From the NCBI RefSeq assembly GCF_044647545.1, contig NZ_CP172818.1: a stretch of DNA of 64,000 nt, one strand, 5' to 3'. Shown here one piece after another: positions 1-64,000 of the stretch. Each line of letters starts with the position of its first letter. Positions within the stretch are counted from its first letter, which is position 1. This stretch comes from Escherichia coli (GTDB lineage Bacteria > Pseudomonadota > Gammaproteobacteria > Enterobacterales > Enterobacteriaceae). The notes below the pieces were generated by a model, which was not told the origin of the DNA, did not search any database, and saw only the letters and a program-made list of their open reading frames with translations. A program made the position numbers and the translations under genes.

Positions 1-186
1 AGTCTGGCAAATGGCATCCCGATGGCAAACATTCTGTTCCCCACATCGGTGATCGGTATGATGGTGCTGCCTCTGATGATTTTCCATCAGATCCAATTGA
101 TGGTCTGTGCGGTGCTGGCGCGTCGATACAAACGCCAGACCGAACAGTTACAGGCGCAGCAGGAAAGCAGCGCCAATAAAGCTTAA
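1..186 (+). CDS. yfeH: C-terminal fragment of an inner-membrane transporter (5' end outside window), probably YfeH
   Basis: Open frame from window position 1 to TAA at 184-186, translated by hand; hydrophobic then basic C-terminal tail; lies upstream of ypeB/ligA as in K-12. Identity is from synteny only. Confidence 0.5.
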   Translation, partial: SLANGIPMANILFPTSVIGMMVLPLMIFHQIQLMVCAVLARRYKRQTEQLQAQQESSANKA

Positions 187-401
187 AGCGGACGCTTCAG
201 GGGCTGGACCAGTTGCGTCAGCCCCTCAGTTTTAATCAGCAGCGTGATTTGCATTAGCTCACCGAGCTTCCCTGCCGGGAACTCATCTTTGCGGGCAAAC
301 CACAGCAGATACTCCTCCGGCAGGTCGATTAAGCGACGCCCTTTGTATTTGCCAAACGGCATTATCGTATTGGCTATTTCAATCAGCTGCTCTTTTTCCA
401 T
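183..401 (-). CDS. ypeB: small conserved protein YpeB (72 aa)
   Basis: ORF track 183..494; internal Met gives MEKEQLIEIANTIMPFGKYKGRRLIDLPEEYLLWFARKDEFPAGKL..., ATG at 399-401. The upstream extension would overlap ligA. Confidence 0.8.
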   Translation of the reverse strand: MEKEQLIEIANTIMPFGKYKGRRLIDLPEEYLLWFARKDEFPAGKLGELMQITLLIKTEGLTQLVQPLKRPL

Positions 402-402
402 C

Positions 403-2427
<2,025 letters not shown>

Positions 2428-2435
2428 TCAATGCT

Positions 2436-2457
2436 AAAAACCCCCGACAAGCGGGGG
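2436..2457 (-). terminator. putative intrinsic terminator downstream of zipA
   Basis: Hairpin cccccg-acaag-cggggg at 2441-2457 preceded on the + strand by AAAAA (a T-run on the - strand), between zipA stop and ligA start. Confidence 0.45.
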
Positions 2458-2488
2458 TTCGAAAAGGAGTTAATTTGCCTTAAGTGTA

Positions 2489-3487
2489 TCAGGCGTTGGC
2501 GTCTTTGACTTCGCGGATGATGTCCTGGTACTCGCGCAATTTCTGCGGAGTCATCATACGGCGCTGATCGTCAAGCACTACACCGCCCACTTCATCGGCA
2601 ATATGCTGCGCAGATTGCAGCATTAGCTTGAAGTTCTGCAGCTCGTCACCGTAAGACGGTACCTGCATAAAGATAGTGACACCCGGAGTAGTGAAATCCT
2701 TCATTTCAGGATCAAAGGTTCCCGGTTTCACCATATTCGCCAGGCTAAATAACGCCGGGCCGCTGCCATCCGGGCTAAGATGACGATGGTAAATATTCAT
2801 ATCGCCAAAAATGAAGCCCGCTTGTTGAATGCTGTTAAGAAGCAGTTCACCGTTTAGCTCGCTACCGTGATGCGCCGCGACGTTCATGATAATCACCGCT
2901 TCTTTGCGCTTCGGTTTATCCATAACTGGAGCCGGTTCCGCTACAGGCTCAGGCTGTGGTGCCGCTACAGGCTCTGCAGGCTGGAAAGCCTGTTGTGCCG
3001 GTTGCGGTGCTGAATGCACTGGCTGCGGCGCTGATGCGACCTGTGGCGAAACTGGCTGCTGCAACGGCTGTTCAGGCTGCGGCTGATAGGCAGGCTGCTG
3101 CACGGGTTGCTGCACCGGCTGCGCTGGACGCGGAGCATGTTGCGGCGGTACCTGAGCTTCAGGCGGCTGCTGGACCGGTTGACGCGGCTGCGCAGACGCA
3201 TAAGGCGGTTGGTACTGGTGTTGCGGCGACGGACGAGCAGCCTCATGCTCCTGGGCGTTAGCCGGGGCATGATTCACGCGGTGAACTCGAACCTCACCAA
3301 CGCCCTCATCATCTTCGACATCCTCGTCATAAGAATCGTCGTCACGTTTTGACTTCATTCGTTTTAATGGCCGATCGCGGAACATAGAAGATCGTTCTTT
3401 ACGGCTGGTCCAGAAACCATGTACCAGTAAAGCGATTATGGCGATCGCGCCAACAATGATTAATATCAGACGCAAATCCTGCATCAT
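2489..3487 (-). CDS. zipA: cell division protein ZipA (FtsZ membrane anchor), about 332 aa
   Basis: ORF track 2489..3538; true start taken at [26 protein letters not shown] (N-terminal TM helix), followed by a long P/Q-rich linker and the conserved C-terminal FtsZ-binding domain. Confidence 0.93.
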
Positions 3488-3716
3488 TATATTCTCTGTT
3501 GTTCTAACACCTTGCCACCACGGCAAACATTTACTCACTAAGAGTATTTGCCGATTACCTCAAGTGCAAGTGCACTATTAACTTTCACAGCACAAAGATA
3601 GATGAAATCGTGCTTTTTGCTGTTTTTTCGAACATATCCTAACTGTCCATTGCGCAATTACCCGGTAAAATACGCAGAATTTTCCTGGGATTGGTCAAAA
3701 GGAGCTCATCCTGATT

Positions 3717-4478
3717 ATGGTTTCATCATTCACATCTGCCCCACGCAGCGGTTTTTACTATTTTGCGCAAGGCTGGAAGCTCGTCTCGCAACCTGGGATT
3801 CGGCGTTTCGTTATTTTACCGCTGCTGGTCAATATTTTGTTGATGGGGGGCGCATTCTGGTGGCTATTTACGCAGCTCGATGTCTGGATCCCGACGCTCA
3901 TGAGTTATGTTCCGGACTGGTTACAATGGCTGAGCTATCTGTTGTGGCCTCTGGCTGTCATCTCTGTGCTGTTAGTGTTTGGCTATTTCTTCTCAACGAT
4001 TGCTAACTGGATTGCCGCTCCGTTCAATGGTTTATTGGCTGAACAACTGGAAGCACGATTGACTGGCGCTACACCGCCAGATACCGGGATTTTCGGTATC
4101 ATGAAAGATGTGCCGCGAATCATGAAACGCGAATGGCAAAAATTTGCCTGGTATCTGCCGCGCGCAATTGTATTGCTAATTCTTTACTTCATCCCTGGTA
4201 TTGGGCAAACCGTCGCGCCGGTACTATGGTTCCTGTTTAGCGCCTGGATGTTAGCCATCCAGTATTGCGATTACCCCTTCGATAACCACAAAGTGCCGTT
4301 TAAAGAGATGCGCACCGCCCTGCGCACACGCAAAATCACCAATATGCAGTTTGGTGCTTTAACCAGCCTGTTTACGATGATCCCGTTGCTTAATCTGTTC
4401 ATCATGCCCGTTGCCGTTTGTGGTGCGACGGCGATGTGGGTCGATTGCTATCGCGATAAACACGCGATGTGGCGGTAA
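3717..4478 (+). CDS. cysZ: sulfate transporter CysZ (253 aa)
   Basis: Full-length [34 protein letters not shown]...; multi-pass membrane protein; sits next to cysK. Confidence 0.95.
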
Positions 4479-4662
4479 CAATCTACCGGTTATTTTGTAA
4501 ACCGCTTGTGTGAAACAGGGGTGGCTTATGCCGCCCCTTATTCCATCTTGCATGTCATTATTTCCCTTCTGCATATAGATATGCTAAATCCTTACTTCCG
4601 CATATTCTCTGAGCGGGTATGCTACCTGTTGTATCCCAATTTCATACAGTTAAGGACAGGCC

Positions 4663-5634
4663 ATGAGTAAGATTTTTGAAGATAACTCGCTGACTATCGG
4701 TCACACGCCGCTGGTTCGCCTGAATCGCATCGGTAACGGACGCATTCTGGCGAAGGTGGAATCTCGTAACCCCAGCTTCAGCGTTAAGTGCCGTATCGGT
4801 GCCAACATGATTTGGGATGCCGAAAAGCGCGGCGTGCTGAAACCAGGCGTTGAACTGGTTGAACCAACCAGCGGTAATACCGGGATTGCACTGGCCTATG
4901 TCGCTGCCGCTCGCGGTTACAAACTTACCCTGACCATGCCAGAAACCATGAGTATTGAACGCCGCAAGCTGCTGAAAGCGTTAGGTGCAAACCTGGTGCT
5001 GACCGAAGGTGCTAAAGGCATGAAAGGCGCAATCCAAAAAGCAGAAGAAATTGTCGCCAGCAATCCAGAGAAATACCTGCTGCTGCAACAATTCAGCAAT
5101 CCGGCAAACCCTGAAATTCACGAAAAAACCACCGGTCCGGAGATCTGGGAAGATACCGACGGTCAGGTTGATGTATTTATTGCTGGCGTTGGGACTGGCG
5201 GTACGCTGACTGGCGTCAGCCGCTACATTAAAGGCACCAAAGGCAAGACCGATCTTATCTCTGTCGCCGTTGAGCCAACCGATTCTCCAGTTATCGCCCA
5301 GGCGCTGGCAGGTGAAGAGATTAAACCTGGCCCGCATAAAATTCAGGGTATTGGCGCTGGTTTTATCCCGGCTAACCTCGATCTCAAGCTGGTCGACAAA
5401 GTCATTGGCATCACCAATGAAGAAGCCATTTCTACCGCACGTCGTCTGATGGAAGAAGAAGGTATTCTTGCTGGTATCTCTTCTGGAGCAGCTGTTGCCG
5501 CGGCGTTGAAACTACAAGAAGATGAAAGCTTTACCAACAAGAATATTGTGGTTATTCTACCATCATCGGGTGAGCGTTATTTAAGCACCGCATTGTTTGC
5601 CGATCTCTTCACTGAGAAAGAACTGCAACAGTAA
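4663..5634 (+). CDS. cysK: O-acetylserine sulfhydrylase A / cysteine synthase A (323 aa)
   Basis: [57 protein letters not shown]...; PLP-dependent fold. Confidence 0.97.
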
Positions 5635-5656
5635 TGCCAGCTTGTTAAAAATGCGT

Positions 5657-5684
5657 AAAAAAGCACCTTTTCAGGTGCTTTTTT
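5657..5684 (+). terminator. intrinsic terminator downstream of cysK
   Basis: aaaagcacc-ttttca-ggtgctttttt: GC stem with A-run before and T6 after, about 25 nt past the cysK stop. Confidence 0.65.
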
Positions 5685-5699
5685 GTGGCCTGCTTCAAA

Positions 5700-6017
5700 C
5701 TTTCGCCCCTCCTGGCATTGATTCAGCCTGTCGGAACTGGTATTTAACCAGACTAATTATTTTGATGCGCGAAATTAATCGTTACAGGAAAAGCCAAAGC
5801 TGAATCGATTTTATGATTTGGTTCAATTCTTCCTTTAGCGGCATAATGTTTAATGACGTACGAAACGTCAGCGGTCAACACCCGCCAGCAATGGACTGTA
5901 TTGCGCTCTTCGTGCGTCGCGTCTGTTAAAAACTGGCGCTAACAATACAGGCTAAAGTCGAACCGCCAGGCTAGACTTTAGTTCCACAACACTAAACCTA
6001 TAAGTTGGGGAAATACA
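5700..6017 (+). promoter_or_regulatory. ptsH-ptsI-crr promoter region
   Basis: AT-rich 5' region immediately upstream of ptsH. Individual promoter and regulator sites were not mapped from sequence; the call is by position. Confidence 0.35.
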
Positions 6018-6275
6018 ATGTTCCAGCAAGAAGTTACCATTACCGCTCCGAACGGTCTGCACACCCGCCCTGCTGCCCAGTTTGTAAAAGAAGCTAAGGG
6101 CTTCACTTCTGAAATTACTGTGACTTCCAACGGCAAAAGCGCCAGCGCGAAAAGCCTGTTTAAACTGCAGACTCTGGGCCTGACTCAAGGTACCGTTGTG
6201 ACTATCTCCGCAGAAGGCGAAGACGAGCAGAAAGCGGTTGAACATCTGGTTAAACTGATGGCGGAACTCGAGTAA
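6018..6275 (+). CDS. ptsH: phosphocarrier protein HPr (85 aa)
   Basis: [29 protein letters not shown]... with active-site His15 context. Confidence 0.97.
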
Positions 6276-6319
6276 TTTCCCGGGTTCTTTTAAAAATCAG
6301 TCACAAGTAAGGTAGGGTT

Positions 6320-8047
6320 ATGATTTCAGGCATTTTAGCATCCCCGGGTATCGCTTTCGGTAAAGCTCTGCTTCTGAAAGAAGACGAAATTGTCATTGAC
6401 CGGAAAAAAATTTCTGCCGACCAGGTTGATCAGGAAGTTGAACGTTTTCTGAGCGGTCGTGCCAAGGCATCAGCCCAGCTGGAAACGATCAAAACGAAAG
6501 CTGGTGAAACGTTCGGTGAAGAAAAAGAAGCCATCTTTGAAGGGCATATTATGCTGCTCGAAGATGAGGAGCTGGAGCAGGAAATCATAGCCCTGATTAA
6601 AGATAAGCACATGACAGCTGACGCAGCTGCTCATGAAGTTATCGAAGGTCAGGCTTCTGCCCTGGAAGAGCTGGATGATGAATACCTGAAAGAACGTGCG
6701 GCTGACGTACGTGATATCGGTAAGCGCCTGCTGCGCAACATCCTGGGCCTGAAGATTATCGACCTGAGCGCCATTCAGGATGAAGTCATTCTGGTTGCCG
6801 CTGACCTGACGCCGTCCGAAACCGCACAGCTGAACCTGAAGAAGGTGCTGGGTTTCATCACCGACGCGGGTGGCCGTACTTCCCACACCTCTATCATGGC
6901 GCGTTCTCTGGAACTGCCTGCTATCGTGGGTACCGGTAGCGTCACCTCTCAGGTGAAAAATGACGACTATCTGATTCTGGATGCCGTAAATAATCAGGTT
7001 TACGTCAATCCAACCAACGAAGTTATTGATAAAATGCGCGCTGTTCAGGAGCAAGTGGCTTCTGAAAAAGCAGAGCTTGCTAAACTGAAAGATCTGCCAG
7101 CTATTACGCTGGACGGTCACCAGGTAGAAGTGTGCGCTAACATTGGTACGGTTCGTGACGTTGAAGGTGCAGAGCGTAACGGCGCTGAAGGCGTTGGTCT
7201 GTATCGTACTGAGTTCCTGTTCATGGACCGCGACGCGCTGCCCACTGAAGAAGAACAGTTTGCTGCTTACAAAGCAGTGGCTGAAGCGTGTGGCTCGCAG
7301 GCGGTTATCGTTCGTACCATGGACATCGGCGGCGACAAAGAGCTGCCATACATGAACTTCCCGAAAGAAGAGAACCCGTTCCTCGGCTGGCGCGCTATCC
7401 GTATCGCAATGGATCGTAAAGAGATCCTGCGCGATCAGCTCCGCGCTATCCTGCGTGCCTCGGCTTTCGGTAAATTGCGCATTATGTTCCCGATGATCAT
7501 CTCTGTTGAAGAAGTGCGTGCACTGCGCAAAGAGATCGAAATCTACAAACAGGAACTGCGCGACGAAGGTAAAGCGTTTGACGAGTCAATTGAAATCGGC
7601 GTAATGGTGGAAACACCGGCTGCCGCAACAATTGCACGTCATTTAGCCAAAGAAGTTGATTTCTTTAGTATCGGCACCAATGATTTAACGCAGTACACTC
7701 TGGCAGTTGACCGTGGTAATGATATGATTTCACACCTTTACCAGCCAATGTCACCGTCCGTGCTGAACTTGATCAAGCAAGTTATTGATGCTTCTCATGC
7801 TGAAGGCAAATGGACTGGCATGTGTGGTGAGCTTGCTGGCGATGAACGTGCTACACTTCTGTTGCTGGGGATGGGTCTGGACGAATTCTCTATGAGCGCC
7901 ATTTCTATCCCGCGCATTAAGAAGATTATCCGTAACACGAACTTCGAAGATGCGAAGGTGTTAGCAGAGCAGGCTCTTGCTCAACCGACAACGGACGAGT
8001 TAATGACGCTGGTTAACAAGTTCATTGAAGAAAAAACAATCTGCTAA
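6320..8047 (+). CDS. ptsI: PTS enzyme I (575 aa)
   Basis: [43 protein letters not shown]...; full length, directly downstream of ptsH. Confidence 0.97.
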
Positions 8048-8087
8048 TCCACGAGATGCGGCCCAATTTACTGCTTAGGAGAAGATC

Positions 8088-8597
8088 ATGGGTTTGTTCG
8101 ATAAACTGAAATCTCTGGTTTCCGACGACAAGAAGGATACCGGAACTATTGAGATCATTGCTCCGCTCTCTGGCGAGATCGTCAATATCGAAGACGTGCC
8201 GGATGTCGTTTTTGCGGAAAAAATCGTTGGTGATGGCATTGCTATCAAACCAACGGGTAACAAAATGGTCGCGCCTGTAGACGGCACCATTGGTAAAATC
8301 TTTGAAACCAACCACGCGTTCTCTATCGAATCTGATAGCGGCGTTGAATTGTTCGTCCACTTCGGTATCGACACCGTTGAACTGAAAGGCGAAGGCTTCA
8401 AGCGTATTGCTGAAGAAGGTCAGCGCGTGAAAGTTGGCGATACCGTGATTGAATTCGATCTGCCGCTGCTGGAAGAGAAAGCCAAGTCTACCCTGACTCC
8501 GGTTGTTATCTCCAACATGGACGAAATCAAAGAACTGATCAAACTGTCCGGTAGCGTAACCGTGGGTGAAACCCCGGTTATCCGCATCAAGAAGTAA
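8088..8597 (+). CDS. crr: glucose-specific PTS EIIA (169 aa)
   Basis: [82 protein letters not shown]... Confidence 0.97.
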
Positions 8598-8611
8598 TTC
8601 TTGCCGCAGTG

Positions 8612-8641
8612 AAAAATGGCGCCCATCGGCGCCATTTTTTT
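8612..8641. terminator. bidirectional intrinsic terminator between crr and pdxK
   Basis: aaaaatggcgcc-catc-ggcgccattttttt: 8-bp GC stem flanked by an A-run and a T-run; it overlaps the pdxK stop codon on the opposite strand. Confidence 0.65.
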
Positions 8642-9491
8642 ATGCTTCAGCCAGAGGCGGCAAAATCAATTCATCGCTCTCATGCTGCTGGGTATAGCGC
8701 ATCACTTCCAGTACGCGCAACCCCGCGCGGTGCACCGCATCGGTTAACGCCTCCCCTTTCAGCAAACCACTGATAAGCTGAGCACAAAACAGGTCGCCAG
8801 TCCCTTTCAGGTCAGTTTTAACCCGTGAATGGGAAATGACATTCACGCTGTCGGCACTGACCACCACCACCTGCATCTCCTGATTTTCTTCATTACCGGA
8901 GGCGCTGGTAATCACCACCCATTTTAATGTGTCTGAAAGCAGACTTTTTGCGGCAGCAATGGCACTGTCGAGATCGCGGCAATTTTTACCGGTCAGGATT
9001 TCCAGCTCAAAGATATTGGGGGTAATTCCCTGCGCCAGCGGCAGTAAATATTGTCGATACGCTTCGGGAAGGTCAGGTTTGACATAAATTCCGCTATCAA
9101 TATCGCCGATCACCGGATCGACCATAATCAATAAGTCAGGATGGTCTTTGCGTAGCGCAGTCAGCCACTCGGCAAGGATTTTGATTTGCGATGCCGTTCC
9201 CATATAGCCCGTGGTTACAGCACGAAGTTGGCGCAGCGCATCACGCTCCTGAAGCGCACGCAAATAACCGCTAAACCATTCATCCGGAATCGCACCACCG
9301 TAGAAAGTGTCATAATGCGGCGTATTGCTCAGCAATACCGTCGGCACGGCAAAGACATTCAGGCCGTTCTGTTTGATAGCAGGCACCGCAATGCTGTTGC
9401 CCACGCTGCCGTACACTACCTGCGACTGCACGGCGACGATATCCGCCTGCAGTGCCCTGCTCTTATCGTTAAACAACAACAAACTACTCAT
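8640..9491 (-). CDS. pdxK: pyridoxal/pyridoxine/pyridoxamine kinase PdxK (283 aa)
   Basis: [60 protein letters not shown]...; ribokinase-like fold. Confidence 0.95.
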
Positions 9492-9532
9492 TTAATTTTT
9501 TCTCCTTGCCGATGATCCTCATCGTATTCCAG

Positions 9533-9955
<423 letters not shown>

Positions 9956-9957
9956 TC

Positions 9958-10869
9958 TTAAATCCCCGCCCCCTGGCTAAAATGCTCTTCCCCAAACACC
10001 CCGGTAGAAAGGTAGCGATCGCCACGATCGCAGATGATCGCCACCACCACCGCGCCAGGGTTAGCTTTTGCCACTCGCAGTGCACCAGCAACCGCGCCGC
10101 CGGAGCTAACGCCACAGAATATTCCTTCCCGCACTGCCAGTTCGCGCATGGTGTTTTCCGCTTCTCGCTGATGAATATCCAGCACCTCATCCACCAGCGA
10201 AGCGTTGAAAATCCCCGGCAGATATTCCGCAGGCCAGCGGCGAATGCCGGGAATGCTGCTGCCCTCTTCCGGCTGTAAGCCGACAATGGTCACCGGTTTG
10301 AATTGTTCGCGCATAAAGCGCGACACGCCGGTAATGGTGCCGGTTGTTCCCATGCTGGAGACAAAATGGGTAATGCGCCCGCCGGTTTGCTGCCAGATTT
10401 CCGGCCCGGTGGTGGTGTAATGGGCGTAAGGGTTATCGGGATTATTGAACTGATCGAGCAGCTTTCCTTCACCACGATTAGCCATCTCCAGCGCCAGATC
10501 GCGCGCACCTTCCATGCCCTGCTCTTTGGTGACCAGAATCAGTTCCGCACCGTAGGCACGCATTGCCGCACGGCGTTCCTGGCTCATGTTGTCGGGCATC
10601 AGCAATTTCATGCGATAGCCTTTAAGCGCGGCAATCATCGCCAGCGCAATGCCGGTGTTACCACTGGTGGCTTCGATCAACACATCACCCGGTTTAATCT
10701 CGCCGCGCTTTTCCGCCTCGACAATCATCGAAAGCGCTGCACGGTCTTTTACCGATCCCGCCGGGTTATTACCTTCCAGTTTCAACCAGACTTCACTGCC
10801 GTTATTCGGCCCCATTCGCTGCAACTTCACCAGAGGCGTATTGCCAATTGTTTGTTCTAATGTACTCAC
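9958..10869 (-). CDS. cysM: cysteine synthase B / O-acetylserine sulfhydrylase B (303 aa), GTG start
   Basis: ORF track 9958..10947; start taken at GTG 10867-10869 giving VSTLEQTIGNTPLVKLQRMGP...; C-terminus ...GEEHFSQGAGI. Confidence 0.95.
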   Translation of the reverse strand: MSTLEQTIGNTPLVKLQRMGPNNGSEVWLKLEGNNPAGSVKDRAALSMIVEAEKRGEIKPGDVLIEATSGNTGIALAMIAALKGYRMKLLMPDNMSQERRAAMRAYGAELILVTKEQGMEGARDLALEMANRGEGKLLDQFNNPDNPYAHYTTTGPEIWQQTGGRITHFVSSMGTTGTITGVSRFMREQFKPVTIVGLQPEEGSSIPGIRRWPAEYLPGIFNASLVDEVLDIHQREAENTMRELAVREGIFCGVSSGGAVAGALRVAKANPGAVVVAIICDRGDRYLSTGVFGEEHFSQGAGI

Positions 10870-10892
10870 GATCTCTGTCCATACGTGGTGTT

Positions 10893-10928
10893 GCCTGATG
10901 CGACGCTTGCGCGTCTTATCAGGCCTAC
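10893..10928. repeat. REP (repetitive extragenic palindromic) element
   Basis: gcctgatgcgacgcttgcgcgtcttatcaggcctac matches the canonical E. coli REP consensus form; lies between cysA and cysM. Confidence 0.7.
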
Positions 10929-10948
10929 AGGTTACAAACCTTGCCATT

Positions 10949-10981
10949 AAAAAGCCCGGATCGCGGGAAGCGCCTCCGGGC
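10949..10981 (-). terminator. hairpin with T-run downstream of cysA, a possible attenuator ahead of cysM
   Basis: On the - strand: gcccggaggcgcttcccgcgatccgggc followed by TTTTT; about 20 nt past the cysA stop. Confidence 0.5.
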
Positions 10982-11002
10982 GTTTAACATTCACTCAACC
11001 TA

Positions 11003-12100
11003 TCAGGCGCTTTGTGCGAGAGCAAGTTCCTCATCGCGGGTTTCAATACGCTCGTCGCCGTTATACAGCCGCGCATGTTGCAGGCCGACGAACAGACGAT
11101 CGCCGCGCACTGGCGCATCATCCCCGCGCATCACCACCGTCAAGGGTTCGTCATACCATCCCAGCGGCTGCACCACTAATTGGGTGTAGTGACCTTTCGG
11201 GCTGGCTTCCAGTACCTGTACGGGTAGCGGCGAATCGAGGCTGGTACGGCGGCTGATATCCACTTCCCACGGACGCAGGAAGAGATCCACCGGCCCCTGA
11301 TACGCAGGTGTATAGCCCAGCGGCCAGCGATGTGCGCCAACATGGAACTGCCCGCCGCGAATGGTTCCCTGCAGGCGGTTCACTTCGCCCATAAATTCGA
11401 GTACAAAACGGGTCGCTGGTTCGCGCCATACCTGGTCCGGTGCATCAGCCTGCTCGATATTGCCCTGGCTCATCACCACTACACGATCGGCTACTTCGGT
11501 CGCTTCTTCCTGGTCATGGGTCACAAACACGCTGGTGAATTTCAGCTCTTCATGTAACTGACGCAGCCGGCGACGCAACTCTTTACGCACCTGCGCATCC
11601 AGCGCGCCAAACGGTTCATCAAGCAGCAGAATTTGCGGTTCTACGGCAAGCGCGCGCGCCAGCGCCACACGCTGTTTCTGGCCGCCGGAAAGCTGCGCAG
11701 GATAGCGGTCTGCCAGATGGGCAAGCTGCACCATCTCCAGCAATTTTGTCACTTTCGCTTTGATAGCTGCGGCATTCGGGCGCTCGCGACGCGGCAGCAC
11801 CGTCAGGCCGAAAGCGATATTGTCGAACACCGTCATATGGCGGAACAGCGCGTAATGCTGAAACACGAAACCGACTTTACGATCGCGCGCATGCAGGCGG
11901 CTAACGTCGGTGCCGTGGAAGCGAATATGCCCGCTGGTTTGATGCTCCAGCCCGGCGATAATGCGCAGCAGCGTGGTTTTCCCGGAACCGGACGGCCCCA
12001 GCAATGCGACCATCTGACCAGAAGGAATATCCAGTGAGATATCGTTCAGCACCTGGGTGCGACCAAAAGACTTCTTAATATTGGCAATCTCAATGCTCAT
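11003..12100 (-). CDS. cysA: sulfate/thiosulfate ABC transporter ATP-binding protein (365 aa)
   Basis: [54 protein letters not shown]...; Walker A and LSGGQ signature present. Confidence 0.97.
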
Positions 12101-12965
12101 GATGTTCCTCCTGCTGCGCGCGTTTTTCCTGATTCTCCAGACGCCACTGCAACATACTCTTTAAAAACAGGGTGATAATCGCCATCAGCGTCAACAACGC
12201 GGCAGCGGTAAAGGAGCCGACGGTGTTGTAGTCCTGCTCCAGCAATTCAATCTGTAACGGCAGCGAAAGTGTTTCGCCGCGAATCGAGCCGGAAACTACC
12301 GACACCGCACCAAACTCGCCAATCGCGCGGGCGTTGGTCAGCACCACGCCATAAAGCAGCGCCCAGCGGATGTTCGGCAGCGTGACGCGACGGAACATCT
12401 GCCAGCCGGACGCGCCAAGCAAAATCGCCGCCTCGTCTTCCTGGCTGCCCTGACTTAACATTACCGGTACCAGTTCGCGCACCACAAACGGACACGTCAC
12501 GAAGATGGTGACCAGTACCATACCCGGCCAGGAGAACATAATTTGCAGATTATGTTCATCCAGCCAGCCACCGAGCGGGCCGTTAGAGCCGTAAAACAGC
12601 AGATACACCAGACCGGCAACCACCGGCGACACGGCAAACGGAATGTCCAGCAGCGTCAGCAGCAACTGGCGTCCGGGGAAGTTAAAGCGCGTCACCAGCC
12701 AGGCCAGCAGAATGCCGAACACCAGGTTCACCGGCACGGCAATCAGCGCAATCATCACCGTCAGCCAGATGGCGTGCAGCATGTCCGGATCGGCCAGATT
12801 CTGTAAAACCGGCATCAGCCCTTTGCTGAACGCCTGCACGAAGATGTAAATCATCGGCACCAGCAGGATGAACGCCGAAACCAGCATCCCGATGCCAATC
12901 AGAAACCATTTGTCCCAGTTAATCGGGCGCGCGTCATAACGCTTCAATTGTGTCACTTCCGCCAT
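12090..12965 (-). CDS. cysW: sulfate/thiosulfate ABC transporter permease CysW (291 aa)
   Basis: Full-length ORF; membrane permease; overlaps cysA by 11 nt, consistent with translational coupling. Confidence 0.95.
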
Positions 12966-13798
12966 TAATGACCTACCACACGCCGACCAAAGCGACTTTG
13001 CAGAGTGTTAATTGAGAACAGCAGCAACAGGGATGCCGCGAGGATCACCGAAGCAATCGCGCTCGCCGCCGGGTAATCAAACTCCTGTAAGCGAACAAAA
13101 ATCATCAGCGACGTCACTTCCGTCTTCCAGGCAATGTTCCCGGCGATGAAAATCACCGCGCCAAATTCACCAAGACTACGGGTAAACGACAGCGCCACGC
13201 CCGCCACCAGCGCCGGAGAAAGCTCCGGCAGCACCACTTTGCAGAAACTCTGCCAGCGCGTTGCGCCGAGCGTTTCTGCCGCTTCTTCATATTCCGGGCC
13301 TAACTCTTCCAGCACCGGCTGCACGGTACGCACCACAAACGGAATACTGGTAAAAGCCATCGCCACCGCAATCCCCAGCCAGGTATAGGTAACTTTGATA
13401 TCAAACTTCGCCAGCCATTCACCGTAAAAACCGTTTACAGAAAAGAGCGAGGCCAGCGTTAAACCGGCCACTGCCGTTGGCAGCGCAAAGGGTAAATCCA
13501 TCAGCGCATCGATCAGCGTGCGGCCCGGAAAGCGATAGCGGGTTAAGATCCACGCCATCAGCAGGCCGAAAACGCCGTTAAAAATCGATGCCACAAACGC
13601 CGACAGCAGCGTCACTTTGTAGGCCGCGACCACCTGCGGGTTGGTGATCACCTCCCAGTACTGTGCCCAGCTCATCTCAGAGAGCTGCATCACCAGCGCT
13701 GAGAGCGGCAGCAGCAAAATCAGGCACACAAACAGCAGACTGGTGCCGAGGCTTAAGGTAAAGCCCGGCAGCACGCGTCTTGATGAAACTGCAAACAT
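12965..13798 (-). CDS. cysU: sulfate/thiosulfate ABC transporter permease CysU, also called CysT (277 aa)
   Basis: Full-length ORF; start and stop overlap cysP and cysW by 1 nt each. Confidence 0.95.
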   Translation of the reverse strand: MFAVSSRRVLPGFTLSLGTSLLFVCLILLLPLSALVMQLSEMSWAQYWEVITNPQVVAAYKVTLLSAFVASIFNGVFGLLMAWILTRYRFPGRTLIDALMDLPFALPTAVAGLTLASLFSVNGFYGEWLAKFDIKVTYTWLGIAVAMAFTSIPFVVRTVQPVLEELGPEYEEAAETLGATRWQSFCKVVLPELSPALVAGVALSFTRSLGEFGAVIFIAGNIAWKTEVTSLMIFVRLQEFDYPAASAIASVILAASLLLLFSINTLQSRFGRRVVGH

Positions 13799-14814
13799 TA
13801 ATTACGCCCCGCCGCTAACAGCTTGTCTAACTCGCCGCCGCTGGTGAAGTGGGTTTTCATCACTTCCGGCCAGGAGCCAAATTTGTCTTCCACGCGGAAC
13901 AGCTCGGTCTGCGGGAATTTGTTTTTCAGTTTGTCCATGACTTCCGGGTTATTTACGCGGTAGTAATAGTCGGTGATGATGGTCTGCGCCTGCGGGCTGT
14001 AGAGCCAGTTCAGGTAGGCTTTTGCTGCTTTTTCCGTACCGTTGGCCTGCACGTTTTTATCGACCCACGCCACCGGGAATTCCGCAAGAATGTTAGTTTT
14101 CGGAATAACTACTTCGAAGCCCTGCGCTTCATACTGTTTACGGATGTTGTTCACTTCCGATTCGAAGCTAATCAGTACATCGCCCAGCCCACGTTCGGCA
14201 AAAGTGGTGGTCGCGCCACGACCGCCAGTATCGAACACTTCAACGTTTTTCAGGAACTGAGTCATAAACTGTTCAGTTTTGGCTTTGTCGCCACCGTCGG
14301 CTTTGTCCGCTGCGCCCCATGCCGCAAGGTAGGTGTAACGCGCGTTACCTGACGTTTTCGGGTTCGGGAAAATCAGCTTCACGTCGGAGCGCACGAGGTC
14401 GTTCCAGTCGTGAATATTCTTCGGGTTGCCCTTACGCACCAGGAAGCCCATGGTGGAGTAGAACGGCGAGCTATTATTCGGCAGGCGCGACTGCCAGTCG
14501 GCCGGGATAAGCTTGCCTTTGTCATGCAGGATTTGTACGTCGGTCACCTGGTTATAAGTGACAACGTCTGCTTTTAAGCCCTGCAAAATCGCCAGCGCCT
14601 GTTTTGATGACCCGGCATGAGATTGTTTTATCGTCAGTTTGTCGCCGCCGTTATCTTTTGCCCATTGTTGCTCAAACGGCGGATTCAGGGCGGCAAACAG
14701 CTCGCGGGAGACATCATAAGAACTGTTCAGCAGTTCCGTTGCCTGTACATGGCCCGCCAGCAGCAGAGAAGCGACCAGCGCGAGTGAGTTCTTTTTCAGT
14801 AAGTTAACGGCCAT
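13798..14814 (-). CDS. cysP: thiosulfate-binding periplasmic protein CysP (338 aa)
   Basis: [57 protein letters not shown]...; signal peptide; first gene of cysPUWAM. Confidence 0.95.
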
Positions 14815-14920
14815 TGCGCACCCTTATAAATTTAACGACTTTCTAATAGCCATCATATTTATAACGGACGTGAAAGGAGTAACGGTTTTATATACCGTTT
14901 GGTGATTTGGAAGTTGAAAA

Positions 14921-14958
14921 GGGAAAAGACGAAATCCTCCCCACAAATGCAGGGAGGA
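14921..14958 (-). terminator. putative intrinsic terminator downstream of ucpA
   Basis: Stem tcctccc/gggagga (14935-14941 and 14952-14958) followed on the - strand by a T-rich run; about 13 nt past the ucpA stop, upstream of cysP. Confidence 0.45.
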
Positions 14959-14970
14959 AACAGAGGTGAA

Positions 14971-15762
14971 TCAGATGCCGACGCTAACCGTCTCCGGTAG
15001 TGTGCTGCCGCCATCAATCACATTCTGTGTACCGGTTAAATAGCTGGATTCATCCGATGCGAGGAAGGCCGCCAGTTCGCCGACTTCCAGCGGATCGGCG
15101 AGGCGACGCATCGGGATTGCTTTCGCCATTTCAGTCAGCACCGATTCTGGATCTTCCGGGTTCGACTGGCGGGCAATGCTTTCCGCCATTGGCGTGCGAA
15201 CGTATCCAGGGCAGATGGCGTTAACGCGAATACCAGACTGCGCGTACTCCACCGCCAGCGATTTAGTCAGGCCAACAATCGCCGCTTTCGTTAAGGCGTA
15301 CGCCGTTTCGCCCGGGTCTGCCACCATATCGCCAGTGACTGAAGACATCATCACAATGCGGCCATCTTTGCGGGCAATCATCTCCGGCAGCACCGCCTTC
15401 GTGACGTTCCATACGCCTTTTATATTGATATCAATATGGAAATCGCGATCTTCATCGCTCATATCGAGGAAACTGCCCAGACGACAAACGCCTGCGTTAT
15501 TCACCAGAATATCAATGCGCCCTTCTTTTTCCTTAGCGCGCTTAATAGCTGCGGCTACCGACGCCGGGTCACGCACATCGGCGACAACCGCCGTACAGCG
15601 ATGACCACGGCCACACAGTTCGTCCGCCAGCTTTTCGATCTCAGGGGAGATATCCAGCAAGATTAGGTTTGCGCCATGACGCGCAAAAGTTCTGGCAATT
15701 CCTTCGCCAATTCCCTGCAATGCGCCCGTAATCAGTGCTGTCTTGCCCGTGAGTTTACCCAT
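14971..15762 (-). CDS. ucpA: short-chain dehydrogenase/reductase UcpA (263 aa)
   Basis: ORF track 14971..15828; start taken at MGKLTGKTALITGALQGIGEGIAR (Rossmann GxxxGxG); ATG at 15760-15762 confirmed in sequence. Confidence 0.9.
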   Translation of the reverse strand: MGKLTGKTALITGALQGIGEGIARTFARHGANLILLDISPEIEKLADELCGRGHRCTAVVADVRDPASVAAAIKRAKEKEGRIDILVNNAGVCRLGSFLDMSDEDRDFHIDINIKGVWNVTKAVLPEMIARKDGRIVMMSSVTGDMVADPGETAYALTKAAIVGLTKSLAVEYAQSGIRVNAICPGYVRTPMAESIARQSNPEDPESVLTEMAKAIPMRRLADPLEVGELAAFLASDESSYLTGTQNVIDGGSTLPETVSVGI

Positions 15763-15890
15763 TTTAATGCTCTCCTTGTTAATACAGAGCGTTACACTCC
15801 ATTCCCTCTGAAAATACAGGATAAACAAAATATTGCTGCGGATCAGCTCACTAATTCAGGAAAATCTCAATCCAGTCGCTGCTTTATGCA

Positions 15891-16748
15891 TCATTTCAGG
15901 CGTTGCGTTAGCTCACTGCTGCGCTCAATCATTTTCAATGACTCCACATCATTGAGTTGCACAAGGCCAACAAACAGTAAATCGGTAACAGAATTTTGCG
16001 CCGTGCGGGTGGACATCGACGAGCTGCGCCATTCGGTTTCGCCAGAAACGGTATCGAGGGTGTAATGCGCCAGCCGCCGCAGCGGGGAATCGGTTAATGA
16101 GGTAATGGCAATCACCGTCGCCCCCTGCTTTCGCGCTGCCTCGGCGCACAAGACAATCTCTTTTTTACTGCCACTGTAAGAGATAGCGATTTGTACATCG
16201 CCTTTTTTTAGCGCCTGAGAAACGGTGGCTTGTACGTGGGTGTCGGCCTCACAGGCCACGCGATAACCAATTTTCATCAGTTTGAACGACAGATCGCGCC
16301 CCACCAGCGCCGACCCGCCCAGGCCCGTTATCTGGATAAACGGTGCTTTACTGATGACCTCAATGATTTTTTGCAGCCGCGCGTAGTCAAACAACGCGCA
16401 GGTTTGCTCCAGCGCCTGCTCTTTTTCGCGATTCAGTTTACGGGCAATCACTTCCAGCGAATCATCACTGGTAATCGAACTGTGCAGGTGCAGCGCCGTG
16501 GCATTCGTTTTCTCCCGGCTGGCACTGTATTCGCCAATTAACGCCATACGCAATTCAGTAAATCCTTGCGCGCCGAGCTTCTGGGCAAACTTCACAATAC
16601 TCGACTGGCTGATGCCGAGCTGTTTCGCCATCTTGCGCGAAGAGACGGATTTCAGCTCACTCACGTTGGCCCGCAGAAAGTCAGCAATTTTTTGCTCGTT
16701 CCCGGTAAATTCACTTTCCGCATTGCGTATTTTCGTCAGGTACAACAT
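15891..16748 (-). CDS. murR: RpiR-family transcriptional regulator MurR (285 aa)
   Basis: ORF track 15891..17003; start taken at [33 protein letters not shown]... (HTH plus SIS domain); ATG at 16746-16748. Confidence 0.9.
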
Positions 16749-16911
16749 CTTCCACTCTCCTGGGCTGGCAGCAAAAATTCCGCTTAAGTTCTTATGACGC
16801 TCTTCACACTCTGCGAGTGTAGACTCAATGATTCCTTTAAGTCTGTCAATTCGGGATATATGATTCCATACATCTGCAATTATTTGATCGTAAATAGTAA
16901 GGTCACCACCG
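16749..16911. promoter_or_regulatory. murR / murQP divergent control region
   Basis: 163-bp spacer between divergently transcribed murR and murQ; assigned by position, sites not mapped. Confidence 0.4.
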
Positions 16912-17808
16912 ATGCAACTTGAAAAGATGATTACCGAAGGCTCGAACGCCGCCTCGGCTGAAATTGACCGCGTATCAACGCTGGAAATGTGCCGGATTAT
17001 CAACGATGAAGATAAAACCGTGCCGCTTGCCGTTGAGCGCGTACTGCCGGATATCGCCGCGGCGATCGATGTTATCCACGCCCAGGTAAGCGGCGGCGGG
17101 CGTCTGATTTACCTCGGTGCGGGAACATCCGGTCGTCTGGGGATTCTGGATGCCAGCGAATGTCCGCCCACCTACGGCGTGAAACCAGGCCTGGTAGTTG
17201 GATTAATTGCTGGCGGCGAATATGCCATTCAGCACGCGGTGGAAGGCGCGGAAGATAGCCGGGAAGGTGGTGTTAATGATCTGAAAAACATCGGATTAAC
17301 CGCGCAGGATGTGGTGGTTGGCATTGCGGCCAGTGGTCGCACGCCGTATGTGATTGCCGGGCTGGAATACGCACGCCAGCTCGGCTGCCGTACAGTGGGA
17401 ATTTCCTGTAATCCGGGGAGCGCTGTTTCCACCACCGCTGAGTTTGCTATTACGCCGGTGGTTGGGGCTGAAGTGGTCACCGGTTCTTCGCGGATGAAAG
17501 CAGGCACGGCGCAGAAACTGGTGCTCAATATGCTTTCCACCGGGCTGATGATTAAATCCGGCAAAGTGTTCGGCAACCTGATGGTCGATGTGGTCGCCAC
17601 CAACGAAAAACTGCATGTGCGCCAGGTCAATATCGTCAAAAACGCTACCGGATGTAGCGCAGAGCAAGCGGAAGCGGCATTGGTTGCCTGCGAGCGCAAC
17701 TGTAAAACGGCCATTGTGATGGTGCTGAAAAATCTCGATGCCGCAGAAGCAAAAAAACGCCTGGATCAACACGGCGGCTTTATTCGTCAGGTTTTAGACA
17801 AGGAATAA
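16912..17808 (+). CDS. murQ: N-acetylmuramic acid 6-phosphate etherase MurQ (298 aa)
   Basis: [77 protein letters not shown]...; SIS domain. Confidence 0.95.
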
Positions 17809-17811
17809 CCC

Positions 17812-19236
<1,425 letters not shown>

Positions 19237-19240
19237 TAAT

Positions 19241-20542
19241 ATGAAACGGACAATGCTCTGCCTTTCTCTGCTGGCTGTCAGCTGTAGCGTCAGCGCCGCA
19301 AAATACCCTGTTCTGACAGAAAGTTCGCCAGAGAAAGCAGGGTTTAACGTCGAACGGCTTAATCAGATGGATCGCTGGATAAGCCAGCAAGTTGATGATG
19401 GTTATCCCGGCGTAAACCTGCTGATTATAAAAGATAATCAGATTGTTTATCGCAAAGCCTGGGGCGCGGCGAAAAAGTATGATGGCAGCGCGTTAATGGC
19501 GCAGCCGTTAAAAGCCACCACCGGGACGCTGTATGATCTGGCCTCAAACACCAAGATGTACGCCACTAACTTCGCCCTGCAAAAGCTGATGAGCGAAGGC
19601 AAACTGCATCCTGACGATCGGATTGCGAAATATATTCCAGGGTTTGCCGACAGCCCGAACGATGCGATCAAAGGCAAAAACACGCTGCGGATTTCTGATC
19701 TGCTGCATCACAGCGGCGGTTTCCCGGCAGATCCGCAATACCCGAATAAAGCGGTCGCGGGCGCGTTATATTCCCAGGATAAAGGCCAGACGCTGGAGAT
19801 GATCAAGCGCACGCCGCTGGAGTATCAGCCCGGCAGCAAGCATATCTACAGCGATGTCGATTATATGCTGCTTGGATTTATCGTCGAGTCGGTTACCGGT
19901 CAGCCACTTGACCGCTATGTTGAAGAGTCGATTTATCGCCCGCTCGGCCTGACGCATACGGTGTTTAATCCGCTACTGAAAGGCTTTAAACCGCAACAAA
20001 TTGCCGCCACGGAACTCAACGGCAATACCCGCGATGGCGTGATTCACTTCCCGAATATCCGCACCTCCACTCTCTGGGGTCAGGTGCACGATGAAAAAGC
20101 CTTTTATTCGATGGGCGGTGTTTCCGGGCACGCAGGTTTGTTTTCCAATACCGGCGATATTGCGGTGTTAATGCAAACGATGCTGAACGGCGGTGGCTAT
20201 GGTGATGTGCAGCTGTTCAATGCAGAAACGGTGAAGATGTTCACCACCAGCTCTAAGGAAGATGCCACTTTTGGCCTTGGCTGGCGCGTGAATGGTAATG
20301 CCACCATGACGCCGACGTTTGGCACGCTGGCAAGCCCGCAAACCTACGGTCACACAGGTTGGACCGGGACGGTGACCGTTATCGATCCGGTGAATCATAT
20401 GGCGATTGTGATGTTAAGCAACAAGCCACATTCGCCAGTTGCCGATCCACAAAAAAATCCCAATATGTTCGAAAGCGGTCAGCTACCGATTGCAACTTAT
20501 GGTTGGGTAGTTGATCAGGTGTATGCGGCGTTAAAGCAGTAA
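19241..20542 (+). CDS. yfeW: penicillin-binding protein 4B / beta-lactamase-fold protein YfeW
   Basis: ORF track 19154..20542; start taken at ATG 19241 (MKRTMLCLSLLAVSCSVSA..., signal peptide), just after the murP stop; SxxK-type motif (ASNTK) present. Confidence 0.9.
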   Translation: MKRTMLCLSLLAVSCSVSAAKYPVLTESSPEKAGFNVERLNQMDRWISQQVDDGYPGVNLLIIKDNQIVYRKAWGAAKKYDGSALMAQPLKATTGTLYDLASNTKMYATNFALQKLMSEGKLHPDDRIAKYIPGFADSPNDAIKGKNTLRISDLLHHSGGFPADPQYPNKAVAGALYSQDKGQTLEMIKRTPLEYQPGSKHIYSDVDYMLLGFIVESVTGQPLDRYVEESIYRPLGLTHTVFNPLLKGFKPQQIAATELNGNTRDGVIHFPNIRTSTLWGQVHDEKAFYSMGGVSGHAGLFSNTGDIAVLMQTMLNGGGYGDVQLFNAETVKMFTTSSKEDATFGLGWRVNGNATMTPTFGTLASPQTYGHTGWTGTVTVIDPVNHMAIVMLSNKPHSPVADPQKNPNMFESGQLPIATYGWVVDQVYAALKQ

Positions 20543-20543
20543 T

Positions 20544-20579
20544 AAAAAGGCCAGTCAGTGTGTTACTGGCTGGCCTTTA
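20544..20579. terminator. bidirectional hairpin terminator between yfeW and yfeX
   Basis: aaaaaggccagtcagtgtgttactggctggccttt: stem ggccag...ctggcc flanked by an A-run and a T-run. Confidence 0.55.
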
Positions 20580-20598
20580 ATCAATGAATCAGAAACGC

Positions 20599-21582
<984 letters not shown>

Positions 21583-21593
21583 TCAGACGCAAA

Positions 21594-22169
21594 TTAACGC
21601 CGCCAGATAATTTTACTGACTTTCCAGTTTTTCAGGGTATCGTCCGAAGGCATTAACCCTTCAGGGCCACTCCATTCCCCGCTGAACTGGTAGCTAATAT
21701 GTTGACTGCCTTCGGCTTTACATTCGACGGCACGATTATCATCACTGTCGGCCTTTTGGCAATTGCCAAATGCTTTGCTGTAAAGGTCACTAAACGGTGT
21801 ACCGATTTTAACACCGGTGTCAGCAGGAATATCGCTATCCAGCACATCAATGCGGCTGATCGTGCCTTGATCACCGTTAATCACCATCGCCACGTTGTCG
21901 CCTTTCATCACTTCAAAAAAGCGCACCACGTTGCCGTTCGCGGTTTTCATTCCGCTGCGCAGGCGATAATCGCCATCAAGCGCATCAGCAATGGCTTGTT
22001 CTTGCAGTGGTGTGGACGCCGTTAATTCACCCACGCCCTGCTCGCTCACTTTGGTGGATGATCCAAACCAGTTCCACGGGTTAGCGGCCGACCAGTTAAC
22101 TGACGACATCGTGGAACAGCCGGTCAGCATCAACGGCATAGCGCATAACATTAAACGCAGCGATTTCAT
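21594..22169 (-). CDS. yfeY: lipoprotein YfeY (191 aa)
   Basis: MKSLRLMLCAMPLMLTGCSTMSS...; lipobox LTGC. Confidence 0.9.
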   Translation of the reverse strand: MKSLRLMLCAMPLMLTGCSTMSSVNWSAANPWNWFGSSTKVSEQGVGELTASTPLQEQAIADALDGDYRLRSGMKTANGNVVRFFEVMKGDNVAMVINGDQGTISRIDVLDSDIPADTGVKIGTPFSDLYSKAFGNCQKADSDDNRAVECKAEGSQHISYQFSGEWSGPEGLMPSDDTLKNWKVSKIIWRR

Positions 22170-22229
22170 GTCACTTCCTTTGGTTATTCAATAACGTTGC
22201 TTGGAGTGCAAATTCACCAAAAAGTGCCG

Positions 22230-22679
22230 TTATTCTTTTTCTTCATTAAAACAAGCGCGTAAACGTCGATTGGTCAGCAGCCAGATTAACGCCACGATAT
22301 CCGCCACTACCAGCGCCAGACCGATACCGCTAACGGATTCACCGTTCAGCCACAGCCACGGTTGCCAACAAAGTAAAACCACCTGCGCCAACAGCAACAG
22401 AAAATAGAGCACATGCCAGATACGGGGAAATGAAGCCCGCCGACCACTCAGCAAAAATGCCAGCACCGCCGGAATACCGGGAATCAACCCCAGCCAGAAA
22501 TTATCGTGATCGGGATAAAACAGATTTAGCAGCGCAGTACCCTGCTCGCGCGACGCACCGGCAATGACAAACAGCACCCAGGTTCGCGCCTGAAGCAATA
22601 GCACAAGCCAGAAGAGCAAGGGTAAACGCAGGCGACCGTGCGCATCATAATGGACAGGATGAAACTCAGTACTCTTCAT
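22230..22679 (-). CDS. yfeZ: inner membrane protein YfeZ (about 149 aa)
   Basis: Hydrophobic multi-TM ORF; the start is ambiguous between Met1 (22685) and Met3 (22679); overlaps the ypeA stop. Confidence 0.8.
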
Positions 22680-23091
22680 CTTCAATCAAACGCTTACCCA
22701 GACTCAGTACGTCGGCGTGTTCATATCCCAGGCGTTCATACATTCCGAGCACCATGTCGTTATCTTCCGGCACGTTGATCTGAATTTTCGGACAGCCGCG
22801 AGCAATCAGCTTTTTCTCCAACCGATTAAGCAACGCATTAGCAATCCCACGCCCACGAAACTCTGGATGCACGCCAAGATAATAAGCAGACCCGCGATGC
22901 CCGTCATAACCGCCCATCACCGTTCCGACCACTTCACCGTTTACCTCAGCGACCAGAAACAAACTGACGTCATGGTTCATCTTACGCTCGATGTCCATTT
23001 CCGGATCGTTCCACGGACGCAGCAAGTCGCAACGCTCCCAAAGGGTGATGACCTCTTCGAAATCTTCCTGGCGAAATACGCGTATCTCCAT
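22666..23091 (-). CDS. ypeA: GNAT-family acetyltransferase YpeA (141 aa)
   Basis: ORF track 22666..23202; start taken at [37 protein letters not shown]...; ATG at 23089-23091. Confidence 0.9.
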
Positions 23092-23304
23092 GGTATTCGT
23101 TACCTTTTTGCGGGTTAAAAGGCTGATTATGGCGTGAACGGTCGAATTAGCCAATATCTGACGAAAATCGGTTGAAAAAGTGGCATAATGGGGAGTTGTC
23201 AACTATTGAAATGAAAAGTAAAACAATTCTCAACAGCAAACGGTCGTAACGGATTACGCGATACGATATAACATCTGGAACTTTATTATTACAACTCAGG
23301 CCGT

Positions 23305-24174
23305 ATGAGCACTTTTAAACCACTAAAAACACTCACTTCGCGCCGCCAGGTGCTGAAAGCCGGTTTGGCTGCCCTGACGTTGTCAGGAATGTCGCAAGCC
23401 ATCGCCAAAGACGAACCTTTAAAAACCAGCAACGGACACAGCAAGCCGAAAGCCAAAAAATCTGGCGGCAAACGTGTCGTTGTTCTCGATCCAGGCCACG
23501 GCGGGATTGATACCGGAGCGATCGGACGCAACGGTTCGAAAGAAAAACATGTGGTGCTGGCGATTGCTAAAAACGTCCGTTCCATTTTGCGTAATCATGG
23601 CATTGATGCGCGTTTAACGCGTTCTGGCGATACGTTTATCCCACTATACGATCGCGTTGAAATCGCCCATAAACATGGCGCAGATCTGTTTATGTCAATT
23701 CATGCCGATGGCTTTACCAACCCGAAAGCTGCCGGTGCTTCGGTATTTGCCCTCTCTAACCGCGGTGCTAGTAGCGCAATGGCGAAATACCTGTCTGAAC
23801 GCGAAAACCGTGCTGATGAAGTTGCCGGTAAAAAGGCGACTGACAAGGATCACCTATTGCAGCAAGTGCTGTTTGATCTGGTGCAAACCGATACTATTAA
23901 AAACAGCCTGACGCTCGGCTCGCATATTCTGAAAAAGATTAAGCCGGTGCATAAACTGCACAGCCGCAACACCGAACAAGCCGCGTTTGTGGTGTTGAAA
24001 TCGCCGTCGGTTCCGTCGGTGCTGGTGGAAACCTCGTTTATCACCAACCCGGAAGAAGAGCGGCTGTTAGGCACGGCGGCGTTTCGCCAGAAAATCGCCA
24101 CAGCGATTGCCGAAGGAGTGATCAGTTATTTCCACTGGTTTGACAACCAGAAAGCACACTCGAGAAAGCGGTAA
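23305..24174 (+). CDS. amiA: N-acetylmuramoyl-L-alanine amidase AmiA (289 aa)
   Basis: MSTFKPLKTLTSRRQVLKAGLAALTLSGMSQAIA (twin-arginine signal) followed by the amidase_3 domain. Confidence 0.95.
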   Translation: MSTFKPLKTLTSRRQVLKAGLAALTLSGMSQAIAKDEPLKTSNGHSKPKAKKSGGKRVVVLDPGHGGIDTGAIGRNGSKEKHVVLAIAKNVRSILRNHGIDARLTRSGDTFIPLYDRVEIAHKHGADLFMSIHADGFTNPKAAGASVFALSNRGASSAMAKYLSERENRADEVAGKKATDKDHLLQQVLFDLVQTDTIKNSLTLGSHILKKIKPVHKLHSRNTEQAAFVVLKSPSVPSVLVETSFITNPEEERLLGTAAFRQKIATAIAEGVISYFHWFDNQKAHSRKR

Positions 24175-25077
<903 letters not shown>

Positions 25078-25082
25078 CTCCC

Positions 25083-26135
25083 TCACCCCCATTCCCGCAT
25101 CCGCTGATGCAGCGTCAGTGACGGCTTCTCGGCAAACAGTTGCTGATAATCCGTGGCGAATTGCCCCAGATGCCAGAATCCCCACTGCATGGCGGCGTCT
25201 TTTACCGTCATACTTTGCGACCACGGGCTTATCAGTTCGCGGCGCACGGCGTTCAGGCGAATGCGTTTCAGCCACGCGTTTGGGCCAATGCCTAAAATAG
25301 CGTGAAAAGCGTTTTGTAGCGTGCGGCGGCTGACATGTAGTTGATTACACAAGTCCAGCACCGTCACCGGTTCGGACATGTTTTCCAGCACATATTCACG
25401 GGCGCGGGAAAGCAATCGACGGTAACTCTGATGACTGATGCTTTCCGCCGTCACCATTGGCTGCGCTTCTTCCAGCATCGCCCCCATCGCCATTAGCAAG
25501 TTATCCCCCAGCACTTTTCGCACTGCAGGCTGATGGAGATTTTCCGGGTTCTCGCAAAACGTCGCCAGCGCCTGTTGGACAAAGCCCCACAGAGCGGCTT
25601 TATGCTGCTCTTTCACTTCCAGCGCCGACTGGCTACGCAGCATATGTAATACCCGATCCGGATTATGCAAAAAGTTAGCCTGACGAGTGATGACATCTTC
25701 AGAAAGCACTACGCCCAGGATCGTGTAATCGTCCGGCGTACTTAATTCAAACTCGGTTCCACCCGGGCGCGTCGCAATTTCTGCGCTTCCCAGACATTGC
25801 GAACCGATAAATCCCTGCTCACCGCGCGTCGCCGGAATGCCAAACCAGAACGAGTTCGGCCAGACCAGGCACGACTGACGCAGCGCCAGACCAGTGTATT
25901 CACGAAAAACCTGAATATCATCGAGTAGAATTTCCGTAAATTCACCATGAAACTTGCCCGGATGCAGCTGATCGTAAATCTGCTGCCAGGCGGTAATTGT
26001 CAAAGCATGTTCATAGACATCCGTTGTCTGTCGTTGATGAACATTATCCACTTCGACCTTCGGCGTGAGCTTCAGGTTTTCGGGTAAGGGTTCATGATAA
26101 AGATGGTGCAAATTGGCTGTACGGGTCTTTTTCAT
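25083..26135 (-). CDS. eutR: AraC-family activator of the eut operon, EutR (350 aa)
   Basis: [23 protein letters not shown]... with a C-terminal AraC-type HTH; last gene of the eut cluster; its stop is 5 bp from the convergent hemF stop. Confidence 0.93.
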
Positions 26136-26180
26136 GATGTTAATGCCGGGTGTTGTAGGACACCCGGCACCTCCGACAGG

Positions 26181-26681
26181 TTAATGGGGCTTGAGACGAT
26201 AACGACTACTGCGTTTACGTAACGTCCCGGCAGAAAAGAGCTGTTCGAGCGCATTTCTGGCTTTTTCCAGCGGCCAGCCAAAGTGGGCTGCCACTTCTCC
26301 TGCCGTCATTCCCTGACGTACTGATGTTAACAGCGCCAACAACTCGTCAGCAGATTCCGCGACGATAACTGGCGCGTCGGGTTCCTTTACGGGTTGCTTC
26401 GGCTGGCGGTTAAAGCCAGTAACCAGCCACTGGGTGTCATCGTCTGGCCGACCGATCTCCTTACGGCTGATGACACGCCCGGTACGCATCGCGGCAGCAC
26501 AACCTGCGTCCAGCGCCGCACGACACGCCGCCAGATCGCCTTCCACCACCAGCGTTAGGCGACCAGGGTCAAGCACTTCATGGCTGAGCAGACGAACGTT
26601 AGCTGCTTTGAGCATGGCATCCGCTGCATCTATCGCGGCGACCATGCCGTCAACTTCCAGCAATCCCAGTGCATTGATCAT
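26181..26681 (-). CDS. eutK: microcompartment shell protein EutK (166 aa)
   Basis: MINALGLLEVDGMVAAIDAADAMLKAANVRLL...; BMC domain. Confidence 0.9.
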   Translation of the reverse strand: MINALGLLEVDGMVAAIDAADAMLKAANVRLLSHEVLDPGRLTLVVEGDLAACRAALDAGCAAAMRTGRVISRKEIGRPDDDTQWLVTGFNRQPKQPVKEPDAPVIVAESADELLALLTSVRQGMTAGEVAAHFGWPLEKARNALEQLFSAGTLRKRSSRYRLKPH

Positions 26682-26693
26682 CGGCAACCTCCG

Positions 26694-27353
26694 TTACGCA
26701 CGCTGGATTGGATTACGCGCGATTTCCAGCACTGCATCGGTAAAGGCGTTACAGGCTGCTTTACACGCGGCCTGGCTACCGGTTAAAAATGCTGCCGAGT
26801 AGTTGGTTTCAGACGGTGGCGGGACATAGGTCACCAGCTGCACGTCGGCAGATTTCAACGCTGCATCAATGCCGTAGGTCGCTTCCAGCGGCGGTGCCAC
26901 CAGATACGCCATCGGATCGCCAAGCGTGATCCCGGCGGTTGATGAGAGATAAGAACCGGTACGCGAAACGACATGTGCCAGGAAGGCTGTGTTTTCTGCG
27001 TCATTAGCCCACTGGAAAGCAGCGCCATTTTCAATATTTGCAACCATCGCATCCAGACCAGCACGCACTTCCGCCGGGTTTGGCCCACCCAGCATAATCA
27101 GCACCTCACCGGCAGTCGGTGACGGGCCGTGTGCAGCGCCCGCATACAGCGAGCGACCATATACCACTTCGACCATCGCCTGCTTGGTCGCTTCGTCAGC
27201 CGCAATGTAGGTGACGTCATCTGAATCAGCAGAAATCAGCCCGAGGCTACGAATATGCGGCGGCAATTTCAGTTCACGTGCAAATTCGGCGTTAACGGAG
27301 GCAATCACCCGCATGGCGGTTACCGACGGTCGAATCAAATCTAAAGCTGGCAT
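26694..27353 (-). CDS. eutL: microcompartment shell protein EutL (219 aa)
   Basis: [58 protein letters not shown]... Confidence 0.93.
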
Positions 27354-27362
27354 GATGCCTCC

Positions 27363-28250
27363 TTATCGGGTCATGTTGATGCCGGATGCTTTCTGCTCCA
27401 GCATACGTTTCGCCAAATCCACAATGACGGCTGCGGCTTCAACCGGCGGCGTGCCGCCCTGGTGAATGTTAGAGATACAGGTGCGATCGGCCTCAACGGT
27501 GGTCGCCATACGCGGCGAATAAACGGCGTAGCAGGAGAGGCTTTCTGACTGCCCCAACCCCGGACGTTCGCCCACCAGCAGGATCACTACTTTCGCGCCG
27601 AGGATCTCACCGATCTGATCTTCAATCTTCACGCGACCATAACGAACAAAGAATGGCGTGCCGACTTTCAGCCCGGCCTGTTTCAGGCCCGCCATCAGCG
27701 GCGGCAGGATCTCTTCGTAGTTCACGGTGATCGCATCAGTTGACAGGCCATCAGAAATAACGACCTGCACGTCCGGATTAGCAACACACTGTGCTTTCAG
27801 CGCTTCAACAGCTTCTGCACACAGGCGGCGGCCCATATCCGGGCGAGTCAGGTAGAGATTTTTGTCGCTGATTTCGGAGCGGACTTCCAGCAAGCCCTGC
27901 GCTTTCACCCACTCTTCCGGTACTTCTTTCAGAACGGTATCTTTCGAACGAGAGTGATCGGCCAGGAAACGCAGCAACGCCTGGGTACGCGGACGCGGAC
28001 CGGCACGACCGGTACAAACACGGGCCACGGTGCTGCGACGCAGTTCTGTTAATACGTCTGCGCGATGCGGGTTTTCAACACCAATCCACGCTTTTGCTTC
28101 CGCAGAACCTAAATCCAGCGCGCAGCTTTCCGAGGTCACCGGTGCCGCACAGGTGGTGGTGGCGCACTTTGCTTCTGACGGCGCGGGGGCCGCTTGTCCC
28201 ATTGACGCCATCACGCTGCGTACAATTTCTTCAATCTGTTTTTGATCCAT
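27363..28250 (-). CDS. eutC: ethanolamine ammonia-lyase small subunit EutC (295 aa)
   Basis: [19 protein letters not shown]...; full length. Confidence 0.95.
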
Positions 28251-28270
28251 GATGTGTTATCTCCGCGTCA

Positions 28271-29575
28271 TCAGAAGAACAGTGACGGATCGCCCGCCCG
28301 TTTGGTCAGGCGACCGTTTGCCATAATGCCCATGCTTTCCAGCCAGCGTTCAAACTCCGGTGACGGGCGCAGATTCAGTAACTGACGCACAGTGGCAGTG
28401 TCGTGGAATGCGGTGGTCTGATAGTTGAGCATGATGTCATCACCCAGCGGCATCCCCATGATGTAGTTGCAGCCTGCGGTGGCGAGCAGGATCATCAGGT
28501 TTTCGTTGAGGTTCTGGTCAGCGTCAGCGTGGTTGGTGTAGCAGCAGTCACAGCCCATAGAGATGCCGCTCAGCTTGCCCATAAAGTGATCTTCTAAGCC
28601 CGCGCGGATAATCTGGCGGTCGTTGTAGAGATACTCCGGCCCAATAAAACCGACCACGGTGTTGACGATAAACGGATCGTAATGACGCGCCAGCCCATAG
28701 TTACGCGCTTCCATCGTCACCTGGTCAGCGCCGAAGTTAGCGCCAGCGGACAGCGCCGAACCTTGTCCGGTTTCGAAGTAGAGGCAGTTTTCCCCGGCGA
28801 TACGGTTAAACTCTGCACCCACTGCGCGCGCTTCGTCGAGCATCGCCAGCTCCACGCCAAACTCTTTCAGCCCTTTTTCGCTGCCGCAAATACTCTGGAA
28901 AATCAGCCCGCCCGGTGCGCCGCGACGAATCGCTTCGATCTGGGTGGTGACGTGCGCCAGTACGCAGCCCTGAGTTGGGATGTTGAATTTGTCGATCACG
29001 CCGTAGATGGTGTCCAGCACGCGGCTTAAGTTTTCCACGTCGTCCGTCACCGGGTTGACGCCGATCACCGCATCGCCCACCCCGAAGGAAAGCCCTTCGT
29101 AGATTTGCGCAGCGATACTTTGCACGTCGTCACGGGTGTCATTTGGCTGCAAACGGGCGCTGAAGGTGCCCGGAATACCAATAGTTGTATTGGCCTTTTT
29201 GATTACCGGCATTTTCTTCGCGCCGTAGATCAGGTCCGCGTTAGAACTGATCTTCGCCACCGCCGCGACCACTTCCGAGGTCAACCCTTTGCGAGTAAAG
29301 GCAATGTCGTCAACGCTGGTTTCGTCGCTCAGGACATACTCACGCAGTTCGCTGATGCTCCAGTTTTTAATCTGGTTGTAGGCCGTTTCGTTAACATCGT
29401 CCTGAATCAGCCGCGTCACGCAGTCATCTTCATAGGCAATCACCGGATTATTGCGGATGTCCGCTACGGTCATTTCCGACAACACCTGCTTTGCCGCCAC
29501 GCGCTCCTGTGAGCTTGCCGCAGCAACGCCCGCCAGCACATCCCCCGAACGCAGTTCGTTGGCTTTAGCCAGCAC
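28271..29575 (-). CDS. eutB: ethanolamine ammonia-lyase large subunit EutB; 5' end and start codon unresolved (coordinates are the minimal GTG-initiated ORF)
   Basis: ORF from GTG 29573-29575 gives (V/M)LAKANELRSGDVLAGVAAASSQERVAAKQVL... The same frame continues upstream without a stop and encodes FGNVYQFKDVKE, but there is no in-frame ATG/GTG/TTG before the eutA stop. See findings. Confidence 0.85.
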   Translation of the reverse strand: MLAKANELRSGDVLAGVAAASSQERVAAKQVLSEMTVADIRNNPVIAYEDDCVTRLIQDDVNETAYNQIKNWSISELREYVLSDETSVDDIAFTRKGLTSEVVAAVAKISSNADLIYGAKKMPVIKKANTTIGIPGTFSARLQPNDTRDDVQSIAAQIYEGLSFGVGDAVIGVNPVTDDVENLSRVLDTIYGVIDKFNIPTQGCVLAHVTTQIEAIRRGAPGGLIFQSICGSEKGLKEFGVELAMLDEARAVGAEFNRIAGENCLYFETGQGSALSAGANFGADQVTMEARNYGLARHYDPFIVNTVVGFIGPEYLYNDRQIIRAGLEDHFMGKLSGISMGCDCCYTNHADADQNLNENLMILLATAGCNYIMGMPLGDDIMLNYQTTAFHDTATVRQLLNLRPSPEFERWLESMGIMANGRLTKRAGDPSLFF

Positions 29576-29616
29576 CTCTTTTACATCCTTAAACTGATAT
29601 ACATTGCCGAAAGCCC

Positions 29617-31020
29617 TCAGGAAGGAAATGCGAGTGATTTCACCGTCACCGGCACAACCGATCCGCCAAAAAGAGGCGTACCAATGTCGATATAGTCCCC
29701 CGCGCGGACAATCACTTCGTCAATGACTGCCAACGGGAGTTGTTGTAGCTGTGGGCGCAACAACATGCCCAGAGCTTTACCAAAGTCCTGCCCGGCCACC
29801 ACCAGCAGGGGATGCGGATTCGGAAAACGCGCGACGAAATCGACCAACGCGTTGATGACCGTCAGTACCGCGGCGTAACGCACAGGCAGCGAGGCGGGAA
29901 GCGCCAGCACGTACGCATCAGTTTTGGGATCAAGATCCAGTTGAATCAGCGCCTGTTGCCAGGCACTCACCAGATCCTTTTCATCAATTGGGATCGCCAC
30001 CGGCAAGTTGCGCAGCGGCAGTTGTACGCCCTCCAGCCAGATTGTGCTGCCAGAGAGCGAAAGGGTATGTGCACCCGCGCCAATCACCGTGGCGCGCACG
30101 GTTTGCGCCGGAAACTGCACGTTCATCTCACGCAGGCGCGGATGGTCATGCAGCGCCGTTGCCAGAAGCGGGCCAATATCGGCAAAACAGAACGGGTCGG
30201 CGGGCTGGTGGCGATAACATTCGCCCACGCCGCCAGAAAGCGTAATGATTTCGGGCGTAACACCTGCGGGCAGCAAACCGGTTTGCATTAATGCCTGCGC
30301 GAGCGGCGAAAGCGTTCCGTCAATCACTTCGACAATCAGCTCTGCCATCCGCCGGGTAACCTGCACCAGCTGCGCGCCGGTCAGCGAACGGGCGTCGGTG
30401 CCTGCGCCGAAGCACTCATCCACAATCATCTGCCCCGGTTTATGAGCGTAAACCACGCGCCCCTGGCTGTCGGTTTCCAGCAGGCGACCGCCGACATTGA
30501 GGCAGGCGGTGCCGCTGATTTTTCCGGCATCGAACAGGGCGTAGTTCGCGGTACCACCGCCGATGTCGATATTCAGTACCCGACACAGCCGTTGTTCAGA
30601 AAGGGTTTGCGCCCCGGCACCGTGACCGGCGATCACGGATTCGAGATGCGGTCCAGCGCTGGCGACGACAAAATCGCCCAGCGACCGGGAGAGCGTCATC
30701 ACCGCCGGGCGAGCGTTGCGGTTTTTCGCGCTTTCACCGGTGATGATGATGGCACCAGAATCAACGCTTTCCGGCGCAATGCCCGCAGCCTGATATTGCT
30801 CGAGGATTAAGGTTTTCAGTTCCGCTTCTTTTAAACCACCCTGTTTATCGACAGGGGTAAAGAACACCGGGCTTTGCCAGCTAATTTCGCGTTTGATGAA
30901 TTCGTAGCGCGGCACCTGCGACACCGCCGCACGGTTAACCAGCTCCAGGTGGGAGAAAATCACCTGGGTGGTGGTGGTGCCGATATCGATACCGACGCTC
31001 AGTAGCTGGCGAGTGTTCAC
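29617..31020 (-). CDS. eutA: ethanolamine ammonia-lyase reactivating factor EutA (467 aa)
   Basis: MNTRQLLSVGIDIGTTTTQVIFS...; full length; stop TGA at 29617-29619. Confidence 0.93.
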   Translation of the reverse strand: MNTRQLLSVGIDIGTTTTQVIFSHLELVNRAAVSQVPRYEFIKREISWQSPVFFTPVDKQGGLKEAELKTLILEQYQAAGIAPESVDSGAIIITGESAKNRNARPAVMTLSRSLGDFVVASAGPHLESVIAGHGAGAQTLSEQRLCRVLNIDIGGGTANYALFDAGKISGTACLNVGGRLLETDSQGRVVYAHKPGQMIVDECFGAGTDARSLTGAQLVQVTRRMAELIVEVIDGTLSPLAQALMQTGLLPAGVTPEIITLSGGVGECYRHQPADPFCFADIGPLLATALHDHPRLREMNVQFPAQTVRATVIGAGAHTLSLSGSTIWLEGVQLPLRNLPVAIPIDEKDLVSAWQQALIQLDLDPKTDAYVLALPASLPVRYAAVLTVINALVDFVARFPNPHPLLVVAGQDFGKALGMLLRPQLQQLPLAVIDEVIVRAGDYIDIGTPLFGGSVVPVTVKSLAFPS

Positions 31021-32243
31021 GATTGCGCCTCCGCTTCGGTTTTAGCCGCGCTCGCGTCTTCTTTAGGTACCAGCATCATCGCCACGCCAATCGCCGTTAC
31101 GCCGCCGATCAACTTGCCGACAATCATCGGGAAGATCATGGCGTTCATGTTGGCAGCGGCGAAGCCTAAGTGGTCGCCCAGGGCGAAAGCAGCGGAAACG
31201 GCGAAGGCACAGTTGATGACTTTGCCGCGGGTATCCATCTGCTTCATCATGCCAAACATCGGGATGTTGTTGGCAAGCGTTGCCACCATGCCGGCTGCCG
31301 CGATGTTGTTCATATTCAGCACCTTACCGACGCTCATCAGCGGTTTTTCAAACCAGCGAGTCAGCAGCAGCACCATCGGATACGCCCCCAGCAGCACGCA
31401 GGAGATAGAACCGATAACTTCAATGGCGCGCATCACTTCACCGGGTTTGTCGCCTGGAGCCATGAAGATCGGATCCAGACCGGGGATCAGTTCCCAACCG
31501 AGCAGGAATTTCACTACCGCAGCGGCAAGACCGAGGGTGATCAATGCAACGAGGAATTTGGCGAAGATCTGGAAGCCGTTGATCATTTTTTCCGGGATGA
31601 ATTTCAGCCCCAGCGCCACCAGCACCGCAACGATAAGTACCGGGATCATGTTCATCAGGATCAGCGCAAAGGTGAATTCCACCGGCTGACCGTTGATCTG
31701 CACACCGGAGTACATAGCAACCAGACCACCAGCAATACAGCCAATCGGAATGGTCACAATGCCCGCCAGCACGCCGAGCGCCAGATAACGACGGTCAGAA
31801 GGTTCGATAATGCCGAGCGCCACCGGAATGGAAAACACAATCGTTGGCCCCATCATCGACCCGAGAATTAACCCAGAGTATAGCCACGCTGCTACGTCGC
31901 CGCCCGCCAGCTCTTTGGCGAGGAAGAAGCCGCCCATATCGCACGCCAGCAGTGTTCCGGCGAACATTGACGGGTTTGCGCCGAGCATTTCGTAAACCGG
32001 GATAATCACCGGTCCGAGTACGTGGGCCAGAACAGGTGCCAGCGCGGTCATACCAACCATCGCCAGGCCCAGTGCGCCCATCGCCATAAAGCCTTCTTCA
32101 AACTGCCCGCCGGATCCTTCGATACTTTTACCGAACTTACCGAGGAAACGAGCAGAACCGCCGAACTGCGACAGGATCCTGTCTACGGCAGCTATCAGCA
32201 TAAAGAACATCATGATGTACATGATGATTTCGTTAATTCCCAT
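31017..32243 (-). CDS. eutH: ethanolamine permease EutH (408 aa)
   Basis: Polytopic membrane protein MGINEIIMYIMMFFMLIAAVDRIL...; overlaps eutA by 4 nt. Confidence 0.93.
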   Translation of the reverse strand: MGINEIIMYIMMFFMLIAAVDRILSQFGGSARFLGKFGKSIEGSGGQFEEGFMAMGALGLAMVGMTALAPVLAHVLGPVIIPVYEMLGANPSMFAGTLLACDMGGFFLAKELAGGDVAAWLYSGLILGSMMGPTIVFSIPVALGIIEPSDRRYLALGVLAGIVTIPIGCIAGGLVAMYSGVQINGQPVEFTFALILMNMIPVLIVAVLVALGLKFIPEKMINGFQIFAKFLVALITLGLAAAVVKFLLGWELIPGLDPIFMAPGDKPGEVMRAIEVIGSISCVLLGAYPMVLLLTRWFEKPLMSVGKVLNMNNIAAAGMVATLANNIPMFGMMKQMDTRGKVINCAFAVSAAFALGDHLGFAAANMNAMIFPMIVGKLIGGVTAIGVAMMLVPKEDASAAKTEAEAQS

Positions 32244-32313
32244 CGCCTTTACTCCCTGTTAGTTGTTATTTATCCGGCCAACACACCCACGCGGCAAGCG
32301 TCGCATCCGGCAT

Positions 32314-33501
32314 TTATTGCGCCGCTGCGTACAGGCCGACAATCTGCTCCAGGCTGGCGGTACGCGGGTTGCTGCGCAGACAAATATCTTCCAGCGCGGC
32401 CTGCGCCCATGCGCCGTAATGCGCAGATGTCGCACCAACATCGCCCAGTCGTTTACCAATCCCAACTTCAGCAATCAGCTCACTTACCGCGTTAATAGCG
32501 TCACGATCGTCGGATTTTTTAGTTCGCAGCGCCCGACCAATCTGACTAAACCGATCACGACAAACCATCCGGTTAAATTCCATCACCGTTGGCAACAACA
32601 TGGCGTTCGCCAGACCGTGCGGAATATGCAGCGCCGCCCCTGGCTGATGCGCCATCGCGTGGCATAACCCAAGCCCGGCGCTGGAAAACGCCATTCCCGC
32701 CATACATGAAGCCAGCAACATGCTCTCGCGCGCGGCAAGGTCATGGCCGTAGCCCACCGCTTTCGGCAGTGATTTGCCAATCATCGCAATGGCACCAATC
32801 GCCAGGCTGTCGGTAAACGGTGTAGCGTTCAGCGCGCTGTACGCTTCAATGGCATGGGTTAACGCATCAATGCCAGTCATCGCCGTGACATGCGACGGCA
32901 CGCCTTCGGTCAACGCGGCGTCGAGAATCGCCACATCCGGCATCAGCGAGGCATGGGCTAACACCTGCTTGCGCCCGCTCACCGCGTCGATAATCACCGT
33001 TACGTTGGTGGTTTCAGAGCCGGTTCCGGCGGTCGTTGGAATGGCAATCAACGGCAGGCGCGGTTGCAGAACGCTGGTTTCTGACATTTCTGCCAGCGTG
33101 CTATCGGGGTTCGTCACCAGCAACGCCACGGCTTTCGCCGCATCCAGCACCGAGCCGCCGCCAAACGCGATCACCCCGTCACAACCTGATTCACGCAACT
33201 GCGCCACGGCTGCACACACGTCGGTGATGCATGGTTCGCCCACCGGACATGGCCAGAGCGTCATGGCGATACCTTTAACGGCCAGGCTACGCGTCAGCCC
33301 GGCGGTCATCCCTGCCTGATGCAAAAAGCTGTCTGCCATCACGAACAGATGTTTCAACCCACGCGTTTGCGCTTGCTGCCCACAACTGCTCACCGCGCCC
33401 GGACCGCAAAGCGTCACCGGTGGAACGCTAAATGTTTTTACCCGTTGCAGATTCAGGGTATCGAACGCCTGAAAGAGCGCGGTCTGCAATTCATTTTGCA
33501 T
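32314..33501 (-). CDS. eutG: iron-containing alcohol dehydrogenase EutG (395 aa)
   Basis: MQNELQTALFQAFDTLNLQRVKTFSVPPVTLCGPGAVSSCGQQAQTRGLKHLFV... Confidence 0.93.
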   Translation of the reverse strand: MQNELQTALFQAFDTLNLQRVKTFSVPPVTLCGPGAVSSCGQQAQTRGLKHLFVMADSFLHQAGMTAGLTRSLAVKGIAMTLWPCPVGEPCITDVCAAVAQLRESGCDGVIAFGGGSVLDAAKAVALLVTNPDSTLAEMSETSVLQPRLPLIAIPTTAGTGSETTNVTVIIDAVSGRKQVLAHASLMPDVAILDAALTEGVPSHVTAMTGIDALTHAIEAYSALNATPFTDSLAIGAIAMIGKSLPKAVGYGHDLAARESMLLASCMAGMAFSSAGLGLCHAMAHQPGAALHIPHGLANAMLLPTVMEFNRMVCRDRFSQIGRALRTKKSDDRDAINAVSELIAEVGIGKRLGDVGATSAHYGAWAQAALEDICLRSNPRTASLEQIVGLYAAAQ

Positions 33502-34327
33502 ATAGCCCCTCCGCTTTCTCTCGCCCGCTACTGGCGATCGCCAGCGGGGTCATAAACAAACTGTGCTGCGGTAAATGCACCTGTAACGCCGGGAATTGTT
33601 TGCGAAACAGTTCCGCCACGCCCGGTTGCATACAAGAGCCGCCCGCCAGCCATAAATCAGTAATGCCCTGCCCTTCAATATGCCGGGCGACAATGTCCGC
33701 CATTTTTTCGTACACTGGTTTCACCGCGGGCCAAATCTCTTCACCGTGACCGCGCTTGTACTGCTCTGCCTCTTCCAGCGAAATACGACGATTTCCGGCG
33801 AGAGTCAGAGAGATGTGATGTCCGCCGGTCGCTTCATCCGCCGAGTACGTCACCTTGCCCTTTTTCACGATGGCAATACCAGTAGTGCCACCGCCGATAT
33901 CCACTACACCAGCGTTGTCCAGTTGCAGCAGATCCGCGACTGCGGTTGGCTCATCCAGTACATGGCTCACTTCCAGTCCGGCAGATTCCAGCACGTTGAT
34001 GGAAATACGCGGGTCCGTACCAGGAGGAAATGAGGTCGCCGCATGGCTAAAACGGCGACCGAATTGCTGCTCAAGGGTGTCGAGATGGCGACGAACAATG
34101 GTGACCGCACCGAAGAAATCCCAGACGATGCCGTCGCGGACCACATCGGCCCAGTCGAGGCATACCGCCACCGGCAGACCGTCGCGGTCGACAACCATCG
34201 ACACCACATCGCAAGTGCCCAGATCCACCCCCAGCCACAGCGGAGATTCCGTCGCGGCGGGCGTCTGGTTACACAGCGTTGCCGCCGTTTGCAGACGTGG
34301 GGTGAGCCATTGTTCATCGTGCGCCAT
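33491..34327 (-). CDS. eutJ: Hsp70-like chaperone EutJ (278 aa)
   Basis: MAHDEQWLTPRLQTAATLCNQ...LWLGVDLGTCDVVSMVVD (actin/Hsp70 ATPase fold); overlaps eutG. Confidence 0.92.
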   Translation of the reverse strand: MAHDEQWLTPRLQTAATLCNQTPAATESPLWLGVDLGTCDVVSMVVDRDGLPVAVCLDWADVVRDGIVWDFFGAVTIVRRHLDTLEQQFGRRFSHAATSFPPGTDPRISINVLESAGLEVSHVLDEPTAVADLLQLDNAGVVDIGGGTTGIAIVKKGKVTYSADEATGGHHISLTLAGNRRISLEEAEQYKRGHGEEIWPAVKPVYEKMADIVARHIEGQGITDLWLAGGSCMQPGVAELFRKQFPALQVHLPQHSLFMTPLAIASSGREKAEGLYAK

Positions 34328-34337
34328 CGGTTACTCC

Positions 34338-35741
34338 TTAAACAATGCGAAACGCATCGACTAATACACAGCGACGCAGACGGACAAACGTCCGCGCGCT
34401 GGTTACCCCTTCACCGGTTGGCGTGGTGATGGTCATCGTGGTCCAGCCTTCCCCGCCCAGCCCCAGCCCGGCAATGCACGGTCCGTTCTTAACGAAAATG
34501 CTGGTATCAATGGCATTCGCCATCTGGTTCATGTTCTCGATATTGCGCGAGTGCATTGCCGCCGTGTGGTGGCAACCGCCTTCCAGTTTCACCGCCAGCG
34601 CAATGGCATCCGCCACGTTGGCGACGCGCACGACGGGCAGCACCGGCATCATCAGTTCAGTCACAGCAAACGGATGTTCTGCGGTGGTTTCTACAAACAG
34701 CAGTCGCGTTTGTTCCGGAACTTTAAGGCCGATTGCCGCCGCGATTTTCGCCGCATCGCGACCAACCCAGTCACGGCTGACGATGCTTTTTCCGCGCTCG
34801 TCGATATTTTTCAGCAACACCGGTTGCAGCTGCTGCGCCTGCTCTGCGGTCAGTTTCACCGCGTGCTGGCCTTCCATCAGACGCATCAGTTCATCGGCTA
34901 CGCTATCCACAACAATCAGTACCTTTTCGTCGGCACAAATGATGTTGTTATCGAAAGACGCGCCTTTGACGATGGACTGAGCAGCACGGGCGAGGTCGGC
35001 GGTTTCATCCACCACTACCGGCGGGTTGCCAGCGCCTGCGGCAATCAGACGTTTATTGGTGTGTTTACGCGCCGCTTCTACTACCGCTTCGCCGCCGGTC
35101 ACCACCAGCAGGCCGATGCCCGGAAACTTGAACAAACGTTGAGCGGTTTCAATATCCGGATTTGCCACAGTAACCAGTAAGTTTTCCGGCCCGCCTGCGG
35201 CAACAATCGCCTGGTTGAGCAGCGTGATCGCCCGCTGGGAGACTTTTTTCGCCGCCGGATGCGGGGCAAAAATGACGCTGTTGCCCGCGGCAATCAGGCT
35301 GATGGCGTTATTAATGACGGTTGCCGCCGGGTTGGTGGACGGAGTTACCGAAGCCACCACGCCCCAGGGCGCGTTTTCAATTAAAGTCAGGCCGTTGTCG
35401 CCAGTCAGCACTTGCGGAGAGAGGCACTCAACGCCTGGTGTGCCGCGCGCCTGAGCGACGTTTTTGGCAAATTTATCTTCAACGCGCCCCATGCCGGTTT
35501 CACTGACGGCAAGTTCCGCTAAATCTCTGGCGTGTTTTTCGCCTGCTTCACGAATGGCAGCAATGGCTAACTGGCGCATTGCCACGCTTTTTAACCCTTG
35601 CTGGGCGACTTTGGCTGCCGCAACGGCGTCATCCAGGGACGCGAAAACGCCCATCTCATGAACGGCGGCGGGCGGCGTGTCACTGCTTTGCATTTTCAGC
35701 AGTACCGCTTTCACCACCTGTTCAATATCCTGTTGATTCAT
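34338..35741 (-). CDS. eutE: CoA-acylating acetaldehyde dehydrogenase EutE (467 aa)
   Basis: MNQQDIEQVVKAVLLKMQSS...; aldehyde dehydrogenase fold. Confidence 0.95.
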   Translation of the reverse strand: MNQQDIEQVVKAVLLKMQSSDTPPAAVHEMGVFASLDDAVAAAKVAQQGLKSVAMRQLAIAAIREAGEKHARDLAELAVSETGMGRVEDKFAKNVAQARGTPGVECLSPQVLTGDNGLTLIENAPWGVVASVTPSTNPAATVINNAISLIAAGNSVIFAPHPAAKKVSQRAITLLNQAIVAAGGPENLLVTVANPDIETAQRLFKFPGIGLLVVTGGEAVVEAARKHTNKRLIAAGAGNPPVVVDETADLARAAQSIVKGASFDNNIICADEKVLIVVDSVADELMRLMEGQHAVKLTAEQAQQLQPVLLKNIDERGKSIVSRDWVGRDAAKIAAAIGLKVPEQTRLLFVETTAEHPFAVTELMMPVLPVVRVANVADAIALAVKLEGGCHHTAAMHSRNIENMNQMANAIDTSIFVKNGPCIAGLGLGGEGWTTMTITTPTGEGVTSARTFVRLRRCVLVDAFRIV

Positions 35742-35752
35742 GATGTTCTGCC

Positions 35753-36040
35753 TTATTTGTGGAAAATGACCTGACCGCCAGACACCACCTCATCGACAAT
35801 GCCAATCACGCACAGATCGACCGGTGACGTTTCGCTTTTATGCGCCTGGCGGGCGGAACTGCCACTCACCAGTAACACCCACTCCCCGGTTCCCGCGCCA
35901 ATATTGTCGATGGCGACGGCGCATTGCCCGTCAGGATTACCTTGTGGATCAATCATTTCCACCATCAGCAATTTGTCATGCGCCAGTCCGTGATGGCGTA
36001 CGGTACAAACAATTTGTCCAGTGACGACTGCCAGTTTCAT
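35753..36040 (-). CDS. eutN: microcompartment vertex protein EutN (95 aa)
   Basis: MKLAVVTGQIVCTVRHHGLAHDKLLMVEMIDPQGNPDGQCAVAIDNIGAGTGEWVLLVSGSSARQ... Confidence 0.9.
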   Translation of the reverse strand: MKLAVVTGQIVCTVRHHGLAHDKLLMVEMIDPQGNPDGQCAVAIDNIGAGTGEWVLLVSGSSARQAHKSETSPVDLCVIGIVDEVVSGGQVIFHK

Positions 36041-36146
36041 ACCCGCCTCCGTGGCGTATTTCAGGTAAAAGCTCCCCCTACCCTCCGCAGAAGGTAAAAT
36101 GAAAAAGGAGAGAGCGTGACGCCCGAATCGACGTCACACAGGGTGA

Positions 36147-36440
36147 TTACAGGTTGCTGCTATCGCCTTTCAGGCCGATCGGGAAGACTTCTTCCAGGTC
36201 GCCGTGCGGACGCGGGATAACGTGTACAGATACCAGCTCGCCGATACGCTGTGCCGCTGCAGCACCTGCGTCGGTCGCGGCTTTACAGGCTGCAACATCA
36301 CCACGAACCATGGCAGTACACAGGCCGCCGCCAATCTGCTTAACACCAACCAGCTTGACGCGCGCAGCTTTCACCATCGCGTCAGAAGCCTCAATCAGTG
36401 CAACCAGGCCCCGGGTTTCGATCATTCCTAATGCTTCCAT
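36147..36440 (-). CDS. eutM: microcompartment major shell protein EutM (97 aa)
   Basis: ORF track 36147..36482; start taken at [40 protein letters not shown] (BMC domain); ATG at 36438-36440. Confidence 0.93.
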
Positions 36441-36478
36441 TGTGCTTTCCTCTTTATCAGGGTCCAGAACGGGACCGT

Positions 36479-37495
36479 TCATTCAACCAGTGTTTGTAAA
36501 CTGCTTTCGCGGTTCACTTCTGTCTGACGCGGCACAGCTGCCACCAGCGCCAGTTCGATAATTTCCTGCACGCTACAACCACGAGAGAGATCGTGCATCG
36601 GCGCGGCAAGTCCTTGTATCAATGGCCCGACGGCACGATATCCGCCAAGTCGTTGTGCGATTTTGTAGCCAATATTTCCTGCCTCCAGCGACGGAAAAAC
36701 CATCACATTGGCTTTGCCCTGTAACGGGCTGGCTGGCGCTTTTTGCGCCGCCACTTCCGGCACGAAGGCGGCGTCAAACTGCAACTCGCCATCGACAACC
36801 AGCTTTGGTGCGCACTCACGGACGATTTCTGTCGCCTGCTGGACGTTGGCAACGCAGGGGTGACGGGCACTACCGTTGCTGGAAAACGACAGCATCGCCA
36901 CGCGCGGTTCTTCTCCGGTGATGGCGCGCCAGGTTTCGGCGCTGGCAAGCGCGATATCCGCCAGTTGTGCCGCCGTCGGCTGCGGCACCACGCTGCAATC
37001 GGCAAAGCCCAACGCCGGACCGCTGTACTGTGGCAGCATCAGGAAAATGGATGAGAGCGTTTTACAGCCTGGCTGCAAGCCGATAATGCGTAATCCGGCA
37101 CGCAGCACATTCGCCGTGGAAGAGAGGTTGCCCGCGATACAGACATCCGCTTTGCCGGCGCTGACCATTGCGGCGGCGAACATCAGCGGATCGGTAAGTT
37201 TTTCCAGCGCATCCGGCGGCGTTTTTTCGCCCGCGCGGGCCAGCCAGCGATGAGCAAATTCTTCCCGCATTGCGAGGTTGCCATGCGGATCAATCACCTG
37301 TAGCCCGTCCATCGCCACGCCATGACTGAGCGCAAACTGACGAAGTTCAAACGGATTGGCGACCAGAATGGGCGTTGCCAGACCTTGTTGATGTAAATAT
37401 TGCGCAGCTTTCAGCACACGTTGATCTAACGCATCCGGAAAAACTACTCTGGCGGGCGCTCGCAACGCCAGTTCACGACAACGTTTAATAATCAT
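36479..37495 (-). CDS. eutD: phosphotransacetylase EutD (338 aa)
   Basis: [48 protein letters not shown]... Confidence 0.93.
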
Positions 37496-38295
37496 TGCGT
37501 TTCCCCCAGTCGTTGTTGGATCTGCTTCACCGTTAGCGGTTGTTTCGCTACGCTCAGGATCATCATCACGTAGACCGTGCTCGAAAGGCGGTTCAGCGCC
37601 TGCAAAATGTCCGGGCGTAATACTTCAAAGCTGCGGGTGATAAAGACCTGCGCCGCTACGGTTTCGGTTTCCCGCACTTTGGTGCGTAGCAGATTTAGCA
37701 ACGCCGCATCGCGCCCGTGGCTGGCTTCCGGCACCAGATGATCGTGGTCGAGATAACGCAGCGGCTGGTGAGAAAGCCGATGCAGATCTTCGTCAGAAAG
37801 CCCGACAATCGCCTGGCAGGCCAGCGGTTCCCCCAGCGCATCGGCACGCATAATGTTGCCAAGACGCGAACGGATATCCGCCAGCCACGGCTGCCACGGT
37901 TCCGCCAGTTCAATTTGCAGCCACACTGCCAGCGCAATGGTGCTGTCGAGAACCGCGCGAAAAGCCAGGCGCGGATCGCTTTTGGCAACCATTTTTTCCG
38001 CCGACAGGTGAGTCAGCGTATCCGGCTTTTTTGCCACCGGCTGGCGGCACAGTTCGCAGCACGCCTGCGGATGTTCATCGCTACTGGTAAGCCCGTGAAC
38101 GGGCTGCGGCTGCTGCTGTTCATCGTCAACAAACAGGCGGCCCTGCTCGTCAATAAACTTGATGCGCAGATGGCGGCTTTCCAGTAACTCCCGGGCAGAG
38201 GGCGTCAGGCGACTGTCCGCAGGGAGATGGATCTCTGCGCCTTCGCTGAGCGTATGGTTCGCTCTTAGCCATGCTTCGGTGATGAAATCTTTCAT
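37492..38295 (-). CDS. eutT: corrinoid adenosyltransferase EutT (267 aa)
   Basis: [52 protein letters not shown]...; overlaps eutD and eutQ by 4 nt each. Confidence 0.9.
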
Positions 38296-38993
38296 AGGGA
38301 TTGCCAGTTAGCCGGCCAGGCGACATACAGGAATTTCACGCTGGATGTCGTACCAAATTCGATACTGGAGCCTTTCGGGATAAACATCACATCGCCCGCT
38401 TTGGCGATCATAGTTTCGCCTTCGTGGCGAACATGCAGCTCCCCTTCCAGCACCATGTCGATTTCGTCGTAGTTCAGGGTCCACGGAAAGAAGGCGTTCT
38501 CCCACTGCATAAAACCAGCGGCCATACTGCTGCCGTCGTCTCCGGTCACGAGATCAGTCAAGCCTACGCAGTGCGGTTCCGCGCCATCGAAACGACCAAA
38601 CTTGACGCTGCTGCCATCAATCACTTTGATGCCGCCTTTGCCGGTCACCGATTTGAAACTCGGCTGCATTGCACCCTGCTCCAGTGACTGTTTTTCCTTC
38701 ATCACTTTTTCCATCAGCTGCGCGACCAGGCTTTCGGTAAACTGGCCTTCCGGTAGCTGGGCGATGATGGTTTCGCGGATGCGCTGGCTTTCGGTTTTAT
38801 CGGCTGGCACGCTGGCGGGAACGGACGTCGTTACCGCAGTCGATTCATCACATTCGGTGATGGTAAAACCCAACAGATCAGCCACTTCACGAGCTTCCGG
38901 GGTAATAATGCTGGCGCGCAGAACCACGGACATTGCCAGTTCGCCGCGCGCGTGTGCTTCACGAATATCATTCGCTGTGATGAGTTTTTTCAC
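38292..38993 (-). CDS. eutQ: cupin-fold protein EutQ (233 aa)
   Basis: MKKLITANDIREAHARGELAMSVVLRASIITPEAREVADLLGF... Confidence 0.9.
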   Translation of the reverse strand: MKKLITANDIREAHARGELAMSVVLRASIITPEAREVADLLGFTITECDESTAVTTSVPASVPADKTESQRIRETIIAQLPEGQFTESLVAQLMEKVMKEKQSLEQGAMQPSFKSVTGKGGIKVIDGSSVKFGRFDGAEPHCVGLTDLVTGDDGSSMAAGFMQWENAFFPWTLNYDEIDMVLEGELHVRHEGETMIAKAGDVMFIPKGSSIEFGTTSSVKFLYVAWPANWQSL

Positions 38994-39447
38994 CTGCTTC
39001 CTCCTGTTTGGTGAGAGATGCCAGATAATCCACCAGTTGCTGCACGCTTTGCGGGTCGTGGCTGTTTAGCTCGAAAATCGGCTCTTCGAAGCCCGTCTCA
39101 AGCAATAACTTTCGCGTTGCGGCGACGTCAGCATCTGGCATGTCCGTTTTACTGATGACGGCGATTTGCCGTTTGCTGACGCCAATATCCAGCAACCCGG
39201 CAGGCAACCGACTTTCCGGGTCATTCGCGCCGTGGACATAGATCAGCATGTCCACATCCTGTAGCGTGGTAATTAAGGCGTGATACCAGCGGGGATGGCT
39301 AAAATATTCACCCGGCGTATCAATATCGCCCTTATCATTAAATTCCACGGCCTGTGTTTTTCTGGCGAGGGTATAATTCCCCTGCAACGCATTAAATAAC
39401 GTTGTTTTTCCTGCCCCGACGGTACCCACAAACGCAATTCGTTTCAT
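38968..39447 (-). CDS. eutP: P-loop NTPase EutP (159 aa)
   Basis: MKRIAFVGTVGAGKTTLFNALQG... (Walker A). Confidence 0.9.
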   Translation of the reverse strand: MKRIAFVGTVGAGKTTLFNALQGNYTLARKTQAVEFNDKGDIDTPGEYFSHPRWYHALITTLQDVDMLIYVHGANDPESRLPAGLLDIGVSKRQIAVISKTDMPDADVAATRKLLLETGFEEPIFELNSHDPQSVQQLVDYLASLTKQEEAGEKTHHSE

Positions 39448-39459
39448 GAATGCCTCGTA

Positions 39460-39795
39460 TTAACTTTTGGTCATTTCACAAAGCGTATAATTTAATAAGC
39501 GTCCTAAACCACTGACGGTTTGTGATAACGCTTCTTCTACTGCGCCCACCGAGCCATAAATCACCAGCGCGCCGCTAAAACGGTCGAGAAAACCGATATG
39601 CACATCGGCGGCTTTCAACGCTAAATCACCGGCGATCATCGCCGTTTCTCCGGGAGTTAGCGTCATAATGCCGATTGCGCCCGCATCCGGAACGCCGATT
39701 TTCTTCGCCAGTTCCTCGCCGGGATGCGCGATGAGATGCGCCAGTGTGACCTGTTTACCGGGCACAAATTCCTGAATGATGCGTTCTTTATCCAT
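39460..39795 (-). CDS. eutS: microcompartment shell protein EutS (111 aa)
   Basis: ORF track 39460..39867; start taken at [32 protein letters not shown]...; ATG at 39793-39795; first gene of the eut operon. Confidence 0.92.
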
Positions 39796-39900
39796 GAGTC
39801 GCCGCCTGTGAAAAACTTTCGTGTATCGTGACAATTTTTCGTCAGAGTAAATAACAAAATTCGGCAAGCGCGTTTAAAAGGTGAGGTAGATCACTAAGAA
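39796..39900 (-). promoter_or_regulatory. presumed eut operon promoter region
   Basis: AT-rich sequence immediately 5' of eutS; assigned by position, no motifs mapped. Confidence 0.3.
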
Positions 39901-40159
39901 TGGAGAGATATTTTATGTTAAGAAAAAAAACATACATTGTATGAATATAAACGGGAACCAATAAGTTTTGTTTATCATATTATATAGACTTCTTTAATTT
40001 TTAATAATTAGCAGAATACATATTTAATTACTGTTGTATTCTAAAAATATTTATCTTCACCCCATTTAAAATAATCTAGGATTTTATTCAGAAAATAAAA
40101 AAGACCCGAAAAAATCCTTCCCCCCCAAAGGCGCTAATTCATCCATATTAACTCAAGAC

Positions 40160-40710
40160 TTCATAGAAAATTTTCTTAACCCCCATATAGAGCCTCTCTA
40201 AGCCTATTATCCTTTTATTATCAAATCTCTAACCCATCTTTACCTATCTGCAAAAACACACACAAACCACTATTTTATTTTTTTTAAAAACGGAAAAAAG
40301 CATAAGGAAACGAAACAAATGAGAAAAATTTCAAAAAAAAAGAAAAATAGAAAAAAAATAATAAAAAAAACGAAAGCGAATACGAAAGGAAGAAAAAAAA
40401 AAACAAAAAATTTCAAATTCCCCAACCCACAGCCACAAAGCAAAACGAACAAACCTGAGGAACTTAAAGAAAAAGAGTATATGAAACTTAAACTAACACC
40501 TAGCTAACTATAGTAACCGAAGAAAGAACACAAAAAAGAAACAAAAATACAAAAAAAAACTAAACAAAAAAAAAAGAAAATCATAAAATTTTTATCTCAA
40601 CATAAAAAAAAAATTGAACAAAAAAAAAATGACCCCAAAAAAAACACCCCAAAAAACAACAAAAGGAACACAACAAAACAAACAAAAAACACCCCAACAC
40701 CACAGGAAGG
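40160..40710. repeat. unclassified adenine-rich low-complexity tract (no coding capacity)
   Basis: By manual count 39-44 A per 60 nt on the + strand across 40321-40680; at least four A10-A11 homopolymer runs (40393-40403, 40566-40575, 40604-40613, 40620-40629); a C7 run at 40120-40126; short degenerate repeats (aaaaaacaccccaa appears twice). Only low-complexity K-rich and F-rich pseudo-ORFs. Confidence 0.7.
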
Positions 40711-40728
40711 GAGAGGAATCAGCTAAAC

Positions 40729-40756
40729 CGCTTACCCTGAATATTCAGGGTAAGCG
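40729..40756 (-). terminator. putative maeB terminator hairpin
   Basis: Perfect 12-bp inverted repeat cgcttaccctga-atat-tcagggtaagcg, 18 nt past the maeB stop; the following U-run on the - strand is short (tttagc). Confidence 0.5.
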
Positions 40757-40773
40757 TGAGAGTTAAAAAAGAA

Positions 40774-43053
40774 TTACAGCGGTTGGGTTTGCGCTTCAAC
40801 CACGGCCAGCGCCACCATGTTGACGATACGACGTACCGATGCGATCGGCGTTAACACGTGAACCGGCTTCGCCACGCCCATCAGCACCGGACCGACAGTC
40901 ACACCTTCCGAGCTGGAAACGCGCAGTAAGTTGTAACTAATGCGGGCAGCTTCCATGTTCGGCATCACCAGAATATTAGCGGAACCTTTCAAAGGGCTGT
41001 CCGGCATACGGTCGTTGCGAATCGCTTCCACCAGCGCTGCATCGCCGTGCATTTCACCATCAATCATCAGTTCTGGCGCACGTTCCCTGACCAGTTCCAG
41101 CGCCTGACGCATTTTGCTCGACGACGGGCAGTCAGAAGAACCAAAGTTGGAGTGCGACAACAGAGCCACACGCGGTTCAATACCAAAACGACGAACAGTT
41201 TCTGCCGCCATCAAGGTGATCTCCGCCAGCTCTTCTGCATCAGGCTCATCATTGACGTAGGTATCGGCAATAAAGGTGTTACCACTCGGCAACAGCAGCG
41301 CGTTCATGGCACCTGCGGTGTGAACGCCATCGCGATAACCAAAGACATTTTTCACCACGCTAAAGTGTTCATGATAATCGCCCACCGTACCGCAAATCAT
41401 TGCATCGGCTTCGCCACGCTGAACCATGATCGCGCCGATCACTGTCGGGTTACTGATCAGCGCACGCTGCGCCTGCTCCTGAGTGACACCGCGACGCTTC
41501 ATGATCTGGAAGTATTCGGTCCAGTACTCTTTAAAGCGCGGATCGGATTCGTTATTGACGATCTCAAAATCAACGCCCGCCTTGATCTGCAAGCCCAGTT
41601 TCTGAATGCGCATTTCGATCACGTTCGGACGACCAATAAGAATCGGTTTCGCCAGTCCCAGCGTTACCAGTTCCTGAGTGGCATGCAGAACGCGCGCCTC
41701 TTCCCCTTCCGGCAGAACGACGCGCTTCGGCGCTTTGCGAGCCTGGGAGAAAATCGGCTTCATAAACAGGTTGGTTTTGTAAACGAACTCTGTCAGCTTG
41801 TCGATGTAGACGTCGAAATCAGCAATCGGACGCGTCGCCACGCCCGACTCCATCGCCGCTTTAGCGACCGCAGGAGCGATCTTAACGATCAAACGCGGAT
41901 CAAACGGTTTTGGAATGATGTATTCCGGGCCGAAACTCAGATCTTGATCGCCATACGCCGAAGCAACGACTTCGCTCTGTTCCGCATGGGCCAGTTCTGC
42001 AATCGCGCGTACTGCCGCCAGTTTCATCTCTTCGTTGATGGCGGTTGCGCCAACGTCCAGCGCGCCACGGAAGATAAACGGGAAGCAAAGGACGTTGTTC
42101 ACCTGGTTCGGGTAGTCGGAACGGCCGGTACAGATGATGGCATCCGGACGCACTTCTTTCGCCAGCGGCGGCAGAATTTCCGGTTCCGGATTCGCCAGCG
42201 CCAGGATCATTGGTGCCCGAGCCATTTTCTTCACCATTTCCTGGGTCAGCACTTTCGGGCCGGAACAGCCGAGGAAAATATCCGCACCTTCAATCACATC
42301 ATCGAGGGTACGTTTGCCGTCATCCACCACCGCATATGCGGCTTTGGTTTCCGCCATATTTGGCTCACGGCCCTGATAGATAACGCCTTTTGAATCACAA
42401 ACCACGATGTTATGTTTTTGCAGCCCCAGCGCCACCAGCAGGTTCATACAGGCAATTGCTGCTGCACCCGCGCCGGAAACCACCATCCGCACGTCGGAGA
42501 TGTTTTTCTCCACCACGCGCAATCCGTTGAGGATGGCGGCAGTGCTGATAATTGCCGTGCCGTGCTGATCGTCGTGGAATACTGGAATATTCATCCGCTC
42601 GCGCAGTTTCTGTTCAATATAGAAACATTCTGGCGCTTTAATGTCTTCGAGGTTGATGCCGCCGAAGGTCGGTTCAAGCGCGGCGACGACTTCAATAAAT
42701 TTGTCCGGGTCGAGTTCATCAACTTCAATGTCAAATACATCAATCCCGGCGAATTTCTTAAACAGAACGCCCTTGCCTTCCATCACCGGTTTGCCTGCCA
42801 GCGCGCCAATGTTGCCTAACCCCAGCACCGCCGTACCGTTAGAGATCACCGCCACCAGGTTACCACGCGCGGTATATTTGTAGGCTTTTAACGGGTCTTT
42901 TTCGATTTCAAGACAAGGTGCGGCAACGCCTGGTGAGTAGGCCAGCGCCAGATCGCGCTGCGTTGCCAGAGGCTTGGTTGGAGAAACCTGGATTTTCCCT
43001 GGAACTGGAAATTCATGGAAATCAAGTGCACTTTGTTTTAACTGGTCATCCAT
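40774..43053 (-). CDS. maeB: NADP-dependent malic enzyme MaeB (759 aa)
   Basis: [50 protein letters not shown]...; malic enzyme domain plus C-terminal PTA-like domain. Confidence 0.97.
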
Positions 43054-43341
43054 TTGGTTGTTCCTTTCACGTAACGTTCACAAATAAAGTGTGTGGGCAA
43101 CAGCCCCTGCCCACAACGTGGCGCACATTATTACCCTGCCGGAGTCTACAGACTTTGAGCAAGTCCAAACTCTCACCATTAATATAATGTTTTGGTAATA
43201 ATCCTATAACACTGATGTTACCTGCTTAATCCAGCAATACCATGCCTGTCTGCTATGCTTTTTTGATGCGTTTAGCGAAATTTCTCAGAAGTGTGAATTA
43301 ACGCACTCATCTAACACTTTACTTTTCAAGGAGTATTTCCT

Positions 43342-44292
43342 ATGAACGAGTTAGACGGCATCAAACAGTTCACCACTGTCGTGGCAGACAGCGGCGATAT
43401 TGAGTCCATTCGCCATTATCATCCCCAGGATGCCACCACCAATCCTTCGCTGTTACTCAAGGCTGCCGGATTATCACAATATGAGCATTTAATAGACGAT
43501 GCTATCGCCTGGGGTAAAAAAAATGGCAAGACCCAGGAACAACAGGTGGTCGCTGCATGTGACAAACTGGCGGTCAATTTCGGTACTGAAATTCTCAAAA
43601 TCGTACCCGGTCGCGTGTCAACAGAAGTTGATGCACGCCTCTCTTTTGATAAAGAAAAGAGTATTGAGAAGGCGCGCCATCTGGTGGACTTGTATCAGCA
43701 ACAAGGCGTTGAGAAATCACGCATTTTGATCAAGCTGGCTTCAACCTGGGAAGGAATTCGCGCGGCAGAAGAGCTGGAAAAAGAAGGTATTAACTGCAAC
43801 CTGACGCTGCTGTTTTCTTTTGCTCAGGCGCGGGCCTGTGCAGAAGCAGGCGTTTTTCTGATTTCGCCGTTTGTCGGGCGTATTTATGACTGGTATCAGG
43901 CGCGTAAGCCGATGGACCCGTATGTGGTGGAAGAAGATCCGGGCGTTAAGTCAGTGCGCAATATCTACGACTACTATAAGCAACACCACTACGAAACCAT
44001 TGTAATGGGCGCGAGCTTCCGTCGCACCGAACAAATCCTCGCCTTAACCGGCTGCGACCGACTGACTATCGCACCGAATTTGCTGAAGGAGCTACAGGAA
44101 AAAGTTTCGCCAGTGGTACGTAAATTAATCCCATCTTCTCAGACGTTCCCACGCCCAGCTCCCATGAGCGAAGCGGAGTTCCGTTGGGAGCACAATCAGG
44201 ATGCGATGGCGGTAGAAAAACTGTCTGAAGGCATTCGTCTATTCGCCGTTGATCAACGCAAACTGGAAGATCTTCTTGCCGCCAAACTATAA
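43342..44292 (+). CDS. talA: transaldolase A (316 aa)
   Basis: [44 protein letters not shown]... Confidence 0.97.
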
Positions 44293-44311
44293 ACCAGCCA
44301 CGGAGTGTTAT

Positions 44312-46315
44312 ATGTCCCGAAAAGACCTTGCCAATGCGATTCGCGCACTCAGTATGGATGCGGTGCAAAAAGCCAATTCTGGTCATCCCGGCGCGCCGAT
44401 GGGCATGGCCGATATTGCCGAAGTGCTGTGGAACGATTTTCTTAAACATAACCCTACCGACCCAACCTGGTATGATCGCGACCGCTTTATTCTTTCCAAC
44501 GGTCACGCGTCGATGCTGCTCTACAGTTTGCTGCATCTGACCGGTTACGACCTGCCGCTGGAAGAACTGAAGAACTTCCGTCAGTTGCATTCGAAAACCC
44601 CAGGCCACCCGGAAATCGGCTATACGCCTGGTGTTGAAACCACCACCGGTCCACTTGGACAAGGTTTGGCGAACGCCGTCGGGCTGGCGATAGCAGAGCG
44701 TACGCTGGCGGCGCAGTTTAACCAGCCAGATCATGAAATTGTCGATCACTTCACCTATGTGTTTATGGGCGACGGCTGCCTGATGGAAGGTATTTCCCAC
44801 GAAGTCTGTTCGCTGGCGGGCACGCTGGGACTGGGCAAGCTGATTGGTTTTTACGATCACAACGGTATTTCCATCGACGGTGAAACCGAAGGCTGGTTTA
44901 CCGACGATACAGCAAAACGTTTTGAAGCCTATCACTGGCATGTGATCCACGAGATCGACGGTCACGATCCGCAGGCGGTGAAGGAAGCGATCCTTGAAGC
45001 GCAAAGCGTGAAAGATAAGCCGTCGCTGATTATCTGCCGTACGGTGATTGGCTTTGGTTCGCCGAATAAAGCAGGTAAGGAAGAGGCGCACGGCGCACCA
45101 CTGGGGGAAGAAGAAGTGGCGCTGGCACGGCAAAAACTGGGCTGGCACCATCCGCCATTTGAGATCCCTAAAGAGATTTATCACGCCTGGGATGCCCGCG
45201 AAAAAGGCGAAAAAGCGCAGCAGAGCTGGAATGAGAAGTTTGCCGCCTATAAAAAGGCTCATCCGCAACTGGCAGAAGAGTTTACCCGTCGGATGAGCGG
45301 TGGTTTACCGAAGGACTGGGAGAAAACGACTCAGAAATATATCAATGAGTTGCAGGCGAATCCGGCGAAAATCGCTACCCGTAAGGCTTCGCAAAATACG
45401 CTTAACGCTTACGGGCCTATGCTACCGGAGCTGCTCGGCGGTTCGGCGGATCTGGCTCCCAGCAACCTGACCATCTGGAAAGGTTCTGTGTCGCTGAAGG
45501 AGGATCCGGCGGGCAACTACATTCACTACGGGGTGCGGGAATTTGGCATGACCGCTATCGCCAACGGCATTGCGCACCACGGCGGCTTTGTGCCGTATAC
45601 CGCGACATTCCTGATGTTTGTTGAATACGCCCGTAACGCCGCGCGGATGGCGGCACTGATGAAAGCGCGGCAGATTATGGTTTATACCCACGACTCAATT
45701 GGCCTGGGCGAAGATGGTCCTACGCACCAGGCTGTTGAGCAACTGGCCAGTCTGCGCTTAACGCCAAATTTCAGCACCTGGCGACCGTGCGATCAGGTGG
45801 AAGCAGCGGTGGGCTGGAAGCTGGCGGTTGAGCGCCACAACGGACCGACGGCACTGATCCTCTCCAGGCAGAATCTGGCCCAGGTGGAACGTACGCCGGA
45901 TCAGGTTAAAGAGATTGCTCGTGGCGGTTATGTACTGAAAGACAGCGGCGGTAAGCCAGATATTATTTTGATTGCCACCGGTTCAGAGATGGAAATCACC
46001 CTGCAAGCGGCAGAGAAATTAGCGGGAGAAGGTCGCAATGTACGCGTAGTTTCCCTGCCCTCGACCGATATTTTCGACGCCCAGGATGAGGAATATCGGG
46101 AGTCGGTGTTGCCTTCTAACGTTGCGGCTCGCGTAGCGGTGGAAGCAGGCATCGCCGATTACTGGTACAAGTATGTTGGTCTGAAAGGGGCAATTGTCGG
46201 GATGACAGGTTATGGGGAATCTGCTCCGGCGGATAAGCTGTTCCCGTTCTTTGGCTTTACCGCCGAGAATATTGTGGCAAAAGCGCATAAGGTGCTGGGA
46301 GTGAAAGGTGCCTGA
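44312..46315 (+). CDS. tktB: transketolase 2 (667 aa)
   Basis: ORF track 44249..46315; start taken at [40 protein letters not shown]...; ATG at 44312-44314. Confidence 0.97.
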
Positions 46316-46340
46316 TGGTGATCGCCGGATGCTGTATGTT

Positions 46341-46396
46341 CCCCTCACCCTAACCCTCTCCCCAGAGGGGCGAGGGGACGGTCCGTGCGCTTTTTA
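46341..46396. repeat. GC-rich imperfect palindromic intergenic element, possibly also the tktB terminator
   Basis: cccctcaccctaaccctctccccagaggggcgaggggacggtccgtgcgcttttt: nested imperfect inverted repeats followed by T5; resembles a recurring E. coli intergenic motif but was not matched to a named family. Confidence 0.4.
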
Positions 46397-46417
46397 GGGC
46401 CGCATCTGCGATTTTGT

Positions 46418-47461
46418 TTAACGGGTGATCCACAACGTGGGCCAGGCGTCTGGCCCATGCCAGTTATCGCAGGTGGGTTCTGCGGCGTAACGCACCAGGC
46501 GAAAACGCTGACCGTCAAAGCGCCAGCGCGCCTGAATGCCACAATCGCTTAATCCGCGCCCTTTCGCTAAGGTCACCAGTTCACGCGATTTTTCATCGAA
46601 TGTTGCGTTCATCAGTTCCAGTTCATTCGTCTCCTGACCGTTGTTGAACGGCAAACGCAACCGAACCGGGCGCGAGGCTAGCGGCTTTTTACGCGACACA
46701 ATCCATGCCAAATCAATGGTGTTATAGGCCCCTGCCTCACAGCTAATCATCATCAGTGCTTTATCATCGGTCAGCGCAGTGACATTCACCTCACGACGTA
46801 ACGGATCAAGCGAGCAGCGCAGACCATTCATCCGCCAGTTTCCATAATCCAGCAAATCGTTGCGTTCTTCGAGTGAGAGTGGCGTCGGCGTTGGGTTAAC
46901 CACCGCGACCTCTTTCAGCGCAGGCGCAGGCGGTACGCTGAGCGGCGGTTCGTCCCCTTTCTTTATCCACGCGGTTTCACTGCCAACGCGCTTTTGCTGA
47001 GCATCAATAAACAACAACGCCGCTTTTAAGCCATTCAGAGAAATGGTCTGATTGCCATCGCGTAAGGTGATTGCCTTCCCTTCCTGAATCAGCTGCAAAA
47101 ACGCGGTGATGGTTGCCGTATCATCGGTTACTAGTAACCATGGTGAAATTCGCCACTTGTCACCACTTAACGCCAACGGCTCACCATCTAACAGCAGCCG
47201 TGGCGCTATCTCCCCTTCAGACGCATCCGGCGACTTCAACCCGCCGCGCTCAATACGTAAAACGGCATCGGTATGCGCCCCGGCGCTGCGGCTCAGGGTC
47301 ATCACCAGTCCATTATGATCGCCCGTATTGCGCGCTACACAGAAATTTTGGTTATTACAGGTAACCTGCCAGTCGGAAAACGCCCGTTGCGCTGGTGCCG
47401 CCCACACCAAAGACGTCGGCAACAAAGCGAAAAAAAAGAGAAGGAAAATGCGATAGCGCAT
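46418..47461 (-). CDS. ypfG: DUF1176 periplasmic protein YpfG (347 aa)
   Basis: MRYRIFLLFFFALLPTSLVWAAPAQRAFSDWQVTCNNQNFCVARNTG...; signal peptide. Confidence 0.9.
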   Translation of the reverse strand: MRYRIFLLFFFALLPTSLVWAAPAQRAFSDWQVTCNNQNFCVARNTGDHNGLVMTLSRSAGAHTDAVLRIERGGLKSPDASEGEIAPRLLLDGEPLALSGDKWRISPWLLVTDDTATITAFLQLIQEGKAITLRDGNQTISLNGLKAALLFIDAQQKRVGSETAWIKKGDEPPLSVPPAPALKEVAVVNPTPTPLSLEERNDLLDYGNWRMNGLRCSLDPLRREVNVTALTDDKALMMISCEAGAYNTIDLAWIVSRKKPLASRPVRLRLPFNNGQETNELELMNATFDEKSRELVTLAKGRGLSDCGIQARWRFDGQRFRLVRYAAEPTCDNWHGPDAWPTLWITR

Positions 47462-47586
47462 GGACGGTACGACCCCAGAAGTTCAAACAAACAGCACAAG
47501 TCGTATCTTCGTTGCGCAGGTAGCGCGGCTCAATCGGATTTGTCGGATTGAGCCAATAATAAACAACGAAATATTATTGTTATTTT

Positions 47587-48162
47587 TCAGTCCATTAAAT
47601 GTGACGTTTGCAAATAGTTAAGCAATAACACCGTCTTACCGTCACGTATCTCGCCGGTTTTGATCATCTCCAGCGCCTGGCTGAACGGCAGCTCGAGCAC
47701 TTCAATATCTTCATCTTCGACACCACCGCCCGCGTTAGCGCGCTGGCTGTCACTGTATTCGGCGATAAAAAAGTGGATTAGCTCAGTCACACCGCCAGGC
47801 GACATATACAGTTCAAATAATTTGCGCACTTCGCCCACTTCATAGCCCGTCTCTTCAATCGCTTCTTTGCGAATGCACACTTCCGGTTCGTCGTTATCCA
47901 GCAGCCCGGCGCAGGTTTCAATCAGCTGCCCGCTTTCATTGCCATTAACCCAGGTAGCGACACGGAACTGACGAATCAGAACCACGGTCTTTTTCTTCGC
48001 GTTGTACAGGAGGATCGTCGCACCATTACCGCGATCGTAAACTTCACGTTTATGGCGGATAACTTCGCCATCTTTGCGCGTGAGATCGTAAGTAATGTTG
48101 TGCAGGGTGAAATAGTTATCGGAGAGAATTTTGTCTTTAATGAGGGTGATTTGTTGCGTCAT
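47587..48162 (-). CDS. nudK: GDP-mannose pyrophosphatase NudK (191 aa)
   Basis: ORF track 47587..48189; start taken at [27 protein letters not shown]...; Nudix box present ([21 protein letters not shown]). Confidence 0.92.
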
Positions 48163-48229
48163 ACCGACTCCACAGCGCGAAATGAACAATTATCTTACGC
48201 TGTGAAGTCGGGTTTGTCTGCGCAGGCTA

Positions 48230-50209
48230 TCAGTGAGATTTGACTGATTTTACCCCCAGCCAGTCAATAATCCCCTGTGCCGCATGACGTCCTTCTGCCA
48301 TTGCGGTAACCACCAGATCCGCACCACGCACGGCGTCACCACCGGCGAAGATTTTCGGATTGGTGGTCTGGTAACGGTACTGGCTTTCCACATCCGCGAT
48401 GATGCGGCCCCATTTGTCTACCGTTACACCGTGCGACTCCAGCCACGGCATCCCGTGTGGATTGAAGCCAAACGCCATAATCACCGCGTCGGCTGGCATG
48501 ACAAATTCACTGCCTTCCACCGGCACTGGACGCCGACGCCCCTGGGCATCCGGCTCGCCAAGACTCGTACGCAGGAAACGAATTCCGCAAACGTGACCTT
48601 GTTCATTCAGCTCAAGCGCCACCGGCTGGACGTTAAATTCGAAGTTGGCCCCCTCTTCGCGGGCGTTCTTCACCTCTTTCTTCGAGCCTGGCATGTTAGC
48701 TTCATCACGACGATAAGCGCAGGTGACGTTACTCGCGCCGTGGCGCAGCGCGGTACGCACACAGTCCATCGCGGTGTCGCCGCCGCCCAGTACCACGACG
48801 TTGAGTCCGGCGGTATTGATAAACGGCTCTTCCGGTAGCTCTTCGAGTCCCATCACCTGTTTAGTGTTGGCGATGAGGAACGGCAGGGCGTCATAAACGC
48901 CCGGCGCATCTTCATTGGGTAAACCCGCTTTCATGGAACGGTAAGTGCCTACGCCAACGAAGACCGCGTCGTATTGTTCCAAAAGCGAATCCAAAGAGAC
49001 ATCTTTACCCACTTCACAATTGAGTTCGAAGTGAATCCCCATCGCGCTGAAGATTTCCCGACGGCGTGCCAGCAGGGATTTATCCAGTTTGAAAGAAGGA
49101 ATGCCGAAAGTGAGCAAGCCACCGATTTCTGGATGGCGATCGTACACCGTCACCTCTACGCCATTGCGGGTCAGAACATCCGCACAGGCCAGCCCTGCCG
49201 GACCCGCACCGATAATCGCCACTCGCTTGTCCACTTTGGTGACATGACTTAAGTCAGAACGCCAACCTTTCGCCAACGCCTGATCTGAAATGTAGCGTTC
49301 AATGTTGCCGATAGTTACTGCGCCGTGCTCATCGCGAATAGTACAGGCACCTTCACACAAACGGTCTTGCGGGCAAACGCGTCCGGTAATTTCCGGCAGG
49401 GTGTTGGTCTGGTGAGAAAGCTCGACGGCGGCGTCGATGTTTCCGGCTTTCACCAGTTCAATCCACTGCGGTATATGGTTATGCAGCGGGCAGGTCCATT
49501 CACAAACGCTGTGCTCGCCGCACTTAAGGCAGCGCGAGGCTTCCCGTTGTGCCTGATCGGCACGGAATGGCAGATAAATTTCATCAAAACCGGTTTTGCG
49601 CGCTTCAATCGCCAGTTTGTCCGGCTCGCCACGCGCGGGCGTTGCCTGCATTTGCTCGACTTTACTCATTACCGGCATTTCTTGTGCCGCGGTACTGGCA
49701 TGCCACGGTTGATGTTCCTGACGTGCTGTGCGCAAGCGGCGGGATTTCGCTATGCCGGAGAGTGCGGCATCAGTGACCAGTTGCAGCGCGTCTGCCGGGC
49801 AATTCTCGACACAGGCAGGACCGTTTTCGCGCCCTGCACAAAGGTCGCATTTATGCGCCGTGGCTTTAACTTTGCCAGCCGCAACGGGTGTCAGGACGAT
49901 TTGCATCGTACCAAATGGACAGGCCACCACGCAGGATTTACAGCCAATACACTTTTGCTGATTGACCTGAATGCTGTCATCAACGTGGCTGATTGCGCCA
50001 TTAGGGCAGCTACGGGCGCAGGGCGCATCTTCACAATGGTGACAGGTCACTGCACTACGTTGCTGCTGATGTTTGATAACCGTAATTCGGGGATGAAAAT
50101 GGCGTTGGCTCAGGACATGTTGCTCGTCATTGTGAGCCATGACACAGGCGATTTCACAAGCATGACAACCCAGACATTGCTGACTGTTGGCCATAATAAA
50201 ACGATTCAT
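48230..50209 (-). CDS. aegA: Fe-S/FAD oxidoreductase AegA (659 aa)
   Basis: MNRFIMANSQQCLGCHACEIACVMAHN...; multiple CxxCxxCxxxCP ferredoxin motifs and a glutamate-synthase-beta-like FAD/NAD domain. Confidence 0.93.
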   Translation of the reverse strand: MNRFIMANSQQCLGCHACEIACVMAHNDEQHVLSQRHFHPRITVIKHQQQRSAVTCHHCEDAPCARSCPNGAISHVDDSIQVNQQKCIGCKSCVVACPFGTMQIVLTPVAAGKVKATAHKCDLCAGRENGPACVENCPADALQLVTDAALSGIAKSRRLRTARQEHQPWHASTAAQEMPVMSKVEQMQATPARGEPDKLAIEARKTGFDEIYLPFRADQAQREASRCLKCGEHSVCEWTCPLHNHIPQWIELVKAGNIDAAVELSHQTNTLPEITGRVCPQDRLCEGACTIRDEHGAVTIGNIERYISDQALAKGWRSDLSHVTKVDKRVAIIGAGPAGLACADVLTRNGVEVTVYDRHPEIGGLLTFGIPSFKLDKSLLARRREIFSAMGIHFELNCEVGKDVSLDSLLEQYDAVFVGVGTYRSMKAGLPNEDAPGVYDALPFLIANTKQVMGLEELPEEPFINTAGLNVVVLGGGDTAMDCVRTALRHGASNVTCAYRRDEANMPGSKKEVKNAREEGANFEFNVQPVALELNEQGHVCGIRFLRTSLGEPDAQGRRRPVPVEGSEFVMPADAVIMAFGFNPHGMPWLESHGVTVDKWGRIIADVESQYRYQTTNPKIFAGGDAVRGADLVVTAMAEGRHAAQGIIDWLGVKSVKSH

Positions 50210-50414
50210 AACGACCTTCTTTTTTGGTTGTAAAAACCTTATTCTTTATATGAGTGTTGTTATTACCCGACTTACAGGGGAATCGGCAATGTTCATGTGC
50301 CCAGAATAAGTAACTATTTCGCTATAAACTGTGGCAGATCAAATAATCCCATCACTGACTAAATTGCGTTTCAGCGAACTGGAACATTAATGATTTTTTG
50401 TGGAGAAGACGCGT

Positions 50415-52115
50415 GTGATTGTTAAACGACCCGTCTCGGCCAGTCTGGCCCGGGCCTTTTTTTACATTGTGCTGCTGTCGATTCTTTCCACGGGTATCGC
50501 TCTGCTAACGCTGGCGAGCAGTTTACGCGACGCTGAGGCTATCAATATTGCCGGATCGCTGCGTATGCAGAGTTACCGCCTGGGCTACGACTTGCAAAGT
50601 GGCAGTCCACAACTCAATGCACATCGCCAGTTATTTCAGCAGGCACTGCATTCACCGGTATTAACCAATCTCAACGTCTGGTATGTGCCAGAGGCAGTAA
50701 AAACCCGCTATGCGCATCTGAATGCCAACTGGCTGGAGATGAATAATCGGCTCAGCAAGGGCGACTTGCCGTGGTATCAGGCCAATATTAATAATTATGT
50801 TAATCAGATAGACCTGTTCGTGCTGGCTTTACAGCACTACGCTGAACGCAAAATGCTGCTGGTGGTGGCAATTTCCCTGGCTGGCGGCATCGGTATTTTC
50901 ACGCTGGTCTTTTTTACTTTGCGCCGCATACGCCATCAGGTGGTTGCCCCGCTGAATCAGCTGGTTACCGCCAGTCAGCGTATTGAACACGGGCAGTTCG
51001 ACTCGCCACCGCTGGATACCAGCCTGCCGAATGAGCTTGGCCTGCTTGCAAAAACCTTTAACCAGATGTCGAGCGAGCTACATAAATTGTACCGTTCGCT
51101 GGAGGCGTCAGTAGAAGAAAAGACCCGCGATCTCCACGAGGCCAAGCGTCGTCTGGAGGTGTTGTATCAGTGTTCGCAGGCGCTGAACACCAGCCAGATT
51201 GATGTGCATTGTTTCCGCCATATTTTGCAGATTGTTCGCGACAATGAAGCGGCTGAATATCTGGAGTTAAATGTCGGTGACAACTGGCGGATTAGCGAAG
51301 GGCAGCCAAACCCGGAATTGCCGATGCAGATTTTACCGGTGACAATGCAAGAGACGGTTTACGGCGAACTGCACTGGCAAAATAGTCACGTTTCATCATC
51401 AGAACCGCTGCTTAACAGCGTTTCGTCGATGCTGGGACGCGGTTTGTACTTTAATCAGGCGCAGAAGCATTTTCAGCAGTTATTGTTGATGGAAGAACGT
51501 GCGACCATCGCCCGCGAATTGCACGACTCGCTGGCTCAGGTACTTTCTTACTTACGTATCCAGTTGACGTTACTGAAGCGTTCGATACCGGAAGATAACG
51601 CCACCGCACAAAGTATCATGGCCGATTTTTCCCAGGCGTTGAATGATGCTTATCGGCAGTTACGCGAGCTGTTGACTACTTTCCGCCTGACGCTACAGCA
51701 GGCGGATCTCCCCTCCGCGTTGAGGGAAATGCTGGATACGTTACAAAATCAAACCAGCGCCAAACTGACCCTCGACTGCCGTCTGCCAACCCTGGCGCTG
51801 GATGCGCAAATGCAGGTGCATTTGTTGCAAATTATTCGCGAAGCGGTGCTGAATGCGATGAAGCACGCCAACGCCAGCGAAATCGCCGTTAGCTGCGTCA
51901 CAGCGCCGGATGGCAATCACACAGTCTATATTCGCGACAACGGGATTGGCATCGGTGAACCGAAAGAACCCGAAGGCCATTATGGTCTGAATATCATGCG
52001 CGAACGCGCGGAAAGATTGGGTGGGACGCTGACTTTTTCGCAACCTTCCGGCGGCGGCACGTTAGTGAGTATTAGCTTTCGCTCTGCGGAGGGTGAGGAA
52101 AGTCAGCTGATGTAA
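50415..52115 (+). CDS. narQ: nitrate/nitrite sensor histidine kinase NarQ (566 aa), GTG start
   Basis: ORF track 50400..52115; start taken at the second in-frame GTG (50415) giving (M)IVKRPVSASLARAFFYIVLLS...; HAMP and HisKA_3 (H-box ...ARELHDSLAQ...) present. Confidence 0.93.
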   Translation: MIVKRPVSASLARAFFYIVLLSILSTGIALLTLASSLRDAEAINIAGSLRMQSYRLGYDLQSGSPQLNAHRQLFQQALHSPVLTNLNVWYVPEAVKTRYAHLNANWLEMNNRLSKGDLPWYQANINNYVNQIDLFVLALQHYAERKMLLVVAISLAGGIGIFTLVFFTLRRIRHQVVAPLNQLVTASQRIEHGQFDSPPLDTSLPNELGLLAKTFNQMSSELHKLYRSLEASVEEKTRDLHEAKRRLEVLYQCSQALNTSQIDVHCFRHILQIVRDNEAAEYLELNVGDNWRISEGQPNPELPMQILPVTMQETVYGELHWQNSHVSSSEPLLNSVSSMLGRGLYFNQAQKHFQQLLLMEERATIARELHDSLAQVLSYLRIQLTLLKRSIPEDNATAQSIMADFSQALNDAYRQLRELLTTFRLTLQQADLPSALREMLDTLQNQTSAKLTLDCRLPTLALDAQMQVHLLQIIREAVLNAMKHANASEIAVSCVTAPDGNHTVYIRDNGIGIGEPKEPEGHYGLNIMRERAERLGGTLTFSQPSGGGTLVSISFRSAEGEESQLM

Positions 52116-52278
52116 TGCCTCTTATTGACCAAAGAATAGTGGCACTTAAGGTTCAGTATAAAAGGGCATGATAATTTACATTAACTCCTTTTTTTCTCCA
52201 CGATTGGCTCGTACCTTGCCGCTACAGTGAAGCAAGTCAAGCCTACAACGATACGCAGAAACACGAGGTCCTCTTTTA

Positions 52279-55200
52279 ATGGCGAATTTCTTTATTGATC
52301 GCCCCATTTTTGCCTGGGTGCTGGCAATCCTGTTGTGTCTGACAGGGACCCTGGCGATTTTTTCATTGCCCGTTGAACAATACCCCGATCTCGCGCCACC
52401 GAATGTGCGAGTGACCGCTAACTATCCCGGCGCATCGGCCCAGACGCTGGAAAACACCGTGACCCAGGTTATCGAGCAAAATATGACCGGCCTCGATAAT
52501 CTGATGTATATGTCATCTCAGAGCAGCGGCACCGGTCAGGCATCTGTCACGTTAAGTTTTAAAGCAGGCACCGATCCGGACGAAGCCGTGCAGCAAGTAC
52601 AAAACCAGCTACAATCAGCCATGCGAAAGTTACCGCAGGCGGTGCAAAATCAGGGCGTGACGGTGCGTAAAACCGGCGATACCAACATTCTGACCATTGC
52701 CTTCGTCTCTACCGATGGTTCGATGGATAAACAGGATATTGCCGATTACGTTGCCAGTAATATTCAGGATCCGTTAAGCCGCGTGAATGGCGTCGGGGAT
52801 ATCGATGCCTATGGTTCGCAATATTCCATGCGTATCTGGCTGGACCCGGCGAAACTCAACAGTTTCCAGATGACGGCTAAAGATGTCACTGATGCCATTG
52901 AGTCACAGAACGCGCAGATTGCGGTTGGGCAACTTGGTGGTACGCCTTCCGTCGATAAGCAGGCGCTCAACGCCACCATTAACGCCCAGTCACTGCTGCA
53001 AACACCAGAACAGTTCCGCGATATCACCTTGCGGGTGAATCAGGACGGCTCAGAGGTAAGGCTGGGCGATGTCGCCACCGTCGAAATGGGGGCGGAAAAA
53101 TACGATTATCTTAGCCGCTTCAATGGTAAGCCAGCCTCCGGGCTGGGGGTAAAACTGGCCTCCGGCGCGAACGAAATGGCGACAGCGGAGCTGGTGCTCA
53201 ATCGTCTCGACGAGCTGGCGCAGTATTTCCCGCACGGACTGGAATACAAGGTGGCGTATGAAACCACCTCGTTTGTTAAAGCCTCCATTGAAGACGTGGT
53301 GAAAACGCTGCTGGAAGCTATCGCTCTGGTTTTCCTCGTTATGTATCTGTTCCTGCAAAACTTCCGCGCCACGCTGATACCCACTATCGCCGTGCCGGTG
53401 GTGTTGATGGGAACCTTCTCCGTACTTTATGCCTTCGGTTACAGCGTCAACACCTTAACCATGTTCGCGATGGTGCTGGCGATCGGTCTGCTGGTGGATG
53501 ATGCCATCGTGGTGGTGGAAAACGTCGAACGTATTATGAGTGAGGAAGGACTCACTCCTCGCGAAGCCACACGTAAATCGATGGGGCAGATCCAGGGGGC
53601 ACTGGTCGGGATTGCGATGGTGCTTTCGGCGGTATTTGTACCAATGGCCTTCTTCGGCGGCACCACCGGTGCCATCTATCGCCAGTTCTCTATTACCATT
53701 GTTGCAGCAATGGTGCTGTCAGTACTGGTAGCGATGATCCTCACTCCGGCTCTGTGTGCCACGCTACTTAAGCCACTGAAAAAAGGTGAGCATCACGGGC
53801 AAAAAGGCTTTTTTGCCTGGTTTAACCAGATGTTTAACCGCAACGCCGAACGCTACGAAAAAGGGGTGGCGAAAATTCTCCACCGTAGCCTGCGCTGGAT
53901 TGTGATTTATGTCCTGCTGCTTGGCGGCATGGTGTTCCTGTTCCTGCGTTTGCCGACGTCGTTCTTGCCACTTGAAGACCGTGGCATGTTTACTACCTCG
54001 GTACAGTTGCCCAGCGGTTCAACCCAACAACAGACCCTGAAAGTCGTTGAGCAAATCGAGAAATACTACTTCACCCATGAAAAAGACAACATCATGTCGG
54101 TGTTTGCCACTGTTGGTTCTGGCCCTGGGGGTAACGGGCAAAACGTGGCGAGAATGTTTATCCGCCTGAAAGACTGGAGCGAACGCGACAGTAAGACCGG
54201 CACCTCGTTTGCCATTATCGAGCGTGCAACGAAGGCGTTTAACAAGATTAAAGAAGCTCGCGTTATCGCCAGCAGCCCGCCAGCAATTAGCGGTCTTGGT
54301 AGTTCTGCGGGTTTTGATATGGAGTTGCAGGACCACGCTGGAGCGGGTCACGATGCGCTGATGGCAGCACGAAACCAGTTGCTGGCGCTGGCAGCGGAAA
54401 ACCCGGAGCTAACCCGTGTGCGCCATAACGGCCTCGACGACAGTCCGCAGTTGCAGATTGATATCGACCAGCGTAAAGCTCAGGCGCTGGGCGTTGCTAT
54501 CGACGATATTAACGACACACTGCAAACCGCCTGGGGTTCGAGCTATGTGAATGACTTTATGGATCGCGGTCGCGTGAAGAAAGTCTATGTGCAGGCAGCT
54601 GCGCCGTATCGCATGCTGCCAGATGACATCAATCTCTGGTATGTCCGAAATAAAGATGGCGGCATGGTGCCCTTCTCTGCTTTCGCGACCTCACGCTGGG
54701 AGACAGGCTCGCCGCGTCTGGAACGCTATAACGGTTATTCTGCGGTAGAGATTGTAGGGGAAGCCGCACCGGGGGTCAGTACCGGTACGGCGATGGATAT
54801 TATGGAATCGTTAGTGAAGCAGTTACCAAACGGCTTTGGTCTGGAGTGGACGGCGATGTCGTATCAGGAGCGGCTTTCCGGCGCGCAGGCTCCGGCGCTG
54901 TACGCTATTTCCTTGCTGGTGGTATTCCTGTGTCTTGCGGCGTTGTATGAAAGCTGGTCGGTGCCGTTCTCGGTAATGCTGGTCGTGCCGCTGGGGGTTA
55001 TCGGCGCGCTGCTGGCAACCTGGATGCGCGGGCTGGAAAACGACGTTTACTTCCAGGTGGGCCTGTTAACGGTCATTGGTTTATCGGCGAAAAACGCCAT
55101 CCTGATCGTCGAGTTTGCTAACGAGATGAACCAAAAAGGCCACGACCTGTTTGAAGCGACGCTCCACGCCTGCCGTCAGCGTTTACGCCCGATTCTGATG

Positions 55201-55392
55201 ACTTCGCTGGCATTTATCTTCGGCGTATTGCCAATGGCAACCAGCACGGGTGCCGGTTCCGGTGGTCAGCATGCGGTGGGTACTGGCGTAATGGGCGGGA
55301 TGATTTCGGCCACTATTCTGGCTATTTACTTCGTGCCGCTGTTCTTTGTGCTGGTGCGCCGCCGCTTCCCGCTGAAGCCGCGCCCGGAATAA
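52279..55392 (+). CDS. acrD: RND aminoglycoside/multidrug efflux pump AcrD (1037 aa)
   Basis: [67 protein letters not shown]...; AcrB-family architecture. Confidence 0.97.
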
Positions 55393-55397
55393 GCAAT

Positions 55398-55430
55398 AAA
55401 AAAGGCGACATGCTAATGTGTCGCCTTTTT
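55398..55430. terminator. bidirectional intrinsic terminator downstream of acrD (and ypfM)
   Basis: aaaaaaggcgaca-tgctaatg-tgtcgccttttt: 7-bp GC stem with an A-run 5' and T5 3'. Confidence 0.65.
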
Positions 55431-55490
55431 CAACTTTCCGATTAAGAACCTGCTCAGCGGGTTCTTGCTGTTTGTACTTTGTCTCAGGAA

Positions 55491-55550
55491 TTACTTACGA
55501 AGCATAACTTCGATAAAGTCTTTCCAGTTCCCCAGTTCACGTTCAATCAT
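55491..55550 (-). CDS. ypfM: small protein YpfM (19 aa)
   Basis: Hand translation of the - strand: ATG ATT GAA CGT GAA CTG GGG AAC TGG AAA GAC TTT ATC GAA GTT ATG CTT CGT AAG TAA = MIERELGNWKDFIEVMLRK, matching the K-12 small protein as I recall it. Below the ORF-track length cutoff. Confidence 0.6.
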   Translation of the reverse strand: MIERELGNWKDFIEVMLRK

Positions 55551-55912
55551 AACAACCTCTCTTATAATTATGGGTATTCTACGGAAACAATATACCGTGG
55601 TGAAGCTAATTTACTCGATTGCTGCGATGACTACCTCCGGGGGACAAACCTTATGTAAATACTATGGTCCTGCGGTGATAATTTGTATGTGATACACAGC
55701 AACATTTCGAGATATTCATACGGCATCTAATACTGATTTAATTCTGGTTAAAATACAGACAGATAACAAGATGAATATTCTTAATGTTTACGTTAAAAAT
55801 GTTTAATGTTATTTAATAGTTGTTAATTTGAATACTTCGATAATGTTATATTTCCTGATAATCATTTGCAGGCAAAATGTTTTCACCCTTAAATGAGTAT
55901 TTATTCTCATAA

Positions 55913-56287
<375 letters not shown>

Positions 56288-56290
56288 TCT

Positions 56291-57418
56291 ATGTCGTGCC
56301 CGGTTATTGAGCTGACACAACAGCTTATTCGCCGCCCTTCCCTGAGTCCTGATGACGCAGGATGCCAGGCTTTGTTGATTGAACGTTTGCAGGCGATCGG
56401 TTTTACCGTTGAACGCATGGACTTTGCCGATACGCAGAATTTTTGGGCATGGCGTGGGCAGGGTGAAACGTTAGCCTTTGCCGGGCATACCGACGTGGTG
56501 CCGCCTGGCGACGCCGACCGTTGGATCAATCCGCCGTTTGAACCCACCATTCGTGACGGCATGTTATTCGGGCGCGGTGCGGCAGATATGAAAGGCTCGC
56601 TGGCAGCGATGGTGGTAGCGGCAGAACGCTTTGTCGCACAACATCCCAACCATGCAGGTCGACTGGCATTTCTGATCACCTCTGATGAAGAAGCCAGTGC
56701 CCACAACGGTACGGTAAAAGTCGTCGAGGCGTTAATGGCACGTAATGAGCGTCTCGATTACTGCCTGGTCGGCGAACCGTCGAGTATCGAAGTGGTAGGT
56801 GATGTGGTGAAAAATGGTCGTCGCGGATCGTTAACCTGCAACCTCACCATTCATGGCGTGCAGGGGCATGTTGCCTACCCACATCTGGCTGACAATCCGG
56901 TACATCGCGCAGCACCTTTCCTTAATGAATTAGTGGCTATTGAGTGGGATCAGGGCAATGAATTCTTCCCGGCGACCAGTATGCAGATTGCCAATATTCA
57001 GGCGGGAACGGGCAGTAACAACGTTATTCCGGGTGAACTGTTTGTGCAGTTTAACTTCCGCTTCAGCACCGAACTGACTGATGAGATGATCAAAGCGCAG
57101 GTGCTTGCCCTGCTTGAAAAACATCAACTGCGCTATACGGTGGATTGGTGGCTTTCCGGGCAGCCATTTTTGACCGCACGCGGTAAACTGGTGGATGCGG
57201 TCGTTAACGCGGTTGAGCACTATAATGAAATTAAACCGCAGCTACTGACCACAGGCGGAACGTCCGACGGGCGCTTTATTGCCCGCATGGGGGCGCAGGT
57301 GGTGGAACTCGGGCCGGTCAATGCCACTATTCATAAAATTAATGAATGTGTGAACGCTGCCGACCTGCAGCTACTTGCCCGTATGTATCAACGTATCATG
57401 GAACAGCTCGTCGCGTGA
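56291..57418 (+). CDS. dapE: succinyl-diaminopimelate desuccinylase DapE (375 aa)
   Basis: [56 protein letters not shown]...; M20 peptidase fold. Confidence 0.97.
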
Positions 57419-57445
57419 TGAGTGGTTCCGCAAGAGGAAATAAGC

Positions 57446-57646
57446 ATGGACTGGCTGGCTAAATATTGGTGGATTCTGGTGATTGTCTTTTTGGTAGGCG
57501 TCCTGCTGAACGTGATTAAAGATCTCAAGCGCGTCGACCATAAGAAATTTCTCGCCAACAAGCCGGAGCTTCCCCCGCATCGTGATTTCAACGATAAGTG
57601 GGACGATGACGACGACTGGCCGAAAAAGGATCAACCGAAGAAGTAA
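57446..57646 (+). CDS. ypfN: UPF0370 small membrane protein YpfN (66 aa)
   Basis: ORF track 57422..57646; start taken at [36 protein letters not shown]...; ATG at 57446-57448. Confidence 0.85.
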
Positions 57647-57653
57647 GCTAAGG

Positions 57654-57715
57654 GCCGGATAAGGCGTTAACGCCGCATCCGGCCATGATGCCTGATACAG
57701 TCTTATCAGACCTAC
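57654..57715. repeat. pair of REP elements
   Basis: gccggataaggcgttaacgccgcatccggc (57654-57683) and gcctgatacagtcttatcagacctac (57690-57715), between ypfN and ypfH. Confidence 0.7.
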
Positions 57716-57725
57716 CCGGCTATTA

Positions 57726-58424
57726 TTACATCATTTCAATCACATCATCATCGCCAGGCTTACCGCCGCTTAGCGCTTCGTCGAAATAATGTTTCGGAAT
57801 GGTATAACGCAAGTGATCCAGAGCAAATTGCATACTGCGATTGTCGATCGCATGGCCTAAATCCTCCACGATATCCAGCGTCACGTCACCACCGGCACTG
57901 ATTAACGCTTCCTGCGCCGCAACCGCATGCGCCAGATCGATAACCGGATCTTCACCGCCATGAATCAGGTGAATTGTCGTGGCTGTAGACGCGGTTTCCG
58001 GCAGGCTCGCATAGCGTCCGTTAAAGGCAATGACGCGTGAGGCAAGGCCCGGTTCGGCTTTAATGCTCTCCAGCGCCATAATCGCGCCTTGAGAGAAACC
58101 GATTAGCGCCGTGGCGTTAGCCCCTACTCCGCTCTGTTTCTGCCAGTAGCGCACCGTCTCAATAAACGTCGGCATGATGGCATCCACACGCGCCTGGCGA
58201 TTATCTTCCGTAATACCCTGCACCGAAAACCACTGACGCCCCGCCGGATTACCGCTCGGCTCCGCGCCTCCGACACTCACCACCAGCGCATCAGGAAATA
58301 GCGGCGCAAACCAGCTACCTATTTCCCCCATTGCCACCGGGTTATCCCCGACACCGTGGAAAAGCAGTAACAACTGTTGCGCAGGTTTATCCGGGCTTTG
58401 AACAACAAAATGGTCATGTTTCAT
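57726..58424 (-). CDS. ypfH: alpha/beta-hydrolase esterase YpfH (232 aa)
   Basis: ORF track 57726..58448; start taken at MKHDHFVVQSPDKPAQQLLLLFHGVGDNP...; GFSQG serine-hydrolase motif. Confidence 0.9.
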   Translation of the reverse strand: MKHDHFVVQSPDKPAQQLLLLFHGVGDNPVAMGEIGSWFAPLFPDALVVSVGGAEPSGNPAGRQWFSVQGITEDNRQARVDAIMPTFIETVRYWQKQSGVGANATALIGFSQGAIMALESIKAEPGLASRVIAFNGRYASLPETASTATTIHLIHGGEDPVIDLAHAVAAQEALISAGGDVTLDIVEDLGHAIDNRSMQFALDHLRYTIPKHYFDEALSGGKPGDDDVIEMM

Positions 58425-58497
58425 GGCGAACTCCTTAACTGATGTCATTAATTTTACGCCGCTGACTCACAATGACCATGGGAGAAAATTGAAGGAG

Positions 58498-60513
58498 TCA
58501 GTGAAAAAATTGCCATTGCGTTATGCGATCGCGCAAACGCTCAGTGCGAACATCATCAAGTGCGTATAGCGCCTGCGCGGCCTCTTCCCGCTGACGGACC
58601 AGTAACAGCTTACGGCCTGAAAGTTTAAGTGTGGTACATAACTGCGCGTCACTGGCGTTTTTCTGTAAACGTCCACGCAGCGCCGGTAATGCCATTTCGC
58701 TGGTTTGTAACAGACGCATTAAGCAACCTAACGACGTTAATAGCGGACGATGAGCGAAAGCAAAACCGGCCAGTTCAAGCCAGTCGTCGTCAGAAAGGAC
58801 GGCATCGTTTAGTGGATCAACAGGAAGCGTTTCGCCATTCCACTTTGCGAGAGCTTGCGCATCGCGACGTAAACGGTAATGCTCACCTTCAGCCAGTTGT
58901 TTACCCGCATCACTCATCGGTAACAGCGCCATCGCCGTATAGCAACCGCTGCTGGCTTCACGATGATTACCCATTCGCACCAGCACAAAACCGCAGCGTT
59001 GCCAGAAACGCCATAATTCCCCGGTGTAACCAAAACTCACCGAAAGATAGTCGAGGTCATGCGTATATTGCAAAGCACCAGCAATCAGTTGCTGACCTGT
59101 GCCTTCCCGCTGACGAGCCGGATGAACTGCTATCCGGCTAACCCGCCTTCCGCGCAATGTCGCCGCCAGTGGATTGCTGCCGTGCGCCGCCAGCGACTGG
59201 GCCACCAGATTACCCCGCGGGCGACGAAAACCTGCCCATACCGCCTGACTGAGTTCTTGAGATAATCCGCCCTCATCCACCAGCCACAGCGCCCCGGCAA
59301 TCGCGTTTTCGCCAGCCGCCTGTAAAAAATGTTGCCCTGGTGCATCCATCATGCGGCGTAAATCCAGCGGCGAAGTCCGGTAGTGCGCACCAGACAATAA
59401 TTGATAAACCTTTAACGGCGTTTGTGGCTCGCTTCGCCATAACGTCTGTTCAAATGCGGAAATGACGATATTGCCTTGTGGTGTGTGGGTGAAGTTTTCA
59501 TCGTCAAAAACCAGTGCCTCACTAACCATTTTTTCCAGCGGGCATCCCTGTGCCCAGCGGATCGGCTGTTGCAGTTCAAAACGGTGTAAATGCGGAAAGC
59601 GAGCGCAAAATTTCAGCAAAAAACCACGTCCCGTGCCTTCGTAGCCCTGCACCGTAGTGGTTAACAACGTTCGAGGAAAACGCGATACCAGTTGATGCAA
59701 CAACGGCGCAGGTATGGCTGCGGCTTCATCGACCACCAGCCAGTCGGCTTGCTCATCGCTGGCTATCAAGGCATCCGGTGCAATAAAGCGAAACTTCTCG
59801 CCCGCAAATTGTGCCAGTACATCCGTTGCCGCTTTTGCGGGCGCGGTGACAATCGCACTGCCCGCAATACGAGAAATAAGTTGCCCTGCCAACGCCGACT
59901 TACCGCGCCCACGCGCAGCAGTTACCGCTGCCACGCCCGGCGGCATGGTCAGTAGCTGCTGTAAGAGTTGCTGTTGTTCTGGTTGTGGTGCGCCGGTCGC
60001 GGGGTGCCAGTCAGTACGGGGAGTAAAATGCGCCAACGAGAACGGCTGGTTTTGCCGCCAGAGGATAGCGTCGTTATTCGCCGTAATTACGCGTTTGAAA
60101 TGCTGGACAAAATGCGGCGTCGCAATAGGGTCAGGGCAATCACTCCAGCGCAGCGAGTCGGCATCAGGTTGGTTATCCCACTCTTCCCATACAGGGAGTA
60201 ACAAAACCAGCCAGCTTCCCGCTTTCAACGTTCCGCTAAGTGCCGCAAAGGCAGCGGCATCAAAGCCGTGGCGGGCGTCGAATACCGCATGCCGGAACTC
60301 GCGCCCAAGTAAAGTTTGTAGCGCCGAGGGAAAACAGTGGTTTTCAGCGACTGGCTGCGGCGAAATCCACAGCCAGTCGCCAGGTAAGGCATCACGCAAC
60401 TTAAGCGCATGATCAAAACACCAACCCTCTTCCCCGCTCAACACCAGCAAGCGGCGGATCCCTTCACGTTTCATTTGCGCTGTTAATGTGTGAAGCGCAG
60501 TCAGTTCAGCCAT
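58498..60513 (-). CDS. tmcA: tRNA(Met) cytidine acetyltransferase TmcA (671 aa)
   Basis: MAELTALHTLTAQMKREGIRRLLVLSGEEGWCFDHALKLRDALPGDWLWISPQ...; helicase-like ATPase (GRGKSA Walker A) plus GNAT domain. Confidence 0.93.
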   Translation of the reverse strand: MAELTALHTLTAQMKREGIRRLLVLSGEEGWCFDHALKLRDALPGDWLWISPQPVAENHCFPSALQTLLGREFRHAVFDARHGFDAAAFAALSGTLKAGSWLVLLLPVWEEWDNQPDADSLRWSDCPDPIATPHFVQHFKRVITANNDAILWRQNQPFSLAHFTPRTDWHPATGAPQPEQQQLLQQLLTMPPGVAAVTAARGRGKSALAGQLISRIAGSAIVTAPAKAATDVLAQFAGEKFRFIAPDALIASDEQADWLVVDEAAAIPAPLLHQLVSRFPRTLLTTTVQGYEGTGRGFLLKFCARFPHLHRFELQQPIRWAQGCPLEKMVSEALVFDDENFTHTPQGNIVISAFEQTLWRSEPQTPLKVYQLLSGAHYRTSPLDLRRMMDAPGQHFLQAAGENAIAGALWLVDEGGLSQELSQAVWAGFRRPRGNLVAQSLAAHGSNPLAATLRGRRVSRIAVHPARQREGTGQQLIAGALQYTHDLDYLSVSFGYTGELWRFWQRCGFVLVRMGNHREASSGCYTAMALLPMSDAGKQLAEGEHYRLRRDAQALAKWNGETLPVDPLNDAVLSDDDWLELAGFAFAHRPLLTSLGCLMRLLQTSEMALPALRGRLQKNASDAQLCTTLKLSGRKLLLVRQREEAAQALYALDDVRTERLRDRITQWQFFH

Positions 60514-60527
60514 CCCTGCCCCGGAAG

Positions 60528-61391
60528 TTAAATGCTTTTACCAAAAGTATTGCATTGTGCCGGATCGCCACTGTCGAAACCACGTTTAAACCAGCTGTAG
60601 CGTTGCTGAGAAGTGCCATGTGTGAAACTGTCTGGTACTACTCGCCCCTGACTTTGCTGTTGTAAACGGTCATCGCCGATGGCCTGCGCCGCGTTCAGCG
60701 CCTCTTCCAGATCGCCGGTTTCCAGAACACCTTGCTGCTGCATACTATGCCCCCAGACACCGGCAAAACAGTCGGCCTGGAGTTCCATACGCACAGATAA
60801 GCGGTTCACTTCCGCCTGCGTCGCGTTTTGTTGCAGTTGACGAACTTTCGGCTCGATGCCTAACAGTTTCTGCACATGATGACCGACTTCATGGGCGATA
60901 ACGTACCCCTGGGCAAAATCGCCATCCGCGCCAAGTTTGTCTTTCATGTCATCATAGAAGGAGAGATCGATATAAACCGTGCCATCCGCCGGGCAATAGA
61001 ACGGTCCCATAATGGATTGGCCCGCCCCGCAGCCGGTGCGCGTCATTCCACGGTACATGACCAGCTTCGGTTGCTGATAGGTTTTACCCATCTTCTCGAA
61101 TTGCTGTCCCCAGGTGTCTTCCGTGGTTGCCAAAATCACCGAAGTGAATTTTGCGGCTTCGTCTTCATTAGGACTAATTGACCGTGTTGATTGCTGTTGG
61201 GAAACCGGCTGTCCGGTCATCAACCCGGTTAAATCAACGCCATAGTAGCCTGCAACCAGCACGACTATCAGTAAAATCAGCCCGCCTTTACCGCTTGGCA
61301 GGCGAAAACCTGGACCGCCCATTGACGGACCGCCGGAGCTATTGCGCCTGTCTTCAACATTGTCACTTTCACGTCGCCCTTGCCAACGCAT
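60528..61391 (-). CDS. ypfJ: putative zinc metallopeptidase YpfJ (287 aa)
   Basis: [51 protein letters not shown]...; HEVGHH zinc-binding motif. Confidence 0.9.
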
Positions 61392-61558
61392 AGATACCTC
61401 AACAATATATTCATTATAGAAATGATCGTAGGTGGTTCAGAGGAAGATTACCACAGGAAAGCGGGATGAAATGGCGGAGGAATGAGCGTTCAATACTCAT
61501 CTTATGAGAGCGGTTGTCTTGCCGTGCCAGCAGCACGGCAAGATGATGAATAAAAAAA

Positions 61559-62272
61559 TCAGTCCAGCTGTACACCCAAGCGGCGGGCAACGGCTTCATA
61601 GGCTTCGATCAGGCCACCGAGGCTCTGGCGGAAACGGTCTTTGTCCATTTTCTCCAGCGTTTCTTTGTCCCACAGACGGCTGCCGTCCGGGGAGAACTCA
61701 TCGCCCAGAACTACTTCGCCTTTGTACAGACCAAACTCCAGCTTGAAGTCGACCAGAATGAGACCAGCATCATCGAACAGTTTTTTCAGCACGTCGTTCG
61801 CTTTGTAGGTCAGCTCTTTCATACGCGCCAGGTTCTCTTTGCTCACCCAGCCAAAGGTTTCGCAGTAAGATTCGTTGACCATCGGATCGTGCATGGCGTC
61901 GTTTTTCAGGAACAGATCGAACAGTGGCGGGTTCAGCTCAATACCTTCTTCGATTCCAAGACGTTTCACCAGAGAGCCAGCAGCACGGTTACGCACGACA
62001 CACTCAACCGGCACCATATCCAGCTTTTTCACCAGACATTCGGTATCGGAGAGCAGACGCTCCATTTGAGTCGGGATACCCGCTTCAGCCAGTTTGCTCA
62101 TAATGAAGTAGTTGAACTTGTTGTTCACCATACCTTTGCGATCAAACTGCTCAATGCGCGCGCCATCCCCTGCTGACGTATCATTGCGGAATTCGAGCAC
62201 CAACAGGTCCGGGTTTTCCGTGCTGTATACGGTTTTCGCTTTACCACGATACAACTCAGCTTGCTTTTGCAT
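61559..62272 (-). CDS. purC: SAICAR synthetase PurC (237 aa)
   Basis: ORF track 61559..62281; start taken at [40 protein letters not shown]...; ATG at 62270-62272. Confidence 0.97.
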
Positions 62273-62335
62273 CTTTATCACTCCTGGGTGTGAATTAACG
62301 TTTTAAAATCTATTGCTGTCTGGTGTGCCGGATGT

Positions 62336-62374
<39 letters not shown>

Positions 62375-62484
62375 CCGACAAACAAATTTCGTGCGAATTA
62401 CCGCTAAAATCGCGTTTTTCTGCCGACGCACACGTTTGCGTATCATATCAGAAAAAAGGGCCGGATGACTCCAGCCCTGTATTT

Positions 62485-63519
62485 TTACTTGCTAAACGCA
62501 GCCTGGAAGACAGCTACCAGCGCGTCGTTCTGACTCTGAGTCAGAGTATGACCTTTCGGATCGATGAACTGTAGGCTGCTGCGGTTATCTAAATCGCCAA
62601 CCTGCAGTTTATAGTCACCGGATGCCAGACCTGGATCGCTCGCGCCCAGTTCGTGCCATTCGCTGTCAGACAGCGGCTTGTAAGTTACGGCCATGTTGCC
62701 CTGCGAACGGGTGCTGTCGGTCACTTTCATGCCCACTTTTTCCAGCGCAGCTGGCAGACGTTGCCAAACCACATTGAACGGCCCGCGTACGACCAGCATT
62801 GGTAAACCGGTGTCATCAGCTGCACTTTGTACGTCCATAGTGGTGGAGGCACGATTTTGCGCAGCGTTCGCGGCGTCAGTGGCAGATTTATCCAGACCGG
62901 CGGAAATAACGTTCATCATCTCCGTGCTGTAACGCTGCATGGAAGCCGCGTCTGCAACCGGTTTGCCCGCCTGTTCCAGGTTCAGCAGTTTAACCGTAAC
63001 CGCCTGCTGATAACCCTGCGGCTTAACAGAGATTTGATAACGACCACGATACTGCTCGTCTTCGTCCAGACGGTTCCATTGTACCCAATCGGTGGTCAGT
63101 GTCTGACCAGCATCATCACGTTGGGTGATGGTGTAGTTTTTCGCCTGCAGCACGCTAACCACCTGCGGCCACAGAGTATTGCCACGACCATTTTCCACCA
63201 GCAATGAAGCGGTATCGCCCGTGAACTGGGTACGCGCGCCAGAAACCAGTGCCAGCGGCTGGGCTGGTGGACGAATGTCCAGCGCCTTACCGACAGCACC
63301 ACTACCGTTGGTCACCGGGATTGCATAATCACCGGAGGTCACCGGCAAAATCATTCCAGCCGGGGCATGAAGCTCCGCAAGCGGTGCCGCTTCCAGGTAG
63401 GCTTCATCACCACTGACCTGACGCTTATAGCGTGAGTCAGAACTACAGGCAGCGAGTAATAAAACAAGCGAAACACCCGCAACCTTTGCCAGGCGCGACT
63501 TTTGAACAGAGTAAGCCAT
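62485..63519 (-). CDS. bamC: outer-membrane assembly lipoprotein BamC / NlpB (344 aa)
   Basis: ORF track 62485..63522; start taken at [47 protein letters not shown]...; lipobox LAAC. Confidence 0.95.
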
Positions 63520-63535
63520 CAAATCTCCCTAAACT

Positions 63536-63999
63536 TTACAGCAAACCGGCATGCTTAAGCGCCGCTCTGACCGTCTCACGACCACTGTCGGTGATTGGTG
63601 TCATTGGCAGGCGCAGCGTATCGGTCGCCACAAGACCCAGTTCCTTACATGCCCATTTCACAGGGATTGGATTGGGTTCGACAAATAGTTTGTTGTGTAA
63701 TGGCATCAGACGCTGATTAATAACGCGTGCCTCGGCAAAATGCCCTTCTGCTGCCAGTTTGCACATCTGGGCCATATCACGCGCTGCGACGTTAGCCGTA
63801 ACGGAAATAACCCCATGACCGCCCAATTGCATGAAGTCCAGCGCGCTCGCATCATCGCCGCTCAGCAGAACAAAATCATCTGAAACCAGCTCTTTGATCT
63901 GGTTTACACGCGTTAAGTTCCCTGTTGCCTCTTTGATTCCGATAATATTTTTTACTTTCGCCAGACGGCCCACCGTTTCCGGGAGCAGATCGCAGCCAG
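63536..63999 (-). CDS. dapA: 4-hydroxy-tetrahydrodipicolinate synthase DapA, 3' portion (5' end beyond window)
   Basis: C-terminal sequence ...[70 protein letters not shown]...KHAGLL; the frame stays open to the window edge. Confidence 0.95.
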
Positions 64000-64000
64000 T

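Follow-up and report, generated by a model that had tools for sequence, protein, structure and literature searches.

A common natural length variant of the P/Q-rich linker of ZipA in Escherichia coli and the probable loss of a repeat copy in the K-12 lineage

In the 64,000-nt stretch of Escherichia coli DNA analysed here (the window), a preliminary description had put the cell-division protein ZipA at about 332 aa when read from an MMQDL start, against 328 aa for E. coli K-12, and had attributed the difference to a long linker built of degenerate P/Q-rich units. This raises the questions of whether the linker in the window really is longer, how widespread the longer form is, and in which lineage the length changed. 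Translation from MMQDL gave exactly 332 aa, and RefSeq uses the same start. The K-12 length given there also was correct: K-12 zipA is 987 nt and encodes 328 aa (WP_001300494.1), and the same length, with a PQ domain at residues 86-185, is given in PMC6904479.

The zipA coding sequence, read on the minus strand, takes up 999 nt with its stop codon (2489..3487); the ATGATG (MMQDL) start is at 3487 and the stop at 2489. Several comparisons identify the product as ZipA. The TIGR02205 equivalog (septum_zipA) scored 416.5 bits (cut-off, 119.65) and was covered over positions 1-284 of 284, and Pfam PF04354 (ZipA_C) matched aa 198-321 with 156.8 bits (cut-off, 23; E = 3e-46). The full-length 328-aa chain of PDB 9iue aligned with the window protein from end to end (1-332 to 1-328), and the C-terminal domain chains of PDB 1f46, 1f47, and 1f7w aligned with aa 189/193-332 at E = 1e-91 or better. 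The protein begins with a single transmembrane anchor (aa 7-28; 3404..3469, minus strand), a hydrophobic stretch whose limits were taken from PMC6904479, followed by a charged region; residues 1-105 are the same as in K-12 ZipA. Next comes the P/Q-rich linker (aa 86-189, equivalent to K-12 residues 86-185 plus 4; 2921..3232, minus strand), defined by composition and again by the limits in PMC6904479. The globular FtsZ-binding domain (aa 189-332; 2492..2923, minus strand), delimited by PF04354 and the alignments with PDB 1f47 and 1f7w, completes the protein. From the identity of this domain to that of K-12 we infer that ZipA of the window recognises the C-terminal peptide of FtsZ and anchors the Z-ring at the membrane. 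The gene order is ligA (403..2418, minus strand), zipA, and then cysZ, cysK, ptsH, and ptsI on the plus strand. The arrangement of a divergent cysZ followed by zipA and ligA is the standard E. coli layout and is conserved among enterobacteria, in agreement with the RefSeq annotation of matching genomes. The feature is thus the ordinary essential cell-division gene zipA.

The mechanical open reading frame of zipA reaches upstream to a GTG at 3538 (349 aa); the MMQDL start is the RefSeq choice in every zipA allele inspected. Between the GTG and MMQDL (3488..3538, minus strand), the frame is open for 17 codons. The same peptide also is in frame in three other Escherichia species, and 13 residues of it are present in E. 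albertii. This stretch is probably a conserved 5' leader and not coding sequence. At the other end of the gene, in the interval from the zipA stop (2489) to the ligA start (2418), the minus strand has a hairpin rich in GC at 2436..2460 (CCCCCG-CTTGT-CGGGGG, then TTTTT), which resembles an intrinsic terminator just downstream of zipA. It folds as a clear stem-loop (centroid, -14.9 kcal/mol), with a z-score of only -1.36 relative to shuffled sequences, and it was not reported by a consensus terminator scan.

DNA and protein alignments of the window zipA with that of K-12 revealed one length difference, a 12-nt in-frame (4-aa) indel. The lengths therefore did not match, as the preliminary description had anticipated, and its placement of the difference in the P/Q linker was borne out, since the indel falls at a VQQP-VQQP pair. 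In the window, this pair is encoded at 3092..3115 by GTGCAGCAACCC followed by GTGCAGCAGCCT, and K-12 has one copy. The first copy, GTGCAGCAACCC (gene nt 373-384; 3104..3115, minus strand), is the one absent from K-12, or an equivalent register of the alignment; the second copy, GTGCAGCAGCCT, is at gene nt 385-396 (3092..3103, minus strand). Ten of the 12 bases agree between the two copies, and the two mismatches leave the amino acids unchanged. The window codons read CAG CCG, GTG CAG CAA CCC, GTG CAG CAG CCT, GCC TAT, and those of K-12 read CAG CCG, GTG CAG CAG CCT, GCC TAT. Besides the 12-nt gap there were 12 single-base differences, two of them nonsynonymous and both in the linker: R120 of the window is H in K-12, and S152 is P in K-12 (residue 148 of that protein). 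Residues 190-332 were identical among all of the E. coli ZipA alleles compared, K-12 included.

In order to determine how common the longer form is, 5,426 complete E. coli genomes were surveyed. Whole-gene zipA matches were obtained in 5,425 of them; the remaining "complete" genome had no zipA match at all. Among the whole-gene matches listed, 999-nt alleles extended down to 98.4% identity with the window, and 987-nt alleles appeared from 97.7% downward. Two junction probes were used, neither of which has a 28-mer in common with the other allele. The long-specific 52-mer matched 2,067 genomes (1,381 at 99% identity or more), and the short-specific 46-mer matched 3,045. A 309-nt linker query gave 2,392 records at 95% identity or more with no gap and 3,033 records at 90 to 95% with the 12-nt gap. 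Taken from these probes and identity bands, the class shares are approximately 44% long (about 2,390 records) and 56% K-12 length (about 3,030); some 300 long-class genomes were missed by the exact-seed junction probe, presumably owing to nearby SNPs, and about 35 records span less than 80% of the linker query, some of them being rare length alleles. Long alleles are carried by O157:H7, O158:H23, ST131, and many clinical isolates, and short alleles by K-12, W3110, DH1, BL21(DE3), and O111:H8. The window protein is RefSeq WP_001317975.1 (332 aa), an entry assigned to many E. coli genomes, among them FDAARGOS_497 and O158:H23 CFIAFB20140388, and its DNA is 100% identical to that of FDAARGOS_497 and 99.2% identical to that of O158:H23. 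Other 332-aa alleles are those of O157:H7 (WP_001299866.1) and ST131 (WP_001296279.1). The 332-aa zipA is an ordinary, already annotated natural variant and is not new. The survey, which the preliminary description had suggested, upheld its view that the difference is natural variation.

That description had further stated that the DNA encoding the linker, estimated at about 2900-3250 and close to the actual 2921..3232, is internally repetitive. The protein motifs it named are real. P makes up 30% of residues 86-189, Q 25%, and A 15% (55% P plus Q), and the stretch contains three QPVQQ, three APQP, and two PQPE motifs. For the DNA, the claim held in part. Tandem Repeats Finder detected no tandem array in 2400..3600 at a minimum score of 30. 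A repeat search of the linker revealed short degenerate families only, e.g., 28-mers of 64 to 75% identity at spacings of 12, 39, or 60 nt, and a 17-mer pair of 94% identity at a spacing of 24 nt. Among these elements are two imperfect 24-nt units in tandem that encode EPVAAPQP and EPVAEPAP (2927..2974, minus strand; repeat family with spacing 24) and the direct repeat TTGCAGCAGCC (3054..3064, minus strand), whose partner GTGCAGCAGCC at 3093..3103 lies 39 nt upstream in gene orientation. When the linker codons were shuffled 2,000 times as a null, repeated 6-mers proved to be in excess (129 pairs versus 81 +/- 16; p of about 0.014, with 1.35% of shuffles reaching the observed value). For repeated 8-mers the numbers were 25 versus 14 +/- 6 (p of about 0.06), and enrichment of repeated 8- to 12-mers was unclear, with 6 to 12% of shuffles reaching the observed value. 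An equal length of DNA from the C-terminal domain contained no repeated 8-mers. Thus, short degenerate repeats and a 6-mer excess are present, but there is no tandem array and the codon shuffles are exceeded only marginally; the repetitiveness comes mostly from the P/Q/A composition and is weak beyond that. Microhomology is abundant in the linker DNA mostly because of its amino acid composition. Two 101-aa open reading frames also were noted in alternative frames within the linker DNA (2956..3261, plus strand; 2965..3270, minus strand); they most likely are by-products of GC-rich, stop-poor P/Q coding.

Further length alleles were found among the complete E. coli genomes by searches with outgroup linkers and by inspection of low-ranking matches (loci L002, L022, L024, L025, L021, L007, and L023). 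On the long background, EM10-18-28 (1 of 5,426 genomes) encodes a 295-aa ZipA after a 111-nt deletion bounded by two CAGCAGCC repeats, N39 and N47 encode 325 aa (-21 nt), and VTB96929v and five others (6 of 5,426 genomes) encode 340 aa through a 24-nt insertion that supplies a third EPVAAPQP unit. On the short background are EM03-18-08 (310 aa; -54 nt) and PSJ-23 (321 aa; -21 nt). Two alleles have a mixed background, combining the R120 of the long form with the P of K-12 at the S152P site: TUM13936 (315 aa) and MS14386 (341 aa), which relative to the 328-aa form have lost and gained 39 nt, respectively. In all seven of these rarer alleles the indels are in frame, lie inside the linker, and end in direct repeats of 6 to 11 nt, and all of the alleles are annotated as intact coding sequences. 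The TUM13936 deletion and the MS14386 duplication involve the same repeat pair, (G/T)TGCAGCAGCC, 39 nt apart (the TTGCAGCAGCC/GTGCAGCAGCC pair of the window), and the two are reciprocal products. Natural linkers thus span -37 to +9 residues relative to the window allele (ZipA of 295 to 341 aa). One further record, the 50-kb "plasmid" NZ_CP098226.1 of Z0117EC0005, carries cysK-cysZ-zipA-ligA, and each of these genes is annotated with a frameshift; the record looks like a chromosomal contig with many errors that was submitted as a plasmid and not like a case of plasmid-borne zipA.

We next considered whether K-12 lost the 12 nt or the lineage of the window gained them. Outgroups were collected with a DNA-pattern scan based on a peptide pattern of the C-terminal domain, taking one genome per species, and this yielded four Escherichia (loci L003 to L006), a thin sample that lacks E. 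fergusonii, Shigella representatives, and Salmonella. E. albertii ZipA is 331 aa and has two copies at the site, the second degenerate. SCPM-O-B-8794 (L004) has 320 aa and two copies of QPVQQP, Escherichia sp. E1V33 (L005) has 326 aa and three copies of QPVQQP, and Escherichia sp. MOD1-EC7003 (L006) has 321 aa and one copy. Every length difference across the 19 Escherichia zipA alleles falls within the linker, and the C-terminal domains of E. albertii and MOD1-EC7003 differ from that of E. coli at one residue, aa 215. In both SCPM-O-B-8794 and E1V33, the upstream copies carry CAG/CAA CAA and the last copy carries CAG CAG, and the window has the same order. The single copies are of different types, CAG-CAG in K-12 and CAG-CAA in MOD1-EC7003, and the latter therefore would reflect a loss separate from that of K-12. 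The repeat unit is 18 nt (QPVQQP) in the outgroups versus 12 nt in E. coli, which indicates that the VQQP site has changed more than once.

A neighbour-joining tree of 15 E. coli alleles and the four outgroups was built over 820 ungapped columns. In this tree, the six 328-aa alleles, which are 0 to 3 SNPs apart, group in one clade that sits within the 332-aa alleles; the latter differ by up to 12 SNPs and are paraphyletic. The nearest neighbours of the 328-aa clade are the O157:H7 and O158:H23 alleles. Because of this nesting and the CAA-then-CAG pattern in the outgroups, K-12 most likely is the form that lost a copy. From this small sample of 15 E. coli alleles and four outgroups, we conclude with fairly good confidence that the two-copy, 332-aa state is ancestral and that the K-12-type lineage carries one 12-nt deletion.

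These observations suggest how the variants could have arisen. Owing to its Pro/Gln/Ala-rich coding, the linker DNA has many short imperfect direct repeats, and replication slippage or unequal recombination between them may occasionally insert or delete complete codons. Since a shift of frame would abolish the essential C-terminal domain, only in-frame events would survive; in all nine of the E. coli zipA alleles examined, the lengths differ by multiples of 3 nt and the coding sequence is intact. Because the tether tolerates changes in length, such alleles could drift to high frequency. The window would then have kept the ancestral two-copy VQQP-VQQP form (332 aa), and K-12 and its relatives would carry the derived 12-nt deletion (328 aa). 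The preliminary description had called slippage-driven length variation plausible, and the indels have the form expected of it, being bounded by short direct repeats. Slippage as the mechanism remains plausible, and we put it no more firmly because the linker DNA is not strikingly repetitive. Overall, the explanation that we favour, and consider probable, is that the window carries a major natural length allele of a disordered P/Q tether that is subject to repeat-mediated indels, with the deletion on the K-12 side.

The converse, that the extra 12 nt are a tandem duplication derived in the lineage of the window and that the one-copy state of K-12 is ancestral, is unlikely on balance. A 12-nt tandem duplication is a simple product of slippage, and MOD1-EC7003, the nearest outgroup by SNP distance (13 to 20 differences), has one copy; however, that copy is of the CAA type and the K-12 copy is of the CAG type, so that they look like different losses. 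The two copies in the window, moreover, differ at two synonymous positions in an order shared with two other Escherichia species, and the diversity and paraphyly of the 332-aa alleles, set against the single tight clade of 328-aa alleles, also speak for a loss. An error of sequencing or assembly in the window is a different matter. Repeat regions can be misassembled, but nothing specific points to this here; the frame is preserved and the exact junction is found in 2,067 independent complete genomes, which rules out error as the source of the extra 12 nt and makes its probability negligible.

It also could be proposed that the linker is a hypermutable repeat tract in which the 328/332 difference recurs by slippage, so that the allele says little about ancestry. 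E. coli has at least seven other independent linker alleles, and Escherichia species differ in copy number, but the site consists of just two imperfect copies in which no tandem array was detected, all sampled short alleles fall in one SNP haplotype clade, and among the whole-gene matches listed the long (98.4 to 100%) and short (97.4 to 97.7%) alleles separate cleanly. The other alleles are rare where counted (1 and 6 genomes for two of them). We regard recurrence as very improbable, and the 328/332 split appears from the haplotypes to be stable and haplotype linked and not a frequently switching tract. A phase-variable contingency locus was rejected on the absence of a tandem array at score 30, the 10/12 identity of the copies, indels in multiples of 3 nt, and the single 328-aa clade. 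Selection on linker length, in which the 4-residue difference would tune the reach of the tether and the Z-ring-membrane spacing by E. coli lineage, is if anything slightly less probable than recurrence. Both alleles are frequent, each of them persists across large lineages, and natural ZipA lengths stay within 295 to 341 aa; yet deep population structure alone would be expected to give this frequency pattern, viable isolates tolerate deviations as large as those described above, and four residues are about 4% of a linker of about 100 residues that PMC6904479 describes as an unstructured flexible tether. In the literature collection searched, no paper tied ZipA linker length to a phenotype.

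The favoured reading, a natural length allele of a tether with the deletion in the K-12 lineage, bears on function as follows. The linker joins the membrane anchor to the FtsZ-binding domain as a disordered tether, the disorder being taken from PMC6904479, which cites Ohashi et al. 2002 for the flexible PQ domain and which itself favours a more compact state under the conditions it used. It is unlikely that the step between 328 and 332 aa affects function, because the difference is such a small part of the tether and natural deviations are far larger; the 332-aa allele is presumably neutral. The same literature collection likewise yielded no paper on natural variation in ZipA length or on linker length in relation to function. 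Were the linker instead an evolvable tether whose length is maintained at the 328/332 split by lineage-specific selection and not by drift, which we judge as improbable as selection on length itself, in-frame indels (295 to 341 aa) would adjust the Z-ring-to-membrane spacing or the reach of ZipA.

The practical weight of the 332-aa variant is little. Nevertheless, K-12 ZipA numbering after about residue 124 is offset by 4 in about 44% of E. coli, O157:H7 and ST131 included, and K-12 ZipA most likely is a derived, shortened form and not the species norm. The intact natural alleles also amount to free natural mutagenesis, indicating that the P/Q tether of an essential protein tolerates substantial changes in length. 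This tolerance agrees with the flexible-tether model.

Compared with K-12 ZipA (328 aa; PDB 9iue and 1f46/1f47), the window protein has the same anchor, charged region, P/Q linker, and globular domain and differs in its extra VQQP, R120 (H in K-12), and S152 (P in K-12). From RefSeq WP_001317975.1 it does not differ at all and is a member of that already catalogued allele. The ZipA proteins of other Escherichia species have, as in the window, an almost invariant N-terminal 105 residues and C-terminal domain, with a varying number of (Q)PVQQ(P) units at this linker site; they differ from the window in the 18-nt QPVQQP unit, present in one to three copies, in extra linker deletions, and in more substitutions. 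The C-terminal linker of FtsZ is disordered and of low complexity, and its length differs from taxon to taxon while the folded or binding modules on either side stay conserved. Although it belongs to a different protein, it resembles the ZipA linker in being a length-variable disordered spacer.

Follow-up and report, generated by a model that had tools for sequence, protein, structure and literature searches.

In the 64-kb stretch of Escherichia coli DNA analysed here (hereafter the window), the stop codons of the convergent genes yfeK and cysM lie 2 bp apart, with neither a terminator nor the yfeS gene between them. This observation is confirmed, and the arrangement is the ordinary, already annotated majority state of E. 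coli, present in about three quarters of the genomes. We consider it very probable that the junction is of the ancestral type, that yfeS was gained rather than lost, that termination at the junction occurs by the action of Rho or by collision of RNA polymerases, and that a 9-bp change at the end of yfeK in the window is an artefact. Under this joint explanation, yfeK would be driven by sigma-E, encode a small secreted protein of the DUF5329 family and be located tail to tail with the CysB-controlled cysPUWAM, and a ~960-bp low-GC cassette consisting of yfeS and a REP/BIME block would have been inserted at the ancestral-type junction in a K-12/B-like lineage.

The yfeK/cysM junction in the window

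The two genes, the spacer between them and the predicted promoter of yfeK are located as follows:

9535-9562, + strand: predicted sigma-E-type promoter GAAACTT-N16-TCAAA, upstream of yfeK, from the motif pattern
9596-9955, + strand: yfeK coding sequence, with a GTG start, 119 amino acids and the TAA stop at 9953-9955 (direct reading and the list of open reading frames agree)
9956-9957: 2-bp spacer 'tc' between the two stop codons, by direct reading
9958-10869, - strand: cysM coding sequence (cysteine synthase B, 303 amino acids), with the stop at 9958-9960 (tta on the + strand)

In tblastn searches with the K-12 proteins, PdxK, YfeK and CysM are recovered in the expected order, the cysM product being 98.4% identical to K-12 CysM over residues 1-303. 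The synteny is pdxK(-) yfeK(+) cysM(-) cysA(-), no gene separates yfeK from cysM, and the stops are spaced as TAA-TC-TTA, the canonical 2 bp. According to the annotation of the orthologous locus, cysM is the final gene of the cysPUWAM operon. The K-12 YfeS query produces zero tblastn matches across the whole 64-kb window, and the K-12-type cassette, i.e. a yfeS coding sequence with a WGR domain (PF05406) together with a REP/BIME block, is not found in it.

A previous, sequence-only reading of this DNA had claimed that the stops are 2 bp apart without a terminator and that yfeS is missing. The former claim is upheld by the direct reading, the list of open reading frames, folding and the terminator scan, and the latter by the empty tblastn search. 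The gene of some 240 codons that the same reading places between yfeK and cysM in K-12 is indeed there (244 amino acids in MG1655). Because only 2 bp separate the stops, both transcripts must terminate inside the opposing coding sequence, as had been pointed out in the same reading. The arrangement is not a product of chance, given its identical annotation in other genomes and its conservation across thousands of them.

YfeK is a member of the DUF5329/YfeK family, with the scores for both profiles exceeding the curated cutoffs: the match to the Pfam family DUF5329 (PF17263) has an E-value of 1.7e-31 and 108.8 bits against a cutoff of 27, and the match to the NCBIfam family NF007646 (PRK10318.1-3) has 271 bits against a cutoff of 171. 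The 19 N-terminal residues resemble a signal peptide. The length of the protein is 119 amino acids in the window, 122 in the near-identical genomes and 124 in K-12 where, unlike in the window, YfeK ends with ...VPAEGN*.

The -10 consensus of sigma-E promoters is TCAAA. The predicted yfeK promoter fits the sigma-E type in having a GGAACTT-like -35 element, a 16-nt spacer and a TCAAA-like -10 element, and the pattern GAAACTT-N16-TCAAA has one match in the window and none in 100 shuffles. The -35 motif of sigma-E promoters has been given as GGAACTT and yfeK is among the listed sigma-E promoters (PMC3326320); yfeKS has also been described as part of the sigma-E regulon (PMC2685091). A second sigma-E-like motif, GAACTT-N17-TCAAA, is present on the - strand at 63893-63920, in the bamC/dapA region close to where the window ends; 0.43 occurrences of this looser pattern are expected by chance.

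The junction across Escherichia coli

The survey set consisted of 5426 complete E. coli genomes. A 1.1-kb query spanning the junction matches 5425 of these, and most of the sampled rows annotate pdxK, yfeK and cysM alone. The canonical 85-bp junction (...ACGGTGCCTGCGCAATAA-TC-TTA...) is present in 4009 genomes, ungapped in all sampled rows, and in 62 metagenome contigs; the 2-bp spacing of yfeK and cysM is annotated in FDAARGOS_497, O104:H4 and IMT16316. The yfeS-less pdxK-yfeK><cysM-cysA locus of IMT16316, FDAARGOS_497, O104:H4, O157:H7 and Nissle 1917 has the same gene order, spacer and flanks as the window, the difference being that yfeK of the window is 9 bp shorter, probably as an artefact.

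The 955-bp K-12 insert is found in 1381 of the 5426 genomes and, in a low-stringency search, the yfeS coding sequence alone in 1387, a frequency of 25% that is inflated by the many positives that are laboratory K-12 or B derivatives, so that the natural frequency of yfeS must be lower. In some of the positives, yfeS is broken by an IS element, namely ISVsa5 in T2 (L092 6604-8676) and IS1A in LR-03. Among the ~4040 yfeS-less genomes, no yfeS-like DNA was detected down to ~65-70% identity. Relocation of yfeS to another site is rejected on the strength of this result and the lack of a match in the window; the possibility of yfeS lying elsewhere in the genome had been raised in the sequence-only reading as a check on its claim, and the gene turned up neither in the window nor in the yfeS-less E. 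coli genomes. The companion check, whether reference genomes have the same 2-bp junction, gives a split answer: most E. coli do (4009/5426) but MG1655 does not. Thus, K-12 does not represent the species norm at yfeK/cysM, and the absence of a gene relative to MG1655 is not evidence of its deletion.

Tight convergence is not confined to this pair of genes: 3 of the 9 convergent junctions, as counted in the orthologous IMT16316 annotation, have spacers of 5 bp or less. The other two are:

183-186: yfeH/ypeB, with overlapping stops (TTAA)
25078-25082: hemF/eutR, with a 5-bp spacer

Like yfeK/cysM, both of these are at most 5 bp wide and have no intergenic terminator, so that termination must fall within the partner gene. 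The yfeK/cysM junction is of the same kind, differing only as a site of inserted cargo in some lineages. The previous description of this junction as atypical does not hold, given that it is the majority state in E. coli and that the window contains two other junctions of 5 bp or less.

Gain or loss of yfeS

In K-12 MG1655 (b2419-b2421), the order is yfeK, yfeS, a REP/BIME block and cysM. This locus shares with the window the flanking genes, the sigma-E-driven yfeK and its convergence with cysM, but contains an additional insertion of ~960 bp that consists of yfeS, encoding a WGR-domain protein of 244 amino acids, and the REP/BIME block; the convergent units are accordingly separated by 955 bp, and the interval from yfeS to cysM contains REP hairpins. 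The GC content of yfeS is 39-40%, compared with 46-57% in the flanks. The only outgroup that carries yfeS is a Pseudocitrobacter MAG, with the same breakpoints and trailing BIME as in K-12, and between this MAG and K-12 the nucleotide identity of yfeS is 95.9%, compared with 79.4% for yfeK and 89.6% for cysM. The low GC content, together with a between-genus similarity far above that of the flanks, points to yfeS as a horizontally moved insertion and, by this evidence, the cassette is one that is exchanged between genera. The sequence-only reading had held that the intervening gene was deleted in this genome; the same two features indicate that it had the polarity reversed.

An 8-bp direct repeat, ATTAATCC, bounds the cassette of yfeS and BIME in K-12, EC0026B and the Pseudocitrobacter MAG (copies at 2066-2073 and 3019-3026 in L001, and likewise in L010 and L091). 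These repeats resemble a target-site duplication. WGR is the sole domain detected in YfeS with the Pfam/NCBIfam profiles, PADLOC yields no defence-system profile match for YfeS, and neither a transposase nor an integrase is present in the cassette; on these grounds, yfeS was rejected as a defence gene or a mobile element. Terminal inverted repeats are absent from the cassette as well.

The outgroup loci, which were retrieved using YfeK, include several in which the two genes converge tightly:

Pseudocitrobacter faecalis: 2-bp junction as in E. coli, with a nearly identical sequence
Enterobacteriaceae UBA5654: 1-bp junction
Escherichia sp. E1V33 (cryptic Escherichia clade): natural deletion at this spot, with yfeK and cysM overlapping
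Citrobacter amalonaticus and a Superficieibacter species: ~35-bp junction

and others in which the junction carries cargo:

E. albertii (L014 3370-4749): two ORFs of 280 and 175 amino acids, opposite strand, no confident family
C. sedlakii (L015 3431-5317): ORF of 628 amino acids, no family
S. electus (L017 3473-3895): SnoaL-like protein of 140 amino acids, its stop overlapping the cysM stop

The presence of unrelated cargo at the same junction in other taxa suggests that small accessory genes have landed here repeatedly, yfeS being one of them, and yfeK/cysM can be regarded as a small example of such a site between conserved convergent genes.

The converse history, in which yfeS was present in the ancestor of the strain and was then deleted, with the 2-bp junction as the deletion scar, strikes us as very improbable. 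In its favour, the yfeS+ and yfeS-less alleles agree in their left breakpoint and in the ...TDKTVPA tail of YfeK (in more distant genera, YfeK ends with ...TDKTL*), the ATTAATCC direct repeats flanking the cassette could mediate a deletion, and the isolate BS-01 has flanks closest to those of yfeS+ lineages, yet lacks yfeS. However, deletion between the ATTAATCC copies predicts ...GCGGAAGGAAATTAATCCTTAAAT, whereas the observed sequence is ...GCGCAATAATCTTAAAT, and because of this mismatch a simple repeat-mediated deletion was rejected as the origin of the yfeS-less allele. Also at odds with loss are the uniformity of the yfeS-less allele in the 4009 genomes and its presence in P. faecalis, the canonical empty site in all near-identical relatives of the window, and the combination in yfeS of a foreign GC content with a between-genus divergence far below that of the flanks. 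The insertion of yfeS into an ancestral-type junction is the preferred reading, with the qualification that the polarity is not airtight: given the shared ...TDKTVPA tail, the sequences might also reflect a cargo-bearing ancestor of Escherichia and Pseudocitrobacter, followed by loss.

Routes of transcription termination

Folding of the junction, with 120 nt per strand, gives z-scores of 0.02 (+) and -0.58 (-), no better than those of shuffled sequences. The consensus terminator scan shows no site at the yfeK/cysM junction, and the Rfam scan of positions 8000-12000 shows no structured RNA there. The sole Rfam match in the scanned region is a sub-threshold one to naRNA4, a REP-derived RNA, in the cysA-cysM spacer at 10892-10924 on the + strand (37.9 bits against a gathering score of 59.5); this match points to a REP element within the cysPUWAM operon.

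Two other convergent junctions of the window served as positive controls, and both form strong hairpins in either direction, with z-scores of -5.2/-4.8 for crr/pdxK and -4.5/-3.4 for yfeW/yfeX, in agreement with what the sequence-only reading had reported of these two. They are bidirectional intrinsic terminators, with GC-rich stems of 13-15 bp flanked by runs of A and U in spacers of 42-57 bp and, like yfeK/cysM, join convergent units that need defined 3' ends. In contrast to these, the yfeK/cysM junction is too short to hold such a stem and forms no structure of this type, and the hallmark of a bidirectional intrinsic terminator, a GC-rich hairpin between the stops with A/U tracts, is not found at this junction, which thus also exemplifies convergent units without any intrinsic terminator.

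C-rich, G-poor untranslated RNA is associated with Rho loading. A tract of this type follows yfeK:

9956-10055, + strand: C-rich, G-poor tract 3' of the yfeK stop, antisense to the 3' end of cysM; candidate Rho loading region

Over these 100 nt, the + strand contains 40% C and 19% G (C/G of 2.1) and, for ~200 nt past the yfeK stop, C/G is at least 1.2, and mostly above 1.4, in 78-nt windows. Judged by its composition, yfeK is therefore followed by the untranslated C-rich, G-poor stretch of ~80 nt on which Rho could load. The strand downstream of cysM is weakly C-biased (C/G of 1.1-1.4).

The structure of the junction and its evolutionary history are established by the comparisons above, whereas for the route of termination we infer that Rho would act at 9956-10055. 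The C-rich composition of the antisense-cysM RNA favours Rho-dependent termination for yfeK, the transcript of which would most likely end on this untranslated RNA; for the cysM transcript, Rho action, collision of RNA polymerases or trimming by exonucleases within antisense yfeK would be the most likely routes. Termination at the junction is thus probably Rho-dependent or collision-dependent and located inside the opposing gene. Single-molecule work has shown that head-on collisions of RNA polymerases contribute to termination at convergent pairs, with defined collision sites at stem-loops (10.1101/2022.10.23.513370); unlike those sites, yfeK/cysM has no stem-loop. According to a recent preprint (10.64898/2026.03.23.713779), REPs, such as those that accompany yfeS in K-12, terminate transcription partially in a Rho-dependent manner and stabilise mRNA, and their location between convergent genes is associated with higher expression of both.

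A possible regulatory role of the junction

In yfeS-less strains, the envelope-stress and sulfur regulons might conceivably interfere with each other through antisense transcription. A stronger proposition makes the junction a regulatory device, in which antisense RNA from sigma-E-induced yfeK lowers cysM/cysPUWAM, the reverse takes place under sulfur limitation, and the K-12 cassette is an insulator. We think this improbable, even though a terminator is lacking between the yfeK and cysM units, the promoters of yfeK and cysPUWAM answer to different stresses, termination at convergent pairs is influenced by head-on collisions of polymerases (10.1101/2022.10.23.513370) and REPs of convergent genes go along with higher expression of both (10.64898/2026.03.23.713779). 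The C-rich tract past yfeK predicts early Rho termination and hence limited antisense read-through, and the spacing of the junction varies among genera, from an overlap to ~35 bp, which argues against a tuned device. Still less credence is due to the fuller version, under which the junction would couple two stress regulons, the yfeS and BIME cassette would uncouple them in K-12-like strains, and the site might be one where small foreign genes have landed repeatedly across Enterobacteriaceae. If such coupling of regulons were real, K-12 would give a misleading picture of the yfeK/cysM locus.

A 9-bp difference at the end of yfeK

The window differs from the canonical allele immediately before the yfeK stop:

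9949-9952, + strand: private change, with CCTG in place of the canonical 13-mer GGTGCCTGCGCAA (net -9 bp), from alignments
9929-9937, + strand: ATTGCGCAG, the 5' arm that remains of a 9-bp inverted repeat, the 3' arm being lost in the window

Instead of the canonical junction ...AAAACGGTGCCTGCGCAATAATCTTAAAT, with a YfeK of 122 amino acids, the window has ...AAAACCCTGTAATCTTAAAT, which is 9 bp shorter, and YfeK ends with ...TDKTL* rather than ...TDKTVPAQ*. In the canonical allele, ATTGCGCAG pairs with CTGCGCAAT across the yfeK stop codon, and the folding energies are -14.0 (+) and -18.4 (-) kcal/mol, compared with -8.2 and -12.9 kcal/mol for the window allele; the z-scores of these folds, from about -1.1 to -1.4 for both alleles, are not significant. 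The repeat ATTGCGCAG...CTGCGCAAT was rejected as a cryptic terminator (z of about -1.2, no U-tract).

Searches for the 9-bp variant gave zero matches among the 5426 genomes and among metagenome contigs, with the 62 canonical contigs as the positive control, and the variant is accordingly dismissed as a circulating allele. All of its bases occur in order in the canonical sequence, of which it is thus a strict subsequence, and a single contiguous deletion was rejected as its source, given that none converts the canonical sequence into that of the window. Because the change is one of four deletion-only differences in the window, one of which is plainly corrupted, it is probably a sequence or assembly artefact. 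The 2-bp spacing of the stops is unaffected whether the change is real or not.

That the shorter end of yfeK is real, arising from a private mutation or from recombination over a short patch, and that the junction is a mutational hot spot, appears to us rather unlikely, although several observations are compatible with it: the change preserves the reading frame and yields the same ...TDKTL* ending as in Citrobacter and Superficieibacter, the 13-mer GGTGCCTGCGCAA sits in the loop and 3' arm of the inverted repeat, BS-01 and BS-04 alter the same 13-mer, and in Escherichia sp. E1V33 a natural deletion at this place makes yfeK and cysM overlap. Weighing more heavily are the zero counts among the genomes and metagenome contigs against 62 canonical contigs, the requirement for at least two separate deletions (4 + 5 bp), and the company of the other deletion-only differences, one of them obviously corrupted; besides, the variants of BS-01 and BS-04, two isolates from a single study, are likewise deletion-only, and they disrupt the reading frame of yfeK. 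The artefact is the reading retained here.

In the two chicken isolates BS-04 (L004 1525-1545) and BS-01 (L005 1525-1548), the 13-mer is reduced to CCC and AGCCTC, respectively. The TAA is out of frame in both, and the annotated yfeK extends 23 bp into cysM; either sequencing errors are systematic at this site or the site is a genuine hot spot of indels.

Differences between the window and near-identical genomes

The window represents an ST648-like E. coli. Its first 25 kb are identical to those of IMT16316, MS6198, ECONIH1 and other genomes except for four sites, one of which is the yfeK/cysM junction, and the remaining 39 kb show a handful more differences from the IMT16316-like genomes. The four larger differences from IMT16316 are all strict deletion-only subsequences of the sequence of the relative. 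Apart from the junction, these are:

~29612: eutA/eutB boundary (- strand genes), net loss of 27 bp compared with IMT16316
32273-32289: REP in the eutG-eutH spacer, 61 bp in IMT16316 reduced to 15 bp (46 bp shorter), deletion-only
39981-40718: 738-bp low-complexity stretch between eutS and maeB, 52% A and 9% G

At the eutA/eutB boundary, which is also the site of the CPZ-55 prophage in K-12, the 27-bp loss takes away the ATG and the first 7 codons of eutB, together with the spacer that separates the start from the ribosome-binding site; on the gene strand, GAGGGAACGACTTATGAAACTAAAGACCACATTGTTCGGC has become GAGGGCTTTCGGC, a strict subsequence of the former. The stretch at 39981-40718 replaces 2159 bp with two glycosyltransferase genes in IMT16316. 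As many as 735 of its 738 bases embed in order in these 2159 bp, compared with 696-713 for shuffled sequences, and none of the 5426 complete E. coli genomes contains the stretch. Its appearance is that of a corrupted or collapsed sequence and not of a biological feature. The deletion-only pattern of all four differences points to local corruption, in assembly, basecalling or processing, rather than to biology, and the fine-scale features of the window accordingly call for caution, given this localized deletion-type corruption that includes the yfeK/cysM junction.

Single-base differences from IMT16316 are located at 11569, 14926, 20559, 34787, 49258 and 57653. Those at 34787 and 49258 are SNPs, and those at 14926 (upstream of cysP), 20559 (in the hairpin loop of the yfeW/yfeX terminator) and 57653 (adjoining a REP) are 1-bp deletions. 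The A-to-G change at 11569 replaces Trp with Arg in CysA compared with IMT16316 (RRWL to RRRL). Of the four differences in the first 25 kb, three involve the cysPUWAM operon, possibly by coincidence.

Follow-up and report, generated by a model that had tools for sequence, protein, structure and literature searches.

Background

Internal, leaky Rho-independent terminators set differential expression within operons, as in rpsU-dnaG-rpoD, and intercistronic repeats are another known influence: the REP between malE and malF is an mRNA stabiliser, and BIMEs, which consist of two opposed REPs and a linker, are associated with Rho-dependent attenuation. The REPs of E. coli are of the types y, z1 and z2, with as hallmarks a GTAG sequence 5' of the foot of the palindrome and non-complementary bases within the stem, the latter being required for binding of TnpA-REP; single REPs are the minority class (84/584 in K-12), and REPs have been reported both as terminators and as mRNA stabilisers (Ton-Hoang et al. 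2012, PMC3333891).

The cysPUWAM genes of E. coli have been treated as one operon (PMC3082872), while cysPUWA and cysM are elsewhere given as separate operons (PMC4705995), and in engineered strains cysM is driven by a promoter placed ahead of cysP (PMC10963904). A literature search on the cysA-cysM spacer (terminator, REP, promoter) found nothing describing it. Here we show that this spacer contains a hairpin followed directly by a U-tract (10949-10981), and further downstream a REP; on balance, we favour the reading that the hairpin and U-tract are a conserved, leaky Rho-independent terminator which trims cysM transcription within cysPUWAM, and that the REP is a later addition of the Escherichia lineage.

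Organisation of the cysA-cysM junction

The analysis concerns a 64-kb window of E. coli DNA, with "the window" used throughout for this whole stretch. Both the ORF list and the annotation give the order cysP-U-W-A-M on one strand with cysM as the last gene, bearing out the gene context given in the earlier note, and the positions given there for the cysA stop, the hairpin, the REP and the cysM GTG are all right when read on the minus strand. Over 501 nt around the site the window matches E. coli FDAARGOS_497 (NZ_CP033850.1) with 100% identity, and in that record PGAP annotates cysP, cysT, cysW, cysA and cysM on one strand, with the same GTG start for cysM. The features of the junction are as follows, with the basis of each in brackets.

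11003-12100, minus strand: cysA coding sequence, sulfate/thiosulfate ABC transporter ATPase (ORF list; PGAP annotation of the 100% identical record)
11005-11003, minus strand: TGA stop codon of cysA (sequence)
11000-11005, minus strand: tandem in-frame stop codons TGA-TAG ending cysA, the TAG being at 11002-11000 (sequence)
10954-10981, minus strand: terminator-like GC-rich stem-loop of 28 nt, GCCCGGAGGCGCUUCCCGCGAUCCGGGC (sequence and folding)
10949-10953, minus strand: U5 tract directly 3' of the hairpin, followed by AAU (sequence)
10929-10948, minus strand: 20-nt spacer from the U-tract to the REP, containing an ATG at 10947 (sequence)
10893-10928, minus strand: single REP, GTAGGCCTGATAAGACGCGCAAGCGTCGCATCAGGC (= GUAGGCCUGAUAAGACGCGCAAGCGUCGCAUCAGGC) (sequence, folding and copy number)
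10925-10928, minus strand: GTAG of the REP, CTAC on the plus strand (sequence)
10893-10924, minus strand: imperfect palindrome of the REP, with an AA/GC internal mismatch (sequence)
10873-10880, minus strand: weak Shine-Dalgarno-like sequence GGACAGAG upstream of cysM (sequence)
9958-10869, minus strand: cysM coding sequence, cysteine synthase B, with its GTG start at 10867-10869 (ORF list; PGAP)

The cysA-cysM spacer thus measures 133 nt in the window, and the REP ends 23 nt ahead of the cysM GTG, with GGACAGAG lying within these 23 nt. A 329-aa ORF that starts at the ATG at 10947 and runs to 9958 in frame with cysM was also considered as cysM, and was rejected because it translates across the REP and because the GTG, unlike this ATG, is the start that is annotated and conserved across genera.

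The 133-nt spacer is shared with E. coli K-12 MG1655, in which two of 171 aligned nt differ, and the K-12 RefSeq feature table has no repeat feature annotated there. The cys operon of the window (9958-14929) is unusually diverged from that of K-12, by 4-6% per gene, and the allele is found at 99% identity or more over 501 nt in only 87 of 5,434 E. coli records, which suggests that it was imported or diverged long ago. The yfeS gene, which neighbours cysM in K-12, is absent from this locus in the window strain.

The hairpin and U-tract

On the transcribed strand, the hairpin runs from G10981 to C10954 and has an outer stem of 7 bp (GCCCGGA/UCCGGGC), separated by a small internal loop from an inner stem of 3 bp (CGC/GCG) that is capped by UUCCC, with UUUUU (10953-10949) following immediately. 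Hairpin and tail together fold at -19.1 kcal/mol (z = -2.84), a value equalled by 1 of 200 shuffled sequences. This is the GC-rich stem-loop with adjacent U-tract that is expected of an intrinsic terminator, and its position is clear of a terminating ribosome, as the stem begins 22 nt past the cysA TGA; related genera whose short spacer has a single hairpin show a similar offset. A simple terminator scan did not call the hairpin, apparently because the internal loop interrupts the stem that such a scan looks for. Judged from its predicted structure, the combination of an interrupted stem with a tract of five U would fit partial rather than complete termination.

When the 151-nt region was folded as a whole, both the hairpin and the REP stem stayed intact, and the ribosome-binding region of cysM was unstructured (folding z = 0.14). 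The minimum-energy fold of the 151 nt also pairs the area of the cysA stop, CCUGAUAGGUU (10996-11006), with the GTAG flank of the REP, AACCUGUAGG (10925-10934), thereby enclosing the terminator-like hairpin; the pairing of CCUGAUAGGUU with AACCUGUAGG is probably due to chance. An Rfam search gave no riboswitch or sRNA even at an E-value of 1, the sole match being a partial one to the REP-like naRNA4. The locus does not look like a regulated attenuator or riboswitch, with no Rfam family upstream and only about 20 nt between the stop codon and the stem.

The REP element

The sequence at 10893-10928 is a true member of the E. coli-type REP family. It is a stem-loop formed by an imperfect palindrome, with a total length of 36 nt (30-40 nt being typical), it has GTAG 5' of the palindrome foot (10928-10925), and its stem contains non-complementary bases, predicted to form a 2x2 internal loop with AA opposite GC. 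It is extragenic, lying in the 133-nt spacer, and multi-copy: no matches are expected in shuffles of the window, while a megablast search with the spacer as query hit E. coli genomes at a median of 6 near-identical places each. The predicted fold is very stable (-20.5 kcal/mol, z = -5.85), a value reached by none of 200 shuffles. It is probably of the z2 type, as it matches the z2 consensus apart from the loop.

Further REPs are present in the 64-kb window at 57654-57683 and 62339-62368, which by our reading are both of the y type, the second with a CTAC tail. The spacer in the window contains one REP only and therefore no BIME. The similarity to naRNA4 (RF02564) amounts to 37.9 bits against a gathering threshold of 59.5, covers model positions 44-76 of 77 and lies on the strand opposite to the operon; membership of this family was rejected on the basis of the score and the partial coverage of the model.

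Conservation within Escherichia

Of 5,426 complete E. coli genomes, 5,421 contain the 151-nt spacer query at 95-100% identity (80% or more of its length), and hence hairpin and REP are fixed in this species. The spacer differs from that of K-12 at 2 of 133 positions, compared with 18.6% of the fourfold-degenerate sites of cysA and cysM (binomial P about 7e-10), and from that of E. albertii at 7 of 133 positions, compared with 30.7% of the fourfold sites (P about 3e-13). The Escherichia spacer is thus 6- to 12-fold less diverged than the fourfold sites of the flanking genes, and the E. albertii changes in both stems are either at loop positions or convert G-C to G-U; the two within the REP are one such G-C to G-U change and one loop change, so that the stem is kept. 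The same pattern is seen in the first hairpin when one E. coli locus (L003), E. albertii and two Citrobacter are compared, the differences being in loops or preserving the pairing (basal G-C to G-U, inner CGC/GCG to CAC/GTG), with the inner-stem change in C. amalonaticus being compensatory. These substitution patterns indicate purifying selection in Escherichia on the entire spacer, including the REP, whose strong conservation suggests that it is no longer neutral there.

Conservation and turnover across the Enterobacteriaceae

A CysM scan gave 80 loci from more than 20 genera, and the cysA-cysM spacer was extracted from 76 of these, making 77 spacers with the one in the window. A hairpin (-10 to -19.5 kcal/mol) with a T-run is present in all 77, and the T-run starts 16-25 nt ahead of the cysM start codon in 73 of them. 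The 77 loci are phylogenetically related. As the detector used is permissive and picks up 2.0 sites per kb as background, a detection at any single locus is weak, and the argument rests on the constant position and on the stem and T-run being kept while the sequence is replaced. This replacement is extensive: the hairpins of different clades form classes which are not alignable with each other, as listed here.

Buttiauxella, Cedecea, Siccibacter, Atlantibacter and relatives: spacer of 63-71 nt holding a plain GCGGCC-loop-GGCCGC stem followed by 4-7 T
Several Citrobacter, Salmonella arizonae, Lelliottia, Yokenella and K. michiganensis: one GCCCGG...CCGGGC stem, a homologue of the E. coli hairpin, with a T-run
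Most Enterobacter, Klebsiella, Kluyvera, Raoultella, Kosakonia and others: first stem ending in CCTAC, a linker, and an inverted GTAG REP which bears the T-run
Escherichia (E. coli, E. albertii) and Pseudocitrobacter faecalis: T-run on the first hairpin, with E. coli-type REP(s) between the T-run and the ribosome-binding site

Joint consensus folding of all hairpins gave no structure, as is to be expected from classes that do not align, and base pairs were therefore counted in one class only. In this GTAG-REP class 92.6% of cells pair, and one stem pair shows covariation, being G-C in 13 sequences and C-G in 9 with no broken case, although this lone pair may reflect REP subfamilies rather than local selection.

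The flanking signals are similarly well kept. The first stop codon of cysA is TGA in all 76 related loci, and is followed in frame by TAG in 64 and by TAA in 10, meaning that the function of the second stop is conserved (74/76) while its codon varies; such a tandem stop could keep ribosomes out of a hairpin located 22 nt past the TGA. The cysM start codon is GTG in at least 66 of the 76 related loci, and a GGACAG or GAG motif is conserved at the Shine-Dalgarno-like position across genera.

The distribution of the REPs is altogether different from that of the hairpin with T-run, as among the loci examined a REP after the T-run is restricted to Escherichia and one Pseudocitrobacter strain, and was not found in the Salmonella, Citrobacter, Klebsiella and Enterobacter loci. 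Against the spacer of Citrobacter sp. Cu233, that of Escherichia has an insert of about 64-65 nt (10881-10948 region) with ATGG on both flanks (AATGG...TATGG), which comprises the part of the spacer following the U-tract, the REP and the flank from the REP to the ATGG, all absent from the Citrobacter strain. The ATGG flanks resemble a short target duplication or microhomology. Spacers of other genera, and that of Pseudocitrobacter faecalis, contain REP pairs.

This P. faecalis locus (L005, spacer 1407-1565) has the same first hairpin as E. coli, with 1 difference in about 66 nt, and at the same insertion point it has a y-type REP plus an inverted z2-type REP, with the z2 copy opposite in orientation to that of E. 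coli. A second Pseudocitrobacter genome (L004) has the Enterobacter-type layout, and the contrast between the two points to REP turnover or horizontal exchange at this site.

The turnover raises the question whether either stem has a function, as both may be selfish or relic palindromes of the REP type, harmless in a permissive spacer. The hairpin next to the T-run is itself a GTAG REP in many genera, and the spacer has gained and exchanged REPs, in one, two or more copies. However, basal genera have a plain, non-REP hairpin with the T-run at the same place, the T-run survives every replacement, and the spacer has changed far less than neutral sites, and we consider a purely selfish or neutral origin of the two stems to be unlikely, giving it very little credence.

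A second alternative is that in E. coli the REP is the main regulator, which would set the ratio of transporter to CysM either by protecting cysPUWA from 3'-to-5' exonucleases after cleavage or by BIME-like, Rho-dependent attenuation. The reported roles of REPs as terminators and mRNA stabilisers (PMC3333891) agree with this, as do the very stable predicted RNA stem, its preservation in E. albertii, and the conservation of the REP and its flanks, which within Escherichia equals that of the hairpin (2 and 7 differences per 133 nt). Yet the other genera examined manage with the hairpin alone, save for the one Pseudocitrobacter strain, a protective hairpin is already present upstream, and the spacer has a single REP rather than a BIME; REPs are moreover selfish repeats that often lie beside terminators. 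This makes the REP doubtful as the main regulator. The earlier note had proposed an intra-operon attenuator or stability element without separating hairpin from REP, and the comparison divides the two: for the hairpin the proposal is strongly backed by its presence in 77/77 spacers, the turnover of its sequence and the constraint on it, and for the REP as a general regulatory site it finds no support.

Promoters, RNA ends and expression data

A scan for σ70-like promoters from 9500 to 15500, on both strands, found none, either between cysP and cysM or between the T-run and cysM. Together with a distance of only 16-25 nt from the T-run to cysM in most genera, which leaves no room for a promoter, this means that cysM is reached by read-through. 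The opposite arrangement, in which the hairpin is an efficient terminator and cysM an independent unit with its own promoter, has in its favour the separate listing of cysPUWA and cysM (PMC4705995) and a mutant in which cysM did not track cysUWA (PMC13393413). Transcription from a promoter located within cysA would likewise need to pass the hairpin, and with no promoter-like hexamers from cysP to cysM, and a spacer too short for them in most genera, a separate cysM promoter is unlikely as well, and is the explanation to which we give the least credence.

The RNA 3' ends in the published lists examined do not mark the hairpin. The earlier note had named the lack of 3' ends at this position among the findings that would speak against it, and in part this is what was found: the curated Term-seq lists of Adams et al. 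2021 (PMC7815308), a single thresholded dataset covering LB at two densities and M63 glucose, have no 3' end at K-12 2539xxx or 2538xxx, the U-tract (10949-10953 in the window) being located at K-12 2,539,663-2,539,667 on the minus strand. The same lists do contain a strong 3' end in cysI, at K-12 2888409, 97 nt ahead of cysH, and other cys operons may thus also have internal 3' ends. Regions of Rho-dependent termination are given at the very start of cysP (2543521, a strong one) and downstream of cysM, antisense to yfeS (2538040) (PMC7815308). The TERMITe and SMRT-Cappable-seq supplements have no entry for cysA or cysM. At the other end of the operon, a strong terminator-like hairpin with 10 pairs and a T-rich tail is located between ucpA and cysP (14935-14958, minus strand), presumably the ucpA terminator, insulating the cysP promoter.

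Expression data on cysM relative to the transporter genes are mixed. The earlier suggestion of a lower CysM level agrees with two absolute proteomics datasets, where the mass fraction of CysM is 2-5 fold below that of CysA, and conflicts with a third, where it is about 2-fold above (PMC8144880). In an lsrR mutant cysUWA was up about 9-fold with cysM unchanged, although cysP was likewise unchanged, which weakens the argument for decoupling (PMC13393413). The lower CysM values and the lsrR mutant thus count in favour of a cysM that is decoupled from the transporter genes, while the absence of a Term-seq 3' end, the tract of only five U, the interrupted stem and the inconsistent proteomics count against the hairpin being a terminator.

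Loci where cysM is not preceded by cysA

Some loci have lost the association of cysM with cysA. In Kluyvera genomosp. 1 (L038) and in Enterobacteriaceae RIT691 (L064) the place of cysA upstream is taken by a rhamnosidase-like gene (about 2200-2500), which ends in TGA TAG and is followed by a spacer in which hairpin and T-run are unchanged. Enterobacter sp. ENT03 (L051, 1893-2500) has a divergent yfeK-like gene upstream, and still a REP hairpin and T-run abut the ribosome-binding site of cysM; a promoter scan upstream of this cysM gave nothing informative. These rearranged loci show that the hairpin is compatible with cysM expression, and they hint that the module of hairpin and T-run belongs functionally to cysM rather than serving to end the cysA message.

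The latter is the basis of the main rival to a leaky terminator, namely that the hairpin and U-tract act on the cysM RNA, with no termination being involved. They would then be a structured, U-rich element 5' of a weak GTG-start site, acting for instance as a site for ribosomal protein S1 or a standby site, as an enhancer of translation, or as a stem protecting the 5' end after processing. The nearly fixed position of the T-run relative to the cysM start is in line with such a role, as is the persistence of the module with cysM next to a rhamnosidase-like or yfeK-like gene, and it would also account for the lack of a listed Term-seq 3' end and for CysM not being strongly under-expressed. Against this, almost all E. 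coli genomes tolerate an insertion of some 65 nt that parts the U-tract from the ribosome-binding site and breaks the proximity of the two; a GC-rich hairpin with an adjoining U-run is what specifically marks an intrinsic terminator; and in the rearranged loci the sequence was perhaps merely carried along. We therefore regard a role in cysM RNA function or translation as possible but not likely.

A further reading is that the hairpin and U-tract form a dedicated, conserved cis-module of cysM, retained even next to other upstream genes, with actively modulated read-through, for instance through ribosomes at the conserved cysA TGA-TAG or through a sulfur-responsive factor, such that cysM, which belongs to the thiosulfate route, is tuned apart from the transporter, with the REP having been recruited in Escherichia. 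To this we assign only a slight chance.

Proposed role of the hairpin and REP

With the hairpin as a leaky terminator, the reading that we prefer, a share of the transcripts from the cysP promoter would end after cysA, at the hairpin and U5 tract, and the remainder that reads through would be the sole source of cysM mRNA. The weak ribosome-binding site and the conserved GTG start probably limit the output of cysM further. The REP would have been inserted later, in the Escherichia lineage, between the U-tract and the cysM ribosome-binding site, and is predicted to form a second stable stem-loop in the read-through RNA. Going by the behaviour of REPs elsewhere, this stem-loop may slow the 3'-to-5' decay of the transporter message or add slightly to the attenuation; it would be neither an ancestral nor a general part of the device.

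If the hairpin is indeed a partial terminator, a single CysB-controlled promoter would supply transporter and cysteine synthase B in unequal amounts, which would explain why some studies see cysM act apart from cysPUWA. This would be relevant to strains engineered for cysteine or methionine production on thiosulfate, where cysM is driven from a promoter ahead of cysP. The locus is also a natural series of REP gain beside a conserved terminator, with the REP serving as the stem itself in some genera and lying just after it in Escherichia. The current understanding of REPs and terminators is unchanged by this, and its importance is modest unless the read-through is regulated.

Comparison with known systems

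We found no earlier description of the universal hairpin and T-run ahead of cysM, of the turnover in which REPs take over the terminator stem, or of the strength of the constraint on the spacer. The similarity to internal operon terminators lies in a GC-rich hairpin and U-tract between co-oriented genes, with the downstream gene being promoterless and dependent on read-through; it differs from them in its short U-tract, its interrupted stem and the lack of a listed 3' end, and termination is in this case a prediction.

The REP in the spacer is like other E. coli REPs in its length of about 36 nt, the GTAG on its 5' side, the AA/GC mismatch, and in being extragenic and multi-copy, whereas it is single, as only a minority of them are, and lies within an operon, downstream of a separate terminator-like hairpin. 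By analogy with the malE-malF REP and with BIMEs, a stable intercistronic stem-loop could protect the upstream RNA and lower distal expression, but its absence from most relatives means that it cannot be the conserved mechanism at this locus. With naRNA4 (RF02564), a REP-derived nucleoid-associated RNA, it has REP sequence and structure in common, with only part of the model matched.

Further relatives are found at the same locus, in the form of the BIME-like pairs of Enterobacter, Klebsiella, Kluyvera, Raoultella and Kosakonia, where the T-run is at the same position and the E. coli hairpin has its homologue in the first member. In these pairs it is the distal GTAG REP that forms the terminator stem, whereas in Escherichia the REP, presumably of the E. 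coli z2 type, lies past the T-run. The cysA-cysM junction is thus made up of parts of known kinds, an intrinsic-terminator-like hairpin and a REP, and represents ordinary fine-tuning of an operon rather than a new system.

Follow-up and report, generated by a model that had tools for sequence, protein, structure and literature searches.

The ethanolamine-utilisation operon and its empty prophage site in an Escherichia coli assembly with probable local dropout errors

Introduction

In Escherichia coli K-12 the prophage CPZ-55 lies between eutA and eutB, two genes of the ethanolamine-utilisation operon. This had been stated in an earlier note on the DNA studied here and it was borne out by the K-12 sequence, where the prophage takes up 6,790 bp flanked by two copies of its att core. 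In the window, by which is meant the whole 64-kb stretch of E. coli DNA that was analysed, the two genes are adjacent with no insert between them, as the same note had observed. The locus raises the question of whether the missing prophage sets the strain apart, and also of whether eutB, which is written there without a start codon, was damaged in the isolate or in the assembly. The start-less eutB had been missed in the first reading of the window, together with several parts of the assembly that look to be of low quality.

The eut operon

By its sequence the interval corresponds to the 17-gene chromosomal operon for ethanolamine utilisation that is canonical in E. coli and Salmonella, a system already known. 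The cluster spans 25083-39795 of the minus strand in the order eutS-P-Q-T-D-M-N-E-J-G-H-A-B-C-L-K-R (Table 1), and the coordinates agree with the positions first proposed for the genes, eutR included. All 17 Eut products scored above the curated NCBIfam cut-off of their own family, with alignments that are nearly all of full length. For the shell genes eutS, eutM, eutL and eutK and the vertex gene eutN the equivalog or subfamily cut-offs were exceeded at full length in five cases out of five. EutA, EutT, EutE, EutD, EutG, EutH, EutJ, EutP, EutQ and the regulator EutR were each above their cut-offs as well, and their reading frames are open and end in proper stops. The order of the genes and their spacers match the PGAP annotations of EC11 and K-12. 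Moreover, when the EC11 annotation is transferred, the whole 64 kb holds housekeeping genes only.

The spacers from eutS to eutH are 12, -26, -4, -4, 38, 106, 11, 10, -11 and 70 nt (negative values being overlaps), that between eutH and eutA is -4 nt, and those from eutB to eutR are 20, 9, 12 and 45 nt. The gaps of about 70 bp (eutG/eutH) and 106 bp (eutN/eutM) reported before were measured at exactly these lengths. The general range given for the others (spacers of 0-13 bp or overlaps of 1-14 nt) holds roughly, the exceptions being the 26-nt overlap of eutP and eutQ and the spacers of 38 nt (eutD-eutM) and 20 nt (eutB-eutC). The description of sixteen contiguous and uninterrupted genes is right in that nothing is inserted among them, but the start of eutB is missing through a loss of 27 nt at its junction with eutA. 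A scan for a promoter and a terminator upstream of eutS was uninformative.

EutR, together with ethanolamine and adenosylcobalamin, switches on the promoter upstream of eutS. EutS, EutM, EutN, EutL and EutK make up a protein shell, inside which the B12-dependent ammonia-lyase EutBC converts ethanolamine, imported via EutH, to ammonia and acetaldehyde. EutA maintains the activity of EutBC and EutT supplies its cofactor, while acetaldehyde is turned into acetyl-CoA, acetyl-phosphate and ethanol via EutE, EutD and EutG. What was tested here for the Eut genes is their identity only, and these workings of the pathway come from knowledge of the families. Ethanolamine growth assays, qPCR and electron microscopy have been described for strain Nissle 1917 (PMC7617246).

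Table 1. Features of the eut locus, in positions of the window; bit scores are followed by the family cut-off.
Feature	Coordinates	Strand	Evidence
eutR, AraC-family operon activator, 350 aa	25083..26135	-	NF007522, 789.6 bits vs 319
eutK, shell protein, C-terminal EutK_C domain, 166 aa	26181..26681	-	NF012010, 362.1 bits vs 218
eutL, trimeric tandem-BMC shell protein, 219 aa	26694..27353	-	NF011934, 400.9 bits vs 198
eutC, ethanolamine ammonia-lyase small subunit, 295 aa	27363..28250	-	NF003971, 339.6 bits vs 230
eutB, ethanolamine ammonia-lyase large subunit, 5'-truncated as written, 434 aa	28271..29575	-	NF011649, 646 bits vs 554
Collapsed eutA/eutB junction, coding strand TGAGGG-CT-TTCGGC vs wild-type TGAGGGAACGACTTATGAAACTAAAGACCACATTGTTCGGC	29606..29616		net loss of 27 nt
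att core, 8 bp, single copy over eutA stop codon	29617..29624	TCAGGAAG on +, CTTCCTGA on -	one occurrence within 28000-32000
eutA, ethanolamine ammonia-lyase reactivase, 467 aa, GTG start	29617..31020	-	NF007991, 1069.6 bits vs 799, full length
eutH, ethanolamine permease/facilitator, 408 aa	31017..32243	-	NF011665, 872.6 bits vs 574
Collapsed REP element, eutG-eutH spacer, 15 nt (CCGGCCAACACACCC) vs 61-nt REP of EC11	32274..32288		BLAST break 32273/32289
eutG, alcohol dehydrogenase, 395 aa	32314..33501	-	NF011998, 890 bits vs 556
eutJ, chaperone-like protein, 278 aa	33491..34327	-	NF011660, 399.6 bits vs 182
eutE, CoA-acylating acetaldehyde dehydrogenase, 467 aa	34338..35741	-	NF011927, 737 bits vs 403
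eutN, shell vertex protein, 95 aa	35753..36040	-	NF011992, 210.1 bits vs 118
eutM, hexameric BMC shell protein, 97 aa	36147..36440	-	NF012018, 212.9 bits vs 133
eutD, phosphotransacetylase, 338 aa	36479..37495	-	NF007233, 409 bits vs 310; pta/eutD in EC11 and K-12
eutT, corrinoid adenosyltransferase, 267 aa	37492..38295	-	NF011595, 569.5 bits vs 226
eutQ, 233 aa, GTG start, 26-nt overlap with eutP	38292..38993	-	NF012001, 497.6 bits vs 193
eutP, 159 aa, NCBIfam name acetate kinase, EutP/PduV family	38968..39447	-	NF012011, 351.7 bits vs 258
eutS, microcompartment shell protein, first gene, 111 aa	39460..39795	-	NF012012, 247 bits vs 123, full length; as in EC11 annotation
Degraded stretch upstream of eutS	39981..40717		deletions build up from 39981

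The prophage insertion site

The att core is doubled in K-12, with one copy at each end of CPZ-55, both by sequence comparison and according to PMC6379469. A duplication of this core was looked for between 28000 and 32000 of the window and one copy was found, so that attB is unoccupied. The proteins of CPZ-55 gave no tblastn match (E<=1e-3) and its DNA no blastn match anywhere in the 64 kb, which upholds the window-wide absence of the prophage noticed in the first reading. Searches with the CPZ-55 genes revealed no intZ tyrosine integrase or cargo between eutA and the body of eutB, which are 41 nt apart. The boundary holds no insert, but 27 nt are missing from it.

The absence of the prophage does not set the window apart, and the weight once given to it as a distinguishing trait was misplaced. 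It is unremarkable because, among the 5,426 complete E. coli genomes, no more than 213 carry the prophage at full length, and these are in essence derivatives of K-12. Some 200 others have partial elements related to intZ, with identities of 80-90%, and the junction query fell in one contiguous place in 4,964 of 5,423 genomes. In the literature, CPZ-55 was reported from 8% of 638 strains surveyed (PMC6379469), and the eutA/eutB site is documented as a prophage insertion hot spot (PMC6652756). This attB is the site used by CPZ-55 and by IntZ-family elements; its unoccupied form, next to an intact eut operon, is the usual state of E. coli and is in the literature already, K-12 being the exception.

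Relationship of the window to EC11 and MG1655

The window had been described as K-12-like in gene content and not identical to MG1655. Its content is indeed that of K-12 apart from small islands, but in sequence its aligned blocks share 95-98.5% identity with MG1655, and EC11 is far nearer. Over the 64 kb it departs from EC11 by one substitution and seven deletion-only differences, and on sequence comparison the source strain belongs to the EC11/ECONIH1/MS6198 clade, the clade shared with EC11 comprising about 59 genomes. The window also has a private W-to-R variant of CysA, a protein for which the gene collection has no entry.

The eutA/eutB junction

The 27-nt loss takes the Shine-Dalgarno sequence, the ATG and codons 1-7 of eutB. 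The lost 27 nt are present in all the comparators, which were EC11, K-12 MG1655, Logan contigs and all top matches among the 5,426 genomes. The first in-frame start of eutB is now a GTG at codon 20 (position 29575), giving 434 aa against the normal 453. As written, the protein has no start codon, lacks its 19 N-terminal residues and aligns to positions 18-451 of the 461 of NF011649. The wild-type EutB of the clade matched residues 1-453 of PDB 3ABO chain A with one substitution. The lesion begins 3 nt past the att core and cannot be produced by a single contiguous deletion, at least two being needed. When the same junction was searched for by megablast among the 5,426 complete genomes only split or gapped matches were obtained, and its exact 37-nt pattern had 0 matches in the JGI metagenome contigs.

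The truncated EutB of 434 aa has entries from seven Logan contigs, and six of these contigs were retrieved. It was dropped as a parallel of the lesion described here, as five of the six have the wild-type junction and owe the short protein to other causes, such as a TTG-to-TAG change (L005) or noise in the contigs. In contig L010 the anchor sequence was not found, hence the junction was not read.

Other lesions in the window

The 70-nt gap between eutG and eutH is the collapsed form of a 116-nt REP-containing spacer of the nearest relatives, 46 nt being missing. The EC11 hairpin at this place is among the most stable 1.1% of 50-nt windows. Upstream of eutS, positions 40103-40717 form an A-rich stretch of 615 nt (A 331, C 125, T 102, G 57), which replaces a 1,995-bp segment of EC11 with two glycosyltransferase-family genes and which is covered by no E. 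coli genome searched. All letters of this stretch recur, in the same order, within the EC11 segment: the longest common subsequence is 615/615, whereas shuffles gave 595-600 and the reverse complement 604. In addition, the 3' end of yfeK shows an in-frame loss of 9 nt that no single contiguous deletion can yield. Four of the small lesions are intergenic and one is that of yfeK, frameshifts inside genes being found in none. Each lesion that was tested proved to be private to the window among the 5,426 genomes.

Strong hairpins are found at three of the six small dropout sites and a moderate one at another. The proposal that all dropout sites lie in strong hairpins was rejected, since it fails at the eutA/eutB junction, where hairpin stability is at the 49th percentile, and at the 14926 site; hairpins alone do not account for the pattern.

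Assemblies BS-04 and BS-01

The assemblies BS-04 (NZ_CP172819.1) and BS-01 (NZ_CP172816.1) come from one project and belong to lineages unlike that of the window, BS-04 being 98-99% identical to K-12. They nevertheless resemble the window at three places. Their eutA/eutB junctions show collapses that are deletion-only and differ from each other, 63 nt being reduced to 36, 45 and 42 across the window and these two assemblies. The yfeK hairpin is collapsed in both of them too, and the loss of a T at the ucpA-cysP site is identical in all three. Moreover, BS-04 has a further loss beside the yfeX-pbp4b hairpin, the same hairpin as in the window. The sequence left behind at each collapse is different, and neither assembly has the eutS-maeB island, hence neither has a counterpart of the 615-nt stretch. 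A literature search on the project for the sequencing method gave nothing relevant.

Origin of the lesions

It is highly probable that the window represents the canonical eut operon, with attB empty as usual, of an EC11-clade strain that was assembled with local dropouts, the loss of 27 nt probably being one of them. This loss of the eutB start is most likely an error of sequencing or assembly and not a mutation of the strain, and the losses at eutA/eutB, in the eutG-eutH REP element and upstream of eutS are probably assembly errors all three. The source assembly would have dropped bases locally at several sites, that of the eutB start included. One substitution beside seven deletion-only sites inverts the ratio that is normal when strains diverge. 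The 615-nt stretch points to an artefact because no natural process makes an A-rich ordered subsequence out of a real 1,995 bp. The same is suggested by the 27-nt and 9-nt losses, which are too complex for one contiguous deletion, by the privacy of every tested lesion, and by the fact that BS-04 and BS-01, although of other lineages, fail at the same sites with different residues retained. Against an artefact it can be said that the hairpin at the eutA/eutB junction is not unusually stable, and that small lesions without frameshifts would also be expected from purifying selection on real mutations.

The distance of only 3 nt from the att core of an integration hot spot would also fit a real excision scar. 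The 27-nt loss could on this account be genuine in the isolate, either as a spontaneous complex deletion or as the scar of imprecise excision of an IntZ-family element. The site is indeed a prophage hot spot (PMC6652756), occupied in 20AR0300 by another intZ element, about 11 kb long; no good alternative start with a well-spaced Shine-Dalgarno sequence was found downstream in eutB, and the small lesions of the window frameshift no gene. A genuine loss is nevertheless unlikely, as it requires at least two separate deletions and stands alongside six other deletion-only anomalies, one of which is not natural. Moreover, BS-04 and BS-01 collapse non-identically here and share the other anomalous sites of the window, and the junction is in no other genome or metagenome contig (5,426 genomes; JGI contigs). 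Excision by tyrosine recombinases is conservative and scarless, which also counts against a scar of excision. If the loss were genuine, the translation start of eutB would be gone and the EC11 clade would include a natural isolate deficient in ethanolamine ammonia-lyase without any prophage, by a route unlike that behind the Eut-negative phenotype reported for K-12 BW25113.

A real property of the DNA common to E. coli, such as a modification, a nick or a structure, might instead disturb sequencing, in which case there would be something biologically special about the attB region. The same positions do fail in three assemblies, each of its own lineage, and very stable hairpins are found at three of the six small sites. 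The collapsed stretches have no Dam (GATC) or Dcm (CCWGG) motif, however, and none of the best junction matches among the 5,426 complete genomes is collapsed. With the yfeK hairpin as query only BS-04 and BS-01, of a single project, ranked above the wild-type clade. The cause thus tracks the method or project and not the organism, and a property of the DNA is a very improbable explanation.

The idea that the window is K-12 or a derivative from which CPZ-55 was cured or edited out, leaving a scar at the junction, can appeal to the K-12 gene content of the 64 kb apart from small islands and to a scar that adjoins the att site of CPZ-55, but it is refuted, and hardly conceivable, given that its aligned blocks are only 95-98.5% identical to those of MG1655, that some 1,700 mismatches separate the two as against a single substitution relative to EC11, and that it has remnants of the EC11-clade eutS-maeB island, which is absent from K-12.

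If local dropout errors are the cause, they imitate biology in three ways, as a start-less eutB beside a hot spot, as a short eutG-eutH REP spacer and as 615 nt of pseudo-sequence. The PGAP calls of EutB in the RefSeq records of BS-04 and BS-01 are aberrant (452 and 451 aa, with private accessions and a 4-nt overlap with eutA) and would stem from the same kind of collapse. Caution is advised for other findings from the window and for annotations of assemblies of the BS-04/BS-01 type.

Comparison with known systems

The IntZ-family elements of 20AR0300 (NZ_CP195498.1) and of UPEC U71 (PMC6652756) have the same target site, which is empty in the window; they bring with them an integrase and cargo of about 11 kb, neither of which the window has. 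K-12 MG1655 shares with the window the eut genes and the att core CTTCCTGA at the eutA stop. In K-12, intZ and yffL to yffS lie between two cores, whereas a single core without any insert is found in the window, and K-12 retains the eutB start that the window as written has lost. The closest to that of the window is the long eut operon found in Salmonella enterica and in the majority of E. coli (for example Nissle 1917, UPEC and EC11, NZ_CM169490.1). The comparators have an 11-nt eutA-eutB spacer and the window is 27 nt shorter at this junction; relative to the EC11-type operon, its eutG-eutH REP spacer is also short by 46 nt, and the island upstream of eutS is mostly missing. In all else the same 17 genes are found in the same order, on the same strand and with the same overlaps, and outside the lesions the DNA of the window is that of EC11, in which attB is likewise unoccupied.

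Organization of the eut operon

The ORF listing and the annotation transferred from strain EC11 (NZ_CM169490.1), the nearest complete genome and our wild-type reference, place 17 eut genes on the - strand in the order eutS, P, Q, T, D, M, N, E, J, G, H, A, B, C, L, K and then eutR. All 17 translated products exceeded the curated NCBIfam cut-off of the expected Eut family in an NCBIfam scan, with full-length coverage for nearly all of them. The spacers from eutS to eutA are 12, -26, -4, -4, 38, 106, 11, 10, -11, 70 and -4 nt, and those following the eutA/eutB junction, from eutB to eutR, are 20, 9, 12 and 45 nt. The order, strand and adjacency that the earlier note had given for the 16-gene operon and eutR are essentially right, but its spacing range is only roughly so, given the 26-nt eutP/eutQ overlap and the spacers of 38 and 20 nt.

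In this gene family EutR, with ethanolamine and adenosylcobalamin, turns on transcription from a promoter 5' of eutS. EutS, M, N, L and K are shell components, while EutBC, together with EutA and EutT, yields ammonia and acetaldehyde; the aldehyde is handled by EutE, EutD and EutG, and EutH imports the substrate. The operon of the window is an ordinary, already known one in the usual prophage-free state.

Of 5,426 complete E. coli genomes, 5,424 match the 14-kb eut interval, but only 59 do so at 99% identity or more; the top matches (99.8%) are in two pieces. The description of the window as K-12-like holds merely as it would for any E. coli, whole-window alignment to MG1655 giving 95.2-98.5% identity per aligned block.

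The eutA/eutB junction and the start of eutB

The operon had been called uninterrupted, which overlooked that eutB is without its start, 27 nt being gone at the junction, at position 29612. The coding-strand sequence is ...CCTTCCTGAGGGAACGACTTATGAAACTAAAGACCACATTGTTCGGCAATG in EC11 and ...CCTTCCTGAGGGCTTTCGGCAATG in the window; the lost part comprises the spacer with its SD, the ATG of eutB and codons 1-7. The first start left in the eutB frame is a GTG at codon 20, giving 434 aa instead of the normal 453, and the NCBIfam alignment of EutB starts at profile position 18. The normal EutB of the EC11 clade aligns over 1-453 with the E. coli enzyme whose crystal structure is known (PDB 3ABO chain A) and differs from it by one substitution. 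At least two deletions are needed to pass from the EC11 junction to that of the window, as no single contiguous one suffices. The window's junction was found in no other complete genome among the 5,426 E. coli searched, and a 37-nt exact junction pattern gave 0 matches in JGI metagenome contigs. Moreover, six Logan contigs with a 434-aa EutB call were retrieved, and all five in which the junction was read were wild-type.

Differences from EC11

Compared with EC11, the full 64 kb of the window show one substitution and seven deletion-type differences; beyond the junction, the other non-substitution differences are deletions throughout.

Features discussed, with coordinates in the window unless a handle is given (L001, EC11; L011, 20AR0300; L012, K-12; L016, BS-04; L017, BS-01)
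Feature	Coordinates	Context	Difference from EC11
17 eut genes	25083-39795	- strand	
cysA	11003-12100	- strand	substitution at 11569
Lesion	9949	3' arm of inverted repeat, 3' end of yfeK	complex 9-nt loss
Lesion	14926	ucpA-cysP intergenic	single T loss
Lesion	20559	intergenic, loop of yfeX-pbp4b terminator hairpin	single T loss
Lesion	57653	intergenic, beside REP near ypfN	single T loss
Lesion	32274-32288	eutG-eutH spacer	15 nt CCGGCCAACACACCC replacing 61 nt of REP sequence
Lesion	39981-40717	upstream of eutS	progressive decay, 615 nt A-rich replacing 1,995 bp
Two-gene island	40103-40717; L001 17235-19221	eutS-maeB intergenic	
att core	29617-29624	single copy	
K-12 ucpA-cysP region	L012 19646-19787	insertion at window 14926-14930	
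eutB of BS-04 (PGAP)	L016 28146-29504		
eutB of BS-01 (PGAP)	L017 28415-29770		
20AR0300 element	L011 12178-23088	between eutB and eutA	

The sole substitution, private to the window, changes a Trp (TGG) of CysA to Arg (CGG); K-12 CysA likewise has Trp at this site, and the exact CysA protein of the window is absent from a 153-billion-gene collection. The loss in yfeK turns the YfeK C-terminus ...TDKTVPAQ into ...TDKTL, each followed by a stop. The eutG-eutH spacer measures 70 nt in the window, against 116 nt for EC11 and 216 nt for K-12. At 9949, 14926 and 20559 the lesion is private to the window within the set of 5,426 genomes searched, and the two T-loss sites searched there, 14926 and 20559, gave no exact match. 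K-12 has the EC11 state at 11569 and 14926 and retains at 20559 the base missing from the window, which makes the window the outlier at all three sites. The ucpA-cysP region of K-12 carries an insertion of about 146 nt, absent from the window and EC11, which is probably a small repeat element.

The largest difference is an A/C-rich, low-complexity stretch of 615 nt (A 331, C 125, T 102, G 57), after which perfect identity to EC11 resumes abruptly at 40718. The stretch forms an ordered subsequence of the 1,995-bp EC11 segment (LCS 615/615; shuffles give 595-600 and the reverse complement 604), and none of the E. coli genomes matches it. The two genes of the EC11 segment code for a glycosyltransferase and for a protein of the 'glucosamine inositolphosphorylceramide transferase family'. 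This glycosyltransferase island of about 2 kb belongs to the EC11 clade, whereas the eutS-maeB region is just 292 nt in K-12, BS-04 and BS-01, so the locus adjoining the eut promoter is variable.

Origin of the lesions

Were the junction lesion real, translation of eutB would have no start and the strain would probably be deficient in the lyase; we consider this very improbable. A ratio of one substitution to seven indels runs opposite to that of normal strain divergence, which counts towards an artefact. In addition, the top matches to the collapsed yfeK hairpin of the window come from BS-04 (NZ_CP172819.1) and BS-01 (NZ_CP172816.1), RefSeq assemblies of other lineages from one project, and each has its own distinct collapse in the same arm. 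The window keeps 36 nt of the 63-nt wild-type junction, BS-04 45 and BS-01 42, these being three different deletion-only subsequences of the wild type. Moreover an identical T loss at ucpA-cysP (14926) is common to all three, and BS-04 has a further 4-nt loss beside the yfeX-pbp4b hairpin. That unlinked shared sites fail in independent lineages, with different residues kept, points to a dropout specific to the method, not to a biological cause. Very stable hairpins hold three of the six small lesion sites, the eutA/eutB junction lying outside such hairpins. Judged from these sequence comparisons, the junction lesion, the only unusual feature of the operon, is most probably an assembly artefact.

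PGAP calls an EutB of 452 aa in BS-04 and of 451 aa in BS-01, both overlapping eutA by 4 nt and both with private accessions (WP_400165766.1 and WP_400168505.1); coming from collapsed junctions, these are probably erroneous database entries. In BS-01 eutH is frameshifted.

The prophage insertion site

In MG1655 the cryptic prophage CPZ-55 (6,790 bp, from the integrase gene intZ to yffS) lies directly 3' of the eutA stop codon and is bracketed by two copies of CTTCCTGA, which fits the 8-bp target duplication TCAGGAAG reported in the literature (PMC6379469). The window has the single att core and resembles no CPZ-55 gene in DNA or protein. The absence of the prophage, to which the earlier note had drawn attention, is therefore borne out, yet it is unremarkable: full-length CPZ-55 occurs in just 213 of the 5,426 complete E. 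coli genomes, so that a prophage-free site is the common state. Partial intZ-related elements of 80-90% identity occur in about 200 further genomes of this set, and in 4,964 of 5,423 genomes the junction query matches at a single contiguous place. A published survey found CPZ-55 in 8% of 638 strains (PMC6379469).

The eutA/eutB site has been described as a hot spot of prophage insertion (PMC6652756), and this is confirmed by strain 20AR0300 (NZ_CP195498.1), where an intZ element other than CPZ-55, about 11 kb long, occupies it. In this strain eutR is frameshifted. Besides an HNH endonuclease the element carries many hypothetical genes, and its intZ-like integrase has about 85% DNA identity to the intZ of CPZ-55. 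The 20AR0300 element is a second member of the family on the same attB as CPZ-55.

Follow-up and report, generated by a model that had tools for sequence, protein, structure and literature searches.

A eutB gene without its start codon in an Escherichia coli genome assembly: a probable consensus error at the eutA-eutB boundary

The window analyzed in this study, a stretch of 64,000 nucleotides from contig NZ_CP172818.1 of the Escherichia coli assembly GCF_044647545.1, contains a eutB gene in which no canonical start codon precedes the conserved N-terminal residues of the deduced protein. This observation raises the question of whether the isolate has lost the translational start of eutB or whether the sequence is faulty at this position. 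The loss itself is a deterministic property of the sequence as given, and what has to be decided is the correctness of that sequence and not the play of chance. The junction was compared with public genomes, with the remaining deletion-type differences in the window and with two further assemblies that are damaged at the same positions.

Structure of the eutA-eutB junction in the window

The eutA gene (29617..31020, minus strand) is intact, encodes 467 amino acids, ends with the stop codon TGA at 29619-29617 and shows zero differences from its counterpart in the E. coli genome IMT16316. Only 5 nt, GGGCT on the minus strand (Table 1), separate this stop codon from the TTC codon at 29611-29609 that specifies Phe8 of EutB. 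The first canonical start codon in the eutB frame is GTG 29575, from which an open reading frame of 434 codons (28271..29575, minus strand) extends with zero mismatches to eutB of IMT16316, and the body of the gene, corresponding to PF06751, is intact and in frame. Upstream of this GTG codon the frame remains open, encodes ISFLRAFGNVYQFKDVKEV and runs into the 3' end of eutA, the next in-frame stop codon being located at 29722-29720. This upstream part includes a CTG codon at 29620-29618 that overlaps the eutA stop and would give a product of 449 amino acids (28271..29620, minus strand), as well as an ATT codon at 29629-29627. The missing start codon, the 5-nt distance and the open upstream frame had been noticed in a preliminary description of the window, and all three were confirmed.

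The canonical junction reads TTCCTTCCTGAGGGAACGACTTATGAAACTAAAGACCACATTGTTCGGC and that of the window TTCCTTCCTGAGGGCTTTCGGC, with a net difference of -27 nt that agrees with the earlier estimate of about 20-30 missing base pairs. The window sequence across the boundary contains TTCCTGAGGGCTTTCGGC and TGAGGGCTTTCGGC, with GGGCT occupying the place of the canonical GGGAACGACTTATGAAACTAAAGACCACATTG. Lost from the window are part of the ribosome-binding site in the context of the Shine-Dalgarno (SD)-like GAGGG region, the ATG and codons 1-7 (MKLKTTL) of eutB, and the canonical arrangement, an SD-like GAGGG and an ATG 11 nt 3' of the eutA stop followed by MKLKTTL, is not present. As a pure subsequence of IMT16316, the junction segment can be derived by deletions, of which at least two are needed, for instance AACGA plus ATGAAACTAAAGACCACATTGT. 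A single uninterrupted deletion does not account for the change: an alignment of the prefix CCTGAGGG and the suffix TTCGGC leaves the dinucleotide CT unaccounted for.

Survey of public genomes

The canonical N-terminus of EutB, the large subunit of ethanolamine ammonia-lyase, is MKLKTTLFGNVYQFKDVKEVLAKANELRSGD in a protein of 453 amino acids; the N-terminus and length given in the preliminary description are correct and agree with chain A of PDB entry 3ABO and with RefSeq annotations. The junction is uninterrupted in approximately 4,960 of 5,426 complete E. coli genomes, nearly all at canonical length, and interrupted in about 8% of them. The junction of the window matched none of these 5,426 genomes, and exact scans of 100,044 species-representative genomes and of metagenome contigs (241 million metagenome records) likewise yielded 0 matches. 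A look-up of the exact 434-residue EutB product, on which PF06751 was found, retrieved 7 contigs, all of which have a junction of normal length and are affected by a different lesion or by a contig end, and a second instance of the window junction was not among them. The N-terminal lesions of eutB in public assemblies include a TAG at codon 7 and frameshifts in A-runs.

Deletion-type sites in the window

Compared with an IMT16316-like E. coli genome, the 64 kb of the window show 3 SNPs beyond the corrupted zones and 7 indel sites (Table 1), each of the latter being a deletion-type loss in the window.

Table 1. Sites of deletion-type differences between the window and IMT16316
Site	Position	Strand	Difference and context
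Corrupted eutA/eutB junction	29612..29616	-	net -27 nt, 32 to 5 nt; point of CPZ-55 in K-12
yfeK 3' end	9949..9953	+	-9 nt, KTVPAQ* to KTL*; K-12 carries yfeS here
cysP-ucpA intergenic region	14926..14926	+	-1 nt (T); insertion point of 142 bp in K-12
pbp4b-yfeX intergenic region	20559..20559	+	-1 nt (T); insertion point of ~155 bp in K-12
eutG/eutH intergenic REP element	32273..32289	+	shrunk from 61 nt to about 15 nt; strain-variable REP copy number
eutS upstream region and ~2-kb glycosyltransferase island	39981..40717	+	reduced by deletions
ypfH-ypfN intergenic region	57653..57653	+	-1 nt (T); K-12 has about 29 extra nt

At yfeK, eutA/eutB and eutG/eutH, the corrupted segment is in each case an exact subsequence of IMT16316, and the zone comprising the eutS upstream region and the island matches it as a subsequence at 817/820. 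The yfeK and eutG/eutH variants are private to the window, the former being absent from all complete genomes. The most conspicuous segment is an A-rich stretch of 615 nt at 40103-40717 (A331 C125 T102 G57), which is a perfect subsequence of a coding island of 1,995 nt with ~50% GC; the LCS amounted to 615/615, compared with 598 ± 1.9 and a maximum of 603 for shuffles. This junk sequence is not plausible as a biological product. All other eut genes in the window are intact, and there is therefore no sign of operon decay.

All seven sites coincide with structural differences between K-12 MG1655 and IMT16316, namely the yfeS insertion, the two intergenic insertions of 142 bp and ~155 bp, CPZ-55, an 85-bp REP duplication, the absence of the island and the ypfN/ypfH intergenic region. 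About 5% of the window lies within ±35 nt of the K-12 differences, and by our arithmetic the chance of all seven sites falling into this part is about 1e-9. Inspection by eye for methylation or phosphorothioate motifs (EcoKI, GAAC/GTTC, Dcm) as a shared cause revealed none that was common to all sites, and the similarity of the eutA/eutB junction to an ONT adapter, also judged by eye, was unconvincing.

Damage at the same positions in two further assemblies

Two RefSeq 'complete' assemblies from one study, BS-01 (NZ_CP172816.1; GCF_044647575.1) and BS-04 (NZ_CP172819.1; GCF_044648255.1), belong to a lineage that is about 3% divergent from that of the window. A literature search for this study returned nothing usable. 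Both assemblies are damaged at four of the window sites, the yfeK 3' end, cysP-ucpA, pbp4b-yfeX and eutA/eutB, in a deletion-only manner and each with a different outcome. At eutA/eutB they resemble the window in that the same ~30 nt past CCTGAG are affected by deletion-only loss and that the eutB frame is in phase with a CTG overlapping the eutA stop, whereas the retained bases are different and the net losses are 21 and 18 nt instead of 27. The PGAP annotation calls eutB from the equivalent CTG in both assemblies. Moreover, BS-01 has a frameshifted eutH gene and carries A/C-only and G/A-only junk past a tRNA-Asn gene, of the same kind as the junk in the window; its yeeJ gene is thinned by deletions, and BLAST detected a gap-riddled yeeJ remnant. 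When this junk was compared with K-12 yeeJ by LCS, shuffles also reached 100%, the target being more than 5 times longer.

Origin of the altered junction

With respect to these comparisons, the absence of the ribosome-binding site, the ATG and the first seven codons of eutB very probably represents an assembly or polishing error and not a mutation. The underlying isolate would be an IMT16316-like E. coli, a lineage that we take from strain names to be ST648, with a normal eutA-eutB junction. Its consensus may have been corrected at some step against related or reference genomes, and bases would have been wrongly removed beside or inside the structural differences between those genomes and the isolate. 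At eutA/eutB, the CPZ-55 prophage of K-12-type genomes would provide the structural difference, and a stretch of roughly 30 nt next to this breakpoint, towards eutB, would have been thinned from 32 to 5 nt. As to the software, our guess is a homology-guided polisher. An error is indicated by the deletion-only difference with near-zero substitutions, by non-biological sequence elsewhere on the same contig, by the different damage at the same positions in unrelated assemblies and by the coincidence of 7/7 sites with structural differences. Several observations speak against it. The net loss is divisible by three, and eutB remains in phase with the CTG, as is also the case in BS-01 and BS-04; a random artefact would keep the frame in all three junctions in only about 1 of 27 cases. 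Intergenic hot spots accumulate natural indels as well, and co-location alone is therefore not proof. In addition, the dropout is base- and strand-biased, with A kept and T and G lost, a bias that such an error leaves unexplained.

A genuine loss of 27 nt from the eutA/eutB boundary of the isolate is unlikely. The loss is present in the sequence as given and the frame is kept, an SD-like AAGGA that could serve GTG 29575 lies 10 nt upstream of it (anti-SD duplex of -6.8 kcal/mol, compared with -6.1 kcal/mol at the canonical ATG), and the other known N-terminal lesions of eutB make start-loss alleles conceivable. On the other hand, the junction is unique across all collections searched and not shared by relatives, and it is not the product of one mutational event: the change is unparsimonious as a mutation because two or more deletions, or one deletion together with filler, are needed in a lineage that is 3 SNPs from its relatives. 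Every property of the junction is common to the six other, clearly artefactual sites of the window and to BS-01 and BS-04 at the same position, and the intact state of the other eut genes gives no hint of operon decay. If the deletion were real, EutB would be absent or produced only poorly, either as a 434-residue protein from GTG 29575 that lacks residues 1-19 or by translation from CTG 29620 that is coupled to the termination of eutA. The activity of ethanolamine ammonia-lyase would decrease, and eutC-L-K-R might be expressed at a lower level because of polarity. That the loss is real and that EutB is nevertheless synthesized, by reinitiation at the CTG (CCTGA) or from GTG 29575 as an alpha subunit minus 19 N-terminal residues, is quite improbable, and the CTG has no SD sequence (+0.4 kcal/mol). 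In that case, the in-frame outcome of the three variant junctions (-27, -21 and -18 nt) would hint at selection for continued translation of EutB.

The preliminary description had named two causes, a junction artefact, which the evidence favours, and the imprecise excision of a CPZ-55-like prophage from an attachment site at eutA/eutB, which we regard as very improbable. It had correctly placed the K-12 prophage at this boundary: CPZ-55 lies directly past the eutA TGA, the lesion starts 3 nt past the insertion point, the 8-bp direct repeat CTTCCTGA that flanks the prophage and forms the attachment core ends at this TGA, and the junction is interrupted in about 8% of complete genomes. Nevertheless, no prophage-derived bases are present at the junction, neither the ATGCGG... 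nor the ...ATCGATT end, a single copy of CTTCCTGA is found compared with two in EK2009, and the empty-site sequence TGAGGG is intact. The same unoccupied canonical span is found in each of the 25 best-matching genomes, the closest relatives carry no prophage at this position, and an excision scar would leave the six other deletion-only sites and the damage in BS-01 and BS-04 unexplained. Finally, that GTG 29575 or a nearby codon is the accepted start of eutB and the junction a normal allele, the scenario by which the preliminary description would have been refuted, can practically be dismissed. Gene callers do fall back on this GTG where the N-terminus is damaged, but no reference genome has this junction and both RefSeq, with an ATG 11 nt past the eutA stop and a 453-residue product, and the solved E. 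coli structure, with a chain of 453 residues, start with MKLKTTL.

Consequences for the interpretation of the sequence

The eut operon of the isolate is most probably normal. The previously proposed consequences of the start loss, a 434-residue EutB initiated at GTG or initiation at CTG or ATT, are most likely irrelevant, since the lesion is one of a series of deletion-only corruptions spread across the window. As biology the junction matters little, and conclusions on ethanolamine use, non-canonical initiation or prophage excision are not warranted. The relevance of the data lies in sequence quality: systematic deletion-only corruption at structural differences from related genomes affects not only the window but also a minimum of two RefSeq 'complete' genomes, BS-01 and BS-04. 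Such corruption yields false calls of start loss, truncation and frameshift and erodes accessory islands to low-complexity junk, and it is masked by annotation, for example when eutB is called from a CTG. Other oddities at gene boundaries in the window should be read with this corruption in mind.

Comparison with known systems

Like the canonical E. coli eutA-eutB region and the EutB protein of the 3ABO structure, the window contains eutA, its TGA stop codon and EutB residues 8-453, whereas the spacer of 11 nt, the ATG and the first seven codons have given way to GGGCT. Reference or homologue bias in the consensus polishing of long-read bacterial assemblies is a general class of error, and the window shares with it the confinement of errors to structural differences, the erosion of accessory sequence and the dominance of deletions; a literature search found no documentation of perfect-subsequence thinning with A retention for this class. 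The CPZ-55 prophage of K-12 occupies the same nucleotide neighbourhood as the lesion, directly past the eutA TGA and within the 8-bp repeat, but the SD sequence and the ATG of eutB are intact in K-12, and the window has neither the prophage nor a remnant of it. The link between CPZ-55 and the lesion accordingly appears to be an indirect one, in which a structural polymorphism misled a homology-guided consensus step.

The eutA/eutB junction of the window

The eut operon is located on the minus strand, and the eutA stop codon is followed by GGGCT and then by TTC GGC AAT GTA TAT CAG TTT, which encodes EutB from Phe8 on. A comparison of the canonical junction TTCCTTCCTGAGGGAACGACTTATGAAACTAAAGACCACATTGTTCGGC with the window junction TTCCTTCCTGAGGGCTTTCGGC revealed a net loss that takes in the spacer, the start ATG and the first seven codons. 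The RefSeq start of eutB is an ATG 11 nt past the eutA stop. In the window, the eutB frame remains open upstream of the GTG (translation ISFLRAFGNVYQFKDVKEV) and includes CTG at 29620-29618 and ATT at 29629-29627. Re-reading of the window bore out all coordinates and sequence readings of the preliminary description at this junction, and the EutB N-terminus that it had given agrees with the 453-residue E. coli EutB chain of PDB 3ABO, which begins MKLKTTLFGNVYQFKDVKEVLAKANELRSGD. The observation of a start-less eutB in the window sequence is confirmed.

Features of the window, and K-12 MG1655/IMT16316 breakpoints in coordinates of the IMT16316 locus (L008)
Feature	Coordinates	Strand	Description
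eutA	29617..31020	-	ends ...KSLAFPS-TGA, stop 29619-29617
eutB-frame ORF	28271..29575	-	434 aa; first ATG/GTG/TTG in frame is GTG 29575-29573
yfeK 3' end	~9949 (9949-9953)		-9 nt; YfeK C-terminus ...KTVPAQ-stop to ...KTL-stop, deletion-only
cysP-ucpA intergenic	14926		one T lost
pbp4b-yfeX intergenic	20559		one T lost
eutA/eutB	29612-29616		-27 nt
eutG/eutH REP element, intergenic	32273-32289		61 nt to ~15 nt (CCGGCCAACACACCCA)
eutS upstream and island	39981-40717		~2 kb strongly thinned by deletions
ypfH-ypfN intergenic	57653		one T lost
yfeS	L008 4449/4453		present in K-12
142-bp insertion	L008 9427-9430
~155-bp insertion	L008 15049-15075
CPZ-55	L008 24146-24168
85-bp REP duplication	L008 26803-26887
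Island	L008 34487-36716		absent from K-12
ypfN/ypfH intergenic	L008 53646-53722		about +29 nt
Two further breakpoint zones	L008 42331-42403 and 29324/29328		window uncorrupted there

Occurrence of the junction in other genomes

With a query of 301 nt, the junction was spanned at a single position in 4,964 of 5,426 complete E. coli genomes, in which the matching stretch measures 328 nt, a few variants excepted. The window junction occurs in none of the 5,426, and the preliminary description's case of an identical junction with an annotated start in reference genomes was accordingly not encountered among them; neither 241 million metagenome records nor 100,044 species-representative genomes yielded a match. 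The exact 434-aa EutB product is on record for seven contigs, all with a normal-length junction plus either another lesion (TAG for TTG at codon 7, or A-run frameshifts in GTAAAAGAG) or a contig end. Independent lesions near the eutB 5' end were observed in Logan assemblies (L009-L012, L014), namely the TAG at codon 7 and an A-run shortened from A4 to A3 or lengthened to A5 in the same segment; gene callers use the same GTG (434 aa) for each, and the lesions may reflect errors in the reads or genuine pseudogenes. In EA2 (NZ_CP069710.1; L007 ~505-545), eutB contains a 36-nt tandem duplication (GTGCTGGCTAAAGCCAACGAACTGCGTTCGGGGGAT) and the annotated EutB has 465 aa.

Besides the window, deletion-type damage to the junction was detected only in BS-01 (NZ_CP172816.1) and BS-04 (NZ_CP172819.1) among the 5,426 genomes. 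These RefSeq 'complete' genomes share their origin in one Indonesian broiler study and diverge from the window by ~3%; their junctions are CCTGAGAAAGCCCTTGTTCGGC (-21 nt) and CCTGAGACAAACCACATTGTTCGGC (-18 nt), respectively, and PGAP annotated eutB in both from the CTG equivalent to that of the window. At 4.49 and 4.52 Mb, the two assemblies are unusually small.

Deletion-type losses in the window and in related assemblies

Across the full 64 kb, the best matches of the window were E. coli IMT16316 and its relatives, which we take from their strain names to be ST648. Relative to IMT16316, three substitutions were counted outside the corrupted zones, and all seven indel sites are deletion-type losses on the window side. 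The yfeK, eutA/eutB and eutG/eutH segments are exact subsequences of IMT16316, and the eutS-upstream and island zone matches as a subsequence at 817/820. The three 1-nt losses each remove a plus-strand T at a K-12 insertion point. The yfeK and eutG/eutH variants are absent from the 5,426 complete genomes; the number of REP copies between eutG and eutH differs naturally among strains, with intergenic lengths of 116, 216 or more nt. BS-01 and BS-04 were the top matches for the altered yfeK end, which lies where yfeS is located in K-12 and belongs to the same artefact class as the other sites.

The 615 nt at 40103-40717 are A-rich, low-complexity junk (A331 C125 T102 G57). They match perfectly, as a subsequence, an island of 1,995 nt and ~50% GC that is located between eutS and maeB in IMT16316-like genomes; in IMT16316 it carries two glycosyltransferase-type genes. 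Stretch and island share an LCS of 615/615, compared with 598 +/- 1.9 (max 603) for shuffles, and base retention was biased (A 65%, C 26%, T 19%, G 12%). Since no biological process gives a base-biased self-subsequence of a coding island and then exact register, the stretch is a data artefact.

BS-01 and BS-04 show deletion-only changes against IMT16316 at four of the window's sites (IMT16316 locus coordinates 4440-4452, 9426, ~15048-15069 and 24114-24144), the kept bases at shared sites differing from assembly to assembly. For the first two single-nucleotide sites, which were covered, both have the same loss as window 14926 and 1-nt losses at most ~12 nt from 20559. In BS-01, eutH is frameshifted, and A/C-only and G/A-only junk lies just past tRNA-Asn (L022 2110-2570, 3230-3370; NZ_CP172816.1 1987109-1988369), where the K-12 counterpart is the 7-kb yeeJ, present in BS-01 as a remnant riddled with gaps. 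CP4-44-like genes beside this junk are marked frameshifted or incomplete, and PGAP called a 'hypothetical protein' on it. BS-01 also has wbbL interrupted by IS5 (L022 46168-48161), a K-12 hallmark, yet lacks CPZ-55 and yfeS; reference sequence may have leaked into the assembly, or the strain may be K-12-like. The three assemblies are corrupted at common polymorphic sites, each in its own way, which indicates a systematic computational cause.

We consider it unlikely that the 27-nt deletion is real in the isolate; the only observation favouring biology is that all three variant junctions keep the frame. A single deletion cannot give the window junction, as the prefix CCTGAGGG and the suffix TTCGGC leave CT over; no fewer than two events are required, such as the loss of AACGA and of ATGAAACTAAAGACCACATTGT. 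Shine-Dalgarno energies were +0.4 kcal/mol (none) for CTG 29620 and -4.0 for ATT 29629; GTG 29575 has AAGGA 10 nt upstream (-6.8, versus -6.1 for the canonical ATG, with 11% of background positions reaching -6). The likeliest product of a real deletion would be a 434-aa EutB, poorly expressed and 19 residues short, and polarity on eutC-L-K-R would be possible from what is generally known of eut regulation.

Comparison with K-12

In K-12, CPZ-55 lies exactly after the eutA TGA, and the preliminary description was therefore right to place the lesion at the prophage boundary. The boundaries read CCTTCCTGA followed by ATGCGG (eutA side) and GATTCTTCCTGA followed by GGGAACGACTTATGAAA (eutB side), both ends carry the 8-bp repeat CTTCCTGA, and the K-12 eutB start is intact. 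The proposed interpretation is supported in part: of its two origins, the artefact is borne out by the systematic deletion-only damage, whereas imprecise excision is not supported, because the window junction contains no prophage bases, retains the empty-site bases TGAGGG with a single core copy, and corresponds to an unoccupied site of identical span in all 25 closest relatives. EK2009 (NZ_CP040663.1; L006 425-445) has K-12-like eutA and eutB alleles, no prophage and the 8-bp repeat twice (CTTCCTGACTTCCTGA), which is not the expected remnant of site-specific excision. In K-12 (L005 2150-2180, 8945-8970), the prophage end beside eutB repeats, beyond the 8-bp core, the final ~17 nt of eutA in imperfect form (TCGATTCTTCCTGA versus TCGCATTTCCTTCCTGA); this presumably represents the att site. 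The K-12 annotation also has a 126-nt 'hypothetical protein' that begins directly after the eutA stop.

The loss of the eutB start is almost certainly an artefact and not real biology, and the junction is of little interest save as a warning on this assembly class. The artefact most likely arose during consensus building or polishing with related genomes as guide, a step that would have removed bases at points where these genomes are missing sequence of the sample or fall out of alignment with it. In the alignment of K-12 MG1655 with IMT16316, all seven indel sites fall inside or at most 35 nt from a breakpoint; the breakpoint zones make up ~5% of the window, giving by our own arithmetic a chance of ~1e-9 for seven of seven, with natural indels favouring such sites too.

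Follow-up and report, generated by a model that had tools for sequence, protein, structure and literature searches.

The adenine-rich eutS-maeB spacer of an Escherichia coli genome record is very probably a corrupted copy of a two-gene accessory island

The window, i.e., the whole stretch of 64,000 nucleotides of Escherichia coli DNA that was analysed (RefSeq assembly GCF_044647545.1, contig NZ_CP172818.1), carries an A-rich tract with many homopolymers between eutS and maeB. We regard this tract, with a probability of about 0.9, as a consensus or polishing artefact, that is, as a corrupted copy of a 2-kb island with two genes and not as a biological element. In the isolate itself, the usual accessory island of 2 kb is almost certainly present between eutS and maeB. 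The comparisons showed the tract to be a deletion-only derivative of the native island, base- and strand-biased and private to this record.

Composition and boundaries of the spacer

The spacer between the eutS start (39795) and the maeB stop (40774) is 978 bp long in the window, as the sequence-only reading of this DNA had stated, and the K-12 spacer, which that reading had put at about 0.3 kb, measures 292 bp. The tract proper (40103-40718, 616 nt) contains 54% A and lies about 10 SD off the rest of the window. Over 40291-40718 the plus strand consists of 62.4% A, 16.8% C, 10.7% G and 10.0% T, in line with the A-richness and the G and T contents near 10% noted before; the part from 40103 to 40290 is low in G (5.9%) without being A-rich. 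When the composition was scored per 200 nt, the top single-base fraction was 0.655 in the tract, with a mean of 0.306 (SD 0.035) for the window, and outside the region it never exceeded 0.405, so the claim that this composition is unique in the window is borne out.

Long homopolymers were defined as runs of at least eight A or T or at least seven C or G. Eleven of the 14 in the window fall in 40120-40644: one A11 (40393), three A10 (40566, 40604 and 40620), two A9 (40333 and 40551), three A8 (40351, 40363 and 40637), one C7 (40120-40126) and one T8 (40278). A twelfth long run, an A8 at 39923, is also located inside the eutS-maeB spacer. The runs reported earlier, namely at least four A10-A11 runs, further A8-A9 runs and the C7, were all located, and the degenerate short repeats described together with them turned out to be mere A-richness: TRF at periods of at least 8 gave weak A-dominated pseudo-repeats with scores of 36-71 and 2-5 copies. 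The ORF listing of the tract contained nothing but K/N- or F/L-rich low-complexity peptides of at most 62 aa, which agrees with the earlier view that no protein system is encoded there. A scan of 39000-41500 against Rfam at E <= 1 gave no match.

The left boundary, which had been unclear, was set by alignment with the ST648-type spacer: identity holds through 39980, sporadic damage begins at 39981 and heavy damage at about 40103. The native eutS CDS (39460..39795, minus strand) is intact, its ORF being identical to eutS of FDAARGOS_497, and the adjoining left part of the spacer (39796..39980) is undamaged and identical to the same genome. Homology to K-12 stops near 39912, with island-type sequence beyond. 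The first damaged segment (39981..40003, plus strand) has lost about 28 nt and shows one inserted G and two substitutions. It resembles the K-12-type allele (window ATATTATATAGACTTCTTT, K-12 ATATTATATAGACTGCTTT) and cannot be derived from the ST648 allele by deletion alone. Its arrangement is private to the window, as all 85 island-bearing genomes match it only at 93.7% and in two pieces. The left arm upstream of the glycosyltransferase gene (40004..40102, plus strand) shows sporadic single-base or short losses amounting to 12 nt, mainly G, T and C, and one G-to-A change. The part with high retention (40103..40302, plus strand) corresponds to the start of the GT4 glycosyltransferase gene, from which G and then T were dropped, and the ATG of island ORF1 is lost in the tract. 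The A-rich part (40303..40718, plus strand) represents the rest of both island genes, of which mainly A was retained.

The right edge of the tract is abrupt (40718/40719). Intact sequence restarts at ATCAGCTAAACC (40719), no more than 2 nt from the return of K-12 homology, and identity is 100% from about 40718/40719 on, through the native right flank (40719..40773) and into the maeB CDS (40774..43053, minus strand), which is intact and 100% identical to ST648-type genomes. The flank includes a perfect 28-nt palindrome (40729-40756) downstream of maeB that is kept in K-12, FDAARGOS_497 and ST648-type genomes; where a genome carries the island, the ORF2 stop codon sits directly before the palindrome. 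This hairpin had been taken for the native maeB terminator. It is indeed present, native and conserved, but a simple terminator scan does not call it, because no T-run follows.

The native ST648-type island and the distribution of the tract

Compared with FDAARGOS_497, the window shows 5 mismatches over about 62 kb. Outside the eutS-maeB spacer there are three ordinary-looking point differences, and the remaining differences are deletions in the window. At these three sites, the window matches the K-12 allele at one, does not match it at another and cannot be aligned at the third. By its sequence, the organism belongs to the ST648 type of E. coli. In FDAARGOS_497, a neutral zinc metallopeptidase gene is interrupted by a group II intron (ltrA reverse transcriptase/maturase; L004 22532-24874), and at 60839/60840 of the window the intron site is empty, with the gene uninterrupted and undamaged; this difference is a natural presence/absence.

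The eutS-maeB spacer of the ST648 type is about 2.4 kb long, with two genes inside. The native island comprises 1,994 nt (FDAARGOS_497, NZ_CP033850 5135430-5137416), and its composition is ordinary (A 26%, C 23%, G 24% and T 26%; about 48% G+C). The first gene encodes a GT4-family glycosyltransferase (WP_022645959) that remains below every NCBIfam cut-off. The product of the second (WP_224053104) is named in RefSeq 'glucosamine inositolphosphorylceramide transferase family protein' (GIPC-transferase-like) and has no NCBIfam match. This name is unusual for E. coli; ORF2 is situated at 3884-4852 of the FDAARGOS_497 locus (L001) and overlaps ORF1 by 53 nt. The island-type spacer is present in 85 of the 5,426 complete E. 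coli genomes.

The tract (40100-40730), on the other hand, was matched in none of these 5,426 genomes by BLASTN, a sensitive blastn included. It is not, then, a native conserved element, the outcome that would have overturned the earlier interpretation, and the comparison of homopolymer lengths across isolates proposed there finds nothing to compare, as no other genome among the 5,426 has the tract. BLAST against plasmids gave no match and against phages one trivial 40-nt match only, and an exact 46-mer of the tract was absent from the GTDB representative genomes and the JGI metagenome contigs.

The tract as an island with bases removed

In an alignment-free test, all 616 nt of the tract were found in the 1,994-nt island in the same order, as an exact subsequence spanning 1,975 nt of it (L001 2850-4843). 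There were 0 substitutions and 0 insertions over the 616 retained bases, and about 1,378 of the 1,994 island bases (69-70%) are missing. None of the 701 controls fitted, i.e., 500 shuffles, the reversed tract and 200 other targets. The shuffles needed 2,503 +/- 77 nt to embed (minimum 2,285; n = 500), the reversed tract 2,634 nt, and the tract on the 200 other targets 2,602 +/- 108 nt (minimum 2,312). The first 200 nt of the tract embed within 374 nt of the island, and shuffles of them within 833 +/- 42 nt. Likewise, a deletion-tolerant global alignment of tract and island scored 711, compared with 589 +/- 10 for shuffles and 552 +/- 31 for other 2-kb targets.

Local alignment identified 40103-40280 of the window as the island start with bases missing, e.g., GGCGCTGAATTTGCGATTCC rendered as GGCGCT-AATT--C-A-TCC. 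Segments of 50 nt that were placed independently proved colinear: those starting at 40103, 40153, 40203, 40253, 40453 and 40503 fell at 2856, 2942, 3018, 3091, 3712 and 3801 of L001, respectively. The segments from 40103..40302 cover L001 2856-3223 and those from 40453-40552 cover L001 3712-3907; the placement of the other 50-nt segments of the A-rich part was individually non-significant.

Retention over the first 250 island nt was 52/58 for A, 47/58 for C, 46/71 for T and 11/63 for G. Along the tract, G of the plus strand is lost first, T and C next, and A is mostly kept. Past the initial 250 nt of the island, A alone survives, at about 40-95% depending on the bin of 250 nt, and retention partly recovers in mid-tract (40453-40552). 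The A8-A11 runs arise because the bases between the A's of the island were removed, and since the tract is an exact subsequence, no substitution or insertion is needed to derive it.

Three other derivations were considered. Hypermutation of the island (G-to-A, C-to-T and the like) is ruled out by the exact-subsequence result; in alignments with collapsed alphabets, G>A, C>T on the reverse strand and T>A scored no higher than shuffles, and the remaining collapses scored above shuffles, as the underlying homology predicts. The K-12 spacer was rejected as a source, as it offers only about 190 nt beyond the shared flanks and is T-rich as well as A-rich. A model of monotonic decay by left-anchored insertion de-phasing was not adopted, as retention recovers at 40453-40552.

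Six further deletion patches in the window

The other intergenic regions of the window had been described as ordinary, which did not hold: six further sites with private deletions were found, all recorded on the plus strand. At the 3' end of yfeK beside cysM (9949..9953), an in-frame loss of 9 nt alters the C-terminus of YfeK, which has 119 aa and ends ...DKTL; K-12 has yfeS there (+958 nt), and the window's lineage is without yfeS between yfeK and cysM. Exact look-ups of this YfeK and of the 62-aa ORF of the tract returned no protein entry. A single T is lost in the cysP-ucpA spacer (14926), 4 nt from a +142-nt breakpoint of K-12, another in the pbp4b-yfeX spacer (20559), at a +152-nt breakpoint of K-12, and a third after ypfN (57653), exactly where K-12 has 11 extra nt.

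The eutA/eutB junction (29612..29614), which is the CPZ-55 insertion site in K-12 (+6,782 nt), has lost 27 nt, so that eutB lacks its start codon and the six sense codons after it. The longest eutB ORF of the window has 434 aa from a GTG, compared with 453 aa when intact; the gene has the appearance of a pseudogene, but its damage is the same artefact as the tract. In the eutH-eutG spacer (32273..32289), 46 of the 61 nt of a REP element are missing, and the bases left, for the most part C and A, keep their order. Genomes differ in REP copy number at this place, with a spacer of 216 nt in K-12 and 116 nt in FDAARGOS_497 and a match spanning 407 nt in FDAARGOS_536. The junctions at 29612 and 32273 occur in one piece in none of the 5,426 complete E. 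coli genomes.

When the small patches were pooled, G and T of the plus strand were lost preferentially (Fisher p = 0.003), with the same polarity as in the tract. All seven private deletion events, i.e., the tract and the six patches, lie at indel breakpoints between K-12 and the ST648 type: yfeS, cysP-ucpA, pbp4b-yfeX, CPZ-55, the eutH-eutG REP duplication, the island and the ypfN indel. In the compared span, each of the six large structural differences was hit by a deletion, and comparison of the window with FDAARGOS_497 revealed no deletion within CDS bodies. By our own rough estimate, the 35 nt on either side of the six large sites make up about 1% of the span, so six of six by chance would have a probability of about 1e-12.

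Damage at the same sites in BS-01 and BS-04

Strains BS-04 (NZ_CP172819, 4.52 Mb) and BS-01 (NZ_CP172816, 4.49 Mb) are Indonesian broiler isolates whose genomes are listed as 'complete' in RefSeq and are smaller than that of K-12. At the yfeK/cysM site, each record shows a different loss, with CCTG in the window, CCC in BS-04 and AGCCTC in BS-01 replacing GGTGCCTGCGCAA. The eutA/eutB junction of BS-04 has an 18-nt loss that is unlike that of the window. In the 50 kb of BS-04 that were examined, YfeK and EutB are the sole proteins with new WP_400... accessions, and the YfeK accession of BS-01 is also novel. Moreover, of the 5,426 genomes, BS-01 alone matches the T-deleted allele at 14926 perfectly, and BS-04 carries the same T loss in the cysP-ucpA spacer.

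BS-04 is about 98.5% identical to K-12 and only about 97% identical to the window's lineage; therefore, common descent does not explain the shared damage. The junction alleles of BS-01 and BS-04 could in part be natural lineage variants, and in both records, assembly defects of this class may be spread across the genome. A genome report of BS-01 and BS-04 giving the assembly method was not found in the literature search.

Proposed origin and alternative explanations

The most likely cause is that the true ST648-type sequence was piled up against K-12-type alleles in a consensus or polishing step; we infer the type of this step and name no tool. The K-12-type alleles could stem from a reference or backbone, from homologous genomes used for polishing, or from reads of a second strain. 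At structural disagreements, gap votes would compete with base votes and the caller would delete bases, and a choice between 'keep' and 'delete' in each column would give a deletion-only output. A base-dependent caller acting in contig orientation would produce the observed polarity. Such a computational step would have stripped about 1,378 of the 1,994 island bases and altered nothing else there, and the surviving A's would have collapsed into the A8-A11 runs of a tract with 62% A. The editing of 39981-40003 towards the K-12-type allele supports an artefact. In nanopore assemblies polished by homology, errors concentrate in non-coding regions, and conserved coding sequence is handled better than non-coding sequence (PMC8011154), a pattern that the clean CDS bodies match here. 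Two observations count against an artefact: no known tool is documented in the sources consulted to give a 70% base loss with an A-retention bias, and the recovery at 40453-40552 is not predicted by a simple monotonic decay. The A-retention bias and the partial recovery are left unexplained by the proposed mechanism.

A sequencing dropout, in which one low-quality long or gap-filling read, with most G, T and C missed by the base-caller, was built in unpolished, would also give a loss that is specific to strand and base, grows in the direction of the read and stops abruptly. It speaks for such a read that pulses or events missed in single-molecule sequencing naturally show up as deletions. We nevertheless consider it unlikely: 0 substitutions and 0 insertions in 616 bases resemble no raw long-read error profile, the bases at 39981-40003 are K-12-like, and the right edge is the return of K-12 homology and not an arbitrary read end. 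Moreover, the other patches have the same polarity and sit precisely at K-12-type structural breakpoints, and unrelated assemblies are damaged at the same sites. The last two points also bear on an alteration after assembly, be it file corruption or deliberate or simulated editing. A pure ordered subsequence is what an editing script would be expected to put out; however, the damage follows natural structural-variation breakpoints, and two genuine RefSeq records are damaged at these sites as well, one T loss being identical, which arbitrary corruption would not bring about. This makes a post-assembly alteration very unlikely.

It is very improbable that the tract is real DNA, whether as a decayed island pseudogene, as a phase-variable and hypermutable A-tract locus or as what is left of a retro- or mobile element. 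A-rich homopolymer tracts are mutable, accessory islands decay, and the eutS-maeB locus is a known variable spot, but such an origin would require many hundreds of deletions removing about 1,378 bases in 2 kb without one substitution, next to 62 kb of flanking DNA with only 5 differences. No mutational basis is known for a loss of G and T that differs between the strands. The tract occurs in none of the 85 island-bearing genomes nor in any other complete genome, and it is without a tandem array, element ORFs, an Rfam match or plasmid and phage copies. The same kind of loss also broke the eutB start and gutted the REP element in the same record. The chance that the strain physically contains the tract and the six patches is, in our view, very small.

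The sequence-only reading had offered three explanations, and its interpretation is supported in part. The evidence favours the one it listed last, a non-biological sequence or assembly artefact. Its suggestion of foreign or inserted DNA was right in so far as the lineage has an accessory island (85 of 5,426 genomes), but the tract is a corrupted rendering of that island and not a remnant of a mobile or retro-element. The hypermutable simple-sequence tract fails for want of a true repeat array and of any other isolate with the tract, and the AT-rich island silenced by H-NS does not fit a genuine island with about 48% G+C.

Implications

Biologically, the locus is unimportant, being most likely an ordinary accessory glycosyltransferase island. 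If the tract and the patches were real, they would call for an unknown mutational process that is deletion-only, guanine/thymine-biased and strand-specific, and that acts at recombination-prone hot spots of structural variation. The value of the case lies in data quality: in a single record, deletions alone have destroyed the two genes of an island, taken the start of eutB, altered the C-terminus of YfeK and left little of a REP element. In annotation pipelines, such defects would pass for pseudogenes, for new alleles or for new non-coding DNA. As a screen for this artefact, one can look for private deletions clustered at structural breakpoints between reference and sample, with clean CDS bodies. 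The data-quality flag covers this record, BS-01 and BS-04.

Comparison with known systems

Contingency loci, i.e., phase-variable homopolymers, resemble the tract in its A8-A11 runs, which are rare in E. coli. However, the tract consists of many irregular runs without a repeat unit and not of a single tract within a promoter or the 5' part of a CDS, it has no downstream gene inside it, and there is no population polymorphism, the tract being found in no other genome. The likeness to pseudogene decay in reductive genomes, with its deletion bias and A+T enrichment, is superficial: the tract is a short, low-G+C, non-coding gene remnant, but it lacks substitutions, its enrichment is A-only and strand-asymmetric, and its flanks are nearly identical to a sister genome, which leaves no time for decay. 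It also differs from mobile or retro-elements, as it has no ORFs of such elements, no Rfam match and no other copies, and the island accounts for its full sequence, and from AT-rich islands of the H-NS type, as the native island is not low in G+C and the bias of the tract is A-only.

Errors that reference- or homology-guided polishing leaves in long-read assemblies or introduces into them, as discussed for Homopolish (PMC8011154), come closer, with clean CDS, indel-type defects at non-coding or variable sites and recurrence across assemblies, although a 2-kb stretch with a 70% loss and A-retention is not described there. The closest counterpart is the ST648-type island itself, which occupies the same locus between identical flanks. 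The tract lacks about 69% of the island's bases, retains neither ORF nor the first start codon and contains 54% A instead of 26%, yet every base of the tract is present in the island in the same order.

Follow-up and report, generated by a model that had tools for sequence, protein, structure and literature searches.

The GC-rich palindrome downstream of tktB in Escherichia coli is very probably an ordinary BoxC (PIT, TMECO) repeat and most likely not a terminator

The name BoxC reportedly goes back to the 1990s and to the work of Bergler et al. and Bachellier et al. The classical BoxC of Petrillo-type surveys is a unit of 56 bp with about 32 copies. The PIT element (Hoyne et al. 2000; Hoyne & Maher 2002) and TMECO (Holder et al. 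2015, PMC4666352) belong to the same literature, and Holder et al. treat TMECO, BoxC and the PIT element of Maher's group as one element. The TMECO consensus is 5′-CCCTCNCCC-N3-6-GGGNGAGGG-N3-GGGNGAGGG (PMC4666352). Oligonucleotides of its type A mm form an intrastrand purine-motif triplex in vitro, as seen by CD and NMR, with a Tm of 70–82 °C, and the triplex was not detected by DMS footprinting in vivo (PMC4666352). In vitro, TMECO elements reportedly block DNA polymerase, and in comparisons between strains their loci vary more than control loci do (PMC4666352). The motifs showed no association with the orientation or function of flanking genes (PMC4666352). As relayed in that paper, Hoyne & Maher observed neither promoter nor terminator activity of PIT elements and no effect on RNA polymerase. 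The only demonstrated property of this class of elements is structural, in vitro.

We analysed a stretch of 64,000 nucleotides of an E. coli genome (NZ_CP172818.1, in assembly GCF_044647545.1), here called the window. The gene order around the palindrome is maeB (minus strand), talA (plus), tktB (plus, 44249–46315), ypfG (minus, 46418–47461), nudK and aegA. The genes tktB and ypfG are convergent, and the 102-nt spacer between them is filled by a repeat. This repeat is very probably an ordinary solo type-A BoxC (PIT, TMECO) element, G-rich on the minus strand, that is non-coding and vertically inherited and most likely does not terminate transcription. Its parts are listed in Table 1.

Table 1. 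Parts of the repeat between tktB and ypfG, in coordinates of the window
Feature	Position	Strand	Basis
tktB stop codon TGA	46313–46315	+	sequence
Left spacer flank TGGTGATCGCCGGATGCTGT, includes GCCGGATGC	46316–46335	+	allele and family alignments
9-mer GCCGGATGC	46324–46332	+	sequence
Full BoxC unit: TGTTC leader, 36-nt three-block core and tail ACGGTCCGTGCGCTTTTTAG (plus strand)	46330–46398	-	family profile, K-12 alignment
TMECO/PIT core, 36 nt, CCCTCGCCCCTCTGGGGAGAGGGTTAGGGTGAGGGG on minus strand; 'type A mm' (TTA second loop, one mismatched triplet)	46341–46376	-	published regular expression, table identity
C-rich block CCCCTCACCC	46341–46350	+	sequence
Second G-rich stem GGGTGAGGG (minus strand)	46342–46350	-	regular expression, RNA and DNA minimum-energy folds
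Spacer TAA	46351–46353	+	sequence
Second C-rich block CCCTCTCCCC	46354–46363	+	sequence
First G-rich stem GGGAGAGGG (minus strand); Watson-Crick with C stem, one G.A mismatch	46354–46362	-	regular expression, DNA fold
Spacer AGA	46364–46366	+	sequence
G-rich block GGGGCGAGGGG	46367–46377	+	sequence
C-rich stem CCCTCGCCC (minus strand)	46368–46376	-	regular-expression match and published motif description
4+4 palindrome ACGGTCCGT	46378–46386	+	sequence
Family tail ACGGTCCGTGCGC and T5 (46391–46395)	46378–46395	+	K-12 consensus ACyGtcCGtGCgC(T)TTTT; inside profile match
GCGC	46387–46390	+	sequence
T5 run TTTTT	46391–46395	+	sequence
Right spacer flank, reaches ypfG stop codon	46399–46417	+	allele and family alignments

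The original prediction had described nested imperfect inverted repeats followed by T5 at 46341–46396, and these were present: the quoted string lies at 46341–46395, with an A at 46396, and a repeat search of the window found arms at 46340–46350 and 46368–46378 that are 91% complementary and fold on each other. Either of the two C-rich blocks can pair with the G-rich block, and both the RNA and the DNA folds choose the outer arms. The stretch ACGGTCCGT is a 4+4 palindrome with a loop of 1 nt and therefore forms no hairpin by itself. For the G-rich strand, the DNA fold of ViennaRNA predicted the hairpin alone, at -12.4 kcal/mol. The second G-rich stem is the proposed third strand of the triplex, or else an alternative Watson-Crick partner for the C-rich stem.

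Folding energy separated the element only modestly from dinucleotide shuffles (z = -1.1 for the plus strand and -2.4 for the minus strand, and also -1.8), as is expected of GC-rich sequence. These weak scores would suit a chance palindrome in a GC-rich spacer, with neither family nor function. The probability of such a palindrome is negligible in view of the occurrence of the motif, which exceeds chance by far. A regular expression of the TMECO consensus matched the window once, at 46342–46376 on the minus strand, and a 26-mer from the original prediction also matched it once; neither had a match in 100 shuffles. The core is identical to published members, copies occupy 81,925 places in E. coli genomes, and the family profile described below gave an E-value of 1.7e-23.

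The identity with published members is complete over the core. The 36-mer is letter for letter the sequence of K-12 entries 9, 16, 19 and 22, 'type A mm', in Table 1 of PMC4666352. When 13 loci were fetched by their published K-12 coordinates, all 13 proved to be intergenic BoxC copies. Aligned with their flanks, these copies had in common TGTTC, the core and the tail ACyGtcCGtGCgC, and some had weaker extensions on both sides; a T run of at least 4 followed the tail in 5 of the 13. The alignment thus gave no sign that the copies have nothing in common beyond chance. An nhmmer profile built only from the 13 K-12 type-A copies had a single match in the window, at 46330–46398 (77.7 bits). Together with the alignment, this match extends the homology beyond the core to the whole BoxC unit, and the 56-nt span of the original prediction is thus essentially the classical BoxC unit.

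The distribution of copies is also that of BoxC. A blastn search with a 65-mer found the repeat in 5,425 of 5,426 complete E. coli genomes, with 17 places per genome as the median, which rules out the absence of other copies; only 45 of the 81,925 places were on plasmids. The copy studied here, between the stop codons of tktB and ypfG, belongs to a repeat that is dispersed, multi-copy, intergenic and chromosomal. It resembles the described family in its core, leader and tail with T run as well as in its setting, and the element itself differs from the family in nothing; what differs is the locus, which holds a REP in K-12 and in about 85% of E. coli.

This very locus is on record: the BoxC of strain ABU 83972 is entry 520 in Table S8 of Holder et al. 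(NC_017631: 2823098–2823063), and we confirmed its position between tkt and ypfG, so the exact locus had already been catalogued. Earlier publications thus cover the family (characterised biophysically in 2000–2015), the structure and genome-wide distribution of its members, and this exact locus. The single TMECO of B2 strains such as UTI89 was considered as another copy of this locus and ruled out, as in UTI89 it lies at 562046 and has a CTGT loop. Two small open reading frames over the element (46345–46542 on the minus strand and 46385–46552 on the plus strand) were rejected, as both overlap ypfG and RefSeq records have no annotation under the element. A scan of 45800–46900 against Rfam in E-value mode returned only sub-threshold chance matches, the best being Antizyme_FSE at 22 bits against a gathering threshold of 40, and this interval thus contains no known RNA family.

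The original prediction had also suspected an intergenic repeat family other than REP, and the regular expression, the table identity and the K-12 profile all place it in BoxC/PIT/TMECO. REP or BIME (PU) sequences are likewise GC-rich imperfect palindromes in 3′ intergenic spacers, and REPs fill this slot in other strains. Their core is unrelated to that of BoxC, and a single REP stem stands against the three C/G/G blocks of BoxC. As the original prediction stated, the canonical REP consensus does not fit: the REP head pattern GCCKGATGCGRCGY, with at most 1 mismatch, was absent from 46316–46417, where only the 9-mer GCCGGATGC is in common with the REP head. This 9-mer had been taken for a partial REP-like sequence. 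It is indeed kept in the REP alleles of the spacer, but in the family alignment it also falls on the left extension of other BoxC copies, which is weakly conserved. Elsewhere in the window the same pattern, again with at most 1 mismatch, occurs at five sites (10893, 32298, 35254, 57670 and 62339), with 0.3 expected.

The spacer is polymorphic. In K-12 MG1655, the spacer between tktB and ypfG has no BoxC and carries REP sequence in its place. A census of 5,426 E. coli genomes with junction-spanning queries gave three alleles: the BoxC allele, with a spacer of 102 nt, in 817 genomes (15%), its carriers including ABU 83972, A0 34/86 and ST648 isolates; a K-12-type REP allele with an 18-nt duplication, with a spacer of 94 nt, in 3,446 genomes (63.5%); and a single-REP allele, with a spacer of 76 nt, in most of the remaining genomes (about 21%). 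The alleles differ only in the middle and have in common the left flank through GATYGCCGGATGCTG and, on the right, ATTTTGTTTAA. The left flank is common to BoxC and REP alleles except for its last base, 46335, and is similar to the left extension of some BoxC copies. In the right flank, GCCGCATCTGC is similar both to the right extension of BoxC and to a REP arm.

A scan of genome contigs with a wobble-degenerate pattern of the tktB C-terminus found two outgroup loci only, in Escherichia sp. E1V33 and in E. whittamii, with tktB about 92.5% identical in each. E1V33 carries an orthologous BoxC in which TTTTC takes the place of T5; its 5 substitutions and one 3-nt indel all lie outside the stems. 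Such perfect conservation of the stems could hint at constraint; it is not significant, having a chance of about 19% with 5 substitutions. The spacer of E. whittamii holds two REPs, with GCCGCATCCGCC at the matching position. With BoxC in E1V33 and REP in E. whittamii, the polymorphism is trans-specific, and so it is old or has moved between species. The outgroup pair does not polarise BoxC against REP.

These alleles might be read as the result of a recent MITE-like insertion of BoxC into a REP, which would leave GCCGGATGC and GCCGCATCTGC (46401–46411) as the split REP arms. The two flanks are partly complementary and REP-like, and the sequence at the matching position in E. whittamii also speaks in favour. 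We regard a recent insertion as exceedingly unlikely. The copy has an ortholog in a species at 92.5% tktB identity and is therefore old, these flanks have counterparts in the extended arms of BoxC copies at other loci, neither a target-site duplication nor an empty site was found, and plasmid copies are almost absent. The behaviour of other BoxC loci is also against it. BoxC was present between zntA and tusA in 4,574 and between aaeR and tldD in 5,415 of the 5,426 genomes, and these genomes had no empty site at either locus, no insertion boundary and no target duplication. In some lineages slippage had deleted 12 nt of the aaeR-tldD copy and with them one of its C-rich direct repeats, CCCTCACCCTAA, which turns the three-block structure into a plain hairpin; in others, a single C-to-T change in the zntA-tusA copy breaks the strict motif. 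Such decay in place explains the low strict-motif counts in some strains of Holder et al. (PMC4666352). Loci that are nearly universal and decay in place argue against recent mobility, and the element would be a vertically inherited, non-coding dispersed repeat.

In a canonical intrinsic terminator, a GC-rich stem-loop is followed by the U-tract after 0–2 nt. The original prediction proposed that the palindrome doubles as the tktB terminator, in which case the hairpin and T5 would release RNA polymerase at about 46395, independently of Rho. The element does resemble such terminators: a strong GC-rich hairpin is predicted to end at 46378, T5 is nearby, and the whole lies 25 nt past the tktB stop codon, between convergent genes. 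The geometry is different, as the T run begins 12 nt after the stem, and a consensus terminator scan of 46000–46800 on both strands found no site. The tail ACGGTCCGTGCGCTTTTT lies within the match to the K-12 profile, and T5 is thus inherited family sequence rather than a terminator tail specific to this locus. In the E1V33 ortholog, this run is not conserved as T5.

The same T5 tail is found in a copy in the pstA-pstB spacer of K-12 (NC_000913.3 3908495–3908530), in the same orientation to the transcript. This spacer is inside the pstSCAB-phoU operon, where read-through is required, and the copy in it thus serves as a natural control for read-through. The reported lack of terminator activity of PIT elements points the same way. 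That the element is an intrinsic terminator of tktB is thus very unlikely, and the mapped 3′ ends of K-12 transcripts add to this.

BoxC copies were compared with the K-12 3′ ends that Adams et al. 2021 (PMC7815308) list in their curated Term-seq tables. There was no 3′ end at any K-12 BoxC copy checked, K-12 having no BoxC at tktB, and the ends that are listed lie downstream of the copies. The adk 3′ end at 497939/40 has a canonical hairpin and U-tract of its own, about 60 nt past BoxC no. 6. Nine other BoxC loci had no 3′ end listed within about 100 nt, to which low expression may contribute. The frlR BoxC, a copy in the same orientation as the one studied here, is followed after about 80 nt by a Rho termination region at 3504972 (NC_000913.3, about 3504857–3504972). 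In this region the RNA strand carries the C-rich half of BoxC. The co-location may be fortuitous, or it may hint at a contribution of the C-rich tract to the loading of Rho.

Downstream of tktB, the plus-strand 3′ end of K-12 is at NC_000913.3:2581778, 139 nt past the stop codon and beyond the spacer. Within ypfG, the hairpin GGGCCAGGCGTCTGGCCC precedes this end by 6 nt; the missing U-tract points to Rho or processing. The same hairpin is present in the window at 46439–46456, in the 3′-terminal part of ypfG, and the position equivalent to the K-12 end is 46462. By analogy with K-12, tktB transcripts probably extend about 147 nt past the stop codon and end here, at a hairpin separate from the repeat; the equivalent of 46462 is probably the real tktB 3′ end, Rho-dependent or trimmed. 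The Term-seq evidence comes from K-12, which carries REP here, and the BoxC allele may allow weak or partial termination or pausing. The T5 would merely be part of the conserved family tail of a BoxC that most likely does not terminate.

A role at the RNA level would be of another kind. The tktB transcript would read the element as its C-rich strand and would carry the predicted hairpin in its 3′ untranslated region, where it might slow exonucleases in the manner of a REP. In such an accessory role for tktB, the C-rich, G-poor 5′ half (CCCCUCACCCUAACCCUCUCCCC) would act as a rut-like loading site for Rho, or the hairpin would give REP-like protection from exonucleases, and any structured repeat would suffice. 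The Rho region downstream of the frlR BoxC, the K-12 tktB 3′ end that has no U-tract, and the constant occupation of the slot by a repeat that can form a hairpin (BoxC or REP, in E. coli as well as in E1V33 and E. whittamii) are consistent with this role. We consider it unlikely. The C-rich tract is predicted to be paired with the G-rich block, which would disfavour binding of Rho; the co-location at frlR is single and anecdotal; and the survey of Holder et al. (PMC4666352) turned up no link of the motifs with the orientation or function of flanking genes.

A related idea is that the tktB-ypfG spacer is selected as a slot for a structured repeat, where the unrelated BoxC and REP alternate at the same boundaries and are swapped by template switching at the GCCGGATGC microhomology. 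This, too, is improbable. If it were true, the repeat would give an RNA-level function, such as protection of the 3′ end, loading of Rho or insulation of convergent transcription, for which either family would suffice.

At the DNA level, a BoxC element would act through its G-rich strand. In single-stranded form, its three blocks of 9–10 nt (C-G-G) would form a very stable hairpin and a third strand. The plus strand of the window had negative GC skew in 7 of 8 bins, which makes the minus strand, the G-rich one, the probable lagging-strand template; it would then be transiently single-stranded at the replication fork.

For annotation, the value of these results is that the element should be labelled BoxC/PIT/TMECO and not terminator. 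The best explanation of the element is that it is structurally active but functionally neutral or selfish, with no demonstrated benefit to the host. The three alleles of the spacer (BoxC, single REP and duplicated REP) provide a natural series for testing the effects of such repeats on mRNA 3′ ends and on local stability.
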